A stretch of 64,000 bases of DNA from an uncultured Gemmatimonadales bacterium (GCA_963739455.1 CAVUAK010000003.1:128001-192000), one strand, 5' to 3'; shown: positions 1-64,000, counted from the first letter of the stretch. Notes: generated from the sequence alone by a model not told the origin. Translations and numbers: made by a program.

Positions 1-2
1 CC

Positions 3-1058
3 GAGCAGCAGCGCGGCGTCCTCGCGCACGAGCTCGCGCACCTGGTGCGCCGCGATCCGCTCTGGCTCGGCATCGCCCAGGTCATGGAACGCCTCTTCTT
101 CCTCCAGCCGCTCAACTGGCTCGCTCGGCGGGAGTTGCAGGTGACGGCCGAGTATGTCTGTGACGACTGGGCAACGCACCAGGTGGGCTCCGGCCTTCCG
201 CTCGCGCGTTGCCTCCTTACAGTGGCCGAATGGATTGCTGGTGCCACTGGTCCCTTGCCGGAGCCTGCCATGGCTGCTCGTGGTTCACACCTCATGCGTC
301 GCGTCGAGCGCCTCGTGCGCGGCGACGGGATCCGCGCCGATCGCGGACGTTATCTCGGGCTGGCGCTCGGCGCCGTGCTCATCGTGGGAACAGTCGCGGC
401 GGCGCCTGCCGTGAATACCGGTGCGCCCGCGGCACGCGCGCCCTCATCAAGGCTCGATCCGCTGGGCAGTCGCGAGGGGCAGGCAACCGACTCGTCGAAG
501 GCGGCGCGTGTGTCGGCACTCGTCGGTGCGCTCAAGGACAGCGACCCCGGTGTGCGCGCGGCAGCTGCAGAAGCGCTTGGCCGTCTCGGCGACAAGTCGG
601 TCGGCAACGCGCTTGCGGCACTGCTGAATGATCCCAGTCCCGAGGTGCAGGAGAAGGCCGTCATGTCCCTCGCTGAACTCGAGGATCCCCGCGCCGTGCC
701 GGGTCTCGAGAAGCTGCTCGGCAGCGCCGACGCTGATGTGCGGGAGCAGGCCGCCAGCCGCCTGGGCGATGTCGAGCTCAAGGTGGCACCCGCATCGCTG
801 GTCAACGCGCTCAAGGACCCGAACGGGGACGTGCGCGAGGCGGCGGCCAACAGTCTTGGCAGCATCGAGGACCAGAAGTCGGTTCCGGCACTCCTGCCGC
901 TGCTGGGCGATCCGGACAAGGGCGTCCAGGAAGCAGCGGTCAATGCGCTGCACAACATCGGCGGACCGGCCGCCATGCAGGCACTGATCGGGGCACTCAA
1001 GTCGAATGACCCGAAGGTGCGCCGGATGGCCGCTGAGGCCCTTGGCGACCGGGACTGA
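3..1058 (+). CDS. M56 (BlaR1/MecR1-like) zinc metallopeptidase fused to C-terminal HEAT repeats; 5'-truncated by window edge
   Basis: The frame is open from the window start: EQQRGVLAHELAHLVRRDP (HExxH at 27-41), then E-x-x-CD (AEYVCDDW) and RRVERL, typical of M56. A TM segment follows, then about 6 HEAT-like repeats (LxDxDPxVRxAAAxALG). Confidence 0.85.
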   Translation, partial: EQQRGVLAHELAHLVRRDPLWLGIAQVMERLFFLQPLNWLARRELQVTAEYVCDDWATHQVGSGLPLARCLLTVAEWIAGATGPLPEPAMAARGSHLMRRVERLVRGDGIRADRGRYLGLALGAVLIVGTVAAAPAVNTGAPAARAPSSRLDPLGSREGQATDSSKAARVSALVGALKDSDPGVRAAAAEALGRLGDKSVGNALAALLNDPSPEVQEKAVMSLAELEDPRAVPGLEKLLGSADADVREQAASRLGDVELKVAPASLVNALKDPNGDVREAAANSLGSIEDQKSVPALLPLLGDPDKGVQEAAVNALHNIGGPAAMQALIGALKSNDPKVRRMAAEALGDRD

Positions 1059-1068
1059 GGAGACAACC

Positions 1069-1992
1069 ATGCTGATTCGCGTCGCAATCTTCGCAACCGC
1101 CGGGCTGGCACTGCCCACGCACGACGGTCCCGGCGACGGTCGCGCCGGCCCCGATGCGGCGCAGGTGACGACGCTGCTCGCCGCGCTGGAGCGCACCGAT
1201 CCGGTCATCTGCGAAATGGCGGTGGATGCCTTCGGTCACGGGTGGTACGGCTGGGTGCGAGCCTCCGGTGTGGGTGCACTGGGCGACGTACCCACGACCC
1301 AGCGGGAAACGCAGGCGTTGATGCGCCGCTCGGTCACCGACCCGAAAGCGGTGCCGGTGCTCACCAACGGCCTCGCCAGCGGCAACGCCTGCGTGCGCCG
1401 CGCCGCCGCCTCGCTCCTCGGCGAGAGCACGGCAGCCGGTGCCGACGAAGCATTGCGCACCGCGCTCTCGGCCAAGTCGCCCCAGGTGCGGGAAGCGGCC
1501 GCATACGGTCTCGGCACGGCAGAAGATCGCCAGTCGGTGCCGGCCCTCATCAACGCCCTCGATGACAGGGATCCGAAGGTGGTGGCGATGAGCGCCTGGG
1601 CGCTGGGGCAGGTCGAGGACCCGCGTGCCGTCCTGCCACTCATCAAGCTGCTGCGCTCGCCCGAGCCCGACGTGCGCGCGTCGACGGTGTGGGCGCTGGG
1701 CGAGATCGAGGACACGAGGGCCACCGAGCCGCTGCTTCCGATGCTGAAGGACCCGAGTCCGGTGGTGCGGGTGGCGGCTGCCGAGGCACTCGGCCAGATC
1801 GGTGACCCGGCGGCGATCCCCGCGCTTCAGCGGGCATACGCGGGCGCCGACGTCGATACGCGCCTGAAGATTGTGGAAGCGGCCGAACAGATTGATGGGG
1901 GAGCGGCGAGCGGACTGCTGATGACTGCCCTGAAGGACTCCGACCCGCGGATCAGGAAGAAGGCCGCCGAGGGACTCGGCGACACCGACTAG
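1069..1992 (+). CDS. Secreted HEAT-repeat protein
   Basis: GAGGAG SD before the ATG at 1069; hydrophobic N-terminus; about 7 HEAT/PBS-type repeats (VRxAAAxALGxIxDxRA). Confidence 0.85.
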   Translation: MLIRVAIFATAGLALPTHDGPGDGRAGPDAAQVTTLLAALERTDPVICEMAVDAFGHGWYGWVRASGVGALGDVPTTQRETQALMRRSVTDPKAVPVLTNGLASGNACVRRAAASLLGESTAAGADEALRTALSAKSPQVREAAAYGLGTAEDRQSVPALINALDDRDPKVVAMSAWALGQVEDPRAVLPLIKLLRSPEPDVRASTVWALGEIEDTRATEPLLPMLKDPSPVVRVAAAEALGQIGDPAAIPALQRAYAGADVDTRLKIVEAAEQIDGGAASGLLMTALKDSDPRIRKKAAEGLGDTD

Positions 1993-4871
1993 GCGATCGC
2001 TGCGCGCGCTCTGGGGGATGGCCGTGGGCTGGCGCCCTTCTGCCTGAGGTACCGGGCAAAGTCGTTGGCCGTCATCGGGCGGCTCACCCAGTGCCCCTGG
2101 ATCAGGTCGCAGCCCAGCTTGCGCAGCAGTTCGACCTGCGCCTCCGTCTCCACGCCCTCCGCCACCACGCGCAGGTCCAGTGCATGGCCCATCGCCACGA
2201 TGGCTGAGGTGATCGCGGCATCGTTGGGATCGGTCGTCACGTCCCGGATGAACGACTTGTCGATCTTCAGCATGTTCACCGGGAAGTGCTTGAGGTAGCT
2301 CAGCGATGAGTACCCGGTGCCGAAGTCGTCGATCGCGAGCCCGACGCCGAGGGCCGACAGCGCCGGGAGGACGGTGCGGGCGTCGCCCACCCCGTCCATG
2401 AGGGTGCTCTCGGTGAGCTCGAGCATGAGGTGACGTGGGTCGAGCTGGGCGGTCTCGAGCACCTTGCGCACCAGTTCCACGGTGCCGCCGCCGCGCAGCT
2501 GCTGCCCTGAGAGGTTGATCGCGATCGGGATCGACGCCAGCCCTGCCTCTTCCCAGCTCTTGTTCTGGCTGCACGCCGCCCGCAGGATCCATTCACCCAG
2601 CACGTTGATGAGGCCGGTCTCTTCGCACAGCGGGATGAACTCCGCCGGGAGCACGAGGCCGTCGGTGGGGTGCTCCCATCGCACCAGCGCCTCGGCGCTC
2701 GCCACCTGGCCCGTCTTCAGGTCCACGACCGGCTGGTACCACAGCGCGAACTGCTCGAGGTCGATGGCGCGACGCAGTTCACCCTCGAGCGTGAGTCGCT
2801 TGTTGGCCGAGATGCCCATGGAGGTTGCGAACAGCTCCACCGTGTTCCGCCCGCGCTTCTTCGCCTGGTACATGGCGAGGTCGGCGTTCTTGAGCAGGTT
2901 CTCGAGATCCATTCCGTCGGTCGGGTACACGGCGATGCCGATGCTGGCCGAGATGAACACTTCATGCCCATCGAGCGCGAAGGGCGTGTTGAACACCTCG
3001 AGCAGGCGGGCGGCAAGCTGGGTCACCGTGGCATCGCTGGCCAGGTCGGGCACAATGACGGTGAACTCGTCACCGCCGAGCCGGGCCACTGAGGCAGCCG
3101 GTGCGTGCTTCTGGCAGCAGGCGCGGATGCGGTGCGCCACCTCCTGGACCAGGCGGTCCCCGAAGCGATGGCCCAGCGTGTCGTTGATGCGGCTGAAATG
3201 GTCGAGATCCAGGAAGCACACCGCGAGCTGCCGCTTGTGCAGCGCGCTCCGCTCCAGTTCCTCCGTGAGCTTCTGCTTGAACGAGACGCGGTTGGGCAGG
3301 CCGGTGAGGCTGTCGAAGTAGGCGAGCGACCGGATCTGGTCGACCATGCGCGCATTGGCGAGCGCGAGCACTACCTGGCCGGCGACACGTTCCGCCTGCC
3401 GCAGGTCGTCGTCGTCCGTCCGGGTCGAGCGGAACGCGCCCAGGGCGATTGCCCCAAGCAACTCACCCTGGTAAATGAGCGGAAGGATGCGCACGCCCTG
3501 GTCCATGGCATTCGCGAGCGGCGCCAGGTAGGGCGGCGGCGACTCGTTCCGCAGGGTGAACCCCTGTGGCTTCCGCAGCAGCCGGTTGGCGTCGTCGCGG
3601 CGGAACTGCGCGATGTATGCGCGCGGCGCCGTCGGGTCGAGCGGGTCGGGCATGTACGTGGTGGCCTGCCCGCCGGTCGAGGCATCGAGCAGCGTCACGG
3701 TCACCAGGTCGCAGGCGCATACGTCGCGCATGCGATCCAGTACCGTCGAGACGATGCGGGGCGTGTCCACCGAGGACAACACCGCCTGGTCGGCTTCAGC
3801 GGCTGCGGCGAGGGACCTGAACTGGCGCGCGATCTTTTCCGCCATGGCATTGAACGACTCGGCGAGATCCGCGAACTCGTCGTTGCTGGCTACCTTGACC
3901 GGTTCATCGAATCGCTGGTTGGCCAGCCGCTGCGTGCCCTCCTGCAGCGCGTGCAGCGGCGCGAGGTGCCGCCGAAGCAGGGCCAGGGTCAGCACCAGGG
4001 CAGCGCCAAGTGATGCCAGCGCTACCCACGGAAAGGTCCGGCGGAACTGGGCCATCGGCGCGACGGCCGCAGCACGGCCCTCGCTGAGCACCAGGGTCCA
4101 CGATGGGTTGGCCACGTCCTCCGGCGCTGCAATGGGCGAGTATGCGGCGAGGTAGGACACGTCCCCGACATCCCACTCGAACGTCCCGGAACTGTCGGTG
4201 CCGACGTTGCGCGCCACCTTGGCGGGGAGCGAGACCTCGTCCTTGATCGACCGGAAGAGCACCTCGCCAGCGCGATCGACGATGTGCAGCTGCATCGTCG
4301 GTATCAGCGGGTTCTGTTCCGGCGTGCCCCAGAGGTACTCGTCGTAGATCGTCCCGACCAGCAGGCCACGCGCGCCTCGCGAGGTGGTGATTCGCCGGGC
4401 CAGGAGCATGACCGGTTGGCTGTCTGCCAGTATCGAGGTCACAACGCTCCTGCCGGCGTCCAGGTCCTGGAGCTGCCGCGGCTTGAGCGAGGGAAGCCTG
4501 GCCGGCGTGCCGAACAGTGCGGTCGGTGTGCCAGCGTCGGGAATGAAGGTCAGTGCGCTGAGCGCGTAGTTCAGCCCGTCGCACGTGGCGCCTTCGCGGT
4601 TGTCGGGCACCGCGGGGCAGGGGGAGACATCGCTGACCTGCGCCATGTCGCCGTCGAGGAAGTGCAGCCGCTCGGCGATGACCGCGGCAAGCGCGCGGCT
4701 GGTGTGCTCGAGCCGGCTGAGGCTGCCCTCCCGCAATTGTCGAGTGACGGTGCCGAACGACAGCACCGCCAGCGCCGTCATCGGCAGCAGCGAACACACG
4801 AGGAACAGCACCAGCAGGCGCCGCCCGAAGCGGCTCCTGAGCAATGATCGTGTGAGCGACGGACTGGGCAA
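1989..4871 (-). CDS. Membrane-bound diguanylate cyclase/phosphodiesterase (periplasmic Cache-like, HAMP, GAF, GGDEF, EAL)
   Basis: Two TM segments, HAMP (DEFADLAESFNAM), DSLTGLPNR, LGGDEF, AEALVRW and DDFGTGYSSLSYL are all intact. TTG start is approximate. Confidence 0.92.
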   Translation of the reverse strand: MPSPSLTRSLLRSRFGRRLLVLFLVCSLLPMTALAVLSFGTVTRQLREGSLSRLEHTSRALAAVIAERLHFLDGDMAQVSDVSPCPAVPDNREGATCDGLNYALSALTFIPDAGTPTALFGTPARLPSLKPRQLQDLDAGRSVVTSILADSQPVMLLARRITTSRGARGLLVGTIYDEYLWGTPEQNPLIPTMQLHIVDRAGEVLFRSIKDEVSLPAKVARNVGTDSSGTFEWDVGDVSYLAAYSPIAAPEDVANPSWTLVLSEGRAAAVAPMAQFRRTFPWVALASLGAALVLTLALLRRHLAPLHALQEGTQRLANQRFDEPVKVASNDEFADLAESFNAMAEKIARQFRSLAAAAEADQAVLSSVDTPRIVSTVLDRMRDVCACDLVTVTLLDASTGGQATTYMPDPLDPTAPRAYIAQFRRDDANRLLRKPQGFTLRNESPPPYLAPLANAMDQGVRILPLIYQGELLGAIALGAFRSTRTDDDDLRQAERVAGQVVLALANARMVDQIRSLAYFDSLTGLPNRVSFKQKLTEELERSALHKRQLAVCFLDLDHFSRINDTLGHRFGDRLVQEVAHRIRACCQKHAPAASVARLGGDEFTVIVPDLASDATVTQLAARLLEVFNTPFALDGHEVFISASIGIAVYPTDGMDLENLLKNADLAMYQAKKRGRNTVELFATSMGISANKRLTLEGELRRAIDLEQFALWYQPVVDLKTGQVASAEALVRWEHPTDGLVLPAEFIPLCEETGLINVLGEWILRAACSQNKSWEEAGLASIPIAINLSGQQLRGGGTVELVRKVLETAQLDPRHLMLELTESTLMDGVGDARTVLPALSALGVGLAIDDFGTGYSSLSYLKHFPVNMLKIDKSFIRDVTTDPNDAAITSAIVAMGHALDLRVVAEGVETEAQVELLRKLGCDLIQGHWVSRPMTANDFARYLRQKGASPRPSPRARAAIA

Positions 4872-4951
4872 CTGGTGAGCTCTCCCCGAAGTCCCGAAAC
4901 CGGGCGCGCCGTGATTGCGGCGCGCTGGTCAGGGATAGACAGGGATTGGAA

Positions 4952-4967
4952 GGCAAGTCACATACCG
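4952..4967 (-). promoter_or_regulatory. Candidate sigma-54 (-24/-12) promoter for the GGDEF-EAL gene
   Basis: Minus strand CGGTATGTGACTTGCC = GG-N10-GC with TTGC, about 80 bp upstream of the start. Confidence 0.35.
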
Positions 4968-4974
4968 CCCGAAG

Positions 4975-4998
4975 GGCGGTGCAACTAGTTGCACCGCC
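4975..4998. promoter_or_regulatory. Perfect 24-bp palindrome (terminator hairpin or TF operator)
   Basis: GGCGGTGCAACTAGTTGCACCGCC lies 12 bp downstream of the LprI/MliC stop. It overlaps an alternative hairpin ACCGCCC-GAA-GGGCGGT (4964-4980). Confidence 0.5.
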
Positions 4999-5010
4999 TT
5001 CAGGCCTGCG

Positions 5011-5691
5011 TCAGGAGCTGGGCGCCTGTTCGTGGCACTTGAGTGCGGTGCCAAGCCAGAGTACCTGCACCTCGCCGCCCCGGTCCACGAACGTCACGTT
5101 GTTCCCCTCGTAGCGCGCGCCGCTCTTTGCCTTCACGAAATACGCGACAACGCTCTTGTCGCCCCGCTCGAGCACGACGGTGGGGGGGTCGGTGTCGGCG
5201 AACATCGCGCTCACGTCGCCATGGTCGCCGTTGAGGGGACAGGAGTAGATCACCGGTCCCTTGGTCGGTACGAGCAGGTTGGTGGCCTGGATGGCCGCGA
5301 TGCGCCGGGTATAGGCGGAGTCGACACAGCCCTTCATGCTGCCGCTCTTGCCGCAGGCATCGCGGTCAGTGTTCCAGCCGCGCTGCTCGTTGACAAACCA
5401 TTCCGGCACGGGCGATCCCTGCTTTGCCTCGGCCTCCTTGTAGACCGTGCCGAGCTTTCGGTCCAGCGCCGCAAGGGCCGGGTCGCCGCAAACGAGCTGT
5501 TCCACATCGGACGATGCCTTGTTGCAGTCGATCGAGGCATTGAACGGGATCGAGGCAGGCCTGTCGCCGGATGCCATGCTCATGTCATCCCCGGGGGGCT
5601 TCTCCTTCTTCTTGCATGCGGTCAGTGCGAACAGCGCCAGGCCGGCGACCAGGACTTGGCGCGAAAAGCAGCTGGATGGCTTCGTCATCAT
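5011..5691 (-). CDS. Lysozyme-inhibitor lipoprotein, LprI (DUF1311) + MliC domains
   Basis: Lipobox LTAC; ASIDCNKAS..EQLVC.DP.LAALD and EQRGW...RDAC (LprI); C-terminal SGARY (MliC). Confidence 0.85.
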   Translation of the reverse strand: MMTKPSSCFSRQVLVAGLALFALTACKKKEKPPGDDMSMASGDRPASIPFNASIDCNKASSDVEQLVCGDPALAALDRKLGTVYKEAEAKQGSPVPEWFVNEQRGWNTDRDACGKSGSMKGCVDSAYTRRIAAIQATNLLVPTKGPVIYSCPLNGDHGDVSAMFADTDPPTVVLERGDKSVVAYFVKAKSGARYEGNNVTFVDRGGEVQVLWLGTALKCHEQAPSS

Positions 5692-5741
5692 TCGTACCTC
5701 CTCGAGGACTTACCCGCGGCGACGCAAGTGGCCCAGCCTCC

Positions 5742-6158
5742 TCAGCCGGTAACGAGCGTCGCCTGGAGCGTGATGGGCACGGACGCGAGCGCCTTCGACA
5801 CGATGCAATTGGCCTTCGCGTCATCGGCGAGCGCCTGGAACTCTGCCGCCGTCAGTCCGGGCACGACCGCACGCGTCGACAGCTCGATCTTCGTGATGGT
5901 CAGGCCCTCGAGGATCACGACCGCCTTCGTGTCGATGCTGGTTGGCGGCTTCCCGGCCTTGCTCAGCCCGCCCGAGAGTGCCATCGAGAAGCATCCGGCG
6001 TGCGCGGCGCCGAGCAGCTCTTCCGGATTGGTACCCGGCGCCCCCTCGAAGCGGGTCCTGAACGAGAACGGTCCCTCGAACGCCCCGCTGCCCAGGCGCA
6101 TGCTGCCGTTCCCGGAGCGGAGGTCACCTTCCCAGTGTGCTGATGCGGTGCGGTCCAT
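5742..6158 (-). CDS. osmC: OsmC family peroxiredoxin
   Basis: MDRTASAHWEGDL..G.G, FSFRTRFE, GTNPEELLGAAHAGCFSMAL, AKANCIVSKAL. Confidence 0.93.
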   Translation of the reverse strand: MDRTASAHWEGDLRSGNGSMRLGSGAFEGPFSFRTRFEGAPGTNPEELLGAAHAGCFSMALSGGLSKAGKPPTSIDTKAVVILEGLTITKIELSTRAVVPGLTAAEFQALADDAKANCIVSKALASVPITLQATLVTG

Positions 6159-6223
6159 TGATCTCACTCCCAAGGTGTGTGCTTCTAGGATACACCCTTG
6201 CGGTCGGGCCGGTGTCACCGTAG

Positions 6224-6245
6224 TCTGTAACCATATGGTTACAGA
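6224..6245. promoter_or_regulatory. 22-bp perfect palindrome, probable ArsR autoregulatory operator
   Basis: TCTGTAACCATATGGTTACAGA is centred on the ArsR start codon, immediately after a TAGTCT -10-like hexamer (6221-6226). Confidence 0.75.
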
Positions 6246-6576
6246 GCCGCTGGTGTTTGCTGCCATTGCCGACCCTACCCGCCGCGCCATCCTCGACGCC
6301 ATCCGGGGGAGGGAACGGGCGGCCGGTGAAATCGCCGCGCTCTTTCCCGTCAGTCGTCCCGCCATCTCGAAGCACCTGCGGGTGCTTCGCGGCGCGGGCC
6401 TCGTGCGCGAGCGGCGCGTCGCCCAGCTGCGCCTCTACTCACTCGATCCCGCCCCGCTGCGAGAGGTGGAGCGCTGGCTCGATCACTACAAGGTGTACTG
6501 GGCCGCCCGGCTGCATGATCTCAAGCGCGTCGTCGAGGAGGGGGAACGGCGCGCTCCACCGAGGAGGAAGCCATGA
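6235..6576 (+). CDS. ArsR/SmtB family transcriptional regulator
   Basis: VFAAIADPTRRAIL, SRPAISKHLRVLRGAGLV, YSLDPAPL; no metal-binding Cys. Confidence 0.92.
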   Translation: MVTEPLVFAAIADPTRRAILDAIRGRERAAGEIAALFPVSRPAISKHLRVLRGAGLVRERRVAQLRLYSLDPAPLREVERWLDHYKVYWAARLHDLKRVVEEGERRAPPRRKP

Positions 6577-7466
6577 CGTGGACGCATGAACATTCCCAGA
6601 CGCTGGAGGCGCCACCTTCCCGCGTCTTTGCCGCACTCACTGATCCGGCCGAACTCACGACCTGGTTCGCGGAACAGGTGGATGTGGGTGCCACTCCCGG
6701 CAGTCCCTTCCGCTTCTGGGGGAAGCACACGCTGGGCGCACCAGCTGCTCCGGACGCGGGGCAGCTGATGACGCGTCTGGAGACCGACCGGATGCTGGGC
6801 TTCTCGTGGACGCTCCATGGCGTGCCGACGACGGTCGACATCGGCCTCGCCGCCGACGGTGAGGGCACCCGCCTCACGCTCCATCACCGGGTAAACGGCG
6901 AACTCCCGGTGCCACGCCCGAGGGAGTTGATCAGCGATCACTGGAAGTTCGCGTTCGGCAACCTGGCGGCCCACCTCGCGGGCGGGAGTGGCATCGTGCT
7001 GCCCGACTATGCCGATCCAGCCCCGGAAGTCCGGCTCACGATCTCCATCGATGCCCCGCGCGATGTCGTATTCCGGGCCCTCATCGAGCCCGAGTCCATC
7101 AAGCGCTGGTTCGATGCCGCCGACGCAGTGGTCGAGCCCCGCAAGGGCGGCCGGTACAGCCTTGGGTGGAAGTACCAGGTGGAAGGCGTCGACGTAGAGG
7201 GTGGTCCAACGAGGATCCTGGAATTCATCCCCAACGAGAAGCTCGTGCTCGACTGGCCCGACTGGCGTGGGGACAAGTCTGTGAACGGGCAGAGGATCAC
7301 CTTCCACCTCGAATCCGTGGGTTCGGGCACCAGGGTCACCTTTGTCCACTCCGGATTTGGCCGCACCGCCGACATCAGCGACTACCCGTTTGGCTGGGTG
7401 TACTTCATGGACAAGCTGGAGCAGTTGTTCAAGCCGGGCACGGTGGTCGGTGCCGACTCGCGCTGA
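6573..7466 (+). CDS. Tandem SRPBCC/AHSA1-domain protein
   Basis: Two repeats of APPSRVFAALTDP / APRDVVFRALIEP ... GTRL/VTxxH; ATGA overlap with the ArsR gene. Confidence 0.88.
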   Translation: MTWTHEHSQTLEAPPSRVFAALTDPAELTTWFAEQVDVGATPGSPFRFWGKHTLGAPAAPDAGQLMTRLETDRMLGFSWTLHGVPTTVDIGLAADGEGTRLTLHHRVNGELPVPRPRELISDHWKFAFGNLAAHLAGGSGIVLPDYADPAPEVRLTISIDAPRDVVFRALIEPESIKRWFDAADAVVEPRKGGRYSLGWKYQVEGVDVEGGPTRILEFIPNEKLVLDWPDWRGDKSVNGQRITFHLESVGSGTRVTFVHSGFGRTADISDYPFGWVYFMDKLEQLFKPGTVVGADSR

Positions 7467-7528
7467 TCAGGTTCGCGCAGTACAATCTCTCCCTGCGATT
7501 CGGCCAGAACCCGGCAGGGAGGCACACG

Positions 7529-8527
7529 ATGGGCAAGAAGGACAAGGACAAGAAGGGGAAGGCGAAGGACAAGGAGAGGAAGAAGGAGAAGGGCGCGAAG
7601 AAGCAGAAGGTGGACGCCCGGAACCTCGACGAGCTGCCTCCGCTCGCGCCCCAGGAGAGTCACGGCACCTACAGCGACGGCCACCCGCTGGACGAAGTGC
7701 ACTATCTCGAATGCAAGCTGATCCTCAAGCCCGACAACTTTACCTCGGTCAAGAGCTTCAAGCAGTACTCCGACCTCGTGCGCCACGCCGCCGACGACTG
7801 CAAGGTGGGATTCGATACCAGCATCTTCGCCGGGATGCGACCGCAGATCCGCGAGGTGGTGTTCCTCGACACTCCCGACTTCCAGCTCTACAACAACGCC
7901 TTCATCTTGCGTCGCCGCGTCACGTACGAGAACGGATTCCCTGTTGGCGAGCCGGAAATGGTCTTCAAGTTCCGCCACCCGGACCTGCAGGCGGCGGCGG
8001 AAATGGACGTTCGTCCGAGTATTCCGGGCGAGCACGTCATGAAGTTCAAGGCCGAGGCGCTGCCACTCAAGGACAAGCTGGGTGGCTTCCGGCTCCTCTA
8101 TTCACACAACGTCGAGTTCCCCTTCAGCGCCGCCAAGGACAGGACGGCCATGCACGAGGTCGTCCAGGCCCTGCCCGCCCTCCAGGCGCTGGCGATCAGT
8201 GGTGACCAGCACCTGGCACTGGTGAACCAGATGATCGTCGAGGAAGTCCTGCTGGATCTCGGGGTGCTGGACTTCGGGAAGGGCGTCATGGCGAAGGCCA
8301 ACGCGGCGCTCTGGCGCTCCCGCGGCGATCATCGCCCGCTGGTCGGCGAGTTCTCGTTCCAGTGCAAGTTCCGCCGGCGCGATGAGCTGCACGACAAGGC
8401 AATGCGGCGCTGCCAGAAGTTCTTCGTCACGCTGCAGGATCACATCAAGGACCAGATCTCGCTCACGACCACCAAGACCGGCATGGTGTACCGCGCCCAG
8501 GGCAACGCGCCGGCTGCGCATGAGTGA
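7529..8527 (+). CDS. Uncharacterised CYTH/triphosphate-tunnel-like protein with a Lys-rich N-terminus
   Basis: GGGAGG SD; YLECKLIL (ExK-like), FLDTPDFQLYNNAFILRRR, VFKFR and GEFSFQ resemble CYTH motifs. The fold assignment is by eye. Confidence 0.6.
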   Translation: MGKKDKDKKGKAKDKERKKEKGAKKQKVDARNLDELPPLAPQESHGTYSDGHPLDEVHYLECKLILKPDNFTSVKSFKQYSDLVRHAADDCKVGFDTSIFAGMRPQIREVVFLDTPDFQLYNNAFILRRRVTYENGFPVGEPEMVFKFRHPDLQAAAEMDVRPSIPGEHVMKFKAEALPLKDKLGGFRLLYSHNVEFPFSAAKDRTAMHEVVQALPALQALAISGDQHLALVNQMIVEEVLLDLGVLDFGKGVMAKANAALWRSRGDHRPLVGEFSFQCKFRRRDELHDKAMRRCQKFFVTLQDHIKDQISLTTTKTGMVYRAQGNAPAAHE

Positions 8528-9098
8528 GCCCGTTGCCGCACAAAAGGATGTGACCGTACCCGCCATCTTCTGGGAGTTCCTGCTCATCGGGGCAACGAGC
8601 TTCGGCGGCGGTGTGGTGGCGTACCTGCGGAGCAGCCTTGTCGCCAAGCGCCAGTGGATCGACGACAAGACCTTCGTCGAGTTTCTCTCCATCGGGCAGA
8701 CACTGCCAGGACTCAACGCCACCAACATGGCGGTGCTGGTGGGGGATCGCCTGCGGGGTGGGCTCGGCGCGATCGCGGCGGTCACCGCCATCTGCCTCCC
8801 CGGCGCGCTCCTGATGTTCGCGGCCGGAGTCGCGTACGGAGTCCACGGTGACCGCCCGGCGGTGACGGCAATCCTCCATGGCGTGGCCGCCGCCGCCACC
8901 GGCCTCGTGTTCGCCCTGACGGTGCAGCTCGGGCGGAAGTCGCTCGAGCGCGCCGGTGACCTGGTGTTCGTCATCGCGACGGCAGTGGCGGTTGATGTCC
9001 TGCACTTCAAGGTGCCCTACGTGCTGCTCGTCGTAGGGGCCCTTGCCATCTGGTGGCATCGCCCGCGGCCGGCCGCGGTACCGCAGGCCGGCGCATGA
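8520..9098 (+). CDS. Short-chain chromate ion transporter (CHR family), subunit 1
   Basis: FLLIGATSFGGG, GQTLPGLNATN; overlaps the upstream gene. Confidence 0.88.
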   Translation: MSEPVAAQKDVTVPAIFWEFLLIGATSFGGGVVAYLRSSLVAKRQWIDDKTFVEFLSIGQTLPGLNATNMAVLVGDRLRGGLGAIAAVTAICLPGALLMFAAGVAYGVHGDRPAVTAILHGVAAAATGLVFALTVQLGRKSLERAGDLVFVIATAVAVDVLHFKVPYVLLVVGALAIWWHRPRPAAVPQAGA

Positions 9099-9628
9099 AC
9101 GAGATTCCTGCGCTGGTCAGGGTGTTTTCCTACTTGTCACTGCTGACCATCGGTGGCGGCATGGCCGCCTTCCCCGCCCTCAAGAACGAGGTGGTGAACA
9201 TTCACCAATGGCTCAGCGAGGCCGCGCTGATCCACCTCTACAGCGTCGGGCAGATGGCGCCCGGACCCAACATGATGATGGTCGCGTCCATCGGCGAGAA
9301 GGTGGCGGGGCCGCTCGGGTCGCTGGTGGTGGTGCTGGCGTTCTTCGTGCCCACGGCGGCCATCACCTTTGCGGTGGGACGGCTGTGGAAGAAGCTCGAG
9401 GGGTGGGCCTGGCGGGACTCCATCAAGCATGGGCTGGGGCCGGTGTCGGTCGGGCTCGTGCTGGCCGGCTCGATCACGCTCGCACGTGGCGCCTTGTTCA
9501 ACTGGGTTGCAGCGGCCATCGCGGTCGCGGTGTTCGTGATCCTGATGCGCACCAGCCGGATCAACCCGGCGTTCCTCATGCTGGGTGGTGCGCTGATCGG
9601 TGTCGTCGCCTTCCGCGGCATGGCCTGA
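9095..9628 (+). CDS. Short-chain chromate ion transporter (CHR family), subunit 2
   Basis: LSLLTIGGG, GQMAPGPN; ATGA overlap with subunit 1. Confidence 0.88.
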   Translation: MNEIPALVRVFSYLSLLTIGGGMAAFPALKNEVVNIHQWLSEAALIHLYSVGQMAPGPNMMMVASIGEKVAGPLGSLVVVLAFFVPTAAITFAVGRLWKKLEGWAWRDSIKHGLGPVSVGLVLAGSITLARGALFNWVAAAIAVAVFVILMRTSRINPAFLMLGGALIGVVAFRGMA

Positions 9629-9660
9629 CCTGACCCTGGGGGACCGTGCCGGAGGAGATC

Positions 9661-10206
9661 CTATGGCACGGTCTCGAAGCTTCCCACCCAGCTCGGCGGG
9701 ATGGGATTGTTCGGCCGCTCATCGTCCCAGACTGCGCCCGTAATCCACCACCGCTTGCCGTCCCAGAATGCCATCAGGTAGTTGATGCCCCTCCCGGTGA
9801 GCGGCCCGCCGTCCACGCGGCGGGTTTCGTACACGCTACGCACCTGCGCCACGTTGCCGAAGCGCTCGATGCGCGAACCGATCTCCGTCTCGAAGAACCC
9901 GTTCTTCACGAAGCTGGTGTTGGTCTTCTGCCGGTACTCCTCGACGCCCAGGATCGCATACACCGGCTTGCCATCCTTCTCATCCATCGCGACGAAGGTG
10001 GCCCCCTCCATGTAGAGCGTGCTGTCCCGCCGCCAGTCGCGCGGTGCTCCGGGGGGCCCGCTGATCACCTCGTAGAAGGCGCGCACGAGCGCAGGAATGG
10101 TGGCGACATCGGCCGGGCTTGCCACTGGAGCCTGCGCCCGCAGTACCGGTGCCGCAGCCAGCGACATCAGGACACCGAGGGTGACGACGCGTGTCTGGAG
10201 GGGCAC
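9661..10206 (-). CDS. Secreted NTF2/SnoaL-like protein
   Basis: Signal peptide ending LRAQ; FYEVISG...RDW, ERFGNVAQVRSVYE, RGINYL...DGKRWWI. The start could be GTG 10206 or ATG 10167. Confidence 0.7.
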   Translation of the reverse strand: MPLQTRVVTLGVLMSLAAAPVLRAQAPVASPADVATIPALVRAFYEVISGPPGAPRDWRRDSTLYMEGATFVAMDEKDGKPVYAILGVEEYRQKTNTSFVKNGFFETEIGSRIERFGNVAQVRSVYETRRVDGGPLTGRGINYLMAFWDGKRWWITGAVWDDERPNNPIPPSWVGSFETVP

Positions 10207-10242
10207 CTGTCGCTCGCTGGTTGGGGGTTGGTAGCTTCTCGC

Positions 10243-11127
10243 ATGCCACGAATCGATCTTGTCCCGGCACTCACTGCGCTGCAGTCGCACCTGCTCTACG
10301 GCGGCGCCCTCATCGCAGTTTCCATTGCGCTCCTGGCTTTCGTCACCAGTGAGATTACCAGGAACTACAGCCAGATCGACAAGCTGTGGAGTATCGTGCC
10401 GCCGGTGTTCGCATGGTACTTCGCCGCCGCGTCGGGCTGGGAGCCGCGCCTGGTGCTCATGGCGCTGCTTGCCAGTGCCTGGGGTGCGCGACTCACCTTC
10501 AACTTCTGGCGCCGGGGTGGCTATTCGTGGCCACCATGGAGCGGCGTCGAGGACTACCGCTGGGCCGTGCTCCGCGCCAACCCGCTGCTCGCAGGTCCGT
10601 GGCGCTGGCGGCTGTTCAATTTCGGCTTCGTATCGCTGTACCAGGTCCTCCTGCTGCTGCTCATCACCTTGCCGGCGGTGGCGGCGGCTGGCGAGGCGCG
10701 CCAGCTGAATTTGCTCGACGCCGGGGCCGCCGCGCTCTTCATCGGCTTCCTGCTGCTCGAGACCGCGGCGGATCAGCAGCAGTACGACTTCCAGACCGAG
10801 AAGCACCGCCGCAGGCGCACTGGCGAGCCGCTTGACGCCGACATGGCGCGCGGCTTCCGCACGTCGGGCCTCTTCGCGCTGGCGCGGCACCCGAATTTCG
10901 CCGCCGAGCAGGCGATCTGGTGTGCCTTCTACCTGTTCGGCGTGGCCGCCACCGGGCGGTGGCTCAACTGGTCTGGTCTCGGTGCGGTGCTGCTCATCCT
11001 GCTGTTCCAGGGCAGCACGCAGTTCACGGAGAAGATTTCCCTCGGCAAGTACCCTGAGTACGCCGCCTATCGTGAGCGGGTGCCACGATTCCTGCCTCGC
11101 CCCTGGGCGCGGCGGCCCGTCTTCTAG
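10243..11127 (+). CDS. DUF1295 family membrane protein (steroid 5-alpha-reductase-like)
   Basis: NYSQIDKLWSI, WGARLTFNF, EDYRW, ETAADQQQ, GLF..ARHPNF.AE, Y..YRERVPRF. Confidence 0.88.
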   Translation: MPRIDLVPALTALQSHLLYGGALIAVSIALLAFVTSEITRNYSQIDKLWSIVPPVFAWYFAAASGWEPRLVLMALLASAWGARLTFNFWRRGGYSWPPWSGVEDYRWAVLRANPLLAGPWRWRLFNFGFVSLYQVLLLLLITLPAVAAAGEARQLNLLDAGAAALFIGFLLLETAADQQQYDFQTEKHRRRRTGEPLDADMARGFRTSGLFALARHPNFAAEQAIWCAFYLFGVAATGRWLNWSGLGAVLLILLFQGSTQFTEKISLGKYPEYAAYRERVPRFLPRPWARRPVF

Positions 11128-13178
11128 CGCGGTGCGTCGCCCTTCACCCACCCCTGGTTACCGGGGTTGAGGTCGGGAAAGGCCCTCTCGGCGTCGATCT
11201 GGATTCGCATCACCTCCGGACTTCGCGGCACCCGACCCGTGATCGTCCGCCGTCCTGTCAGCCACTCCTCGGCTGGGATCGAGACGTGCACCGCACTTCC
11301 ATCCGCCCTTGTCACCGTGAGGTTGACTGGCATCGGTACCAGGCCACGATCCTCGATCGTGATCACCAACGAGTCGCCATCCTCCACCACGGAACTGATC
11401 GCCTGGTCCAGCGGCCACGCCTGGTAGAACCAGCTCACCCAGAACCAGGAGAGGTCACGCCTCGACACGTTGTCGAAGGTGTTGAAGAAGTCGGCGGGAT
11501 CAGGATGCCGCCCCGTCCATCGGCGCCCGTACTCGATCAGCGCGCGATGAAAGGTGGAGTCCCCCAGCACGCCGCGCAGTGCCGCCAGTACCTGCGCCGT
11601 CTTGTTGTAGTTGGATACCCAGTAGAGGTTGAGCGGGAAGAGGTCGCTCCAGGTCATGAGCGCGGCATCATTGCCGTTCTTCGCGGCGCGCGTATAGATC
11701 GCCCGCTGTCCCTGCTCCGTGTCGGCCGGGCGCCCGCCACTCCGCGGTTCTCCGTAGAGCATTCGCATCGCCTGTGCCGTGTTGAACTGCGTCAGGCCCT
11801 CGTCCATCCATGCGTGCCGAGTCTCGTTGGAGCCCACCTGCATCGGGAACCACATGTGCCCGGTCTCGTGCATCAGGTCGCCGGCCAGCGACAGCGTATC
11901 CGCCCACGGCTGCATGAGCGTCATCATCGGGTACTCCATGCCGCCGCTCGTGAGCACCCCTTCCATCGAGGTCATCTGTGGCCAGGGATAGGGCCAGAGG
12001 TACAGCGAGAGTTGCTCGATTGCATCGCGCGTGAAGCGGGCGCCCCCGAGCGGCCACGCCGCCGCTGCTGCGCTCACGCGGAAGAAGCTGTGAATCGCCA
12101 CCGTGTCGACGGTGCCACGCGCCTTGTTCGGCACGAGGGCGGAGGTCGCGTCCCACAGGTAGTGATTCCCGGTGCCCCAAGAAAAGTCGCGCACATTGCT
12201 CGCGCTGAAGTGCCAGGTCGACGTGGACCCCGTCGACACCAGGGCGTTGCCGGTGTTGAGGTCGGCTGCCGCAATGATATGTGCAACGTTGCGGCTGCCC
12301 CGGATCGCCTTCAGGCGCTCGATGGTCCTGGAGGTGAGCACGGAGGTCGAGTCGCGCAGCGTTCCGGTGGCACCGACCACCCAGCCCCGCGGCACCGTCA
12401 CGCGCACATCGTAGTCCGCCATGTCCATGTAGAACTCGGCGCCATTGATGTACGGATCGGTCACCCAGCCATTGATGTCGTCATACACTGCGACCTGCGG
12501 ATACCAGTAGCCGAGGAAGTAGACGTCGTCCTCGCGCCCCTGGCGCCCATCGGAGGGCGAGAGCGGCGGGGTGAACGACCATTCGAAGGCGAAGGTGGCA
12601 CTATCCCCCGGCATGATCGGCCGGGCGAGCCGGATCCACATGACGGTGCCTGAAACTTGATACGCCGCTGCACCGCTATCGGAATCGAGGGTGGCCGCAC
12701 TGAGAGTCAGGCCCTGCGCCTCCACCCGCCCCAGTGTCACACCCCTGGTGATCGGCACCGACTCGCGGCGGGGACTTCCGGGCGCGAAGAGATTCTGCCG
12801 GAGGTAGATCGGCACGGCGCGGAGCGTGTCCGGGGACCGATTCTGGTAGACCACCCGCTCGGTGCCCGAGAGTCGCTTCTTGCCGGGATCGAGCCGGGCG
12901 TCGATGTCGTAGCGGACGCGCTGGGTCCAGTTCGTGGCGCCTGGCTTGCCCGTGCGATCACGGGTGCCGCGCTCCACGGCGCGCGTGAAGTTGCGGGTCT
13001 CATACACCGGTCCGGGAATCGGGCGACCGCCCTTGGCGGTGGCCACCGGATCTTGCACCGGGGCAGGGCGGGTCTGTGCCGCGCACGGCTCGGTGATGAG
13101 TGTGCCACTGATGAGCATCGCGGCGACGGAGAGAATGCAACGCTTGTACGAAGCAACGGGCCACCATGCCTGCACCAT
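11124..13178 (-). CDS. Secreted M1 family aminopeptidase
   Basis: GGMEYP, HETGHMWF-x-WMDEGL (HExxH...E); signal peptide. Confidence 0.9.
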   Translation of the reverse strand: MVQAWWPVASYKRCILSVAAMLISGTLITEPCAAQTRPAPVQDPVATAKGGRPIPGPVYETRNFTRAVERGTRDRTGKPGATNWTQRVRYDIDARLDPGKKRLSGTERVVYQNRSPDTLRAVPIYLRQNLFAPGSPRRESVPITRGVTLGRVEAQGLTLSAATLDSDSGAAAYQVSGTVMWIRLARPIMPGDSATFAFEWSFTPPLSPSDGRQGREDDVYFLGYWYPQVAVYDDINGWVTDPYINGAEFYMDMADYDVRVTVPRGWVVGATGTLRDSTSVLTSRTIERLKAIRGSRNVAHIIAAADLNTGNALVSTGSTSTWHFSASNVRDFSWGTGNHYLWDATSALVPNKARGTVDTVAIHSFFRVSAAAAAWPLGGARFTRDAIEQLSLYLWPYPWPQMTSMEGVLTSGGMEYPMMTLMQPWADTLSLAGDLMHETGHMWFPMQVGSNETRHAWMDEGLTQFNTAQAMRMLYGEPRSGGRPADTEQGQRAIYTRAAKNGNDAALMTWSDLFPLNLYWVSNYNKTAQVLAALRGVLGDSTFHRALIEYGRRWTGRHPDPADFFNTFDNVSRRDLSWFWVSWFYQAWPLDQAISSVVEDGDSLVITIEDRGLVPMPVNLTVTRADGSAVHVSIPAEEWLTGRRTITGRVPRSPEVMRIQIDAERAFPDLNPGNQGWVKGDAPR

Positions 13179-13186
13179 TCGCGGGG

Positions 13187-15025
13187 TCACTTGCTGAAGA
13201 GTGTGTCGTACTTGCCGGTGGCGAGCACGGAGTCGAATCGGCCGGCGATCTGTGCAACGAGAACGGTGTCGTTCGCCGGCGGCTTCATGGAGACCAGGAC
13301 ATAACCCGGGCCGGCGCTGTGGGCCACGTTCACCACGTTGCTCCCCACCTGGACCGGAGACTCGTACGCATCCGGATCGGCGGCGAGCCGCTCGCCCTTG
13401 AACTCGGCGACGATGAAGGCAACCAGTGCGTCTCGCAGGGAATCGGTCCCCTTTTCCAGGCGGTAGCTGCGGTCGCCGGCGGCATCCACCGAAAGCTGGC
13501 CATGGTAGGGTAGCGGGACGAAGGAACGGCGCTCCACCAGGCGGTCGACGCCATCGGCGCCGCGCTTCCACTCGAAGTGATGCGCCAGCCAGGAGGGATC
13601 CAGGGCCTCGAGGTCGCCGTAGCGCATCCGGGATCCATCGACCGGCAACGCATAGGTATGGTTGCCAATGAAATCGGTGACGAGGATGGCCGGTGCTTCC
13701 GGTGAATGACCGATGTACCCGAAGGCGGCGAAGCTGTGCTCGTCGGGTGACACGCCCAGCGGCGGTACGGAGCTTTCGTTGCTGGACGCCGAGTCGGGGG
13801 CGAATCGATGCACAGTGAGATTGCGCGTGTCGATCACGGCATTGCCCAGTACGTAAAGTCCCGGAAGAGTGTAGGTGGTACGGTCGATCTGGCCGCGGAC
13901 GACGGACCTCCCGCGTGCCGCTCGAAAGCGCGCATCGTCGGAAGTGAGTGGCGCGCCCTGCTCGCTCCGCAGCTCATCGATGAACTGGACCCTGGCCTGG
14001 TTGTTGGTGGCCGAGAGCAGATACCAGTAACCGACATTGCCCAGGGGGTCGGCGTGCACCAGGAATGCCGGCCGCGGTCCAGCGAGCAATGCCACGTCAT
14101 CGATGCGGTCGAAGCGGGTGATGCCGCTGCTGTCCTCGCTCGTGGCGCCCTCGACCACAACTGGTTGTCCGCCGAGCCGCAGGTCAAAGAGGGCGACGGC
14201 GGCGCTGATGCTGCTCCCGTCAACCTGCATGTCGAAGAAGCTGCTCGCCTTCGTGTCTACCTCCCACGCGCCGATCGTCTCCGTCCGGATCGGCTGGCTT
14301 ACCGGCTGCACCCGATAGCGGTACGTGTAGCGATTGATCGCCGGGGCACCGGCGCGCGCGGTCGGCAGCCAGTCACTCCATTCGAGGTTGCGTCGGCCTG
14401 GGAATGCCGGCAGCGGGACCAGGAACGCCTCGTGGTGCGTCTCACTGGAATCATCCAGCGACACCACCAGGAGCCGGCTCCCGCGGCTGGTGAAGACGCT
14501 CACGGCGCCGGGCGCCACCCATCGTCCGTCAACCAGGTGCGCGTCCTCCTTCCACAGCGGACCGCGCTCGGAGGCGCGCACGGTATGCGAGAACATCGGG
14601 ATGGAATGCAGTGTCAGTGAGGCATGACCCGGCTCGCTCGCGGGAGACCGAGCCTGATCCGCGGGCCACCGAACCTCGACCGCCAGGAACAGCGGCTCTC
14701 CGCCGATCTCCGGCGGCACGTCGGCGAGCAGGCGGAACACTCCGCCGCTCAGCGCTGCGGTCCCCACGACAATGGCAACCGATCGCCCCAGCGCCTTGAG
14801 AAATCCGGGATTCGCCCCTCCCGCCACGACGCGCGCGACGATGAGGCCGAACACGGTGCCCGCGACCAGGCAGATCAGGGCAATCATCAGGACGTAGAAG
14901 CCCGATTCGCCCTCGCGGCTCGAGATGCTATACCACTCCGTGCAGGCGGCGGCGACGAGACCGCCGGCCAGCATCGCGACGATACCGGTAAGCAGGGCAC
15001 TGAAGAGTGAGGCTGGCCAGGACAT
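13187..15025 (-). CDS. Hypothetical membrane-anchored protein (N-terminal TMs plus a large soluble domain)
   Basis: 612-aa ORF with about 3 hydrophobic segments in the first 100 aa; fits the minus-strand gene string. Confidence 0.7.
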   Translation of the reverse strand: MSWPASLFSALLTGIVAMLAGGLVAAACTEWYSISSREGESGFYVLMIALICLVAGTVFGLIVARVVAGGANPGFLKALGRSVAIVVGTAALSGGVFRLLADVPPEIGGEPLFLAVEVRWPADQARSPASEPGHASLTLHSIPMFSHTVRASERGPLWKEDAHLVDGRWVAPGAVSVFTSRGSRLLVVSLDDSSETHHEAFLVPLPAFPGRRNLEWSDWLPTARAGAPAINRYTYRYRVQPVSQPIRTETIGAWEVDTKASSFFDMQVDGSSISAAVALFDLRLGGQPVVVEGATSEDSSGITRFDRIDDVALLAGPRPAFLVHADPLGNVGYWYLLSATNNQARVQFIDELRSEQGAPLTSDDARFRAARGRSVVRGQIDRTTYTLPGLYVLGNAVIDTRNLTVHRFAPDSASSNESSVPPLGVSPDEHSFAAFGYIGHSPEAPAILVTDFIGNHTYALPVDGSRMRYGDLEALDPSWLAHHFEWKRGADGVDRLVERRSFVPLPYHGQLSVDAAGDRSYRLEKGTDSLRDALVAFIVAEFKGERLAADPDAYESPVQVGSNVVNVAHSAGPGYVLVSMKPPANDTVLVAQIAGRFDSVLATGKYDTLFSK

Positions 15026-15036
15026 GTAGGACCGTG

Positions 15037-15540
15037 TCAGTGGGTGTCGTGCTCGAGGCCACTCTTGCGGATGAAGCTCTCGAGCCCATCCGCGGCGCGG
15101 CGCCGGATGGCGTTCTGTATCGGAGGTGACCAGCCGAGCAGCAGGCCTCGCCAGCCCAGCGCCTGCCCGGCCCAGGTGTAGAGGCTGAACTTGTCATCGT
15201 GACGGACGAAGTGGCCGTCGCGGAAATGAAAGAAGGCATCGATGCGGTTGTGTATCCGCCGCCCGGTGCCGGTGAACGGGTACTTCGCTTCCCAGTGGGC
15301 CGAACCGCGCGCGCTATCGGCCTCGATGCCGGAGACCTCGATCTCCAGCTCGGTGGCTCGCTCGCACAGCATCCGCCACATTGCCCCGATACGCCAGCCG
15401 GTCAGTTGCCCGAAGACGGGATCACGGAATGCGGCGTCGGGGGCATAGCAACCCGCCATGGTCCGGTGGTCACGCTGCTGGAACGCCGCGTAGAACGCGG
15501 CGATCAGCGCCGCATGCCTGGCCACAGGCTCGAGCGTCAA
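15037..15540 (-). CDS. NTF2/SnoaL-like domain protein
   Basis: LIAAFYAAFQQRD..TMAGCY.PDA.F.DPVF, AMWRML, HWEAKY.F..TGR...N; a TTG start overlaps the upstream stop. Confidence 0.85.
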   Translation of the reverse strand: MTLEPVARHAALIAAFYAAFQQRDHRTMAGCYAPDAAFRDPVFGQLTGWRIGAMWRMLCERATELEIEVSGIEADSARGSAHWEAKYPFTGTGRRIHNRIDAFFHFRDGHFVRHDDKFSLYTWAGQALGWRGLLLGWSPPIQNAIRRRAADGLESFIRKSGLEHDTH

Positions 15541-15977
15541 TTCACCTTCCGGCTCGTGTAGATCTTGTTCACGATACGCCACTCTCCGCCCAGCTGCAGC
15601 ATGTTGAGATAATTCACGTAGATCGACGTGGGGTAGGTCTCCCTGACCTTCACCGAGGCGGCATTGCCCGTCACGTCCACCGAGAGGACCTCGAACGACC
15701 CTTTTTCTTCCTTCCCGGCGACGCTGGCGAACATGGCATACCACTCCGGCTGTGTCAGCTGGCCGATCGATCCATCCTTCTTGACGAACATGAGTCTCGC
15801 ATCAGGCCAGAACGCCGCCTCGAAATCCTTCACGTCGTTGAACCTGAGGCCGTGGAGGTAACGCTCGACCACCGCGCGCACCTGGTTCTCGGACGTGGTG
15901 GGCGTATCCTGCGCCTGGAGTGCCGGGGTGCAGGCAAGCATTGCCGCGGCAACGGACAGCGTGGCGAGCGCGCGCAT
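15537..15977 (-). CDS. Secreted NTF2-like (Lumazine_bd_2-type) protein
   Basis: Signal peptide; VRAVVERYL.G, AFWPDA, VDVTGNAASVKV, GEWRIVNKIY. Confidence 0.85.
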   Translation of the reverse strand: MRALATLSVAAAMLACTPALQAQDTPTTSENQVRAVVERYLHGLRFNDVKDFEAAFWPDARLMFVKKDGSIGQLTQPEWYAMFASVAGKEEKGSFEVLSVDVTGNAASVKVRETYPTSIYVNYLNMLQLGGEWRIVNKIYTSRKVN

Positions 15978-16018
15978 GGTGGTCCTCGTATGGGAAGGGT
16001 GTCGGTGCTGATGCTCTC

Positions 16019-16288
16019 CTACGAGTCGCCGCCACCTTTCGTGTCGTCCCTCGAGGCCTCGAGTGCTCCCTCACGGCAGAGACCCTGCATGCGCGCGTCC
16101 GCGTAGGCGTCACAGCGGGCACACTCGAGCCGGGTACCGAGATGTGCCAGGCGCGACGCCTCCTTCAGGACCCACTCGCGCACTTGCCAGGGCGGGTCAT
16201 GCCGGACGTGCTGCGCGTGGCCACAGGCGAGCTCGGCAACCCAGTGCCCCTCGGCGTCCTGATGAAAGCCGGTGATCGGCTGCTGCAT
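16019..16288 (-). CDS. DUF3565 family small protein
   Basis: ITGFHQD.EGHWVAELACGH.QHVRH.PPW..R.WV, ending in CxxC. Confidence 0.85.
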   Translation of the reverse strand: MQQPITGFHQDAEGHWVAELACGHAQHVRHDPPWQVREWVLKEASRLAHLGTRLECARCDAYADARMQGLCREGALEASRDDTKGGGDS

Positions 16289-16298
16289 GTGCGTCAGC

Positions 16299-18734
16299 TC
16301 AACCCGGCTTCGCGGGTGCGATCGCCTGCCTGATCGCGTCCGCAACCGTGACGCGTCGCTCGACGGCGAGGCGCTGCTGCAGCGTTGCCTTCCCGGCCGG
16401 CCCGCCGACTCGGGCGAGCGTCTGCACGGCGCTCACCGCAAAGAGCGGGTCGGGGTCGCTGAGGTACTTCGTCGCCGTTTCGATGGCCGGTGTCTTGTCA
16501 TCGCGAGCTGAGAGATAGCGCAGCCCGGCCTGGCGGAGATTTCTCGGCTCCGACGGATTGGTGAGGGCGATGAGTGCCTGGATCACCGCCGCATCGGGTT
16601 GCTTCCTGACCTGGTAGGCGGCTTCCTGCCGCAGCCCTAGCGGCCAGCCCGGCGCCGTTCGCGAGATGAGCAATGCGCGGATCGCAGGGTCTGCTGGATC
16701 GAGCTCTGCTATGGCCCGCTCCTGCACCGCGGCATTGGGATCCGTCTCGAACATCGCGCGCGCCGCTGGGCGCGCGCCCGCCGAGTCGAGCGCTGCCCAC
16801 GCCTCGATCGCGGCGCCGCGCACGCCGCTCGCCGGGTCACGCGTTGCGGAGCGGATCAACGGGAGGTCGGTCACGTCATGGCGCGTGGCCAGCTGGTCCA
16901 TCGCCTCTTCCCGGAGCATCGACTCACGCTCGTTCAGCACGATGAAGCGGCGGGCGCTGTCGGCGGCCGGCGTGGCGTTGCTGTCGAGGGCGCGCAGGGC
17001 CCAGAGACGGGCACCGAATTCGAGGTCATGCATGGCCATGGCGCCGAGCTCGGCGGGCGTCTGGTCCGTCTTCACGGTGCCGAGCAGCCAGGCGCCTTCA
17101 TCAAAGCGGAATGAGAGCGGCTCCTGCGGCAACGGCAGCGCGAAGGTCTCCTGCTGCTTTGTCACCATGATCTCACGCCGCACCACCGAGTCGGCAGTGA
17201 TGATGCGGATCGTAACCGGAAACCGGAACAGCGGATGGGTCGCGTCGATCCTCTGCGTCTGGATGACGCTGACATGCAGCGAGCTCGTCGAGGGATCCCA
17301 GTGCCGCGTCACGCTGACCTTCGGGTAGCCGATGCCGTAGCACCACTGGTCGAAGAACCAGTCGAGGTCCATGTTCGCGGTGCGCTCGAAGGCAATCGCG
17401 AAATCCTCCGTCCGCACCGGCTTGTAGGCATTGTCGGTGAGGAAGCGCTGCATTCCCGCCCAGAACAGCGAGTCACCCAGGAGGCGCCGCAACTGGTGGG
17501 CAACCTGCGCGCCCTTGGGATAGATGTGGCCGGTGAAGAAGAGCTGGATGGGATCACCAGTGCTGTCCCCGAACACCAGTGGGCGCTCCTGCCGGAGGTC
17601 GGCACCCATCGCTTCCTGCTGCTGGTAGTACCATGAGCGCTGGCCGGCACTCCAGCCGCGGCTCTTCTCGTTCTGCACCGACTCCATGTAGGTGGTAAGA
17701 CCCTCGTTGACCCACGCATGCGACCAGGTCGCCGTGGTGGTGAGGTCGCCGAACCACTGGTGCGCCAGCTCATGGGCCACGAGGCCGCGACCGCTGTGCT
17801 CCGGCTCACCCTCGGCGCCGTGCAGCACGAGGTCCGTCTGCGTGGTGGCCGAGACGTTCTCCATGCCGCCATAGGTGAAGTCCGGTATCACCGCCTGGCT
17901 GTACTTGGGCCATGGATAGTTCACGCCCAGCACCTGCGAATAGATCTCGATCATCGATGGCGTCTCGCCGAACGTGCGCCATCCGGCGGGAACCGTGTCG
18001 GGCGCCACCCAGTAGTCCACCGGTCGGCCACGCCACTGGTCGCGGAGCACCGTGAAGGGCCCGATCACGACGGAATAGAGGTAGGTCGACGCGGGTCGCT
18101 GCTGCACCCAGTGCCACACGCTGCGCCCGTTGGGCGCGGGTGTCACCCCGGCAAGCGTCCCGTTGGAGAGCACCGACATCCCCGAGTCGGCGGTGACGAG
18201 GAACTCCCAGGTGGTCTTGTCGTTCGGCCAGTCGTACGTCGGTACCCAGCTCCGGGTCTCGATTGCCTCGCCCTGGGTCCAGACGACATGGCTCCGGGGC
18301 ACGAAGTAGAGTCCCCGCTCGGGCACGCCGGCATAGGCGAGGGAGAACTGCACCGTGTCGCCGGGAACCACGCGCTTCGGCAGTCGCACCGTCACGTGCG
18401 TCGTGTCGGCGAGGAAGCGGAGCTTCCGGCCCTTCGCGTCGGTGGCGCCGGTGATCGTCAGGTGGTCGGCGTCGAGTCGCACCGTGTCCGTTGCGGTCGT
18501 CGCGATGATGGTGGTCTGGACATCGCCATGGATCGCGAGGTGAGACCAGTCAACTTCAATCGCGATGCGCTGGTGGATCAGGTCGAACCGGCGCGGCCGT
18601 TCCTGAAGGGACACCGGCGGAGTGTACGCCCCGATGGACTGCGCAACCGAGGCGTGGGGCAGGAGCGTAAGGGCCGCCAGCACCACAAGGCGCCACAGCA
18701 GGGAAGCGGGGATGCACGGACGACTGCGCGGCAT
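16299..18734 (-). CDS. Secreted M1 family aminopeptidase with C-terminal HEAT-like repeats
   Basis: GGMEN, HELAHQWFG-x-NEG, IYPKGA, FFDQW; signal peptide. Confidence 0.92.
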   Translation of the reverse strand: MPRSRPCIPASLLWRLVVLAALTLLPHASVAQSIGAYTPPVSLQERPRRFDLIHQRIAIEVDWSHLAIHGDVQTTIIATTATDTVRLDADHLTITGATDAKGRKLRFLADTTHVTVRLPKRVVPGDTVQFSLAYAGVPERGLYFVPRSHVVWTQGEAIETRSWVPTYDWPNDKTTWEFLVTADSGMSVLSNGTLAGVTPAPNGRSVWHWVQQRPASTYLYSVVIGPFTVLRDQWRGRPVDYWVAPDTVPAGWRTFGETPSMIEIYSQVLGVNYPWPKYSQAVIPDFTYGGMENVSATTQTDLVLHGAEGEPEHSGRGLVAHELAHQWFGDLTTTATWSHAWVNEGLTTYMESVQNEKSRGWSAGQRSWYYQQQEAMGADLRQERPLVFGDSTGDPIQLFFTGHIYPKGAQVAHQLRRLLGDSLFWAGMQRFLTDNAYKPVRTEDFAIAFERTANMDLDWFFDQWCYGIGYPKVSVTRHWDPSTSSLHVSVIQTQRIDATHPLFRFPVTIRIITADSVVRREIMVTKQQETFALPLPQEPLSFRFDEGAWLLGTVKTDQTPAELGAMAMHDLEFGARLWALRALDSNATPAADSARRFIVLNERESMLREEAMDQLATRHDVTDLPLIRSATRDPASGVRGAAIEAWAALDSAGARPAARAMFETDPNAAVQERAIAELDPADPAIRALLISRTAPGWPLGLRQEAAYQVRKQPDAAVIQALIALTNPSEPRNLRQAGLRYLSARDDKTPAIETATKYLSDPDPLFAVSAVQTLARVGGPAGKATLQQRLAVERRVTVADAIRQAIAPAKPG

Positions 18735-18744
18735 GAGGTGCTTT

Positions 18745-20028
18745 CTAGGGGCGGAGGAGCGGTTCGCCAGTGTCGAGTGACTTTTTCACGTCCACGGCAG
18801 GACGCGTGATCAGGCCAAGGAGTGGCTTCAGGTCGGCAGTGATGGGGCGCGCGACGAAGACGCGGAACCTGCGGGCGCTGTGGTAGAGCTGGCTCGCGAT
18901 GGCGGGCAGCCCGAGCTGGCCCGCCCGGCCCTGGTCCGTCAGGCGCTCGACCCGGCCATCCCGCATGCGCAGCGGAAGGTCCACGCTCAGCATGTTCTGC
19001 CGCGCCGGATAGTCGATGAGGAGCTCCCCCGGGGCGAGGCCGACCTCGCGCGCGACGGCATCCTCCACCCGCTCCACCACCGCCGGCTCGTCAGATACCC
19101 ACTCGCGCGCGCCGGACGGCACGTCGCTCGCCGGCAGTTCCATTGCCCGCTTGTAGAGACGGCGCTCGCGCACCGCGCGCGCCAGCTCGCTGCCGTTCCG
19201 GGTCAGTTGCTCCATCACCACGTCGTCGGTGGCAATGCTCGCGTCGTCCGGCCTGAGTGTGCCCGCGGCGACCGCCTGCCGCACGGCACGCTTGAACATG
19301 CAGGTGGCCGACCGCACCGCATGGTGCCAGTAGACGTTGCGGTACATCTGGTACTTGGCGAAGAGGAGGGATTCGAGGGCACTCACGCCCTTCTCGTGCA
19401 CCCCCACTTCCAGCCGGTTGGCCGGCGTGCGAACGAGTGTCAGTGACGCGAGCAAGCGGTCGACATCGACCGTGCCATAGGGCACGCCGCACATGTGCGC
19501 ATCGCGACTGAGGTAGTCGATCTTGTCGAGGTCGAGCGACCCGGAGATGAGCCCCACGACCGGGCTCGTGCTGCCGCCCACGATGAGTGCGCCGATGTCC
19601 CGCGCGAAGCCCGGCCCACCAATACCCTCGAGCAGCTCGCCCAGCTCCCCCTCGACGAGGCGCATGACGCCGAGCTGTTCATGCGAGGGGAAGCCGGCCT
19701 CCTCGAGCGTATGCGAGAAGGGGTAGTGCCCGATGTCGTGCAGCAGCGCCGCCAGCCGGAGCGCCGTGCGGTCCCGCTCGCTCACCTCGGCGAGCTCACC
19801 ACGTTCCTCGAGCGACGCGAGGGCCAGGCGCGTGAGGTGATAGGCGCCGAGCGCATGCTCGAAACGGGTATGGGTGGCACCGGGATAGACGAGGAAGGCG
19901 TGCCCGAGCTGGCGTACATAGCGCAGGCGCTGCACCGGCGCCGTGTCGAGAACCGACAGGGCCGCCTGGTCGAGGCGGATATTGTCCCAGAGCGGGTCGC
20001 GGACGACCTCGAAGTCGCTCGTAGTCAG
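18745..20028 (-). CDS. HD-domain phosphohydrolase (dNTP triphosphohydrolase-like)
   Basis: [52 protein letters not shown]. The start is uncertain (CTG 20028 or GTG 20076). Confidence 0.9.
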
Positions 20029-21902
20029 TCCTCGTCCCGCTCGTCGGCGAGCCGCCAGTGGTCGGGCGACCGCCACAGGCTCGACAGGATGAGCTCGCGC
20101 ATCAGCACGAACTCTTTTGGAAGCCGGTCGTAGAGGCGCTCGAAGAGCATCTCATGCCCGAGGATCTCCTGCTTCCACGCCTCGGTGTCGACACCCATCA
20201 GCTCGGTGAAGGTCTCGGCGGTGAAGCCGTCCAGGCCTTCCCACTCGAGGTCGTCATAGCGCGGCATCCAGCCGAGCGGGCTCTCCGTGGCGCCGGCCCG
20301 GCCGCTCACCCGCAGGAAGACCCACTCGAGCACCCGCATGTTGTCGGCGTAACCCGGCCAGATGAAGTGGCCGTGCGCATCCTTGCGGAACCAGTTGACG
20401 CAGAAGATGCGTGGCGGATCGATGATCTGCCGGCCCATCTGGAGCCAGTGGTTGAAGTACTCGCCCATGTGGTAGCCGCAGAACGGCAGCATCGACATCG
20501 GGTCGCGGCGCACCTGGCCCACGGCACCCGTGGCGGCAGCCGTGGTCTCCGACCCGATCGTCGCCGCGAGGTACACGCCGAAGTTCCAGTTGGCCGACTG
20601 GTACACCAGCGGCACCACCGAGGCGCGCCGCCCGCCGAACAGGAACGCACTGATCGGCACGCCCTCCGGGTCCTCCCAGGCGTCGTCGATCGAGGGACAC
20701 TGCGATGCCGGCGCGGTGAAGCGCGCGTTCGGGTGGGCCGCCTTGCGACCGCAATCGGGCGTCCACTTCTGCCCCTGCCAGTCGGTCAGTTCTGCGGGGG
20801 GGGCCTCCGTCATGCCTTCCCACCACACATCGCCGTCGGGCGTGAGCGCCACGTTCGTGAAGATGGCGTTGGCACTGATGGTGGCCATCGCGTTCGGGTT
20901 CGACGCCACGGAGGTGCCAGGTGCGACGCCGAAGAAGCCCGCTTCCGGGTTGATGGCATACAGGCGCCCATCCTCGCCCGGGCGGATCCAGGCGATGTCG
21001 TCGCCCACCGTCGTCACCTTCCAGCCGGAGTAGGTCGGGGGCGGTACCAGCATTGCGAGGTTGGTCTTGCCACAGGCGCTTGGGAAGCCCGCCGCGAAAT
21101 ACCTCTTCTCCCCGGCGGGGTTCTGCACGCCAAGGATCAGCATGTGCTCGGCCATCCATCCCTCGTCGCGCGCCATCACCGAGGCAATGCGGAGCGCAAA
21201 GCACTTCTTGCCGAGCAGCGCGTTGCCGCCGTATCCCGATCCATACGACCAGATGCTCCGCTCGTCGGGGAAGTGCACGATGTACTTCTCGGCGTTGCAG
21301 GGCCACGCCACGTCGCGCTCACCGCGCCCGAGCGGCTTGCCCACCGAGTGCATGCAGGGCACGAACTCCCCGGGGCCCAGCGCATCGAGGGCCGGCCGGC
21401 CCATGCGGGTCATGATGCGCATGTTGACGACGACGTAGGGCGAATCGCTGAGCTCCACGCCGTACTGGGCCAGCGCCGAGCCGAGCGGGCCCATGCAGAA
21501 CGGGATGACGTACATCGTGCGGCCCTTCATGCACCCGCCGAACACGCGGCGCAGCGTCTGCCGCATCTCCTTCGGGTCGACCCAGTTGTTCGTCGGGCCG
21601 GCATCCTGCTTCCGCTGGCTGCAGATGAACGTCCGGTCCTCGACCCTTGCCACGTCGCTCGGGTCGGAGAGGGCCAGGTAGCTGTTGGGACGGAGGGTGG
21701 GATTCAGTCGCTTGAGCGTACCGGCGGAGATCATCTGTTCGCAGAGCCGCTCTGATTCCGCGGCGGAACCGTCACACCAATGGATCGCCTCGGGCTGGCA
21801 GAGCTCAGCCATCTCGGCGACCCACGCGACGAGCCGCTCATTCTTCACCCAGCTCGGCGCGCGGGCAGTGGAGGCGGCGGATGGGGCCGTGGACATGGTC
21901 AT
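20025..21902 (-). CDS. pckG: Phosphoenolpyruvate carboxykinase (GTP)
   Basis: [69 protein letters not shown]. Confidence 0.97.
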
Positions 21903-21914
21903 GAAGACTCCCGG

Positions 21915-22559
21915 TCAGCGACTGAGCTGGATGGTAGTCGGGGTGTGATAGGCTCGCGCCGCCGTATTCCGGTCCCGCTCGGACGGGGCGGAGACGACCG
22001 GGTCGGAATACATCAGGTCGTCGGGGTCGGGTGAATGCTGGAAGATGCCCAGCGCGTGGCCAAGCTCGTGCGCCGTGGTGAGCGCGAGACAGGCGTCGAC
22101 CCCCGGCGCGTCTGGATCGAAGCGGAGCTCGATGTAGATGTGCATCGGCGGCGTGAGCAGGAACGTCTGCGGATCGACCGCGATGTCGGTGGCACCCTGG
22201 CACTGGCGCGCCATGCTCGGCAGCACCGGCGCGTTGGCCGGGGGCTGGCCCGCCAGTACGATGATATCCGCGTCAGCAGAGTCGGCGACCATCGTTCCGC
22301 GGAACTCGCCGTACAGGAACTGTGCCTGCCACGTCTGGATGGCCGCGGTTGTGTGCGCAACCAGCCCGAGGCTGTCCTGCGCCCACAGCTTGAGTGGCTG
22401 CGACCCCGTGGGCCACGCAAACGAGAGGGTATCGGTGCCGCCATCGGGCAACGGCTCGAGGAGTCGCCACTCGTAGCGATCGGCGCGCAGCGGCGCCGTG
22501 GCGTCCCCGCAGGCGGCCACGAGCGCGAGCAATGCCCAGCGCAAGGCATGTCGGGTCAT
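21915..22559 (-). CDS. Matrixin (M10-like) metalloprotease lipoprotein
   Basis: Lipobox VAAC; HELGHALGIFQHS followed by Met-turn DDLMY. Confidence 0.85.
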   Translation of the reverse strand: MTRHALRWALLALVAACGDATAPLRADRYEWRLLEPLPDGGTDTLSFAWPTGSQPLKLWAQDSLGLVAHTTAAIQTWQAQFLYGEFRGTMVADSADADIIVLAGQPPANAPVLPSMARQCQGATDIAVDPQTFLLTPPMHIYIELRFDPDAPGVDACLALTTAHELGHALGIFQHSPDPDDLMYSDPVVSAPSERDRNTAARAYHTPTTIQLSR

Positions 22560-23176
22560 GATTTCACCGCCTTCTTCAGCGACAATCCCACGCCAAGCGA
22601 TACCTGCGGCACCCACTGCGTGCCGCTGAAGCCGACGAGCCGCGTCTGGCCCGGCGTCAGCGTGTGCGTGTCGGCTCGCGCCCCGATCATGACGTCGAAC
22701 TTCGACAGCAGTGGCACGGTGTAGTCGAGTCCGGCGCCGAAGAGCACGTTCCAGCTCCCGCCCTGCAGGAAGATCCCGGCGTCCTCACTGGGGATCGTCC
22801 CGATCATGCCGATGCCGGCGCGCCAGCGGAGCCGCTGGGCGATCGGGCCGTTCAGGTTGGCGAGGAAGCTCAGCGTCGTGATGTTGCCCAGGTCGGTGGA
22901 CGCCCCGCCGACGTCGGCGCTGTAACCGCCCCACGCGACGGTCGCCTCCAGGCCGACGCCCACCTTCGGCGCCAGTGGGAGGCCAGCGCCGATCCGGACC
23001 ATGGGGGCGATCGATTGCTGCGTGGTGATCTCTTGGCCGGCGATGTTGTCGTGCAGCAGGGGAGCCGCCCATACCGCGCCGAGCTGGAAATAGAGGTCGA
23101 GCTGCTGGGCCTGTGCGACGCCGGGCAATCCGAGGGACAGGATGGCGGCGCAGGCGACGGAGATGGGACGCTTCAT
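22556..23176 (-). CDS. Secreted outer-membrane beta-barrel-like protein
   Basis: Signal peptide (AQA); alternating beta-strand pattern (GVGLEAT, FGAGLDY, LGVGLSL). Confidence 0.65.
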   Translation of the reverse strand: MKRPISVACAAILSLGLPGVAQAQQLDLYFQLGAVWAAPLLHDNIAGQEITTQQSIAPMVRIGAGLPLAPKVGVGLEATVAWGGYSADVGGASTDLGNITTLSFLANLNGPIAQRLRWRAGIGMIGTIPSEDAGIFLQGGSWNVLFGAGLDYTVPLLSKFDVMIGARADTHTLTPGQTRLVGFSGTQWVPQVSLGVGLSLKKAVKS

Positions 23177-23210
23177 TGGCCCGGGAAAATGGTCACCCGG
23201 AGGGGCAGGG

Positions 23211-24095
23211 TCAACGAGCGGGACCGCTGGCGTAGCCCCGCAGCTTGGCCAGCATCTCCCGGTCGTTGGTCACCTCATCGTCGCCCTTTGGAGTCTCGAG
23301 CAGCTTGATGACATGCGCGAACCGCGAATCGCGCATGATCCGGCGGAATGGTTCCTCGCCCAGTGAGCCGTCTCCAATGAGTTCGTGCCGGTCCTTGTGC
23401 GAGTCGAACGGGTTCTTCGAATCGTTCAGGTGGAGCACCCGGAGTGCATCCAGGCCGAGGATCCGGTCAAACGACGTCCAGACGCCGTCAAAATCGCCCA
23501 CCAGGTCGTAACCCGCGGAGTACAGGTGGCAGGTGTCCGCACAGAATGCCACCCGGTGCCGGACGTCGTCGGCGATGCCCGCCCGCAGCTCGGCGAGCTC
23601 CTCGAAACGGCTCCCCAGGGCCGTGCCAGTTCCTGCAGTCGTCTCCAGGAGGACCATGACGTCTCCGGGAACGCTGCGCAGGGCCTTCGAATAGCTTGCA
23701 CTGTTGCGCGCGAGCCCGGCCTGTGGATCATCCATGTAGTTGCCCGGATGAGACACGATGTAAGGGATCCCAAGTGCCGTGCAGCGTTGGAGTTCGGCCG
23801 TAAACGACAGTGTTGATCGCTGGTTGAGCGCGGCGTCGGGAGAGGCCAGGTTTATGAGGTACGAATCATGCGATACCACGGCTCGTAACCCACTGTCCGA
23901 GAATGCCTTGCGAAACTGCTCCGCGGTGACCTCGTCGATGGACGGGTCCCGCCATTGGTTGGGGGTCTTGGTGAAAAGCTGTATCGCTGTGGCGCCAATG
24001 GCGACACCGCGCTCCGGCGCTGTCGCCACTCCGCCCTGCGTGCTGACATGAGCGCCCAGGCGCTCGGCAACTGCTCCCGTCATTCCCGGCTCCAT
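23211..24095 (-). CDS. nfo: Endonuclease IV
   Basis: LGAHVS, HDSYLINLAS, HPG, LLETTAG, CADTCH, HLNDSK, DRHE.IG.G, LETPK. Start is 24095 or 24083. Confidence 0.95.
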   Translation of the reverse strand: MEPGMTGAVAERLGAHVSTQGGVATAPERGVAIGATAIQLFTKTPNQWRDPSIDEVTAEQFRKAFSDSGLRAVVSHDSYLINLASPDAALNQRSTLSFTAELQRCTALGIPYIVSHPGNYMDDPQAGLARNSASYSKALRSVPGDVMVLLETTAGTGTALGSRFEELAELRAGIADDVRHRVAFCADTCHLYSAGYDLVGDFDGVWTSFDRILGLDALRVLHLNDSKNPFDSHKDRHELIGDGSLGEEPFRRIMRDSRFAHVIKLLETPKGDDEVTNDREMLAKLRGYASGPAR

Positions 24096-24100
24096 TCCTG

Positions 24101-25471
24101 ATGGATCCAACCACTTCGCCTGAATCGGCACGTCCACGCGTGCTGCTCTCCGGTGACGCCGCCGCGCGACCAGCAGGCCTGGAGCGCGCCCTGTCGCGCG
24201 CCGGCTTCGTGGTGCTCGAGGCCGCCGACGCCGTCGGTCTCGAGGACGAACGGACTGCCGCGCTTGCCCTGGTGACATTGCTCCCGAACGGCACCGGAGT
24301 GGAGAGTCGGTTCGCCGAGGCGCAGGCGCGCGTTGGCTCGTCCGTGCCGCTGGTGCTGCTGCTTGCCGTCGCCGATCCGGAGCACGCCGCCTATGCCCTT
24401 GCCGCCGGTGCCGCCGATGTGATCCAGCCGCCGGTGCATCTCGGTGAGCTCGCGGCGCGACTGGCCGCGCGGCTCCGGGAGCGGGAGCAGGGCCTGGCGA
24501 CCCGCGTCGCGAGCCAGATGGCGCCACTGCTGCAGCGGGCTGGCGGCCCACTTGGCGTCGAGGAAGTGCTCGGCGTCGTCGCGACCCGGTTGGCGCATGC
24601 CCTCGAGCTGGCGCGCTGTGATGCGCTGCTCGTGCATCCCGGCGAACGCCATGCGCGCCGCGTGGCCATCGTGCCCGCAGAACAGTTCATCGATCATCGC
24701 ATCGACCTGTCCAGCTGGCCCGCACTGGTGGATGCCGCGCGCTCGGGTGAAGTGGCCGTGGTACCGACGCCGTCACCGGCGGCGCGGTCGCACGCGGATT
24801 CCGAGGCCCCCAGCGCCATCGCCCTTCCGGTCCGGGGACGAGGCAACGTCGCGGCGGTGTTCCTGCTCGTGCCGCGGGCCGCGCGTCCAGTGCTGTCCGC
24901 TGCTCAACTCGCCTTTGCCCGCGAACTCGCCGCCGCCGCTGGGCCGGTACTCGACGAGGAGCCAGGTGCGCTCGCGCCGGACGGCCATCGCGATCCGCTG
25001 ACCGGTCTCGAGCGGGGTCGCGCGCTCGAGCATCGCATCCGCGTGGAAATGGAGCGGGCCCGGCGCTATGCGCTCGGCGTGGCGCTCGTGCTGCTCGATC
25101 TCGACCAGTTGTCGGCGGTGAACGCGACCCATGGCAGTGATGCCGGAGACCGCCTGCTCAAGGAGTTCGGCGCGCTGCTCGTGCGCGATATGCGCGTGCC
25201 CGACTTCGTGGCTCGTGTCGGCGGGGACGAGTTCGCGCTGCTCCTGCCCGAGACAGGTCTCGAGGGCGCCCGCACCGCCATCCGGCGACTGCGCTATCGC
25301 ATGACCGACCCGGGTTTCGCGCGGGGACTGGACATGCGCCCCACGGTGACTGCCGGCGTGCTCACGCTTCCGTGGCCCGACAGCGACAGACCCGACGATG
25401 TCCTGGCACTCGCCGAAGCCGCGCTTCTCCGCGCGAAAGCTCAAGGCGGAGAACGTATCGGAACGCTCTAG
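24101..25471 (+). CDS. Diguanylate cyclase (degenerate receiver, GAF, GGDEF)
   Basis: DPLTGL, DLDQLSAVN..HG..AGD, RVPD (I-site) followed by GGDEF. Confidence 0.88.
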   Translation: MDPTTSPESARPRVLLSGDAAARPAGLERALSRAGFVVLEAADAVGLEDERTAALALVTLLPNGTGVESRFAEAQARVGSSVPLVLLLAVADPEHAAYALAAGAADVIQPPVHLGELAARLAARLREREQGLATRVASQMAPLLQRAGGPLGVEEVLGVVATRLAHALELARCDALLVHPGERHARRVAIVPAEQFIDHRIDLSSWPALVDAARSGEVAVVPTPSPAARSHADSEAPSAIALPVRGRGNVAAVFLLVPRAARPVLSAAQLAFARELAAAAGPVLDEEPGALAPDGHRDPLTGLERGRALEHRIRVEMERARRYALGVALVLLDLDQLSAVNATHGSDAGDRLLKEFGALLVRDMRVPDFVARVGGDEFALLLPETGLEGARTAIRRLRYRMTDPGFARGLDMRPTVTAGVLTLPWPDSDRPDDVLALAEAALLRAKAQGGERIGTL

Positions 25472-25566
25472 TCGTCGGTCGTCAGTCGGCAGTCGGCAGA
25501 GAGTCAGCAGACGCTCCGCACCAGCACAACTGACGACTTCCTGACGACTGTCGACTGCCGACTGCT
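25471..25566. repeat. Inverted pair of heptamer tandem arrays (GTCGKCA)n ... (TGMCGAC)n
   Basis: Left arm gtcgtcg/gtcgtca/gtcggca/gtcggca/gtcagca (25471-25509); right arm tgacgac/tgacgac/tgtcgac/tgccgac (25531-25562). The pair spans stop to stop between convergent genes. Confidence 0.85.
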
Positions 25567-26752
25567 ATCTCCTTCTGAGCCATGCCGTCGGGTCGAGGGC
25601 AATCTGGTTCTCGCCCCGGATCTCGAAGTGCAGGTGCGGCCCGTAGTCTGTGTTGGCACCGCCCACTGTCCCCACCGTCTGTCCCCGCACCACCTTGTCG
25701 CCCTGCTTCACCGATGCGCTCTGCAGCTGCATGTACAGCGACCAGTAGCCGTTGCCGTGCTCGACCGCGACGGTCAGGCCGTAGGTGCCGACATTGCCCA
25801 CCAGTCCCACTTGGCCACCCTCGACCGCCTTGACCGGGGTCCCGACCGGTGCCCCGATGCCGATGCCATTCCAGCGGATCACCCCGCCGCTTGGCAGCGT
25901 GTCGCGACCGAACTTGTAGACGATGGTGCCTTGCACCGGCCAGTCGAGCTTGCCGAGATCGGCGGTGGTGAGGGAGCCTGCCGTGGGGGCGGTGCCGCGT
26001 GCCGCGGCGCGGGCCGTCTCGTTTTCGCGGCGCTTGTCGGCCGTCGCGAGCAATGACGTAAGCCGCGACGCGTCCTTCTCCAGGGTCGAGAGCTGCTGGT
26101 CAGTATTCTTGGCGCTCCGCTTCAGTGCGACCATGCGCTTCGCCCCCTCGTCCACGAGGGTGCCGTAGCGCTTGAGCTCCGCCTCGCGCTCCTCCTTGGT
26201 GCGGTCGAGCTGGGTACGCACCTCCAGCACGTTGTTGCGCTGCTTCGCGATCCGGTTCCGCAGCGCTTCCACCTCGCCCACGAGCTGCCGGTCCTGCTGG
26301 CTCGTGAGGTACAGGTACTTGTAGCGGCTCACCAGTTCGCCAAACGACTCGACGGTGAGCAGCACCTGGTAGACGTACAGTTGCCCGCGCTTGTAGATGT
26401 CGATGAGCCGGCGCTCGAGGACGGCGTTCCGCTCGGCGAGGTTGTCGGTGGCGAGGATCAGTTCGGCGGTGTTGCGGTCCAGCTGCGACGAGAGGCCGCC
26501 GATCTGCCGGTCGATCTCGTTGACGATGCGATGGGTGCTCTCGCGCTGGCGCTCGAGGTTGCTCAGTTCGTCCTGCACGTCATGCACCTGCCCCTGCAGT
26601 CGCTGCTGCTGCAGCTTGAGCCGGTCCCGCTCGGCGCGGATTTCCTCAAGGCGCCGGCGGGAGGCCTGGATGGAGTCGCTTTGGGCGTGAAGACGTGAAG
26701 ACGTGAAGACGTGAAGTGAACACACCCCGCACATCATGATTACGGTGCTCAT
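25565..26752 (-). CDS. envC: Murein hydrolase activator EnvC family (coiled coil + M23/LytM)
   Basis: Long coiled coil, LDWPVQG, WNGIGI (degenerate HxxxD), HLHFEIR; downstream of ftsEX. Confidence 0.88.
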   Translation of the reverse strand: MSTVIMMCGVCSLHVFTSSRLHAQSDSIQASRRRLEEIRAERDRLKLQQQRLQGQVHDVQDELSNLERQRESTHRIVNEIDRQIGGLSSQLDRNTAELILATDNLAERNAVLERRLIDIYKRGQLYVYQVLLTVESFGELVSRYKYLYLTSQQDRQLVGEVEALRNRIAKQRNNVLEVRTQLDRTKEEREAELKRYGTLVDEGAKRMVALKRSAKNTDQQLSTLEKDASRLTSLLATADKRRENETARAAARGTAPTAGSLTTADLGKLDWPVQGTIVYKFGRDTLPSGGVIRWNGIGIGAPVGTPVKAVEGGQVGLVGNVGTYGLTVAVEHGNGYWSLYMQLQSASVKQGDKVVRGQTVGTVGGANTDYGPHLHFEIRGENQIALDPTAWLRRR

Positions 26753-26826
26753 GGTGCGGCGCCAACCACTGCGGAGTCGTGCACGAAGGACCCTCACGTC
26801 CTCACGTCCTCACGTCTTCACGTCTT
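26686..26826. repeat. Inverted pair of octamer tandem arrays (CGTGAAGA)x4 ... (CCTCACGT/CTTCACGT)x4
   Basis: One arm (26686-26716) lies inside the envC signal-peptide codons; the other (26792-26826) abuts the ftsX stop. Confidence 0.85.
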
Positions 26827-27688
26827 AGACTTCCTTCAGGTGCCGGCCGACACTCAACAAGCTCCCCAACAACCCCAGCAGCACCCCGAACACCACCAGC
26901 AGCACCATGTCGAGCGGGCGGAAGAACACCAGCGTGGAGAGTGGGCCGGCACCGCGGAACAGGGTGTAGGCGGCGAAGGCGAGCACGAGGGCCAGCAGTC
27001 CGCCCAGGACGCCCTTGAGGGCGCCCTCGAGCAGGAAGGGCCCGCGGACGAACCAGTTGGTGGCGCCCACCACGCGCATGATCGCGATCTCGCGCGCGCG
27101 CTGCATGATCGTGAGGCGGATGGTGACACCGATGATCACCACGGCGATGAGCCCGAAGGCCGCCCCGATGATGAGCCCCACCACGCCCGCCATGTTGCGC
27201 AGCTGGTCCAGCCGCGCGATCCAGTCGCGCCCGTAGCGCACGTCCTCCACGAAGGGGAAGCCGCGCACCCGGTCGGCTACGCCTGCCACGTGGGCCGCGT
27301 CGCGGAAGCCTTCCTTGAGGCGGATTTCCAGTGACGCCGGCAGCGGGTTCACCTGCAGGTCACGATAGGCATCCTTGAACTCGACCAGTTCCCGCCGGGC
27401 CTGCACCAGGGCCTGGTCCTCGGAGACGAACTTCACGTCCGCCACCTCGGGGAAGCTCGCGATGTCCTGCGACGCCAGCGTGATCGTCTCGGGGGCGGTG
27501 CCACGGAGCAGGAACGCCACCACCTCCACGCGCTCCTCCACCCCGCGCAGCGCCTGGCGGAGGTTGAGCGCCACCAGGCCGAAGAGCCCGACGGTGAAGA
27601 GCGAGAACGCGATGGCGGTGATCGACAGCAGCGAGAGCAGCGGCGCGCGCCGGAAGGAGAGCAGCGCCTCGCGGAGGAGCAGGTTCAT
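26825..27688 (-). CDS. ftsX: Cell division permease FtsX
   Basis: NPLPASLEI, TIRLTI..R.REI.IMR.VGATNWFVRGPFLLEG. Confidence 0.93.
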   Translation of the reverse strand: MNLLLREALLSFRRAPLLSLLSITAIAFSLFTVGLFGLVALNLRQALRGVEERVEVVAFLLRGTAPETITLASQDIASFPEVADVKFVSEDQALVQARRELVEFKDAYRDLQVNPLPASLEIRLKEGFRDAAHVAGVADRVRGFPFVEDVRYGRDWIARLDQLRNMAGVVGLIIGAAFGLIAVVIIGVTIRLTIMQRAREIAIMRVVGATNWFVRGPFLLEGALKGVLGGLLALVLAFAAYTLFRGAGPLSTLVFFRPLDMVLLVVFGVLLGLLGSLLSVGRHLKEV

Positions 27689-28374
27689 GAGAGTTCGTCC
27701 ACCTTCTCGTCCGCGGCGCTGTCGTACACCACGGCGCCCTCGCGCATCTCGATGGTGCGGTAGGTGGTCTGGCGCACCAGGTCGAGGTCGTGCGTCGCCA
27801 TGACGACAATCGTGCCCGAGGTGTTGATCTCGCGGAGCAGCTGGAACACGCCGCGGGTGGCGCGCTCGTCGAGGTTGCCGGTGGGTTCGTCCGCCACGAG
27901 GATGGAGGGATCGTTCACCAGCGCGCGCGCGATCGCGACCCGCTGCTGCTCGCCACCCGAGAGTTCGCGCGGATAGGCCCGCGCCTTGGCGGCGAGGCCC
28001 ACCTGCGTCAGCACCCGCATCACGCGCGCCGGGATCGTGTCGCGCCGGGCACCCGTCACCTCCAGCGCAAACGCGACGTTCTCCGACGCGGTGCGGTCTT
28101 CCAGCAGGCGGAAGTCCTGGAACACGATGCCGAGCTTGCGGCGCAGCTTGGGCACGTCGTCGCCCCGCATCGTCTGCACGGCGTAGTTGGCCACGCGCAC
28201 GTCGCCGCTCGAGGGGCGTTGCTCCGCGAACAGCATCTTGAGGATGGTCGACTTGCCCGCACCCGAGTGACCGGTGAGGAAGATGAACTCACCCTTGTTG
28301 ATGGCGAAGGAGACGTCCTTGAGGGCCAGCGCGCCATTCGGGTAGGACTTGAAGACGTGGGCGAAGCGGATCAC
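27685..28374 (-). CDS. ftsE: Cell division ATP-binding protein FtsE
   Basis: GHSGAGKST, VFQDFRLL, LSGGEQQRVAIARA, ADEPTGNLD. Confidence 0.95.
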   Translation of the reverse strand: MIRFAHVFKSYPNGALALKDVSFAINKGEFIFLTGHSGAGKSTILKMLFAEQRPSSGDVRVANYAVQTMRGDDVPKLRRKLGIVFQDFRLLEDRTASENVAFALEVTGARRDTIPARVMRVLTQVGLAAKARAYPRELSGGEQQRVAIARALVNDPSILVADEPTGNLDERATRGVFQLLREINTSGTIVVMATHDLDLVRQTTYRTIEMREGAVVYDSAADEKVDELS

Positions 28375-29526
28375 TCAGCCATCCAGCGCCTGCTCCAGGT
28401 CGGCGATGAGGTCGTCGGCATCCTCGATCCCGCAGCTGACGCGGAGGAATCCGTCGGGGATGCCCATCGCCGCGCGGCCCTCGGGGCCGAGCGCCCGGTG
28501 CGACGTGAGTCGGGGTTCGGAAACAAGGCTCTCGACGCCGGCGAGGCTTGGCGCGTGGGTGATCAGCTGCAACCGTCCCAGCATGCGCTCCGTGGCGGCG
28601 GCCCCGCCCGCCAGCTCGAGGCCGAGCATGCCGCCAAAGCCATCGAGCAGGCGCGCGGCGATCGCGTGGTCGGGATGCGAGGCCAGGCCGGGATAGTGCA
28701 CCCGGGCGACTGCCGGGTGCTTGCTGGCCCAGGTGGCCACCGCCAGGCCGTTGCTGTTGTGCCGCTCCATCCGCACCGCCAGCGTGCGCATGCCGCGATC
28801 GATGAGCCACGCCGAGTGCGGGTCCAGCGAGGAGCCCCAGAGCTTCATGAGGCGCGTCACTTCCTCGATGACCGAGTGGCTGCCGGCCACCGCGCCGGCG
28901 ATCACGTCGCTGTGGCCGTTGAGGTACTTGGTGGCGCTCGAGATGACCACGTCCGCGCCATGCTCGAGGGCCCGGTAGTTGATCGGGCTCGCGAAGGTGG
29001 CGTCCACCAGCAGGCCGATGCCGTCGTGCCGGGCAATCTTGGCGATCGGCTCCAGGTCGAGGACCCGCATCAGCGGGTTGGTGGGCGTCTCGACGAAGAT
29101 GGCGCGTGTATTGGGGCGCAGCGCCTGGCGCCAGGCGCGCGGCTCGTCGGGCGCCACGTAGCTCACCGTGATGCCGAAGCGGCCGAACTCCTCATCGAAC
29201 AGCTTCTTGGTGCCGCCGTAGATCCATGAACTGGAGACGAGGTGGTCTCCCGGTCGCAGCATCGCCAGGTGCGCCAGCGCCGTCGCCGCCATGCCGCTCG
29301 ACAGGAAGAGCGCGGTCTCCGCGCCCTCGAGCATGGCGTACTTCTTCGCGATGTCCACCTGGTTCGGGTTGTTGCCGTACCGGGTGTACAGCACCTCGTC
29401 GGACGACCCGATCGGGTTGGTGAAGGTGCTCGTCTGCAGCAGGGGAGGCACCACCGGGCTCCAGTCGGGCCGGCGATGGGGAAGGCCATGGATCGCGGTG
29501 GTGGAAAAGCCCTGGCGCCGGGTCAT
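28375..29526 (-). CDS. PLP-dependent trans-sulfuration enzyme (cystathionine gamma-synthase/lyase or methionine gamma-lyase family)
   Basis: YTRYGN, SSGMAA, ETPTNP, VDATFASP, SATKYLNGHSD, RVSCGIED. Confidence 0.92.
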   Translation of the reverse strand: MTRRQGFSTTAIHGLPHRRPDWSPVVPPLLQTSTFTNPIGSSDEVLYTRYGNNPNQVDIAKKYAMLEGAETALFLSSGMAATALAHLAMLRPGDHLVSSSWIYGGTKKLFDEEFGRFGITVSYVAPDEPRAWRQALRPNTRAIFVETPTNPLMRVLDLEPIAKIARHDGIGLLVDATFASPINYRALEHGADVVISSATKYLNGHSDVIAGAVAGSHSVIEEVTRLMKLWGSSLDPHSAWLIDRGMRTLAVRMERHNSNGLAVATWASKHPAVARVHYPGLASHPDHAIAARLLDGFGGMLGLELAGGAAATERMLGRLQLITHAPSLAGVESLVSEPRLTSHRALGPEGRAAMGIPDGFLRVSCGIEDADDLIADLEQALDG

Positions 29527-30059
29527 GCGAGCGGAAGCCTCACGAAACCGCCCGTGGCGGAACGGCAGACCCCGAGCGCCAGCGCGGCATCGAGTGCCTC
29601 GGCGGTGCGCGTGTCGGCCCAGCCAAGGCGCTGTGACAGCGCAACTGCCGGGAGCGGTATGGCCGATTCAAGGGTGTCGAAGAGGTGGCGCACGTCGGTC
29701 GGGACGCAACCGAGCAGCGTAATGGTCCCATCCGCAAGCACCGCCACGGCGAGCTGCTGGTGCTCGAGCACGGCGTGGATTGATTCCCAGAGGTGTTCGT
29801 CGAGCCCGCGCAGGGCCACGATGCGCCCCAGCCGCTCCTTGGCCAGCCGCACCAGCTTGGCCACCACCTCGTCGGCGCAACTGAGGTCGAGCAGCACCAC
29901 GTCGGAGAAGTCGAGCATCGCCGTTTCCCACTCCGACGTGGCGAGCACCGACTCGATCCGGCCACGCACCGCCACCCCGGTGGGGCGGGTGACGAGGTTG
30001 AGGTACGGCGTGGTGACCGCCTCGCGCAGCATGCGCGCCACCGCGATCGTCTCGATCAC
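29523..30059 (-). CDS. STAS-like domain protein with a possible C-terminal winged helix
   Basis: LVTRPTG..VR..IE, LDFSDV..LD.SCADEVVAKL (STAS-like); GTG start overlaps the corrected stop of the upstream gene. Confidence 0.65.
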   Translation of the reverse strand: MIETIAVARMLREAVTTPYLNLVTRPTGVAVRGRIESVLATSEWETAMLDFSDVVLLDLSCADEVVAKLVRLAKERLGRIVALRGLDEHLWESIHAVLEHQQLAVAVLADGTITLLGCVPTDVRHLFDTLESAIPLPAVALSQRLGWADTRTAEALDAALALGVCRSATGGFVRLPLA

Positions 30060-30957
30060 GTGGTGCCGGCGTCCTGGGAGGGGATGGTCACCTGCAGCTG
30101 GGCTCCGGGGAAAAAGGACAGGTCCTCCACCAGCGGGACGTCGTCGTCCCATGCGGGACGATCGCAATACGCGCCGTGCCACTGCGCACGCTGATCTTGC
30201 CTTGCCACCGCTGCAGGTAGCGCTTGATGCCCGCCAGGCCCTGGCCCCGGCCCGGGTCGCGGAACCGGCTGACGCCCTGGATGAGGGCGGCCTCGAGTGC
30301 CGTGCCGTCGCGCCAGCGATCACCGTAGCGCTTGGCTTGCGTGGGCTCGAGCGAACGACGGAAGCCAATGCCGGAATCGCTCACGGCAATGACGGCGACG
30401 CGCTTCCCAAGCCGCCTTCGGTAGTTGTACGCCTGCACCGCGACCCAGCCACCGGTGCCCGCATGCTCCACAATATTCTGGCATGCCTCCGAAAGCGCCA
30501 TGGCAAAGCCCATCGTCGCCTTCGCCTCGAGCCCCAGCTCGCCGGCCAGGATGCGCGACGCGCCCTCCTGGATGCGGCCCACCACCTCGTGGACGTCCTC
30601 GGTGGCGCGCACCGGCGTGATCTCCAGCAGCGTGTCGGCCGGCTGCGCGCCCCGCGCCTTCGGCAGCTTGCCATGGAACTCGAACAGCTCGCCCGCATGC
30701 TGGAAGAACGCAATGCGCCCCCAGTAGCTGCGCACGTCGTCGGCCGTGGGAATGGCCAGCAACGGCTTCTCGCCACCCGCCTCGATGATCGCCTGTGCCG
30801 CGGTGAGCAGGCCGATCAGGGCGTAGGGCGCCGCCCACTGCACGCCGCGGGCATCGAAGAAGAGCCGGTCGGATGGCGGCCACACGCCGATTGATTGCGC
30901 GAGCTGGTCGAGGCCCTGCTCATCGAACTGCGCCGGCACATCGACAATCCGGCTCAC
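30056..30957 (-). CDS. GHKL/HATPase protein (anti-sigma-kinase-like) with a STAS-like N-terminus; apparent frameshift near 30157
   Basis: SEACQNIVEHA (N box), VSDSGIG (G1), GRGQGL (G2). Restoring one base gives ...VPAWDDDVPLVEDLSFFPGAQLQVTIP...GTT* ending at 30056. Confidence 0.8.
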
Positions 30958-31880
30958 GGCGTCACCAGCTCGCCGCGCAGGTGCTGGGCGAGGCCTCGTG
31001 CGCCACGAAACGACGCGTTGCGCGAGGCCGCGTCGACGGCGCGCCGGAGTGCCGCCTCGGTGTCGTCGCCGGCCAGCAGCCTGGCGCAGAGCGCGGCGCC
31101 GAACACGTCACCGCAGCCGGTCGGGTCGGGATCGGCAACGTACGGAGCAGGAATCAGCGCGGTCCGGATCGCCGCCGATTCGCCCGCCCCCGGCGCGGCG
31201 ACGTAGACCACGCCCCGTGGTCCCAGCGTCACCGCCATCAGCGTGACCCCCTGCGCCATCGCCTGTGCGGCAACCACGAGCGGGTCGCGAGAGATCTGCT
31301 GCATCTCTTCCTCGTTCATCTGCACCACGTCGAAGCAGCCGAACCAGCGCTCCGGGTCGGCCAGTGGCTGGAGTGTCCGGATGCCGTCGCCCTGCATGCC
31401 GAGGAAAAGGCTGTGCAGGTCGGCGTAGGTCGGCTTCTTGAATCCCTGGCGCAGTGCCTGCGCCGTGCCCAGGCACATCTCGAACCCCGAAATGAAGTTG
31501 ACGTAGACCGCATCGAGGTCGGTTACCATCGGGCCGAGTTCGCCCCAGTTCCACGACGGCACACCGCCACTCATCCGCTCGCAACGGCGCTCGGCGGACT
31601 GGTAGCGAAGCACTACCCGGTTGTTCGGCACCGGTACCTCGATGCAGCGCCCGCCGGGCACGAGCCGCGTCAGCGTGCCCATGAATCGCGCCGCCTCGGC
31701 GCTCAGGTCGCGACCGACCTTGATGAGCGGCACAATCTCCCAGTCCTCGGGCAGGTGCGCATCGAGGCTCGACAGCGCGTAGGCGATGCCGCCCCACTCC
31801 TCGACCGGCGCCGACGCGGGATCCCGCCCATGAATCACGTCCCATACGAGGGACCCGACGACCCCAAGCTTTTTCGTCAC
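30954..31880 (-). CDS. PfkB family carbohydrate kinase
   Basis: WGGIAY, MNEEE, VTLGPRG, DPTGCGDVF. Confidence 0.88.
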   Translation of the reverse strand: MTKKLGVVGSLVWDVIHGRDPASAPVEEWGGIAYALSSLDAHLPEDWEIVPLIKVGRDLSAEAARFMGTLTRLVPGGRCIEVPVPNNRVVLRYQSAERRCERMSGGVPSWNWGELGPMVTDLDAVYVNFISGFEMCLGTAQALRQGFKKPTYADLHSLFLGMQGDGIRTLQPLADPERWFGCFDVVQMNEEEMQQISRDPLVVAAQAMAQGVTLMAVTLGPRGVVYVAAPGAGESAAIRTALIPAPYVADPDPTGCGDVFGAALCARLLAGDDTEAALRRAVDAASRNASFRGARGLAQHLRGELVTP

Positions 31881-32890
31881 GTCCCCGCCCTCCCCGCCCT
31901 CCCCGCCTTCCCCGCCTTCACGCCTTCCTCTTCAACCAGAAACGCCCGCGCCGCGCCATACACCCCCGCGGTGCCGGTGAGCACGCCCGGTACGATGCGG
32001 CATGCCTCCACGGCAGGGCGAAATGCGCGGCGCGCTACCTCACGGCGCAGCGGCACGAAAAGGCCGTCTCCCGCGAGCGTCACGCCGCCGCACACCACCA
32101 CGACCTCCGGGTTGAGCACGTTGACGAGGTTCGCGATACCGGTACCGAGGAACTTCGCCGTCTCGCTGACGACCTGCAGTGCCACCACGTCGCCATGACT
32201 GGCCGCTTCGTAGACCGTCTGCGCCGTGACGTTGAGCAGGCTGCCGCCGGCAAACTCCGCCAGCCGGCTCACGCCACCCGACTCGACTTCTTCCACGGCG
32301 CGACGCGCAATGGCGGGACCCGAGGCGTAGGCCTCGAGGCAGCCATAGTTGCCGCACTTGCAGCGCCGGCCCTCGGTCTCGATCGTGACATGCCCGATCT
32401 CGCCGGCGCAGTCCGACGCGCCATGCACCATCTCACCATTCACGATGAGGCCACCGCCGATACCCGTGCCGATGGTGATGCCCACGGCGTGGCGCGCACC
32501 CTTGGCCGCGCCAATCCACCACTCGCCGAGCACGGCGCAATTGGCATCGTTGTCGAGCGCGGCGTGCAGGTCGAGGCCCGCCGACACCCGCTCCCGGAGC
32601 GGCATGTTGGTCCAGCCAAGGTTGGGCGTCAGCAGCACGACGCCGCGGCTCCGGTCGAGCGGGCCGGGAGCACCGACGCCCACGCCCGCGATCTCCACCT
32701 TCGGTATCGTCGCGCGGGTCTCGGAAATGGAGCGACGCGCCAGCCTGAGCAGGCGCTCCATGACGTCGTCGGCGCCGGACTCGGGCTGGGTCGGCTCGCT
32801 CATCAGCCCGTGCAGCGCCGAGCCATCCTCGGCTACACAGCCGACGACGAGGTTGGTGCCGCCGATGTCGATGCCCACGACGTATCGCAT
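31877..32890 (-). CDS. ROK family sugar kinase (glucokinase-like)
   Basis: GIDIGGT, DNDANCA, GTGIGGG, GEIGH, CKCGNYGCLEAYAS. Confidence 0.93.
   Translation of the reverse strand: MRYVVGIDIGGTNLVVGCVAEDGSALHGLMSEPTQPESGADDVMERLLRLARRSISETRATIPKVEIAGVGVGAPGPLDRSRGVVLLTPNLGWTNMPLRERVSAGLDLHAALDNDANCAVLGEWWIGAAKGARHAVGITIGTGIGGGLIVNGEMVHGASDCAGEIGHVTIETEGRRCKCGNYGCLEAYASGPAIARRAVEEVESGGVSRLAEFAGGSLLNVTAQTVYEAASHGDVVALQVVSETAKFLGTGIANLVNVLNPEVVVVCGGVTLAGDGLFVPLRREVARRAFRPAVEACRIVPGVLTGTAGVYGAARAFLVEEEGVKAGKAGRAGRAGT
31882..31926. repeat. Nonamer tandem array (TCCCCGCCY)x4 plus a partial copy, in the ROK 3' end
   Basis: Encodes the C-terminal tail KAGKAGRAGRAGT. Confidence 0.8.
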
Positions 32891-32899
32891 GTGCCCGTC

Positions 32900-34057
32900 T
32901 CAGTGAAGCAGGGAGTGATACAAGGCCAGCAGCGGGGCCGCCAGCACCGTCGCGTCGAAGCGCTCGGCCCACGGCCGCCCGGCATCGCGCATGCGAGCGG
33001 CAAGGTCGGGATCGTCGAGGATATCCCGCATTGCCGCCGCCAGTCCCACCGCATCCGTCGCCGTCACGTATCGCGTGGACGGTCCACCGGCATCCGGGAA
33101 GCAGCCACCCGCGCTGCTGATGACCGGAAGCCCGGCGCTCATCGCCTCCACGATCGGCATACCAAAACCCTCGAACAGGCTGGGGTACAGGAACAGCGAT
33201 GCGCCTTGATACACCACGGGCAGGTCGCTGCTGCTGACGCTGCAGAGGATGTGCACGCGCGCCCCGACGCCGCGCGCGTCCGCGAGTGAGCGCAGCGACC
33301 GCGCCTCGCCACCATCTCGGCCCACCAGCACGAGCGGAGGCGTGGCGCCGGGGTCGAGCAGTGCCAGGGCCTCGACCAGCACCTGGTGATTCTTCCGCCG
33401 CTCGAGCGTGCCGACGCTCAGCAGGTATGTCGCCGGCAGCCCGAGTCGCGATCGAACCGCCCGGGCGTCGGCTTCCGGTACCGCGCGCGCGAACGCCGGG
33501 TCCCGGGCCGGGGGAATGATCGTCACATCCGCGGGGTCCACGCCATACCACTTGACGAGGTCGTCTCGCGTCTGTCCGCTCACCGCCACAATGGCCGACG
33601 CATGCTCGGCGCTCCACCGGTATCGCCAGGCATAGCTCAGCCGGTCGGCGACGGGGAAGAGCTCGGGATGACGCACGAAGAGCAGGTCGTGAAAGGTCAC
33701 GACGCCCGGAATACCGGTGCGCGGCAGGTCCCGCGGAATTTCATGCGACAGGCCGTGATAGAGGTCGACACCGTCGCGCCGCGCCGCCCGGCCAGTGCGG
33801 AACGTGCGCCAGTATTGCCGCGCTGGCGATGGTCGCATCGCCGCCGGCGGCAGGCACATTGTCGTGTGGGGCGGAAGGGTTGCGAGCCACGGCGTGTATT
33901 CGCTGCGCGGCTCCCTCGGGGCGTAGAGCGTGACGCGCGCGTCGGGTACCACCGCGGTGATTCCGGACAGGAGCCGGCGGCTGTAGTTGCCGAGCCCGGT
34001 CTGGTTGCGGAAGGCCCGGGCAGCGTCGAAGCCGAGGGAAATGCCGCGCGGCGTCAG
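32900..34057 (-). CDS. Glycosyltransferase family 4
   Basis: LGFDA.RAF.N.TGLGNYSR, YHGLSHE, VTFHDL, VGTLE.RKN, YPSLFEGFGMPIVEAM. The start is uncertain (CTG 34057 or GTG 34186). Confidence 0.92.
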   Translation of the reverse strand: MTPRGISLGFDAARAFRNQTGLGNYSRRLLSGITAVVPDARVTLYAPREPRSEYTPWLATLPPHTTMCLPPAAMRPSPARQYWRTFRTGRAARRDGVDLYHGLSHEIPRDLPRTGIPGVVTFHDLLFVRHPELFPVADRLSYAWRYRWSAEHASAIVAVSGQTRDDLVKWYGVDPADVTIIPPARDPAFARAVPEADARAVRSRLGLPATYLLSVGTLERRKNHQVLVEALALLDPGATPPLVLVGRDGGEARSLRSLADARGVGARVHILCSVSSSDLPVVYQGASLFLYPSLFEGFGMPIVEAMSAGLPVISSAGGCFPDAGGPSTRYVTATDAVGLAAAMRDILDDPDLAARMRDAGRPWAERFDATVLAAPLLALYHSLLH

Positions 34058-35083
34058 CGCCGCGCTCCCGCCCGCTGGCGCACCGTGGCCAGGGCGCTCA
34101 GCACGCGGTCCACGCTCAGTTGGCGCAGGCAGCGATGGTGATCCAGTGGACAGGCGGCCGGCCCGAAGGTGGCGCAGGGACGACACAGGAGCTCGTCTTC
34201 GCCCAGGCAGATCGCGTCGGGATCGAGAGGTCCGTAGCCGAAGGACGGAACGGTTGGGCCGAACAGAGCCACCATCGGCGTGCGCGTGGCGAGTGCCAGG
34301 TGCAGCGGCGAGGAATCGTTGGTGACGATGGCGGCGGCGCGGGCAATGATCGCGGTGGATGTGCGTGGCCCGACCTGTCCGCAGGCGCTGTGCGCCCGGC
34401 CGGGAGCCGCCGCCTCGATGGCATTGCCGATGACCGCGTCGGTGGGACCGCCAATCGCGACCACCGGCCCCTCGAGGCGCGCCGCGAGCTCGGGAAAGTA
34501 CGGCCAGCGCTTGGCGCCCCAGGGACTGCCGGCGCCGAGTGCCACGAAGTCACCATCGATGCCGCGGCTCGCGAGCCAGCGCTCCGCTTCCGCTTCATCC
34601 TCGTCGGTGAGGCCCAGCGTCACCGGTGGTACCGGCGCGCCGAGTGGGAGCCCGGCCAGCGACCAGAGGCGCGCCGTTTCATGCGCCTGTACCGGGCGTG
34701 GAAGGCGCTTGGTATACAACGGCGCCGCGGGGCTGTCCTCGAAGCCGATGCGCTCCGGGATCCGCGCGAGCAGCACCATCGTGGCCGAGCGCCAGGAGCG
34801 ATGCGGAAGGTAGGCGGCGGAGTAGGCCTGGCTGCCGCAGGAGGCCGGCCACGCGTCGCAGCCCGGGCCAGCCGCGATCGGCGCCCCGCTTGTCGTAGCG
34901 GATCACGGCGCCGACGGCGGGATGGGTATCGAGGAGGGTGGCCGACTGCGGCGTCGCCACGACGTCCACCGGCCCGTGCAACTCGGCCAGGGTCGTGAGG
35001 AGCGGCGTCGTGAGGATCACGTCGCCCATGTACGCCGTCTGGATGACGACCGCGCCCGAGCGCTTGCGCCAGAAAGGACTCAC
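34054..35083 (-). CDS. waaF: Glycosyltransferase family 9 (LPS heptosyltransferase, WaaF-like); frameshift near 34830
   Basis: N-terminal part IQTAYMGDVILTTPLL; C-terminal part GS.WGAKRWP, TNDSSPLH, LFGPT, C.PC. The two halves are in different frames. Confidence 0.82.
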
Positions 35084-35086
35084 CGG

Positions 35087-35122
35087 CCGCCTTGCCGCCC
35101 TGACTTCTTGCCGCCTGCCGCC
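35087..35122. repeat. Degenerate GGCGGCA/GAAGTCAG-family repeat between lepA and waaF
   Basis: Minus strand GGCGGCAGGCGGCAAGAAGTCAGGGCGGCAAGGCGG, the same unit as the hisD 3' array. Confidence 0.65.
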
Positions 35123-35128
35123 GGACGG

Positions 35129-36931
<1,803 letters not shown>

Positions 36932-36950
36932 GATGGAGGAGAATATAGCC

Positions 36951-37919
36951 ATGAAGGCCATTCGTATCCGCGCGACGGGAGGCCCCGAGGCGCTCGAGTT
37001 CGAGGAACTGCCGCTGCCGGCGCCCGGCCCGGGGCAGGTGCTGATCCGGGTCGAGGCCTGTGGCGTCAATTTCATCGAGGTCTACCAGCGCACCGGGTTC
37101 TATCCGGTGACCTTCCCGGCGACGCCGGGGACCGAGGCCGCGGGTCTCGTGGTGGTCCCCGGCGAGGGCGTCGTGGGCTTCCGGCCGGGCGACAAGGTGG
37201 CGTCCACGAGCGTTATCGGCGCGTACGCCGAGTACGCCCTGGTGGCCGCCGACCGGCTGGTGCGTGTTCCCCAGGGCATCACCACGCATCAGGCGGCGGC
37301 GGTGCTGCTGCAGGGCATGACGGCGCACTACCTGACCCACGACACCTTCCCCCTGGCGCCCGGCGACACCTGCCTGGTGCATGCGGCGGCCGGTGGCACC
37401 GGCCTGCTGCTGGTGCAGCTGGCCAGGCAGCGCGGGGCACGCGTGATCGGCACCACATCCAGCGAGGAGAAGGCCGCCCTCGCCCGCCAGGCCGGCGCTG
37501 ATGAGGTGATCCTCTACACCAGGGAGGACTTCGTTGAGCGGACGAGGGCCCTCACGGGTGGCGTCGGTGTCCAGGTGGTCTACGACTCGGTGGGTCGCAC
37601 CACCTTCCTGCCCGGTCTCGACTGCCTGAGGACGCGCGGCATGATGGTGCTGTTCGGCCAGTCGAGCGGTGGCGTGGACCCGGTGGAGGTGTCCCTGCTC
37701 CAGCGGAAGGGCTCCCTCTTCCTGACACGCCCCACGCTCAATCACTACATCGTGACGGCGGACGAACTGCAGGCCCGCGCCACAGCGGTGTTCGCGGCGG
37801 TGGCCGATGGTACGCTGACCGTCCGAATCGGCGCCGAGTTTCCTCTGGCAGCAGCGGCCGATGCGCATCGCGAACTCGAGGGCCGGCGCACGACAGGAAA
37901 GGTGCTGCTTCTTCCGTAG
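36951..37919 (+). CDS. qor: NADPH:quinone oxidoreductase (zeta-crystallin family)
   Basis: [57 protein letters not shown]. Confidence 0.93.
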
Positions 37920-38807
37920 ATGCCGCTGACCACACCTGCCTACGGCCTCCTCCTCGTCATTCTCATCTGGGGAGGCAACTTCACCGCCACCAAGCTGGCG
38001 TTCGCCGACATTTCGCCCCTCGCCTTCACGGCGGTGCGATTCGCCTTCGGTTCGGTGCTCATGTGGCTCGTCCTGGCGCGCAAGGAAGGCTGGCGGCTGC
38101 CGCCCCGCGCCACGTGGGTGCCGCTCATCCTGCTCGGCGTGGTCGGCAATACCATCTACCAGCTGTGCTTCATGACCGGGCTGTATCGCACGACCGCGAC
38201 GAACAGTTCGCTCATTCTCGCCAGCATGCCGACCGTGGTGACGGTGGCGGCAGGGATGCTGGGGTTCGAGCAGATCACGGCGCGGCAGAAATGGGCGCTC
38301 GCCATCGCCACACTGGGCGTGCTCCTTGTGGTCGCGTCGCGGGGCATCACCCTCGACGGCGACCTGGCGGGCGACCTGCTCATGCTTGCGGCGGTGCTCT
38401 GCTGGGCGACGTACACGCTCGGTCTCCGCAGCCTCAGCGGTCGCGTGAGTACCCTGGCGCTGACCACCTGGACCCTCATCACTGGTACCCCCGGCCTCAT
38501 CCTCGCGGGCGTGCCGGCGGTGCGGGCAATGAACTGGGGTGCCGTCTCGCCGACCGGATGGTTCGGGCTTGCCTACGCCACGCTGCTCTCGCTCGTGGTG
38601 GCGTACCTGCTCTGGAATCGTGGCGTGCGCCAGATCGGCCCCAGTCGCGCCGCCATCTTCACGACCCTCACGCCGCTCGTTGCCACCCTCACGGCAATCG
38701 CGGTCCTGGGAGAGCGGCCCGGTTTGCTCCACCTCGCCGGTGGAGCGATGATCATCGCGGGCGTGCTGGTGTCACGGAAGCCGACGCTCCCCACCTCGAC
38801 ACCCTGA
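37920..38807 (+). CDS. DMT/EamA family transporter
   Basis: IWGGNF, about 10 TMs in two repeats, LWNRGV..IGPSRA, VLGE. Confidence 0.9.
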   Translation: MPLTTPAYGLLLVILIWGGNFTATKLAFADISPLAFTAVRFAFGSVLMWLVLARKEGWRLPPRATWVPLILLGVVGNTIYQLCFMTGLYRTTATNSSLILASMPTVVTVAAGMLGFEQITARQKWALAIATLGVLLVVASRGITLDGDLAGDLLMLAAVLCWATYTLGLRSLSGRVSTLALTTWTLITGTPGLILAGVPAVRAMNWGAVSPTGWFGLAYATLLSLVVAYLLWNRGVRQIGPSRAAIFTTLTPLVATLTAIAVLGERPGLLHLAGGAMIIAGVLVSRKPTLPTSTP

Positions 38808-38823
38808 CGGAAGGCAACGGCGC

Positions 38824-39036
38824 ATGCGCATCGTGAACGAGCCGGGCGGTGACACGTGGATCTGCCTGCAGGTGCCCGAGCGGCCCGACACGGCGGCCGG
38901 AACGGTGCTTGTCGAGTGCAACTCGGGGGCGGAGCGGGTGGAACTGGTGCTGCAGCCGGACTGGGAGGACATCGACGAGGAGGCAATGATCGCGGCCATT
39001 CACGATGGCGTTGCGCGGAACAAGGGCCGGGACTGA
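38824..39036 (+). CDS. Small hypothetical protein
   Basis: 70-aa ORF with strong host-like codon usage, filling the gap after the DMT gene. Confidence 0.6.
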   Translation: MRIVNEPGGDTWICLQVPERPDTAAGTVLVECNSGAERVELVLQPDWEDIDEEAMIAAIHDGVARNKGRD

Positions 39037-39059
39037 CCTTGGGCGAGTGCGCGACCCGC

Positions 39060-39404
39060 TCAACTCGGGGCCAGTTCCTCCAGCCGGGCCATTGCCCGCC
39101 GCAGGTGCGGAATGACGATGCTCCCTCCCACCACCAGGCCCACTGAGAAAATTTCCAGGAATTCTTCCCGCGTGGTGCCTTCCTCATGGCAGCGGACCAC
39201 ATGGTACGTGATGCAATCGTCACAGCGCAGCACCAGGCTCGACACGAGGCCCAGCATCTCCTTGGTCTTGGTGCCCAGCGCCCCCGGCTCGTAGCAGCGG
39301 TGATCGAGGGCGAAGAAACGATTGATAGTGAGGTTGCCCGCATTGAGGATGATGTCGTTCATCCGCCCGCGGAATGCATTGAAGTCGACGAGGGAATCGG
39401 TCAC
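39060..39404 (-). CDS. Carboxymuconolactone decarboxylase/AhpD-like protein
   Basis: RFFALD, GAL..KTKE.LGLV.SLVLRCDDCI.YH, VGGSIVIPHLR. Confidence 0.9.
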   Translation of the reverse strand: MTDSLVDFNAFRGRMNDIILNAGNLTINRFFALDHRCYEPGALGTKTKEMLGLVSSLVLRCDDCITYHVVRCHEEGTTREEFLEIFSVGLVVGGSIVIPHLRRAMARLEELAPS

Positions 39405-39655
39405 TGCTTGCGTCGCTTGAGTTCCGGTTCGCCAGTGCTCTGGGGGGGCTTCGGCCGGTCAGCCGCCGGCGGCGCGGGCCGGCTCGGCGGCGCTGGAGCA
39501 GGTTGCGGTGCCGCCTTGCCCCCGTTGGACGGTTGCGGCTTGGGCTGCTCCTTCGGCTTCTCCGCCTGCGCGTGAAGCACCGGGCTCCCGGGAACAGCGG
39601 GAGCCGCGGCGAGAAGAGCGATGCTGATGACTGCCGTTGTGACCAGGGACTTCAT
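39401..39655 (-). CDS. Small secreted Pro/Lys-rich protein
   Basis: GGAGGT SD; signal peptide ending LHAQA; low-complexity mature part ending GEPELKRRKQ. Confidence 0.7.
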   Translation of the reverse strand: MKSLVTTAVISIALLAAAPAVPGSPVLHAQAEKPKEQPKPQPSNGGKAAPQPAPAPPSRPAPPAADRPKPPQSTGEPELKRRKQ

Positions 39656-39688
39656 GAAACCTCCACCCTCATCCGGGAGTACGGTCGA

Positions 39689-39704
39689 AGCAGCAAATGT
39701 GCCA
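39689..39704 (-). promoter_or_regulatory. Candidate sigma-54 promoter
   Basis: Minus strand TGGCACATTTGCTGCT (TGGCAC, GG-N10-GC), about 34 bp upstream of the ATG at 39655. Confidence 0.55.
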
Positions 39705-39807
39705 CCCCGCGGCCCGCATGCAAGGTCTTTGCTGACAATCACCACCTGTTTCGAGATGGCCAGCACTGTCCCCTGGGAGTGTCCCGCCTTCCGGTCACCG
39801 CTGTGCG

Positions 39808-39837
39808 TTGACGGCCGATGGGGTGTACCCGTACGTT
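39808..39837 (+). promoter_or_regulatory. Candidate sigma-70 promoter for the DUF58 operon
   Basis: TTGACG-N18-TACGTT, 9 nt before the ATG at 39847; no SD, so possibly leaderless. Confidence 0.5.
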
Positions 39838-39846
39838 GCGCCCCGC

Positions 39847-40767
39847 ATGTCGCGTCCTGAAGCACCTGCTGCCCGAGCCCGGCTCGATCTCCTCGATCCG
39901 GTGGACGTCGCACGCCTTGGAGGGCTCGAACTGGTAAGTGAGGGGATCGTGGAGGGGTTCCTCAGCGGACTCCACCGGTCGCCGCGCCGCGGGTTTTCAG
40001 TGGAGTTCGCCGAGCACCGCATGTACCAGCCGGGCGATGAGTTGCGGTACGTCGACTGGAAGATGCTGGGCCGGAGTGACCGCCTCTATGTGAAGCAGTA
40101 CGAGGAGGAAACCAACCTCCGCGCCATGATCGTCTGTGATGCCAGCCGGTCGATGGCCTGGTCGGGCGCGCCCGATACCGTGCTGCCGAAGCTGGCCTAC
40201 GCACAGCGTCTCATTGCGTCACTTTCCCTCATCCTCCTGCGCCAGCGTGACGCCACGGGCCTGATCGTGTTCGACGATGAGGTGCGCCACGTCACGCCCC
40301 CCCGCGCGCGCGCCGCCCACTGGCGCCAGCTGCTCGCCACCCTCGCCGCCACGAAGGCCGGCCAGGGAACCGCCGCGGCACCGGCACTCAAGCGGGTGGT
40401 GGATACCCTGCGCCGCCGGGGACTCGTGGTGTTCGTGTCCGACTTGCTGCTCGACCGCGACCTGGCGCTCACCGCGCTGCGCTTCCTGCGGCATCGCGGG
40501 CATCAGGTGGTGGTGCTGCACCTCATGGACCCCGCCGAAGTGACGCTGTCGGGCCCCGCCGAGGCGCGCTTCGAGGATCCGGAGACCGGAACCTCCGTCG
40601 TGCTCCGCCCCCGTGACTGGGCCGAGGCGTACGATCGCACCGTCCGGGGGGCGGTGTCGGACTGGAATGCGGCCTGCCGGCGCAGCGGCATCAGCTATCA
40701 TCGCATCGTGACCGATACCCCGTTCGGTCATGCCCTGCGGGTCATATTGGCCAACTCGTCAGCATGA
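39847..40767 (+). CDS. DUF58 domain protein (MoxR-associated, VWA-like)
   Basis: G.HRSP.RGFSVEFAEHR.Y.PGD.LRYVDWK, VKQYEEETN, DASRSM, FVSDLL. Confidence 0.93.
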   Translation: MSRPEAPAARARLDLLDPVDVARLGGLELVSEGIVEGFLSGLHRSPRRGFSVEFAEHRMYQPGDELRYVDWKMLGRSDRLYVKQYEEETNLRAMIVCDASRSMAWSGAPDTVLPKLAYAQRLIASLSLILLRQRDATGLIVFDDEVRHVTPPRARAAHWRQLLATLAATKAGQGTAAAPALKRVVDTLRRRGLVVFVSDLLLDRDLALTALRFLRHRGHQVVVLHLMDPAEVTLSGPAEARFEDPETGTSVVLRPRDWAEAYDRTVRGAVSDWNAACRRSGISYHRIVTDTPFGHALRVILANSSA

Positions 40768-42545
40768 CCTTTCTCCATCCCTGGTTGCTCGCCGGCCTTC
40801 TTGCCGCCGGCGTGCCGCTGCTGCTGCACCTGGTGCAGCGGCGTGAGCCGCCCACCGTCGTCTTTCCCGCGGTGCGCTACCTGCTCGATGCCACGCGGGA
40901 GCACCAGCGCCGCCTCCGGATCCGTCACTGGCTGCTGCTCCTGCTGCGCACCCTGCTCGTGGTGGCGCTCGTCCTTGCGGCGGCAGGACCGAGCGTGCGT
41001 CGCACCGGGGTCACCGGGCACGCACCGAGCGCCCTGGTGCTGGTGCTCGACAACAGCCTGAGCAGTGCGGCGGTGGTGGGAGGAACGCCTCGCCTGGCAC
41101 AGCTTGTCCGTGCGGCCGACGGTGTCCTCGCGCGCGCCACGCCCGGGGATGCGGTCTGGCTGCTTCTCGCGGACGGTGCCGCGCGGCGCGGAGATCCCGC
41201 GACATTGCGGTCGGCGCTGCATGACTTGCAACCGTCCACCACGCGACTCGATCTCGGTCACGCCGTGCAGGCGGCTGATGAGGTGCTCGCCGGCGAGTCG
41301 CTCCCGGGAGAGATCGTCATCGTCACCGACCTGCAGGCCACGGCGCTGGGCGCTGCGGCGCCCCGTGTGCCGGTGACCGTGTCACGGCCTGAGGGAGCGA
41401 TACCGCCGAACATCGGCGTGGCGGAAGTTGTCGCTGGTGCGCAGCCGTGGTCGACCGATGGTGGCCAGGTCCAGGTGCAGGTTGTGGGCGACTCCGGTGC
41501 GCAGGCGCCGCTCTCGCTCACGGCTGGTGATCGCCCTGCTCGGCAGGCCCTGGCGACCGTCGGGGGCAGGACGCAGGTCGCGGTCCCTGGCGCGCCGGCC
41601 GGATGGTATGCACTCCGCGCGACGATCCAGGCCGACGAGCTTCGCCTCGATGACCAGCGCGTCCTGGGCTTGCGCATGGCGCCGCTCGCGCGCGCATCGT
41701 GTGCGCCGGCGGGGCGCTTTGCCGAGGCCGCCTGTGACGTGCTTCGCTCCAATGGCCGGCTCCTGCCGGGCGATGACATCGTGCTGGGCGGCTTTGGGGC
41801 CTCGGCATCGATCGTCGTACCGCCCGCTGATCCGGCGTCGCTCGGTGCAGTCAACCGTGAACTCGAGCGGCGCGGCGTCGCGTGGCATTTCGGTGATGCC
41901 GCCGCCGCGAGCGCCACCGACAGCAGCAGCATCCTCCCTCCCGCCCGCCTGTTCCGGCGGCTCCGCCTCCTGCCATCGGGGAGCGGGCGCACGGGCGTGC
42001 TGATGACAGCGGGTGGCGAGCCCTGGCTGGTGCGAAGCGGCTCGGTGCTTCTCATTGGGAGCCGTCTGGACACGGCCTGGACGGCACTGCCGTTTCAGGC
42101 GGAGTTCGTCCCCTTCATCGACGTGCTCCTCAACCGGCTCGCCAGGGGTGAGGTCGCCTCACTGGAGGTGGCCGCGGGAGCTGCTGGAACCGTACCGGAT
42201 CTTGTTTCGGCGGCGGTGAAAGGGTCGCAACAATGGCCGCTTGAAGGAGGAGGGCGTTTTGCGCCTCCCGATACCGGTCTTTACTTCCTCCTGCGGGGCA
42301 CCGACACGGTCGGCGCACTCGCGTCCAATCCCGATCCGCGTGAGTCCATGCTCCAGCAGGCAAGTGATGCGCAGGTCCGCGCGCTCTGGCGTGGCGCCAG
42401 CGTCGTTCCCCTCGACCAGGTAGCGTCGGCCGCCTTCTCCGCGGGCGCGCGGGGCGACCTGCGCGGCCCTCTGCTGTGGCTGGCACTGGTGCTCGCGCTC
42501 GCCGAAGTGGGACTCGCCAGCGTGTGGGGCAGGAGGCGGGCATGA
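40764..42545 (+). CDS. BatA + VWA domain membrane protein
   Basis: MTFLHPW.L.GL....PLLLHL (BatA), LDNSLS (MIDAS), VTDLQ, NPDPRES, C-terminal TM. Confidence 0.88.
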   Translation: MTFLHPWLLAGLLAAGVPLLLHLVQRREPPTVVFPAVRYLLDATREHQRRLRIRHWLLLLLRTLLVVALVLAAAGPSVRRTGVTGHAPSALVLVLDNSLSSAAVVGGTPRLAQLVRAADGVLARATPGDAVWLLLADGAARRGDPATLRSALHDLQPSTTRLDLGHAVQAADEVLAGESLPGEIVIVTDLQATALGAAAPRVPVTVSRPEGAIPPNIGVAEVVAGAQPWSTDGGQVQVQVVGDSGAQAPLSLTAGDRPARQALATVGGRTQVAVPGAPAGWYALRATIQADELRLDDQRVLGLRMAPLARASCAPAGRFAEAACDVLRSNGRLLPGDDIVLGGFGASASIVVPPADPASLGAVNRELERRGVAWHFGDAAAASATDSSSILPPARLFRRLRLLPSGSGRTGVLMTAGGEPWLVRSGSVLLIGSRLDTAWTALPFQAEFVPFIDVLLNRLARGEVASLEVAAGAAGTVPDLVSAAVKGSQQWPLEGGGRFAPPDTGLYFLLRGTDTVGALASNPDPRESMLQQASDAQVRALWRGASVVPLDQVASAAFSAGARGDLRGPLLWLALVLALAEVGLASVWGRRRA

Positions 42546-45500
42546 GCATTCCCCTGCTGCTCGACGCCTTCGAGCGGACGCCCGCGGCGCGGGACCTGAT
42601 GACGCGCCTGCCCGGTCGGGGTGCCGTGCTCGATATCGGCGGCCTGCCGGGGTCGAGTGGCGCCGTGCTCGCCGCTGCGATGGTGCGCTCGTCACCCCAG
42701 CGCGTCATGGCGGTCGTGGCGCCGACGCCCGCCGATGCGGAGCGATGGCTGACCGACCTGCAGTTCCTCTCCGACGAGCCGGTCGCGCTCTATCCGCAGC
42801 GCGAGGCACTGGGCGAGGACGAGCCGCACTACGAGATCGCGGGCGAGCGGGTCGAGACGATCGAGGCGCTCCTCGGCGGCCGGCTGCGCATCCTCATCAC
42901 GACGGCACGCGCCATCGCCGAGCGCACGCTCGTGCCAGCGTCGCTCGAGAAGCGCCGCATCCGGATCGCCAAGGGCACCCGCATCCGGCCCCAGGTGCTG
43001 GTGCAGGATCTCGAGGCGATGGGTTTCACGCGCGTCACCACCGTCACCGAAGTGGCGGAGTTCTCGTCGCGCGGCGGCATCGTGGATGTCTACGGCTTCG
43101 GCATGGCCTCGGCGACACGACTCGAGTGGTGGGACGACGAGGTCTCGTCGCTGCGCGCGTTCGACCTCACCACGCAGCGGTCCGGCGCGGAACTGGATGA
43201 GGTGACGGTGCTGCCGATCAAGGCAGTGGAGGTCGGAGAGTCGGGGAGGGCGGGGAAGGCGGGTACTGCGGGCGACGTGCGCCGGACGCTGCTCGACCTG
43301 CTGCCCTCGGACGCGCTCCTGTTGCTGGACACGCCGGGGCCCATCGACGACGAGATCGACCGCGCCTGGCGCGAGGCGGAGCATCACCTCGAGATCGCGC
43401 GCCGGCTGGGCGAGGACGTCCCGGAGCGCGAGGAGATCCTGGAGGCACCTGCGGCAGTGCGCGACGCGCATGCATGCGCTGCCACGCCTGCGCCTCGTGG
43501 CCGAGGGCGCGCAGCTGCAGTTCGGTTTCCTGCCGCCGGAGAAGATCGACCGCCAGGTGAATCGCCTGCGCGACCTGCTCCATCGCCCGCCTGATACCAT
43601 CATCCTCTGCGACAACGAGGGCCAGATCGAGCGGCTCGACGAGTTGCTCGAGGAGCGCGGAAACCTCCCGGCGCATGCGACGCTCGTGGTGGGCGCGCTC
43701 GACGGCGGCTTCCTGATGCCGGGCCTGCGGGTCCTCACCGACCACGAGATCTTCCGCCGCGCGCGCCGGCTGCGCCGCGCGCGGCGCTACCGCCAGGCGG
43801 CGCCCTCGGCGGCGACGGGCGCGCTGGTGAAGGGCGACTACGTGGTCCACCTCGACCACGGCATCGGCATCTATCGCGGTATCGAGACGATCACGGTGGG
43901 GTCGTCGACGATGGAAGTGGCGGTGGTGGAGTACGAGGGCGGCGACCGCCTCAACGTGCCGCTCTACCGGCTCGACCAGCTGGAGCGCTATCGCTCCGCC
44001 GAGGATGACGGCGACCGGCCGCCGCCGCGGATCCACGCCCTCGGTGGATCGCACTGGAAGAAGGTGCGGGAGAAGGCGCAGCTGGGCATCCGGCAGATGG
44101 CGGGTGAACTGCTCGATCTCTACGCGCGACGGAAGCTCGCCACCGGCTACGCCTTCCCGCCCGACACCCGCTGGCAGCGCGAGCTCGAGTCGAGCTTTCT
44201 CTACGAGGACACGCCCGACCAGCGGAAGGCGACCGAGGACATCAAGCGCGACCTCGAGCAGGCCCGGCCCATGGATCGCCTGCTGGTGGGCGACGTGGGC
44301 TACGGCAAGACCGAGATCGCGGTGCGCGCGGCGTTCAAGGCGGTGCAGGGCGGCAAGCAGGTGGCCGTGCTGGTGCCGACCACGATCCTCGCGGAGCAGC
44401 ACGGGCGCACCTTCACCGAGCGCCTGGCCGACTATCCGGTGAAGATCGAGGTGCTCTCGCGCTTCCGGACGGCGAAGGAGCAGAAGGCGGCGCTGGCGCG
44501 GCTGACGCTGGGCGAGATCGACATCATCATCGGCACGCACCGGCTGCTCTCGTCGGACGTGACCTTCAAGGACCTCGGCCTGCTCGTCGTCGACGAGGAG
44601 CACCGCTTCGGCGTGAAGCACAAGGAGCGGCTCAAGGCACTGCGCCTCGCCGTGGACGTGCTGACGCTCACCGCCACGCCGATTCCGCGCACGCTGCACC
44701 TCTCGCTGGCCGGCCTGCGCGACCTGACGCTCATCGAGACGCCGCCGCGCGACCGTTCGCCGATCCTCACCTTCGTGGAGCCGTGGGACGACGGCCTGCT
44801 GGAGGAGGCGATGGCCCGCGAGCTCGATCGCGGCGGCCAGGTCTTCTTCGTCCACAACCGGGTGGAGACGATCGAGACCATCGCGGCCCGCGTGCGGCAC
44901 CTGGCGCCGCGCGCCCGTGTCGGGGTGGCCCACGGCCAGATGGCCTCGACGCCGCTCGAGGACGTCATGCAGCGCTTCGTGTCGGGCGAGATCGACATCC
45001 TGGTGAGCACGATGATCGTCGAGTCGGGCCTGGACGTTCCCAACGCCAACACGATGATCGTGCACGATGCGCATCGCTTCGGCCTCGCCCAGCTCTACCA
45101 GTTGCGGGGCCGGGTCGGGCGCAGCCATCGCCGGGCGTACTGCTACCTCATCGTCCCCGACTCGATCGATGCCGACGCCGAAGAGCGGCTCAAGGTGCTG
45201 GAGCATCACACCGATCTCGGCGCAGGCTACCGGGTGGCCCTCAAGGACCTGGAGCTCCGCGGGGCGGGCAACATGCTGGGCGCGGAACAGTCCGGCCAGG
45301 CCCACGCCGTCGGGTTCGACCTGTACCTGCGATGGCTGGAGGAAACGGTGCAGGCGCTCCGGGGTCAGGGGGGCCGCGAAACCCAGCCACCACCCGAGGT
45401 GGTGCTCGATCGGCCGGCCCACCTGCCGGACTCGTTCGTGGGCGACGACGACACCAAGCTGGACCTCTACCGTAGACTGGCGCGAGCGGAGACGCCTGAC

Positions 45501-45821
45501 GAGATTGATGGGCTTCGCTCGGAACTTCGGGAACGCTTCGGTCCGCTTCCCGTGGAGTCCGAAACGCTGCTGGACATGGCACGGCTCAGGGTGCTCGGGG
45601 CCACGCTTGGAATCCAGCACATTCTCATCCGCGGCGACGAAGCCCGGGTGACATTCCGCGCCGGTGTGGCGCCGCGAATGGCGAAGCTGAGTACCGCGCT
45701 CGACGATGTGCAGCTGGTGGCCGAGGTGCGACGCACCGTGCCGCTGGCCCTGCGCCTCGAGCGCCTCGGGGGGGAAGCATTGATGCCCGCGCTGGTGCGG
45801 GCGCTGCGGGCCGTGGTCTGA
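42542..45821 (+). CDS. mfd: Transcription-repair coupling factor; frameshift near 43455-43470
   Basis: UvrB-like N-terminus (EFSSRGGIVDV); GDYVVH.DHGIG; MDRLLVGDVGYGKTE; VDEEHRFGV; TATPIPRTL; QLYQLRGRVGRS; DLELRGAG; TRCF C-terminus. Confidence 0.95.
43232..43276. repeat. Degenerate nonamer array (GCGGGGARG family) inside mfd
   Basis: Encodes VGESGRAGKAGTAGD; same unit as the ROK C-terminal array. Confidence 0.6.
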
Positions 45822-45859
45822 CACGGCGCGCCTTGACTCGAACACGAATCGGAGATGGC

Positions 45860-47299
45860 ATGCGGCGACTGTTGCTGGTGGTGTCGATGGTGGTACTCGC
45901 GGGCTGTAATCGCGACATGTTCAAGCCCTCGAGCACGGTGGCCGTGGCCGGCTCGGCCAAGCTGTCGCCGGAACGGCTCGCCGACTTCGTCCTCGAGGCG
46001 AAGGGTGCGCAGCTGAACAACGAGACCGCCGACTTCATCACGAATGTGTGGGTGGACTATTCGCTGTTTGCCCAGGCCGTGGCCAAGGGAGTGAACCTCT
46101 CGGACTCCGCCACCATCGCGGGTGCCATGTGGCCGCAGATCACCGAGCTCAAGGCCACCCTGTGGCACGACTCGCTGATGGCTCAGCGCATCAAGATCAC
46201 GCCCGAATCCGTGACGCAGGCCTACAATGCGGGCGATGTCCGGATCTTCCAGCACATCCTGGTGCGGTCGTCGGCGACGGCCACGCCCGAGGAGAAGGCG
46301 GCCGCGCGCAGGACGGCCCAGAAGGCCATCGCAACGGTGAAGGCCGGGACACCATTCGCCCAAGTGGCGTCGCAGGTGTCGCAGGACCCGGGCAGCGCCC
46401 GCGACGGCGGGTTCCTGCCGGCGGGTCCCAAGGGACGGTTTGTGCCGCAGTTCGACAGTGTGGCGTGGAACCTCGCGCCCGGCGAGATGACCGGGATCGT
46501 GGAGACGCCGTTCGGGATTCACGTCATTCGTCGCCCCCCGCTTTCCGAGGTGCAGGATCGCCTTGACGCATACCTGCGCCAGAGCGAAATGGGCGCGCTC
46601 GACTCGCTCTACATGGACAGCCTCGCGATCCACCGGAACCTGAAGATCGAGGCCGGGGCGCCCGCGCTCATGAAGGAAGCGATTGCGGACCCCGACAAGC
46701 AGAGCAAGTCCACCAAGTCGCTCGCCGTGTACGATGGCGGGAAGCTCACGGTGCAGGACTTCCTGCGCTGGGCGCGCGTGCTCCCGCCGCAGGTCACCGG
46801 GCAGCTGAAGACGGCACCAGACAGCATGCTGACGCGCTTTGCGCGGATCCTGTCCACCAACATCCTCTTGATCAACCAGGCCGATTCGGCCGGCATCAAG
46901 CCGTCGGCGGCGCAGTGGGCCGACATGGTGACGCAGTACAACCAGCAGCTTGACACCGTGAAGGCGCACATGGACCTGGCGCCTGCCGCCGATTCATCCG
47001 CCTCGCAGGCGGAGCGGCTCAAGGTGGCGGACGCGAAGGTCGATGCCTACATGGACCAGATCCTCGTCGGCACCAAGCGGTTCATCCCGCTGCCCTCGTC
47101 GCTGGCCATGGTGCTGCGCGAGCACAACAAGGTCGACCTCTCCGATGCCGGCGTGGCGAAGGCACTCGAGATCGGTCGCGCGCGGCGCGCGGCGAAGGAT
47201 TCCACCGCGGGCAAGGACTCGACGGCGCAAGCGCCAACCGGCATGCAGCCGGCGCCCGGTCCCGCGCCCGTCCCGGCAGCCCCCGCGCCGGGGAACTGA
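45860..47299 (+). CDS. PpiC-type peptidyl-prolyl isomerase lipoprotein
   Basis: Lipobox LAGC; HILV, SQDPGSA..GG.L, FVPQFD, VETPFGIHVI. Confidence 0.88.
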   Translation: MRRLLLVVSMVVLAGCNRDMFKPSSTVAVAGSAKLSPERLADFVLEAKGAQLNNETADFITNVWVDYSLFAQAVAKGVNLSDSATIAGAMWPQITELKATLWHDSLMAQRIKITPESVTQAYNAGDVRIFQHILVRSSATATPEEKAAARRTAQKAIATVKAGTPFAQVASQVSQDPGSARDGGFLPAGPKGRFVPQFDSVAWNLAPGEMTGIVETPFGIHVIRRPPLSEVQDRLDAYLRQSEMGALDSLYMDSLAIHRNLKIEAGAPALMKEAIADPDKQSKSTKSLAVYDGGKLTVQDFLRWARVLPPQVTGQLKTAPDSMLTRFARILSTNILLINQADSAGIKPSAAQWADMVTQYNQQLDTVKAHMDLAPAADSSASQAERLKVADAKVDAYMDQILVGTKRFIPLPSSLAMVLREHNKVDLSDAGVAKALEIGRARRAAKDSTAGKDSTAQAPTGMQPAPGPAPVPAAPAPGN

Positions 47300-47320
47300 C
47301 GCGGCAAGGGAGGCGTGACG

Positions 47321-48728
47321 ATGTACCGGAAGGTTGGGGCTGGACTTGCAGTGGCGGCGTGGCTCGCGGGTGCGAGCCACGCCGTGGCACAAGTAGACAG
47401 CACAAGCGACAGCACGAAAGTCACGGCGGAGGTGCAGTCCGACCTCGATGCGCAGGCCAGCGCCGACCTCTTTCGGCGCCCGGCCATGTCGGTCGACCGC
47501 ATCGTAGCCATCGTCGGCAAGCAGGCCATCATGCAGTCGCAGCTCGACGAGCAGTTCTTCCAGCTCGCTCGGCGGCATGCCGCCGGCTGCGGCGCCCAAG
47601 ACGGCGGCTGACACCGCCAGGATCCGCAAGCAGGTGCTGTCCGACCTGGTCGATGACGAGCTGCTGGTGCAGGAGGCGGTGCGCGACACGTCGATCAAGG
47701 TCACCGACAAGGAAGTGTTCGATGCCGTGGCTGCGGCGGTCAAGAACATCCGCGACCGCTATACCACGGAAATCGAGTTCACGACCCAGTTGCATGCCGC
47801 AGGGTTTTCCAGCCTGGACGAGTATCGCCGGTTCCTCGCCGAGCAGTCACGACGCGACATGCAGAAGGAACGGCTGAAGCAGCAGCTCAAGGACAAGGGC
47901 AAGCTCAAGCCGATCGCCCCCAGCGAGCAGGAAATGAAGGCGTTCTTCTCGGAGCAGCAGGGACAGTTCGGGAGCCGTCCGGCAACGGTCACGTTCCAGC
48001 AGGTCGTGGTGGCACCGCGGCCATCCGATGCCGCCAAGGCCCGGGCACTCGCGCTGGCCGACTCGATCCTGGCCGAGCTCCGCAAGGGGGCCGACTTCGC
48101 CGTGGCGGCGAAGCGGTTTTCCGCCGACCCCGGCTCACGTGAGCGCGGGGGCGAGCTCGGCTGGGCCCGGCGCGGCGTCTTCGTGCCCGAGTTCGATCGC
48201 GTCGCGTTCTCGCTCAAGATCGGGGTCATTTCGGAGCCGGTGGAGACGCCGTTCGGGTACCACCTCATCCAGGTGATGCGCACCCAGCCCGGCGAGATCC
48301 AGGTGCGGCACATCCTCATTGCGGCCGAGGTGACCGCGGCCGATGTCGACAGTGCGGCGGCGCATGCCCAGCAGGTGTACAGCGCGGCGCTGGCCGGGGC
48401 ATCGTTCGACTCGTTGCAGCGCGCGTGGCACGACGGCACCGAGGAGCGCGAGGCGTCTGCCGTGCCGCTCGACAAGCTCCCCGAGGTGTACAAGCGCGGC
48501 ATCCTCAAGACCGACAGCACGACGATCGTCCCGCCCTTTGCGCTCGAGTCCCCCGGTGGCGGGAAGAAGTACGCGGTCGTGCTGGTCACCGAGCGGCGCG
48601 CGGAGGGCGAGGTGACGTACCAGGACGTGCGCGATCGCGTGCGACAGATTCTCTCCGAGGATCTCGCGGTCCAGAAGTACGTCGCCCAGCTTCGTCGCGC
48701 CACATACGTCGAGGTGCGGGCGTCCTGA
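47321..48728 (+). CDS. surA: SurA-like chaperone/PPIase; frameshift near 47564
   Basis: VDRIVAIVG..AI..SQL (SurA N-terminus); FS.DPGS...GGELGW, VETPFGYHLI, VRHILI; directly upstream of pdxA. Confidence 0.82.
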
Positions 48729-49642
48729 TGCGCCGCCTCGCGGTGACCCTCGGCGATCCGCGCGGCATCGGTCCCGAGATCACCCGGGCGGCGCTGCAGC
48801 TGCCGCTGGACGCCACGGTAACCGTCGTCGGGCCCGACGACCTCATCGAAGACATTCCCGCAACACATCGAATCGGCGTCGGCACCTGGGCCCAGGGCAC
48901 CGGTGACCGGCCCGACCACGCGCGAACGCTGCGTGCTGGCCGCCTGGCGGGCCATGCGGTCGAGGCCGCCGTGCGCCTGGCGCAAGCCGGCGAAGTGGAC
49001 GCCATCGTCACGGCGCCGGCCAACAAGCACGCGCTCCACCTGGCCGGATTTCCGTACCCTGGCCACACCGAATGGCTGGCGCACCTCTGTGGCGACGTAC
49101 CGGTGGCGATGATGCTCGCCTCCGACCGCCTTCGGGTGGTGCTGGTCACGACGCATGTGGCCCTCCGCGACGTGCCGGCGCTGCTTACCAGCGAGCGCAT
49201 CGTGCGGGTGGCACGCACCACCGATCTTGCGCTTCGCGACTGGTGGGGCATCGCGGCGCCCCGGCTGGCGCTCTGCGCGCTCAACCCGCACGCCGGCGAG
49301 TCGGGGCTGTTCGGGGACGAGGAAATCCGTGTGCTGCGCCCGGCCGCCGAGACGGCGCACCTGGCGGGCCCGTTCCCGGCCGACACGGTCTTCGTGCGCG
49401 CAATGCGGGGTGAGTTCGACGCCGTGCTCGCACCCTACCACGATGTCGGCATGACGGCGATCAAGGTCGCGAGCTTCGGCGAGGCCGTGAACGTGACCCT
49501 GGGGTTGCCGTTTCCCCGGACCAGCCCTGATCACGGCACGGCGTTCGACATCGCGGGGAGAGGGACCGCCGATTCGACTTCCATGCGAAGGGCGGTTGAG
49601 CTGGCGGGCGTGTTGTCAAACAGCGTGAGGGGTGAGGGGTGA
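48728..49642 (+). CDS. pdxA: 4-hydroxythreonine-4-phosphate dehydrogenase
   Basis: GDPRGIGPEI, TAPANK, GHTE, LNPHAGE.G.FG.EE, PADT, YHD, RTSPDHGTAFDIAG. Confidence 0.95.
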   Translation: MRRLAVTLGDPRGIGPEITRAALQLPLDATVTVVGPDDLIEDIPATHRIGVGTWAQGTGDRPDHARTLRAGRLAGHAVEAAVRLAQAGEVDAIVTAPANKHALHLAGFPYPGHTEWLAHLCGDVPVAMMLASDRLRVVLVTTHVALRDVPALLTSERIVRVARTTDLALRDWWGIAAPRLALCALNPHAGESGLFGDEEIRVLRPAAETAHLAGPFPADTVFVRAMRGEFDAVLAPYHDVGMTAIKVASFGEAVNVTLGLPFPRTSPDHGTAFDIAGRGTADSTSMRRAVELAGVLSNSVRGEG

Positions 49643-49645
49643 GGG
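49625..49645. repeat. (GTGAGGG)x3, left arm
   Basis: Three perfect heptamers that contain the pdxA stop codon; reverse complement of the 50088-50209 unit. Confidence 0.9.
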
Positions 49646-49723
49646 GGCGATCCGTGCGCTAGAATGGCACTACGCCGAGCCATATGATGCGGTAGGGAGT
49701 GCGCGTATCCCTGAAGCTGTGGC

Positions 49724-50077
49724 ATGCGCGATCATCGATCTTTGGAAGCGTGGCAGGAGGCCCGCTCAACCGTTCTGGAGGTTGTGGCACTGTCGCAGGG
49801 CAGTTGGAAGCCGTGGGCAGCCGCGTTGTTCTCCCAGTTGCAGCGCTCGTCCCTATCTGTTCAGCTGAATCTTGCCGAAGGCTACGCATACGGCAGGACG
49901 CGCACTGCCTTGCGACACTGGCGCATCGCGTATGGATCCGCCATCGAGACGGGAGATCTGGTGCGACTCCTGGGGGACGCCTCGGTGATCGGTCAAGTTG
50001 AGTCGCGCGCAATGGCGCTGCGCAATGATCGCGTGCAGCGGCTTATCTGGGGACTCATTCGGTCGTTGCAGGAATAG
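49724..50077 (+). CDS. Four-helix-bundle protein (23S rRNA IVP / TIGR02436-like, Avd-like fold)
   Basis: MRDHRSLEAWQEA, SQLQRSSLSVQLNLAEG, IAYGSAIET; 117 aa, matching the family pattern (L..WQ.A / Q..R...S...N.AEG / IA.GS..E). Confidence 0.88.
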   Translation: MRDHRSLEAWQEARSTVLEVVALSQGSWKPWAAALFSQLQRSSLSVQLNLAEGYAYGRTRTALRHWRIAYGSAIETGDLVRLLGDASVIGQVESRAMALRNDRVQRLIWGLIRSLQE

Positions 50078-50087
50078 GCCACATTCG

Positions 50088-50209
50088 CCTCACCCCTCAC
50101 CCCTCACCCCTCACCCCTCACCCCTCACCCCTCACCCCTCACCCCTCACCCCTCACCCCTCACCCCTCACCCCTCACCCCTCACCCCTCACCCCTCACCC
50201 CTCACCCCT
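50088..50209. repeat. (CCTCACC)x17 plus a partial copy, right arm
   Basis: 17 perfect heptamer copies (50088-50206) running into the hisG stop. Confidence 0.97.
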
Positions 50210-50838
50210 TACGCTGTTTCCTCCAGCCTCCGCATCACTTCAAGATGTCTCTCGAGCTTCAGCTTCTGGCTGGCGCGATTCGCGATCAGGGTCGCGGTGA
50301 CCGCCAGGATCGTTTCGTGCTCGACCAGTCCGTTGGCGCGAAGCGTACTCCCCGTATCCACCAGGTCCACGATCCAGTGTGACAGCCCCAGCAGTGGCGC
50401 CACCTCGACCGATCCGCCCACCTCGATGATCTCCACCGCCCGGCCGAGTGCGGCGAAGTAGGCGCGCGCGAGGCGAGGATACTTGGTGGCGACGCGCGGC
50501 GTGATACCCCCCGGCAACGACGGATAGGGCACTGCGGCGGGCGCGGCGACCACCAGGCGGCACTGTCCGAAGTCGAGCTCCAGGGGCTCGAGCACGTCGG
50601 GGTTCGCCTCGCGCAGCACATCGGTGCCGGTGATTCCCAGGTCCGCAGCGCCCGACTCGACGTAGATGGGCACGTCACCCGGTTTCACCTCGAGGAACTC
50701 GATGCCCGGTTCCACCGACGGGACCAGCAGGCGACGACCCTTGTCGCTGGCCGGAGCCATGCCGGCCCGGGTGAAGCGCGCGATCGCTGCGTCCCAGAGG
50801 CGGCCCTTGGCGAGGGCAATGCGCAGCGGCGCACTCAC
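50209..50838 (-). CDS. hisG: ATP phosphoribosyltransferase, short form
   Basis: IALAKGRL, DVPIYVE.G.ADLGI.G.DVL.E, RVATKYP, GSVEVAP, IVDLVDTG.TLRANGL; 209 aa. Confidence 0.95.
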   Translation of the reverse strand: MSAPLRIALAKGRLWDAAIARFTRAGMAPASDKGRRLLVPSVEPGIEFLEVKPGDVPIYVESGAADLGITGTDVLREANPDVLEPLELDFGQCRLVVAAPAAVPYPSLPGGITPRVATKYPRLARAYFAALGRAVEIIEVGGSVEVAPLLGLSHWIVDLVDTGSTLRANGLVEHETILAVTATLIANRASQKLKLERHLEVMRRLEETA

Positions 50839-51806
50839 AGCACAAGCTCCGCGATGGCGTCGAGGTCGAGCGACAGGCCGACGGCGGGCATCGGGTGCCC
50901 GAAGCGTCCCATGAGGCCGTCGTACCGGCCGCCCGCCCCCGCGGCCCGCCCCGCCCCCGCCACGAACAGCTCGAACTGCAGGCCGGTGTAGTAGTCGAGG
51001 CCCCGCACCTCGCCCAGGTCGTAGACGACATGCGCCCGCTCCGCGGCGGTGAGGGCCGCATCCAGCGCCAGGAGGTGATCGAGTGCCGGCTGCGCGGCGG
51101 CGCTCGCACTCCCGCGCGCCGTTTCCAGGGCCGCGCGACGGCCCATGACGAACGGCAGCGTGAGGAGGGAGCGCGCATCGCCGTCGAGCGGCGTGAGGGC
51201 GCGGACCAGGCTGCCGCGGTCCTTGCGGTCGATCCAGCGCCGGGCATCAGTCCGGAGCGCCTCGGGGAGCGACGCGAGGGCGGGCGCCAGCGCACCAATG
51301 TGACCCACGTTCAGCTGGAAGTCGCGCAGCCCCACCGCAGCGGCGAGGCGCAGCACCAGGCGGATGAGCTCGAGGTCGGCGGCAAGCCCTGCAGCGCCGA
51401 GCAGTTCCGCGCCCACCTGGAGGATCTCGCGCGGGCGCGCCCCGCGGTCGGGCTCCTGGCGGTACACCTTCCCGGAGTAGCAGAGGCGGAGCGGCAGCGG
51501 CCGGTCGGCAAAGGCGGTGGCCGCCACGCGTGCCACGCTGGCGGTGAAATCGTATCGGAGTGCGAGGGCCCGGCCGTCGAGGTCGAGGAAGCGGATGAGG
51601 CGCTCGATCACTGTGGGTCCGCCGGCGCGCACGAAGATCTCCTCGTACTCGAAAGTGGGCGGGCTCACCTCCTCGAACCCCGCCTCCTCGAGCACCGTGA
51701 GCGTCGCCCGCTGGAGCGCGCGCCGACGCCGCACGGCTTCACCGGTGAGGTCGAGCGCGCCAGGGGGCACGAGGGCAATCGCCGAGCGTGGCAGCGGGCC
51801 GCTCAT
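50835..51806 (-). CDS. hisZ: ATP phosphoribosyltransferase regulatory subunit
   Basis: LRYDFTASVAR, RLCYSG.V.R, QVGAEL, LDYYTG, GGRYD.L...FG..PAVG; adjacent to short hisG and lacks the anticodon domain. Confidence 0.92.
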   Translation of the reverse strand: MSGPLPRSAIALVPPGALDLTGEAVRRRRALQRATLTVLEEAGFEEVSPPTFEYEEIFVRAGGPTVIERLIRFLDLDGRALALRYDFTASVARVAATAFADRPLPLRLCYSGKVYRQEPDRGARPREILQVGAELLGAAGLAADLELIRLVLRLAAAVGLRDFQLNVGHIGALAPALASLPEALRTDARRWIDRKDRGSLVRALTPLDGDARSLLTLPFVMGRRAALETARGSASAAAQPALDHLLALDAALTAAERAHVVYDLGEVRGLDYYTGLQFELFVAGAGRAAGAGGRYDGLMGRFGHPMPAVGLSLDLDAIAELVL

Positions 51807-53134
51807 CGTTCGGCACTTCCCTCGTCGGCCGGCTTCGATCGCCCGACGACGCGCACCCGTTCGACCCGGCGCCCCGCCATCGAACGGATCTCGAAGTCGA
51901 AGCCGCCCACCTGCACCAGGTCGCCGGGCTTGGGCAGGCGGCCGAGCTGGCCGAACAGCAGGCCACCCACCGTCGTGTAGCTGGTGTCGTCGAGCGTCGC
52001 GTCGTACTCGGTGTTGAACTGGCTGATCGTCGTCGAACCGTCGATCACCGTGCCACCCTCGTCAGTCGGCAGGTGATCGGGCCGGTCGTACTCATCGAAG
52101 ATCGGTCCCACGATCTCCTCGAGCAGGTCTTCCATGGTGACGAGACCTGCCGTGCCGCCATACTCGTCGAGCACCACCGCGAGGTGGACCTTGAGCTTCT
52201 TCATGTCGGCCAGCACATCCTCGACTTCGCGGGTGCCGGGCACGAACAGGGGCGGGCGCATGATGGTGCGCACGACGGCACCGGGCGCCTGCCGGAGCGC
52301 GGACAGGATGTCCTTGGCGTGAACCACGCCGACGATGTCATCCAGGCTCTCAGTGAACACGGGATACCGCGAGCGGCGCGCTTCCGCCACCCGGTCGGCC
52401 GCTTCTCCCACCGGCAGGTCGGCATCGAGCGCCACCATTTCCGTCCGCGGCGTCATCACCTCTTCAGCGGTCTTCTCGGTGAACTCGAACACGCCCTCGA
52501 GCAGCCGGGCATCCTGCTTCTGCAGGGAACCGAACTCCTGGCTCTGTTCCACCAGCAGCCGGATCTCCTCGGGCGAGTGCAGGCGGTCATGCTCGCCGGT
52601 GCGCTCGATCTTGAAGAGGCGCAGGATCGCGTTCGCGGTGCTGTTGAGGATCCAGATGGGCAATGCCATGACCCACGCGAAGGCCATCAGCGGTGCCGCC
52701 ACCCACCCGCTTACTTCTTCGGGGTACAGGAGCGCGAAGGTCTTGGGCACGAGCTCGCCCAGGATGATGTGGAGTACGGTGATGATGGTGAACGCAATCG
52801 CGACCGCGAGCGTGTGGGTCGCGATCGTGGCCATGGTGGCAGGAAGCCAGCGGAACCCCGCCTCGATCAGGTGGGCCAGCGCCGGTTCACCCACCCAGCC
52901 CAGGCCCAGGGATGCGAGTGTAATCCCCAGCTGGGTGGCCGAGATGTACCGGTCGAGCGATTGAACCGCGCGCCGGGCAAGCCTAGCTTTGCCGTCGCCA
53001 GCCCGGCCCATCTCCTCGAGCCGCGTGCGGCGAGCGCCCACAAGGGCGAACTCCGCCGCGACGAAGAACGCGTTGGCGAGGACAAGCAGCAGGACAGCGA
53101 ACAGTCCGGCCGCGAACGGCTGGTCGGGTTGCAT
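51803..53134 (-). CDS. Hemolysin/CNNM (DUF21-CBS-CorC) family transporter
   Basis: NAFFVAAEFALV, QLGIT.ASL.LGW.GE, GELVPK, VMTPR, SRYPV, DEYGGTAGLVT.EDLLEEIVG.I.DE.D. Confidence 0.93.
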   Translation of the reverse strand: MQPDQPFAAGLFAVLLLVLANAFFVAAEFALVGARRTRLEEMGRAGDGKARLARRAVQSLDRYISATQLGITLASLGLGWVGEPALAHLIEAGFRWLPATMATIATHTLAVAIAFTIITVLHIILGELVPKTFALLYPEEVSGWVAAPLMAFAWVMALPIWILNSTANAILRLFKIERTGEHDRLHSPEEIRLLVEQSQEFGSLQKQDARLLEGVFEFTEKTAEEVMTPRTEMVALDADLPVGEAADRVAEARRSRYPVFTESLDDIVGVVHAKDILSALRQAPGAVVRTIMRPPLFVPGTREVEDVLADMKKLKVHLAVVLDEYGGTAGLVTMEDLLEEIVGPIFDEYDRPDHLPTDEGGTVIDGSTTISQFNTEYDATLDDTSYTTVGGLLFGQLGRLPKPGDLVQVGGFDFEIRSMAGRRVERVRVVGRSKPADEGSAER

Positions 53135-53174
53135 CCCGGCAACTGTAACCACTTCCCGGAAGGCCCGCGAGTCG

Positions 53175-54506
53175 ATGATCCGCCGTCTCGTCGTTCCGCC
53201 GCTGGAGGGGCTTCGGCCCTTCCTGCCGCAACAGGGTCCTGCGGACACGGCGACGCGGCAGACGGTTGCGCGCATCCTTCAGCGAGTCGCCACCGAGGGC
53301 GACCGCGCGGTGCAGGCGCTCACCCGGGAACTCGATGGCCTCGACCTGTCCCCCACGGCTTGGGAAGTGCCGCGGGCAGAATGGGTTGCGGCACTGGGCC
53401 GACTGCCCGCACCGCTCCGGGCGGCGCTCGAGCTGGCGGTGCGTCGCGTGCGCAGCTATCACGAGCGGCAGCGCGATCCGGGGTTCGCCGTCACCGAGCC
53501 CGACGGGACGATCCTCGGCATGAAGGTGACGCCGCTCGATCGCGTGGGACTCTACGTGCCAGGTGGAAAGGCATCGTATCCGTCCTCCGTCATCATGAAC
53601 GCCGTGCCCGCCGTCGTCGCCGGCGTCCGCGACATTGTCGCGGTTACGCCTCCCGGCGGCTTCCTCACCGACGCTGTCCTTGCCGCCTGTCACCTTGCCG
53701 GGGTCACGCAGCTATTCCGCATTGGCGGTGCACAGGCCGTGGCGGCGCTGGCATACGGTACGGAGACCATACCGCGCGTGGACAAGATCGTGGGCCCTGG
53801 AAGCCGCTGGGTGGCCGAGGCGAAGCGGCAGGTCATCGGGATGGTGGGCATCGACTCGATCGCCGGACCCACAGAACTGCTGGTGATCGCCGATGACTCG
53901 ACTGATGCACTGCGGGTGGCCACCGACCTCATCGCACAGGCCGAGCACGACGAGGATGCCTCGGCCTGGTGCGTCACGACATCGGCCGCACTGGCCGATG
54001 CGCTCCCGGCTGCCCTCGAGGCAGTGCTGTCCCTTGCCCCGCGCGAGGCTATCGCGCGCGCCTCGCTCGAGCGCAATGGCATGGTGATCCTGGTGCCTGC
54101 CATCGACGATGCCATCCGCGTGGCCAACCTGCGCGCACCGGAGCACCTGGAAATCCTCGCTCGCGACGCCGGCACGGTGGCCGCAGGTATCCGCCACGCC
54201 GGCGCCATCTTCATCGGGCGCTTCACTCCCGAGCCGGTGGGAGACTACATCGCCGGCCCGAGTCACGTCCTGCCCACCAGCGGCACGGCGCGCTATGCCT
54301 CCCCGCTCGGCGTGTACGACTTCATCAAGCGCACGAGCGTCATCCAGTACAGCGCAGCCCGGCTCGCGGAAGACGCGCCGCACATCATCGCGCTCGCGGA
54401 GGCGGAGCAGCTGGCGGGGCACGCGGAAGCGGTGCGGCTGGCGGCGGGAAGTCAGGCGGCGGGAAGTCAGGCGGCAGGAAGTCAGGGGGACGGGTTCACA
54501 GAATGA
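53175..54506 (+). CDS. hisD: Histidinol dehydrogenase
   Basis: VGLYVPGG.A.YPSSV.MN, GGAQAVAALAYGT, IDSIAGPTE, AQAEHD, APEHLE, GDYIAGPSHVLPT. Confidence 0.97.
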   Translation: MIRRLVVPPLEGLRPFLPQQGPADTATRQTVARILQRVATEGDRAVQALTRELDGLDLSPTAWEVPRAEWVAALGRLPAPLRAALELAVRRVRSYHERQRDPGFAVTEPDGTILGMKVTPLDRVGLYVPGGKASYPSSVIMNAVPAVVAGVRDIVAVTPPGGFLTDAVLAACHLAGVTQLFRIGGAQAVAALAYGTETIPRVDKIVGPGSRWVAEAKRQVIGMVGIDSIAGPTELLVIADDSTDALRVATDLIAQAEHDEDASAWCVTTSAALADALPAALEAVLSLAPREAIARASLERNGMVILVPAIDDAIRVANLRAPEHLEILARDAGTVAAGIRHAGAIFIGRFTPEPVGDYIAGPSHVLPTSGTARYASPLGVYDFIKRTSVIQYSAARLAEDAPHIIALAEAEQLAGHAEAVRLAAGSQAAGSQAAGSQGDGFTE

Positions 54507-54550
54507 CAGCCAACGACTCGGATCAGCCTGCCGCCTCACCTCCTGCCGCC
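54441..54550. repeat. 15-mer array (GCGGCRGGAAGTCAG)x3 with a degenerate inverted partner
   Basis: 54441-54485 encodes (AAGSQ)x3 at the HisD C-terminus; the partner CCTGCCGCCTCACCTCCTGCCGCC (54527-54550) lies in the CDF gene 5' end. Confidence 0.8.
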
Positions 54551-55459
54551 AATCGCCTCAAGCAGGTGCTCCTGCTCACGGCTGGTTTCATGGTCGTCGA
54601 GGCCATCGGTGGCTGGGTCAGCGGCTCCCTCGCGCTCGTGGCCGATGCCGGGCACATGCTCACCGACGTGGGCGCACTGGCACTGGCGCTCGTATCGGCC
54701 CGGATGGCGCAGCGCCCCGCCGATCATCGGCGCACGTACGGCTACCTTCGCCTCGAGATCCTTGCCGCGCTGGTGAATGGTGTCGTCCTCGCTGCGCTCT
54801 CGGCCTGGATCATCTTCGAGGCAATACGCCGGTTCCGGTCGCCCCACGCCATCGAGGGCCTGCTCTTCGCGGGCGTGGCGCTTGCGGGTCTCGTGGTAAA
54901 CCTGGTGGCGTTGCGCCTGCTCAAGCACGACTCCCACGGGAGCCTCAATACCCGGGCCGCCTACCTGCACGTCATGGGCGACCTGCTCGGCTCGGTCGGT
55001 GCGCTGCTGGCGGCGCTGATCGTCATCCTCACCGGCTGGACCCTCGCAGACCCGATCGTGTCGGTGCTGATCTCGCTGCTCATCATCGCCGGCAGCTGGC
55101 GGTTGCTGCGGGAAAGCGTGGAGATCCTGCTCGAGGCGGCCCCGTCACATATCCCGTTGCAGGAGGTGGAGCGGCGGATGCGCGGCGTGGAAGGCGTCAT
55201 TGCCGTGCACGACCTGCATGTGTGGACGCTGACGAGCGGGGTGGTGGCCATGAGCGGGCACGTCGTCGTCCCCGATCTCGCCTCGCATCCCCGCGTGCTC
55301 GCGGCGGTGCAGCGGGAGGTCCGGGACATCGGGATCGGGCACGTCACCATCCAGGTGGAGTGCCTCGACCAGTGCATGCCGGACGCGGAGGGACCCCTCG
55401 CCCGGGGAAAGGGCGGCGCGGGCGGGGCCCATGCCCACGGACACCCCCATTCGCACTAG
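54503..55459 (+). CDS. Cation diffusion facilitator (CzcD/ZitB-like)
   Basis: SLALVADAGHMLTD, TYGY.R.EILAA..N, AYLHV.GDLLGS, VHDLHVW, His-rich C-terminus. Confidence 0.93.
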   Translation: MTANDSDQPAASPPAANRLKQVLLLTAGFMVVEAIGGWVSGSLALVADAGHMLTDVGALALALVSARMAQRPADHRRTYGYLRLEILAALVNGVVLAALSAWIIFEAIRRFRSPHAIEGLLFAGVALAGLVVNLVALRLLKHDSHGSLNTRAAYLHVMGDLLGSVGALLAALIVILTGWTLADPIVSVLISLLIIAGSWRLLRESVEILLEAAPSHIPLQEVERRMRGVEGVIAVHDLHVWTLTSGVVAMSGHVVVPDLASHPRVLAAVQREVRDIGIGHVTIQVECLDQCMPDAEGPLARGKGGAGGAHAHGHPHSH

Positions 55460-55600
55460 TCTGGAAGTCGGTGCGGGAGCGGCACTTCCGGAGGGGTCGG
55501 GCGGTCTCTTGCGGTGCCGACCGTCGCAGTCTATATATGCGCCGCTCAGGCCCCGTCCGGGGTCACAACGTTGGTGAATTCGCAGGGGAAGCGGCACACA

Positions 55601-57449
55601 GTGATTCGTAACATTGCAATCATCGCGCACGTCGACCACGGCAAGACCACCATGGTCGACCAGATGCTCCGGCAGGCCGGGGCGTTTCGCGCGAACCAGC
55701 ACGTCGAAGAGCGCGTCATGGACTCGAATCCGCTCGAAAAGGAGCGGGGCATCACCATCCTGGCGAAGAACACGTCGGTCAACTGGCATGGCACGAAGAT
55801 CAACATCGTGGACACGCCGGGACACGCCGACTTCGGTGGTGAGGTCGAGCGCATCCTGCGCATGGTCGACGGCTTCGTGCTGCTGGTGGACGCCGCCGAA
55901 GGCCCGATGCCGCAGACGCGGTTCGTCACCCGGAAGGCGCTGGCACTGGGGCTCAAGCCGATCGTGGCGATCAACAAGATCGACCGCTCCGATGCCGAGC
56001 CGCTGCGGGTGCACGACGAGGTGCTGGGCCTGTTCATCGACCTCGAGGCGACGCACGAGCAGCTCGACGCGCCGTTCCTCTACACCTCGAGCCGCGCCGG
56101 CACCGCCACGCCCGAGCTCGATCATCCCGGCACGGACCTGTCGCCGCTGTTCCAGGCGGTCATCGACAACATCGCGGCGCCCACCGGCGACCCCGAGGGC
56201 CCGTTCCAGATGCTCGTGTCCACGCTCGACTTCTCGACGTTCCTCGGTCGCATCGCGATCGGTCGCATCGAGCGCGGCCGGGTGCGTGTCGGCGACCAGG
56301 TGTCCCTGCTGCCCATGGGCGAGCCGGGAATGGTGGTGGATGAGCCGATGGAGAACGGCCGAGTCACCAAGCTGTACACCTTCGACGGTCTCGCCCGCGT
56401 CGACGTGCAGGAAGCGAGCGCCGGCGATATCGTCTGCCTGGCCGGCTTCGAGACCATCGAAATCGGCAAGACGTTCACCTCCATCGAGCATGCCCGAGCG
56501 GCTGCTCGGCATCGCGGTGGAAGAGCCGACGATCTCGGTCGACTTCATCGTGAACAACGGGCCGTTCGCCGGGCGCGACGGCAAGTACGTCACCAGCCGC
56601 CAGCTGCGCGACCGGCTCTACAAGGAGCTCGAGCGCAACGTGGCGCTGCGGGTCGAGCCGACGGACACGCCCGACACGCACTCCGTCTCGGGACGCGGCG
56701 AGCTGCACCTCGGCATCCTCATGGAGACGATGCGGCGCGAGGGCTACGAGTTCCAGGTGTCGCGTCCGCGGGTCATCACCCGCACCGGCGAGAACGGCGA
56801 GCGCCAGGAGCCGTATGAGGAGCTGATGATCGACGTCCCCGAGGAGTACATGGGCGTCGTGATGGAGCGGCTCGGGCCACGCCGTGCCGAGATGAAGGAA
56901 ATGAAGAACAACGGCACCGGCCTGGTGCGGCTCACGTTCAAGATCCCGGCGCGCGGCCTGTTCGGCTACCGCTCCGAGTTCCTGACCGACACCCGCGGCA
57001 ACGGGATCATCCACCACCGGTTCCTCGAGTACGGACCGTGGGCTGGCCCGCTGGCCGGCCGGAAGCGCGGGGTGCTGGTGGCCGACCGCGAGGGCGCCGT
57101 GGTGGCGTTCGCGCTGGGCAACCTGCAGGAGCGGGCCCAGATGTTCGTGGCGCCCACCGACCTGGTGTACGAGGGCATGATCGCGGGCGAGAACTCCCGC
57201 CCGGGCGACCTCGACGTTAATGTGACGAAGGAAAAGAAGCTCACGAACATGCGCGCGTCCGGATCCGACGATAACATCCTGCTGGAACCGCCGCGCCAGA
57301 TCACCCTCGAGTACGCGATGGAATACATCGAGGAGGACGAGCTGATCGAAGTAACCCCGAAGACGATCCGCCTGCGCAAGCGCGTCCTGCAGGTGAATGA
57401 TCGGAAGAAGGCTGCCAGGGCCGCCGCCCGGGTAGCGGACGCGTCGTGA
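55601..57449 (+). CDS. typA: Translational GTPase TypA/BipA; frameshift near 56492
   Basis: [36 protein letters not shown]; then, in the next frame, [37 protein letters not shown]. Confidence 0.95.
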
Positions 57450-57490
57450 CCCAGCGACTTTCACCCTCTCTACGGATGGCGGAGGCGATC

Positions 57491-57700
57491 ATGCCGGCCA
57501 GCGAGACGTCGTACGGAGCCCTGCAGATGCGGCGGAAGTTCGACGACGATGAGTTCGAGGAAGATACGTTCACCTTCGACGACGATGACGACGACGAGAA
57601 GGAGGACGATGAGGACGAGGACGAGGACGATGATCTCGAGAGCCTCGACGACGAGGAAGTCGAGGAGTTCGATGACTTCGACGAGGACGATGATCGCTGA
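57491..57700 (+). CDS. Small, extremely acidic protein
   Basis: GGAGG SD before ATG 57491 (alternative ATG 57527); C-terminal ~50 aa are mostly Asp/Glu with interspersed Phe/Leu. Confidence 0.65.
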
Positions 57701-57711
57701 CGCCTGAGGCG

Positions 57712-58662
57712 TCAGTCGTCGAATCGCTCCCGATCGTCCTTGTCCACCGGCCCGTCTTCGGCCGGCTCCGCGCGGCCGCCCTCCGACTCGAGGGCGGCCC
57801 GCGCTGCTTTCAGGGCCTCGCGCTTCGCATCGTCCAGCTCGGGATAGTGCAGCTTCAGGCCCTGCAGCGTGTCCACCGCCGCCGCCGCCACGATGAGGCG
57901 CGTCACCCACTTGTGGTCGGCCGGCACCACGTACCAGGGCGCGTGCGGCGTCGCCGTGTGGCGGATCATGTCCTCGTACGCCGTCCATGTACTCGTCCCA
58001 GTGGTCCCGCTCCTGCACATCGGCCGCGGAGAACTTCCAGTTCTTCTCCGGCTGGTCCAGCCGCTCCAGGAAGCGCTTCTTCTGCTCCTTCCGTGACACG
58101 TGCAGGAAGAACTTCCGCACGATGACGCCGTTGCGCGTGAGGTAGCGCTCGTAGCGCGTTGATGTCCTCGAAGCGCTCCTGCCAGATGTGCTTCGTGACG
58201 AGGCTGGGCGGGAGGTGCTGCCGGTCGAGCAGCTCGCGGTGCACCCGCACCACCAGCGTCTCCTCGTAGTAGGACCGGTTGAAGATGCCGATGCGGCCCC
58301 GCTCCGGCAGGCACCGGTTGGTGCGCCAGAGAAAGTCGTGGTCCAGTTCCTCGGCGGACGGCGCCTTGAAGGAGAAGACCTGGCACCCCTGCGGGTTGAT
58401 CGCCCGACATCACGTGCTTGATCGCGCTGTCCTTGCCCGCCGCATCCATCGCCTGGAAGATGAGCAGCACGCCGTAGCGGTCCTGCGCGTACAGCATGTC
58501 CTGCAGCTCGGCGAGCCGCTCGACGCCGCGCCGGAGGGTGTCCTGCGCGCGCTCCTTGTCCTTCACGCCGGCCCGGTCGCCGGTGTCGAAGTCCTTGAGG
58601 CGGAACTTGCTGCCGTCGATGACCCGGTAGGGCCGGGAGAGATCCGCGGCGATGTCTGCCAT
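57712..58662 (-). CDS. ppk2: Polyphosphate kinase 2 (class III-like); frameshifts near 58402, 58155 and 57983
   Basis: [18 protein letters not shown] (Walker A), IFNRSYYE (Walker B region), [38 protein letters not shown]. Confidence 0.9.
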
Positions 58663-58691
58663 GGCGATGTCGTTGATGAGGGGAGGAAAGC

Positions 58692-59305
58692 TCAGGGCAC
58701 CGACGGCAGTGTCTTGACCAGCTGGCGGATGGCCTTCTGGATCCGGTCCGGCGTCGGGGCCTTGCCCGTCATGTTGTCCTGGTACACGCCGTGCCACGCG
58801 ACGTCGCCGGTCTTCCGGTCCGTCAGCTCCAGGACCACGCCCGCCTCTCGCTGGGTCAGCCCGGCGAACGCGGGGGCACCGCCGGTGGCGCTGTTGTTGT
58901 ATCCGTAGTCCCAGCCATTCCAGCACCCGCCGGAATTGCAGCTGGTCAGGGGCACCGGCACGTCGGGGCCCTGACTGACGACCGGCGACTCCGATTGCGT
59001 GGTCCTCACCCCGACGGCATAGCGCGCGAGGAACTGGGCCGTGGTCGAGTCGACCTTGCGGTACCCCTTGGCCGTCGAGTGCCGAATCGATGGCGACCTG
59101 GATGCGCATCTTGAGGCGCTGGTTCACGACGGTGTACCCCTGGGCGCCTGCTTCCGGCATGGCGAGTGCGCCGCCGCCCCAGGCGTAGGTGCCGGTGCCG
59201 GGCACCAGGGTGGGCGCCTTGGTGCTCGAAACCGAGGGACCGCACGCCTCGACTGAGGGCGAGCATCGCGGCGACCATCGCCTGCGCAGGCATGTCACGA
59301 ATCAT
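58692..59305 (-). CDS. DUF4136-like lipoprotein; frameshifted
   Basis: Fragments: ACG lipobox-like, TYAW, RI..AID..L..KGY, and C-terminal VVLEL.D.KTG.VAW.G ... [11 protein letters not shown]. Confidence 0.65.
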
Positions 59306-60088
59306 CGTCGCTCCGGGTGCTGGCGTTCGGCTGCGCGCTGGTAATCTGCAGGGACACGAGCCGGCCGATGAGGACGGCAGGATACAGCTGCCCGATCAGT
59401 CCTTCCATGGTGGCCAGCGATCGCCCGGCGGCATTCACGGGCACGATGTCCCCGTAGCCAATGGTGGTGAGCGTGGTCAGGCTGAAATACATCAACCCTG
59501 ACCGGACCGCGCCGGCATTGGCCGGCTCGTGCGGTGAAGCGGAACGCATCCGGGATCGACCTGCAGCAGGAGCCAGTACGCTTCACCGAAGATGATGCGC
59601 GAGCAGCAGGTAGACGGCGACCGCGCCCTGGAGTCGTGCCGTCGTTATCGGCGCCGCGACGGAAGACGTGCTGCAGCGTCAGCGCGGCCAGCCAGCCCAG
59701 CGCGATCGTCGACGAGCGCGGCCCGCAGCACGCCGGTGTGCGCGCCCGGCACCAGTGCGGTGTACCAGCCCAGCCCGATCGGGGCCGTCATGGCCAGCAG
59801 GCCCGCGATCCGGGCGCGCGCGGTGTCTGCGTCACGGTGAACACGCCGCTGATGCCAAGCACGCGAGAACCCGCCCGCGATCAACAGGCTCTCGCGTCCG
59901 CCGATGATCCCCACGCCCGAAAGCGGGATGGCCACGAAGAGCATCACGATCAGGAATACCAGCATGATCGTCAGGCTCAGGTCGGCTTCCCAGATGCCGC
60001 CCACCTTCTGTCGGACCTGCTCCGGCATCGAATGCATCAGTGGCTCCGGGACCGTGTCAGGGGAATGTACTGCGGGCGAACGCGCCAT
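59295..60088 (-). CDS. Potassium-channel (Ion_trans_2) family membrane protein; several frameshifts
   Basis: C-terminus YFSLTTLTTIGYGDIVP...E.LIGQLY.AVLIGRLVS; hydrophobic N-terminal fragments in other frames. Start is uncertain. Confidence 0.75.
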
Positions 60089-60129
60089 GGTGATCGGGGA
60101 CAGGGCGCGGGTATTATCCCACCCGCTGG

Positions 60130-63100
60130 TTGATGGCCCGACGTCCCGTTTCCTTGCCCGGCAGGTTCATGCGTTCCATCGAGCACCCATGCCGACTGCT
60201 CGTCACTGCTTCGTGTTCCTGTGTGCCGCCGGCTCCCGGCGTCGCGCTGGCGCAGGGTACCCTGGACCCGGAGCCGCCGCAGCTATTCCACACGATGGGA
60301 CAGCCGCCGCGATGGAAGCCATATCTCGGCGCGTTCGCCGGCATCAACAACATCACGACCACCGACACGACCACCAGCGTCGGTGGACTCGGCCTCATCG
60401 GCCTGTACCGCGACCTCATCAATCCGCTGGTGGGTGTGGGTGTCGCCGCTGAAGCGTACGCAGGATCAATTGGGCAGCAGCTGGACGGTGGCGCGCGCCT
60501 CAACGTGGCACTTCCCGGTGGTCTTCCTGCAGGGCGGGGTGGACTACTCGATCAGCGACCATTCGTTTGCGTTCATCCTGAGCTTTGCCCTGCCGATCCG
60601 CCGGGGCGGCATCCTCGGGCTCGGCAGCCTCGCCCGCGTGGACTGGCTGCCGGCCAGGGGACAGACGGTCAACGTCGGCCTGCAGATACCGGTGCTGCAG
60701 CCGTGGGTGGGGAAGACCCGGCCCAAGGCGCAGGACATCACCATTCCCCGGGCACCGCACGCGCAGTTCGAGCGCTCGGACAGCATCGCGCAGGCGGACA
60801 CCACCGAGCCGGCCGCCGCGGCCCTCGCGCAGATGCGGCGCGAGGCGGTCTGGTACATCAACCTCATCAACGTCTTCTATACCGGGCTGGGCAAGTCCTA
60901 CGACGACGCCATCCAGACGCAGCGCGACACGATCGCGAGCTTCATCAAGGCGGCAGAGTCGCCCGACGCGCTGCACCCGCAAGGGCTGGAGTCCGTCGAA
61001 CGAGATGGACGTCTGGCATGCGCAGATGAAGGTCGCCTTTGCGGTGGCGGCCGGTACGCTCGGCCCTGCCTCGACCGCCCGCGGCGGGCGGGAATCCAGT
61101 TCCGGCAGCGGCACCGAAATCGCTCGCGCCGCCCGACGCGCCCTGCTCGACTCCGTACTCATTCCCTATGACGCGCGATTCGGGCAGTACAAGGACCCCA
61201 ACCAGATCACCGGCTACGGGTCACGGGGGCGGCTGGCGTTCGAGGCGTGGGTGTCGCGTCAGCGAGATCGCGCCCGATCGCGCAAGCCGCGGTGCTGGCG
61301 GTGTTCGACGGGATCATCGGGATCCTCGAGCAGTGCCGGCGGGAGCTGTACCGCGTCAACGGCACCGACTCGCGCCTCAACTGGATGCCGATGCAGTTCG
61401 CGCTCGAGGCCGATGAGCACGATGACCAGGAGGAGATCGACCGGCTCATCGAGCGGGTGGTGGACCGGCCGTTCACGCCGGCCAATGCGGCGGTGTTCAT
61501 GGCTGGGCAGCAGTTCCAGGTCGAGCTCGCAAACCAGATCGCGTCGGCGCGTTCCTACCAGGTGCTCTGGATTCACGAGTATCGCGGCATCACCGAGGAC
61601 GCTGCCCGACCGCGTCGGCGCGTTCCAGACGCTCAACTACCTGCGGGCGCTGCTGCGCGGGGTCGAGCGCTTCGACTCGCTCGGCCACATGCCGTCCTTC
61701 TTCATTTTCTACGACCAGAATTACTACGAGGCCGGCAAGTCGAAGATCTGGATGGACGTGCTGGAGAATCCGCTGCGGCACAACCTCAAGGTCCCGAAGG
61801 CGGACTCGTTGCATGGCGCGCCGGTTCGGCGCGCTGCAGGACAGCCTGCGGGAAGCCGTCGCCTCCTCGACGCGCCTGCAGGAACTGGCGCGGGTGCAGG
61901 GGAAGGCCTTCGTGGAGAAGCTCGTCCGGGTCAACGTGAGCATCACGCAGCCGTCCGACCTCAGCTTCCGGTCGACCCGCATCATCGGCGTACTGCCGAT
62001 CGCGGCCGACAACCTCGTGCGCGACCACCGCAAGGTCACCTTCTTCGACCTCAGCGAGGACGACCCGGCGGTCGGGCGAGCCGCGTTCACCGGCGTCGGG
62101 TGTGGCCCAGGGCTACGCGGATCCCACGTGGGACGACCGGGTCCTCGTCGTGGCGGGCCCGGCCACACTGACCCTCAAGGAGGACGCGCGCCGGCTGCTG
62201 CTGCGCAACGGCTTCACGCCCGACGAGATTCCGGAACCGCTGCGCGCGCGGGCGCTCGGCCCCGACTACGGCGCGAAGGTCGCCGCCCTTGAGGCGCAGG
62301 GTTTCTCGGCCCACGGCGTCCAGGTGCAGAACGACGTCGGCTTTGGCTGGAAGCGGGCGAGCGTCGTCGAAATGATGCTCATCACCCTGATGCCGCCGGG
62401 CAGCCTTATCTTCATTCCAGATTCGCTGTGGACCAGCCTGACCTACGCGTCGCACCTGGTGGCGGCCGCGCTCCGCGGCTGCCAGGTGTACCTGATTGCG
62501 CCGTCCTTCGCGAATTCGCCCGAGCGCCTCCTGGCTCACCGTGACGCGCAGCATGGACCTCCTCGGCCGGCTGCTCGAGGTGCAGAATCACCTGGCGGCT
62601 GAAATGGCGAAGGATGGCGGCGGACTGCGGGTGGGGATCTACACCAGGACATCGCCGGTCAACAACGCCGAGCTGCGATATGCGCGAGGTGGCGAGGACC
62701 TTCGACGCCAATCCGTGGCTCCAGCAGCTCTTCCTGATGACCGACACGCTGATGGCCGACCTCAATACGGCGCCGGCGCGGCTGCAGGCCTCGGGGTATG
62801 TGCCGCAGCGGATGGTCGAGGACAGCCTCGCCCGCCGGCCAAAGCTGCACGCCAAGACGCAGCTCTTCGCGACCGCCGCCACGCTGCAGGCCATCTCCCG
62901 CCTGCCGGACTATCAGCAGTACATGCGGGAGCAGTTCCAGTCCACGCTCGAGGTGCTCCACTCGCCGGAGAACATGGGCATGCCCGGACAGGCACGGGCC
63001 GGGAACTCGATGGCGCTGGAGCGGGCTTTCGGCAGGCTCACGCCTGCCCAGCGGGACAGCGCGATATTGTTCCTCACCGTCGGGTCGCAGAACAAGGATA

Positions 63101-63327
63101 CGCGCGGCCTGTTGCTCGACGGCGAGACCAACTTCATTGTGTCGGGTGCCTGGGCACTGCAGGCCTACACCGAGATGTTCTACTTCGTCGGAGTGACCAC
63201 GTGGATCGAGACCCAGGAACAGTTCAAGTCCCTGTTCCCGACGTACCCCGAGCGAGTTCGGCGGCTCGGGTTACCGGCTCCGGAAGGCCAGTTGATGCCC
63301 CAGCGGCGGAGTCCCGGCGCATGCTGA
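60130..63327 (+). CDS. Large secreted phospholipase-D-superfamily-like protein with a beta-strand-rich N-terminus; multiple frameshifts
   Basis: HRKVTFFD (HxKxxxxD, 62026-62049), LHAK (62845-62856) and VGSQNKD.R...LDGE. Consecutive ORF fragments join into about 1000 aa. Boundaries are approximate. Confidence 0.6.
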
Positions 63328-64000
63328 TGTTCGGCCTGTTGCTGGCGTTGCAGGGGACCCCCGTCGATACCACGTGCACCACGGCCGCGCTGTGCGAGCT
63401 GGTGGCGCGCGCGGCCGAGGTGAACCGGGTGCCCGGGCGTCTCGCTACGTATACGGCACGTGTCGAGCTCGAGGCGGCGATCATCAGCGTCAAGGAGACG
63501 TTCGTCGACGGGCCCACCGCGGTCCAGCAGGTGGCGACGGATGTCCGCTGGGAGCGGAACGGGCCCTTCACCGCAGCACGGCATCGGCGCACGCAGCCGG
63601 TACAGCCTCGTGCCGCTGTCGCGCATCCGGTACCTGCTGCTCGGCTGGATCGCGCCGCTGACGTACGGCGACCGCTTCCCCATCTTCGGCCGGCAGGGCG
63701 CCAGCGACGTCTCGGACCCGGTTCCGAACGACGTCGATCCCGGCGCTGATCTACGCCGTTCACCCGCTCGCCAGCGACCGCGCCGATTACTACCGGTACC
63801 TGAGCGCGGACACGATGACGGTGATGTTCCCCGACAGCGTGAGCCGCTCCGTCATCCGCATCAGGGTGACGCTCGCAAGCGTCCCCACCGAGCGTCACCT
63901 GCTCGTGGATGGCTTCATCGACCTCGACGCGGCAACGCTGCAGACCGCTGCCATCAGGTCGAAGCTGGTCTCCACCGGCCAACCGTACCGGGCGCAGCGA
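63321..64000 (+). CDS. Hypothetical secreted protein; frameshifted and truncated by window end
   Basis: MLMFGLLLALQG signal-like start; coding-like continuation in shifted frames (AVHPLA...YYRY...DT). Confidence 0.55.

Follow-up and report, generated by a model that had tools for sequence, protein, structure and literature searches.

Among the closest described systems are the intervening sequences (IVSs) of 23S rRNA genes. In the Coxiella IVS a gene of the family discussed here, S23p, sits in the loop of a terminal stem of ~28 bp, and tandem heptamers lie upstream of the S23p ORF (available part of PMC4990558); the relative Xcc0516 is cited in the same text as a homopentameric toroid. Avd, known from the DGR systems, is pentameric and protects or binds a defined RNA site of ~27 nt (accessible portions of PMC6182149 and PMC10053308). 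REPIN–RAYT systems, as far as the available text of 10.1101/2021.07.10.451892 describes them, consist of a single-copy gene that keeps to one intergenic site between repeats of its own, with dispersed extragenic inverted doublets that belong to each gene type and decay without the gene.

A further body of work concerns short tandem repeats in their own right. The heptamers of Xanthomonas and Nostoc occur in arrays of about four units (four being the mode in Xanthomonas), place their G-rich strand after coding-strand stops and form convergent inverted pairs (available part of PMC4692102); like the repeats of Beggiatoaceae, they contain stops in all three frames, and the accessible text of the two reports names no cognate protein (PMC4692102, PMC4679880). 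In the Xanthomonas table, a GGGAATC array directly upstream of XCC0516 is an ordinary row (PMC4692102, in the part available). The Coxiella heptamers before the S23p ORF and the Xanthomonas array before XCC0516 are thus already in print. No description of a link between PF05635 and a dispersed tandem word was found in the literature searched, which lacked most subscription papers.

The cassette described here lies between the protein genes pdxA and hisG, and not in an rRNA gene as a 23S rRNA IVS would, in the genome of an uncultured Gemmatimonadales bacterium (G000; 3.6 Mb, 84% complete). Positions refer to the window, that is, the whole stretch of 64,000 nt that was analysed.

48728..49642, plus strand: pdxA (TIGR00557 above cut-off); the left arm supplies its last codons and TGA stop (49640-49642)
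49618..49646, plus strand: left arm, head AAACAGC followed by (GTGAGGG)x3.1, purine-rich strand pointing inward; array proper 49625-49646, 100% match
49644..49652, plus strand: left-arm tail GGGGCGATC, common to two dispersed arrays of the same word
49660..49665, plus strand: TAGAAT, a possible second -10 box, no -35 match
49713..49718, plus strand: GAAGCT, which fits NANNNT 11 nt before the ATG and is the likely -10 element for leaderless transcription
49724..50077, plus strand: four-helix-bundle gene, 117 aa, PF05635/TIGR02436, of a divergent 'MRDH' subfamily from one Gemmatimonadota family
50088..50219, minus strand: right arm, reading on that strand head AAACAGC, GTAAGGG (contains the hisG stop), then GTGAGGG repeats; array proper (CCTCACC)x17.4 at 50088-50209, 100% match
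50209..50838, minus strand: hisG, short form, convergent with pdxA (TIGR00070 above cut-off); stop TAA 50209-50211

The original prediction had recognised (GTGAGGG)x3, TAGAAT, a 117-aa ORF and (CCTCACC)x17, together filling the gap from the pdxA stop to the hisG stop. All of this was confirmed, and the inverted repeat proved even longer: positions 49618-49646 are complementary to 50191-50219 at 28/29 bases, reaching into the last codons of both neighbouring genes, with the pdxA TGA inside the left array and the hisG TAA (minus strand) at the outer edge of the right one. The 17.4 copies of the right array, as assembled, are the most among 410 typed arrays of the genome, the median being 3.9. 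The array is not an assembly invention, because an independent run contains a 259-nt contig from a near-identical strain (2 differences in 238 bases of the gene) that, as its two pieces read, continues on the right into 20 or more bases of repeat.

Several peculiarities of the surrounding window may be recorded here. A CBS-domain gene splits hisZ–hisG (short form), which point towards pdxA, from hisD (50209-51806); the last codons of hisD hold a 15-nt repeat x3.1 translated as AAGSQ repeats (54440-54486); and a typA/bipA-like gene, named from its translation, extends over two frames (55514-57449), probably owing to a long-read assembly error.

The TAGAAT box is present as described and recurs ~65 nt before the ATG in the sister genome G008, but its role as -10 element passes to a likelier candidate, GAAGCT. 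Among family members, the motif NANNNT is found at -12 in 44/85 and at -11 in 27/85, and at any other offset in 11 at most; a sigma-70 promoter scan at the cassette gave no match. The pattern suggests that the four-helix-bundle genes are transcribed leaderless from inside the arms, and with such a likely promoter the cassette would work in either orientation.

The earlier interpretation was an IVS-like unit, bounded by the paired arms, that leaves the RNA by looping out and cutting or the DNA by excision. The capacity of the arms to pair stands: a 29-bp stem of -63 kcal/mol closes the predicted fold, giving the complementary, stem-forming termini of an IVS, and the Coxiella element combines a 28-bp stem with heptamer repeats (PMC4990558, in its available part). 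Empty hairpins at the same junction in G014 and G018 would also suit excision. The folding z is, however, merely -2.06, and excision restores no message since pdxA and hisG are convergent. RNase III (TIGR02191), which excises the Coxiella IVS, was found in 0/5 genomes (G000, G005, G006, G008 and G018, four of them 97-100% complete), which goes against the RNA excision that had been proposed. The outer ends show no target duplication of the kind that marks a MITE or mobile insertion cassette, but the insertion is old, with a long residence at the site. Unlike a 23S rRNA IVS, moreover, the cassette combines purifying selection and a likely promoter of its own with a genome-wide repeat family. 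An IVS-like unit is therefore improbable in our judgement.

The 117-aa protein scores 61.2 bits against TIGR02436 (cut-off 24) and 60.9 against PF05635 (cut-off 33.8). Its predicted model (pLDDT 96.5) matches the 2GSC chains of Xcc0516 (TM 0.86-0.90), BT_0352 and Avd (4DWL/8UB7; TM 0.77-0.81), bearing out the suspected kinship of fold with the IVS protein and with Avd, the latter at 7-8% identity. Four modelled copies gave a homo-oligomer score of 0.62 against 0.00 for the best control (agreement 97%, pLDDT at least 85), a value that may reflect the likeness to 2GSC; the mark set for this score was reached by 20/30 known pairs and 1/23 single chains. The models thus make oligomerisation likely, and by analogy with its solved relatives the protein is predicted to form a ring. 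By sequence comparison the gene is under purifying selection, with pN of 0.18-0.35 against pS of 0.62-0.84 in 6 in-frame pairs (of 15; the 9 pairs with G001 and G006 were left out, their frame having been lost in extraction). Its divergence is far above that of pdxA (identity 48-65% vs 88-93%).

Despite the shared fold with Avd, no reverse transcriptase (PF00078) accompanies the family in this genus: 0/12 genomes (G000 and 11 other members, some incomplete) contain one, against 5/41 overall. The transposase search, which covered the Y1 type (PF01797), found none in G000 and one in the 11 other genus genomes, some of them incomplete, and that one lacks these arrays. With no reverse transcriptase, Y1 transposase or RNase III found, the cassette falls outside the IVS, DGR and REPIN–RAYT systems.

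What the cassette does possess is a large set of dispersed copies of its repeat type. Depending on the threshold, G000 contains 334-429 arrays of period 7-9 in six main families, with a detection floor of ~2.6 units and none in a Markov control (47/Mb for 7-mers and 22/Mb for 8-mers, against 0/Mb in the fifth-order control). These arrays are of the same repeat class as the TAACTGA repeats of Beggiatoaceae (PMC4679880, available part) and show the Xanthomonas habits of a median of 3.9 copies, position after stops and pairs of one polarity. Relative to genes called with a home-made finder that missed low-GC3 genes, the purine-rich strand begins at the stop codon of a same-strand gene in 161/390 merged arrays and stands behind a start codon in 59/390, each against ~13 at random, while 67/390 lie within genes. 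Words free of stops follow stops as well (GGGAACA 15/30, 9-mer 22/95). A complementary partner comes within 150 nt after the purine-rich arm in 63 arrays and never before it within 700 nt, and all 32 close pairs share this polarity.

The arrays agree beyond their repeats. A head motif AAC[ACT][AG]C precedes 9/26 GTGAG arrays and 14/30 GGGAACA arrays (background 0.2%), and the tail GGGGCGATC ends 3/26 arrays of the GTGAG family, including the left arm of the cassette. Head and tail shared in this way point to copying from a common template and not to slippage alone.

That inverted pairs arise merely from convergent genes, each with its own array, was considered and rejected, since the purD–mutM cassette and many empty pairs have neighbouring genes that run in the same direction. 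Other cargo between arrays was also sought: GxxExxY was not found, and one weak DUF559 and two GIY-YIG matches in long frames were set aside. Longer array-to-array spans in G000 enclose ordinary enzymes and resemble neighbouring arrays. Along contig C1 as a whole, long stretches favour one array polarity over the other. A separate imperfect hairpin repeat of ~85 nt separates small ORFs, mostly without a Pfam match, at L357:158-242 and 620-650, L359:802-886 and L360:180-264, loci that lie on C1 of G000 near 2.405, 2.550 and 2.553 Mb; a further repeat family or a cassette array like that of an integron may be present here.

The position after stops raises the question of a domesticated regulon, in which the protein would bind arrays in mRNA ends and set termination or stability, the arrays being selected sites and the arms autoregulating the gene. 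The strand bias just described, stop-free words included, would fit such a role; purifying selection that keeps the gene at one site agrees with it, as does the transcription of most Xanthomonas repeats (PMC4692102, in the available text). Against it, the arrays at orthologous sites vanish or switch word between close species. The 67 arrays inside genes, the re-use of junctions by unrelated cassettes and the lack of the family from 8/41 genomes also count against a regulon, which we regard as unlikely.

Such rewriting of sites is seen within the window itself, where two array pairs without a gene have cognate paralogues elsewhere on the chromosome.

25470..25565: gene-less array pair of the AGTCG.. 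family, cognate paralogue at G000:C1:2353092
26686..26826: gene-less array pair of the GACGTGAR 8-mer family, cognate paralogue at G000:C1:1832099

At the second of these sites, GACGTGAR is found in the three species that have that gene, and G001 and G007 carry other 8-mers, which match their local paralogues; in general, the relatives have their own species' words in place of the window's gene-less hairpins, or no hairpin. These pairs had been suggested as possible empty sites, an idea that their different words and the absence of such a gene there in 6/6 relatives examined do not support.

The main point, absent from the original prediction, is that each gene of the family is paired with its own genome-wide repeat family, as judged from the sequences. 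All 5/5 family genes in G000 are bracketed by inverted arrays on inspection, with five different words, which account for 5/6 of the dispersed array families of the genome; the chance of five different words is ~0.05. Two of the five have weak arms (scores 27 and 34), and one gene is in two pieces. Across the phylum, from which about 95 of 118 family matches were retrieved as loci, an inverted-repeat score of at least 35 is reached by 91/120 full-length loci, against 3% of shuffled pairs and 4/794 other small genes; 29/120 remain below this threshold, two of them in G000, and direct repeats occur at 5/120. Metagenome contigs of 31-71% GC gave inverted arms at 38/62 loci with enough flank (among 80 listed) versus 1.7%, with direct repeats at 7. 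Paralogues are thus repeat-flanked, as had been anticipated. Many different sites harbour cassettes, plasmids (25 records) among them.

Among relatives it is the protein, and neither site nor genome, that the word tracks. In the 98 loci whose word is clear, words grow more alike as the proteins do (rho 0.30 with protein identity, over 4543 pairs that differ in both genome and site; maximum of 300 permutations 0.11). Between distant proteins no resemblance of words above background is left, even if they share a genome or a site. As kin do not count as independent samples, this correlation speaks of co-inheritance and not of binding. No residue-to-base code emerged from covariation over all 68 heptamer loci; the top signal links one column to word position 2 (0.35 vs null 0.28, uncorrected for kinship), and the 117-aa protein deviates from it.

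These pairings bear on whether the gene is a mere passenger, surviving inside hairpins that a host process makes and homogenises, and moving together with flanks on which it does not act. A passenger would fit the array families that lack a cognate gene (in G023, and GGGAACA in G000) and the absence of a known enzyme activity, and homogenisation within a genome accounts for matching variants. Against this, a four-helix-bundle gene sits in each of the three pairs listed for G000 whose arrays are 350-700 nt apart, words differ per paralogue within one genome, and genomes free of the family have none. Paralogue-specific words, and no arrays without the family, are unexpected under a gene-blind process, and we hold a passive gene to be quite unlikely.

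The dependence of dispersed words on the gene was followed as overlapping pattern matches in 41 genomes, 8 of which lack the family. GTRARVG has 39-158 matches in nine genomes, eight of them with such arms around a family gene, and at most 7 in the other 32. In G008, where the arms have changed to another word, 5 matches remain versus 39-149 in the other seven species with the gene at the pdxA–hisG junction; the new word is barely dispersed, occurring at 2 places outside the cassette. GACGTGAR has 21-212 matches in four genomes with the cognate gene, 16 (G001) and 2 in two without it, and 0 in 35. AGTCG.. has 137, 116, 26, 15 and 7 matches in genomes with the cognate gene, and 40 (G007) and 5 where none was found, in genomes 60% and 77% complete. 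GGGAACW has 72 in G009 with the cognate gene and 31 in G000 without; for the GGGAACA family of G000 (about 30-40 arrays) no cognate gene was found in the genome, which is 84% complete. For GTRARVG the exception is G023 (98% complete), with 158 matches and such arms at 0/4 family genes. Its arrays include many long ones of GTGAGCG (for example C4:22538-22621 and C6:8771-8889) with no cognate gene, and the genome has three reverse transcriptases. Three genomes without the gene family have 0 arrays in 316 kb, 26 being expected at the G000 rate; G017, with no family gene, has one array in 10 kb.

The match extends to single bases. The commonest tested dispersed variant is that of the cassette arm in 7/7 species (G000, G001, G003, G004, G006, G007, G009; all but two species-variant cells covered). 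In G000, GTRAGGG has 51 matches (16 within the cassette) versus 5, 0 and 0 for the other variants; G003 has 56 of GTRAGCG and G007 117 of GTRAGAG; and GTRAACR prevails in G001 (111), G004 (99), G006 (86) and G009 (31), with large second variants in G006 (GTRAGGG 47) and G004 (GTRAGCG 58). Arms and dispersed copies would also come to match by concerted evolution inside each genome, and these links are correlations among kin.

With the exceptions named (G023, GGGAACA and others), the cassette thus has the gene-specific and gene-dependent dispersed repeats of a REPIN–RAYT system. It differs in having no HUH/Y1 transposase and a protein without a known catalytic site, in units that are non-palindromic tandem 7-9-mers and not palindromic REPs, and in its presence at many different sites and on plasmids. 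By analogy, it would work like REPIN–RAYT without a transposase.

The history of the pdxA–hisG junction was traced in 30 pdxA loci plus G007. G000, G008 and G009 (the last with a frameshift in its assembly) have the gene on the pdxA strand, and G001, G003, G004, G006 and G007 have it on the opposite one; short repeat hairpins without the gene occupy the junction in G014 and G018, it is bare in G016 and G023, and G005 has another ORF there. The remaining pdxA loci have other neighbours, and G020 carries an unrelated family member. The junction can therefore be bare, an empty hairpin, or a gene in either orientation, as a check of presence or absence at the orthologous site was meant to reveal. 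The gene is no recent insert, having been kept here in 8 related species under purifying selection.

The two orientations invite the idea of an invertible switch, in which the arms recombine and flip the gene, or of phase variation by slippage, in which the length of the 17-copy array tunes it. The AU test did not reject monophyly of the copies at this site (p 0.34, from 5000 replicates, a number flagged as low), as a switch would allow. Each orientation is nevertheless its own clade (bootstrap 88 and 89), which fits one old flip or replacement and not switching, and the likely promoter within the arms would flip together with the gene. A switch is accordingly a most improbable account, and the sequence history fits one old inversion or replacement.

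Species grouping was taken from flanking genes, rpoB being too patchy (12/19 genomes). G000 groups with G009 in the pdxA and hisG trees and with G008 by longer flanks, all with weak support. Comparison with G009 hints at homologous exchange of the whole pdxA–cassette–hisG block (48728-50838). Elsewhere, the same junctions hold unrelated cassettes with different words, sometimes in opposite orientation (L001/L058 vs L062; L002/L013/L056/L059/L019 vs L033; L074 vs L023).

We lean, with moderate confidence, towards a ring protein that reads about four single-stranded repeat units and tilts the host's repair or recombination towards copying or keeping its word at gene ends. One short tandem-repeat family of the genome would have the cassette as its gene-bearing copy, the gene lying, probably with its own leaderless promoter, between two inward-pointing arrays of its word. 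The ring would likely bind this word in single-stranded form, DNA or RNA, over about four units; TRAP is a model for the manner in which a ring reads a single-stranded repeat. A reading of about four units is favoured because the 27-nt RNA site of Avd is close to the median array of 3.9 units. Thus bound, the protein would likely seed or maintain arrays of its word at the ends of genes all along the chromosome; the chemistry would likely fall to host enzymes of repair or recombination, and the whole hairpin-bounded unit would occasionally move. This scheme builds on what can be read directly from the genomes, namely anatomy, polarity, a word per paralogue, arrays absent without the family, sites rewritten and junctions re-used; from these we infer expression, ring formation, binding, DNA or RNA as ligand, a copying step and movement of the unit. 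We know of no catalytic site in the PF05635 family, which leaves the copying step unexplained.

A broader and more tentative reading, which we would put forward as possible and somewhat short of an even bet, is that rings of PF05635 proteins read tandem words of 7-9 nt sequence-specifically and serve in trans in a selfish system, free of transposase and reverse transcriptase, that writes its own word into gene ends, with one satellite family per paralogue. The 23S rRNA IVSs would then be the gene-bearing form landed in rRNA, and the heptamer excess of many bacterial genomes would be the product of the system.

The pairing of gene and word joins two orphans: a very large protein family whose record so far consists of structures and rRNA inserts, and the excess of heptamers in bacteria, which has lacked an explanation. 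The pdxA–hisG locus adds a junction with three states and two orientations, and a match between arm and dispersed arrays at single-base level across species. Five proteins and five words in a single genome amount to a built-in specificity matrix and, if the proposal is true, to a natural set of small proteins that differ in the nucleic-acid words they prefer. If the protein drives the spread, repeats would be propagated without a transposase or reverse transcriptase, and a protein that, as seems likely here, recognises and helps to spread its own repeat would explain the 7-8-base repeats of many bacteria.
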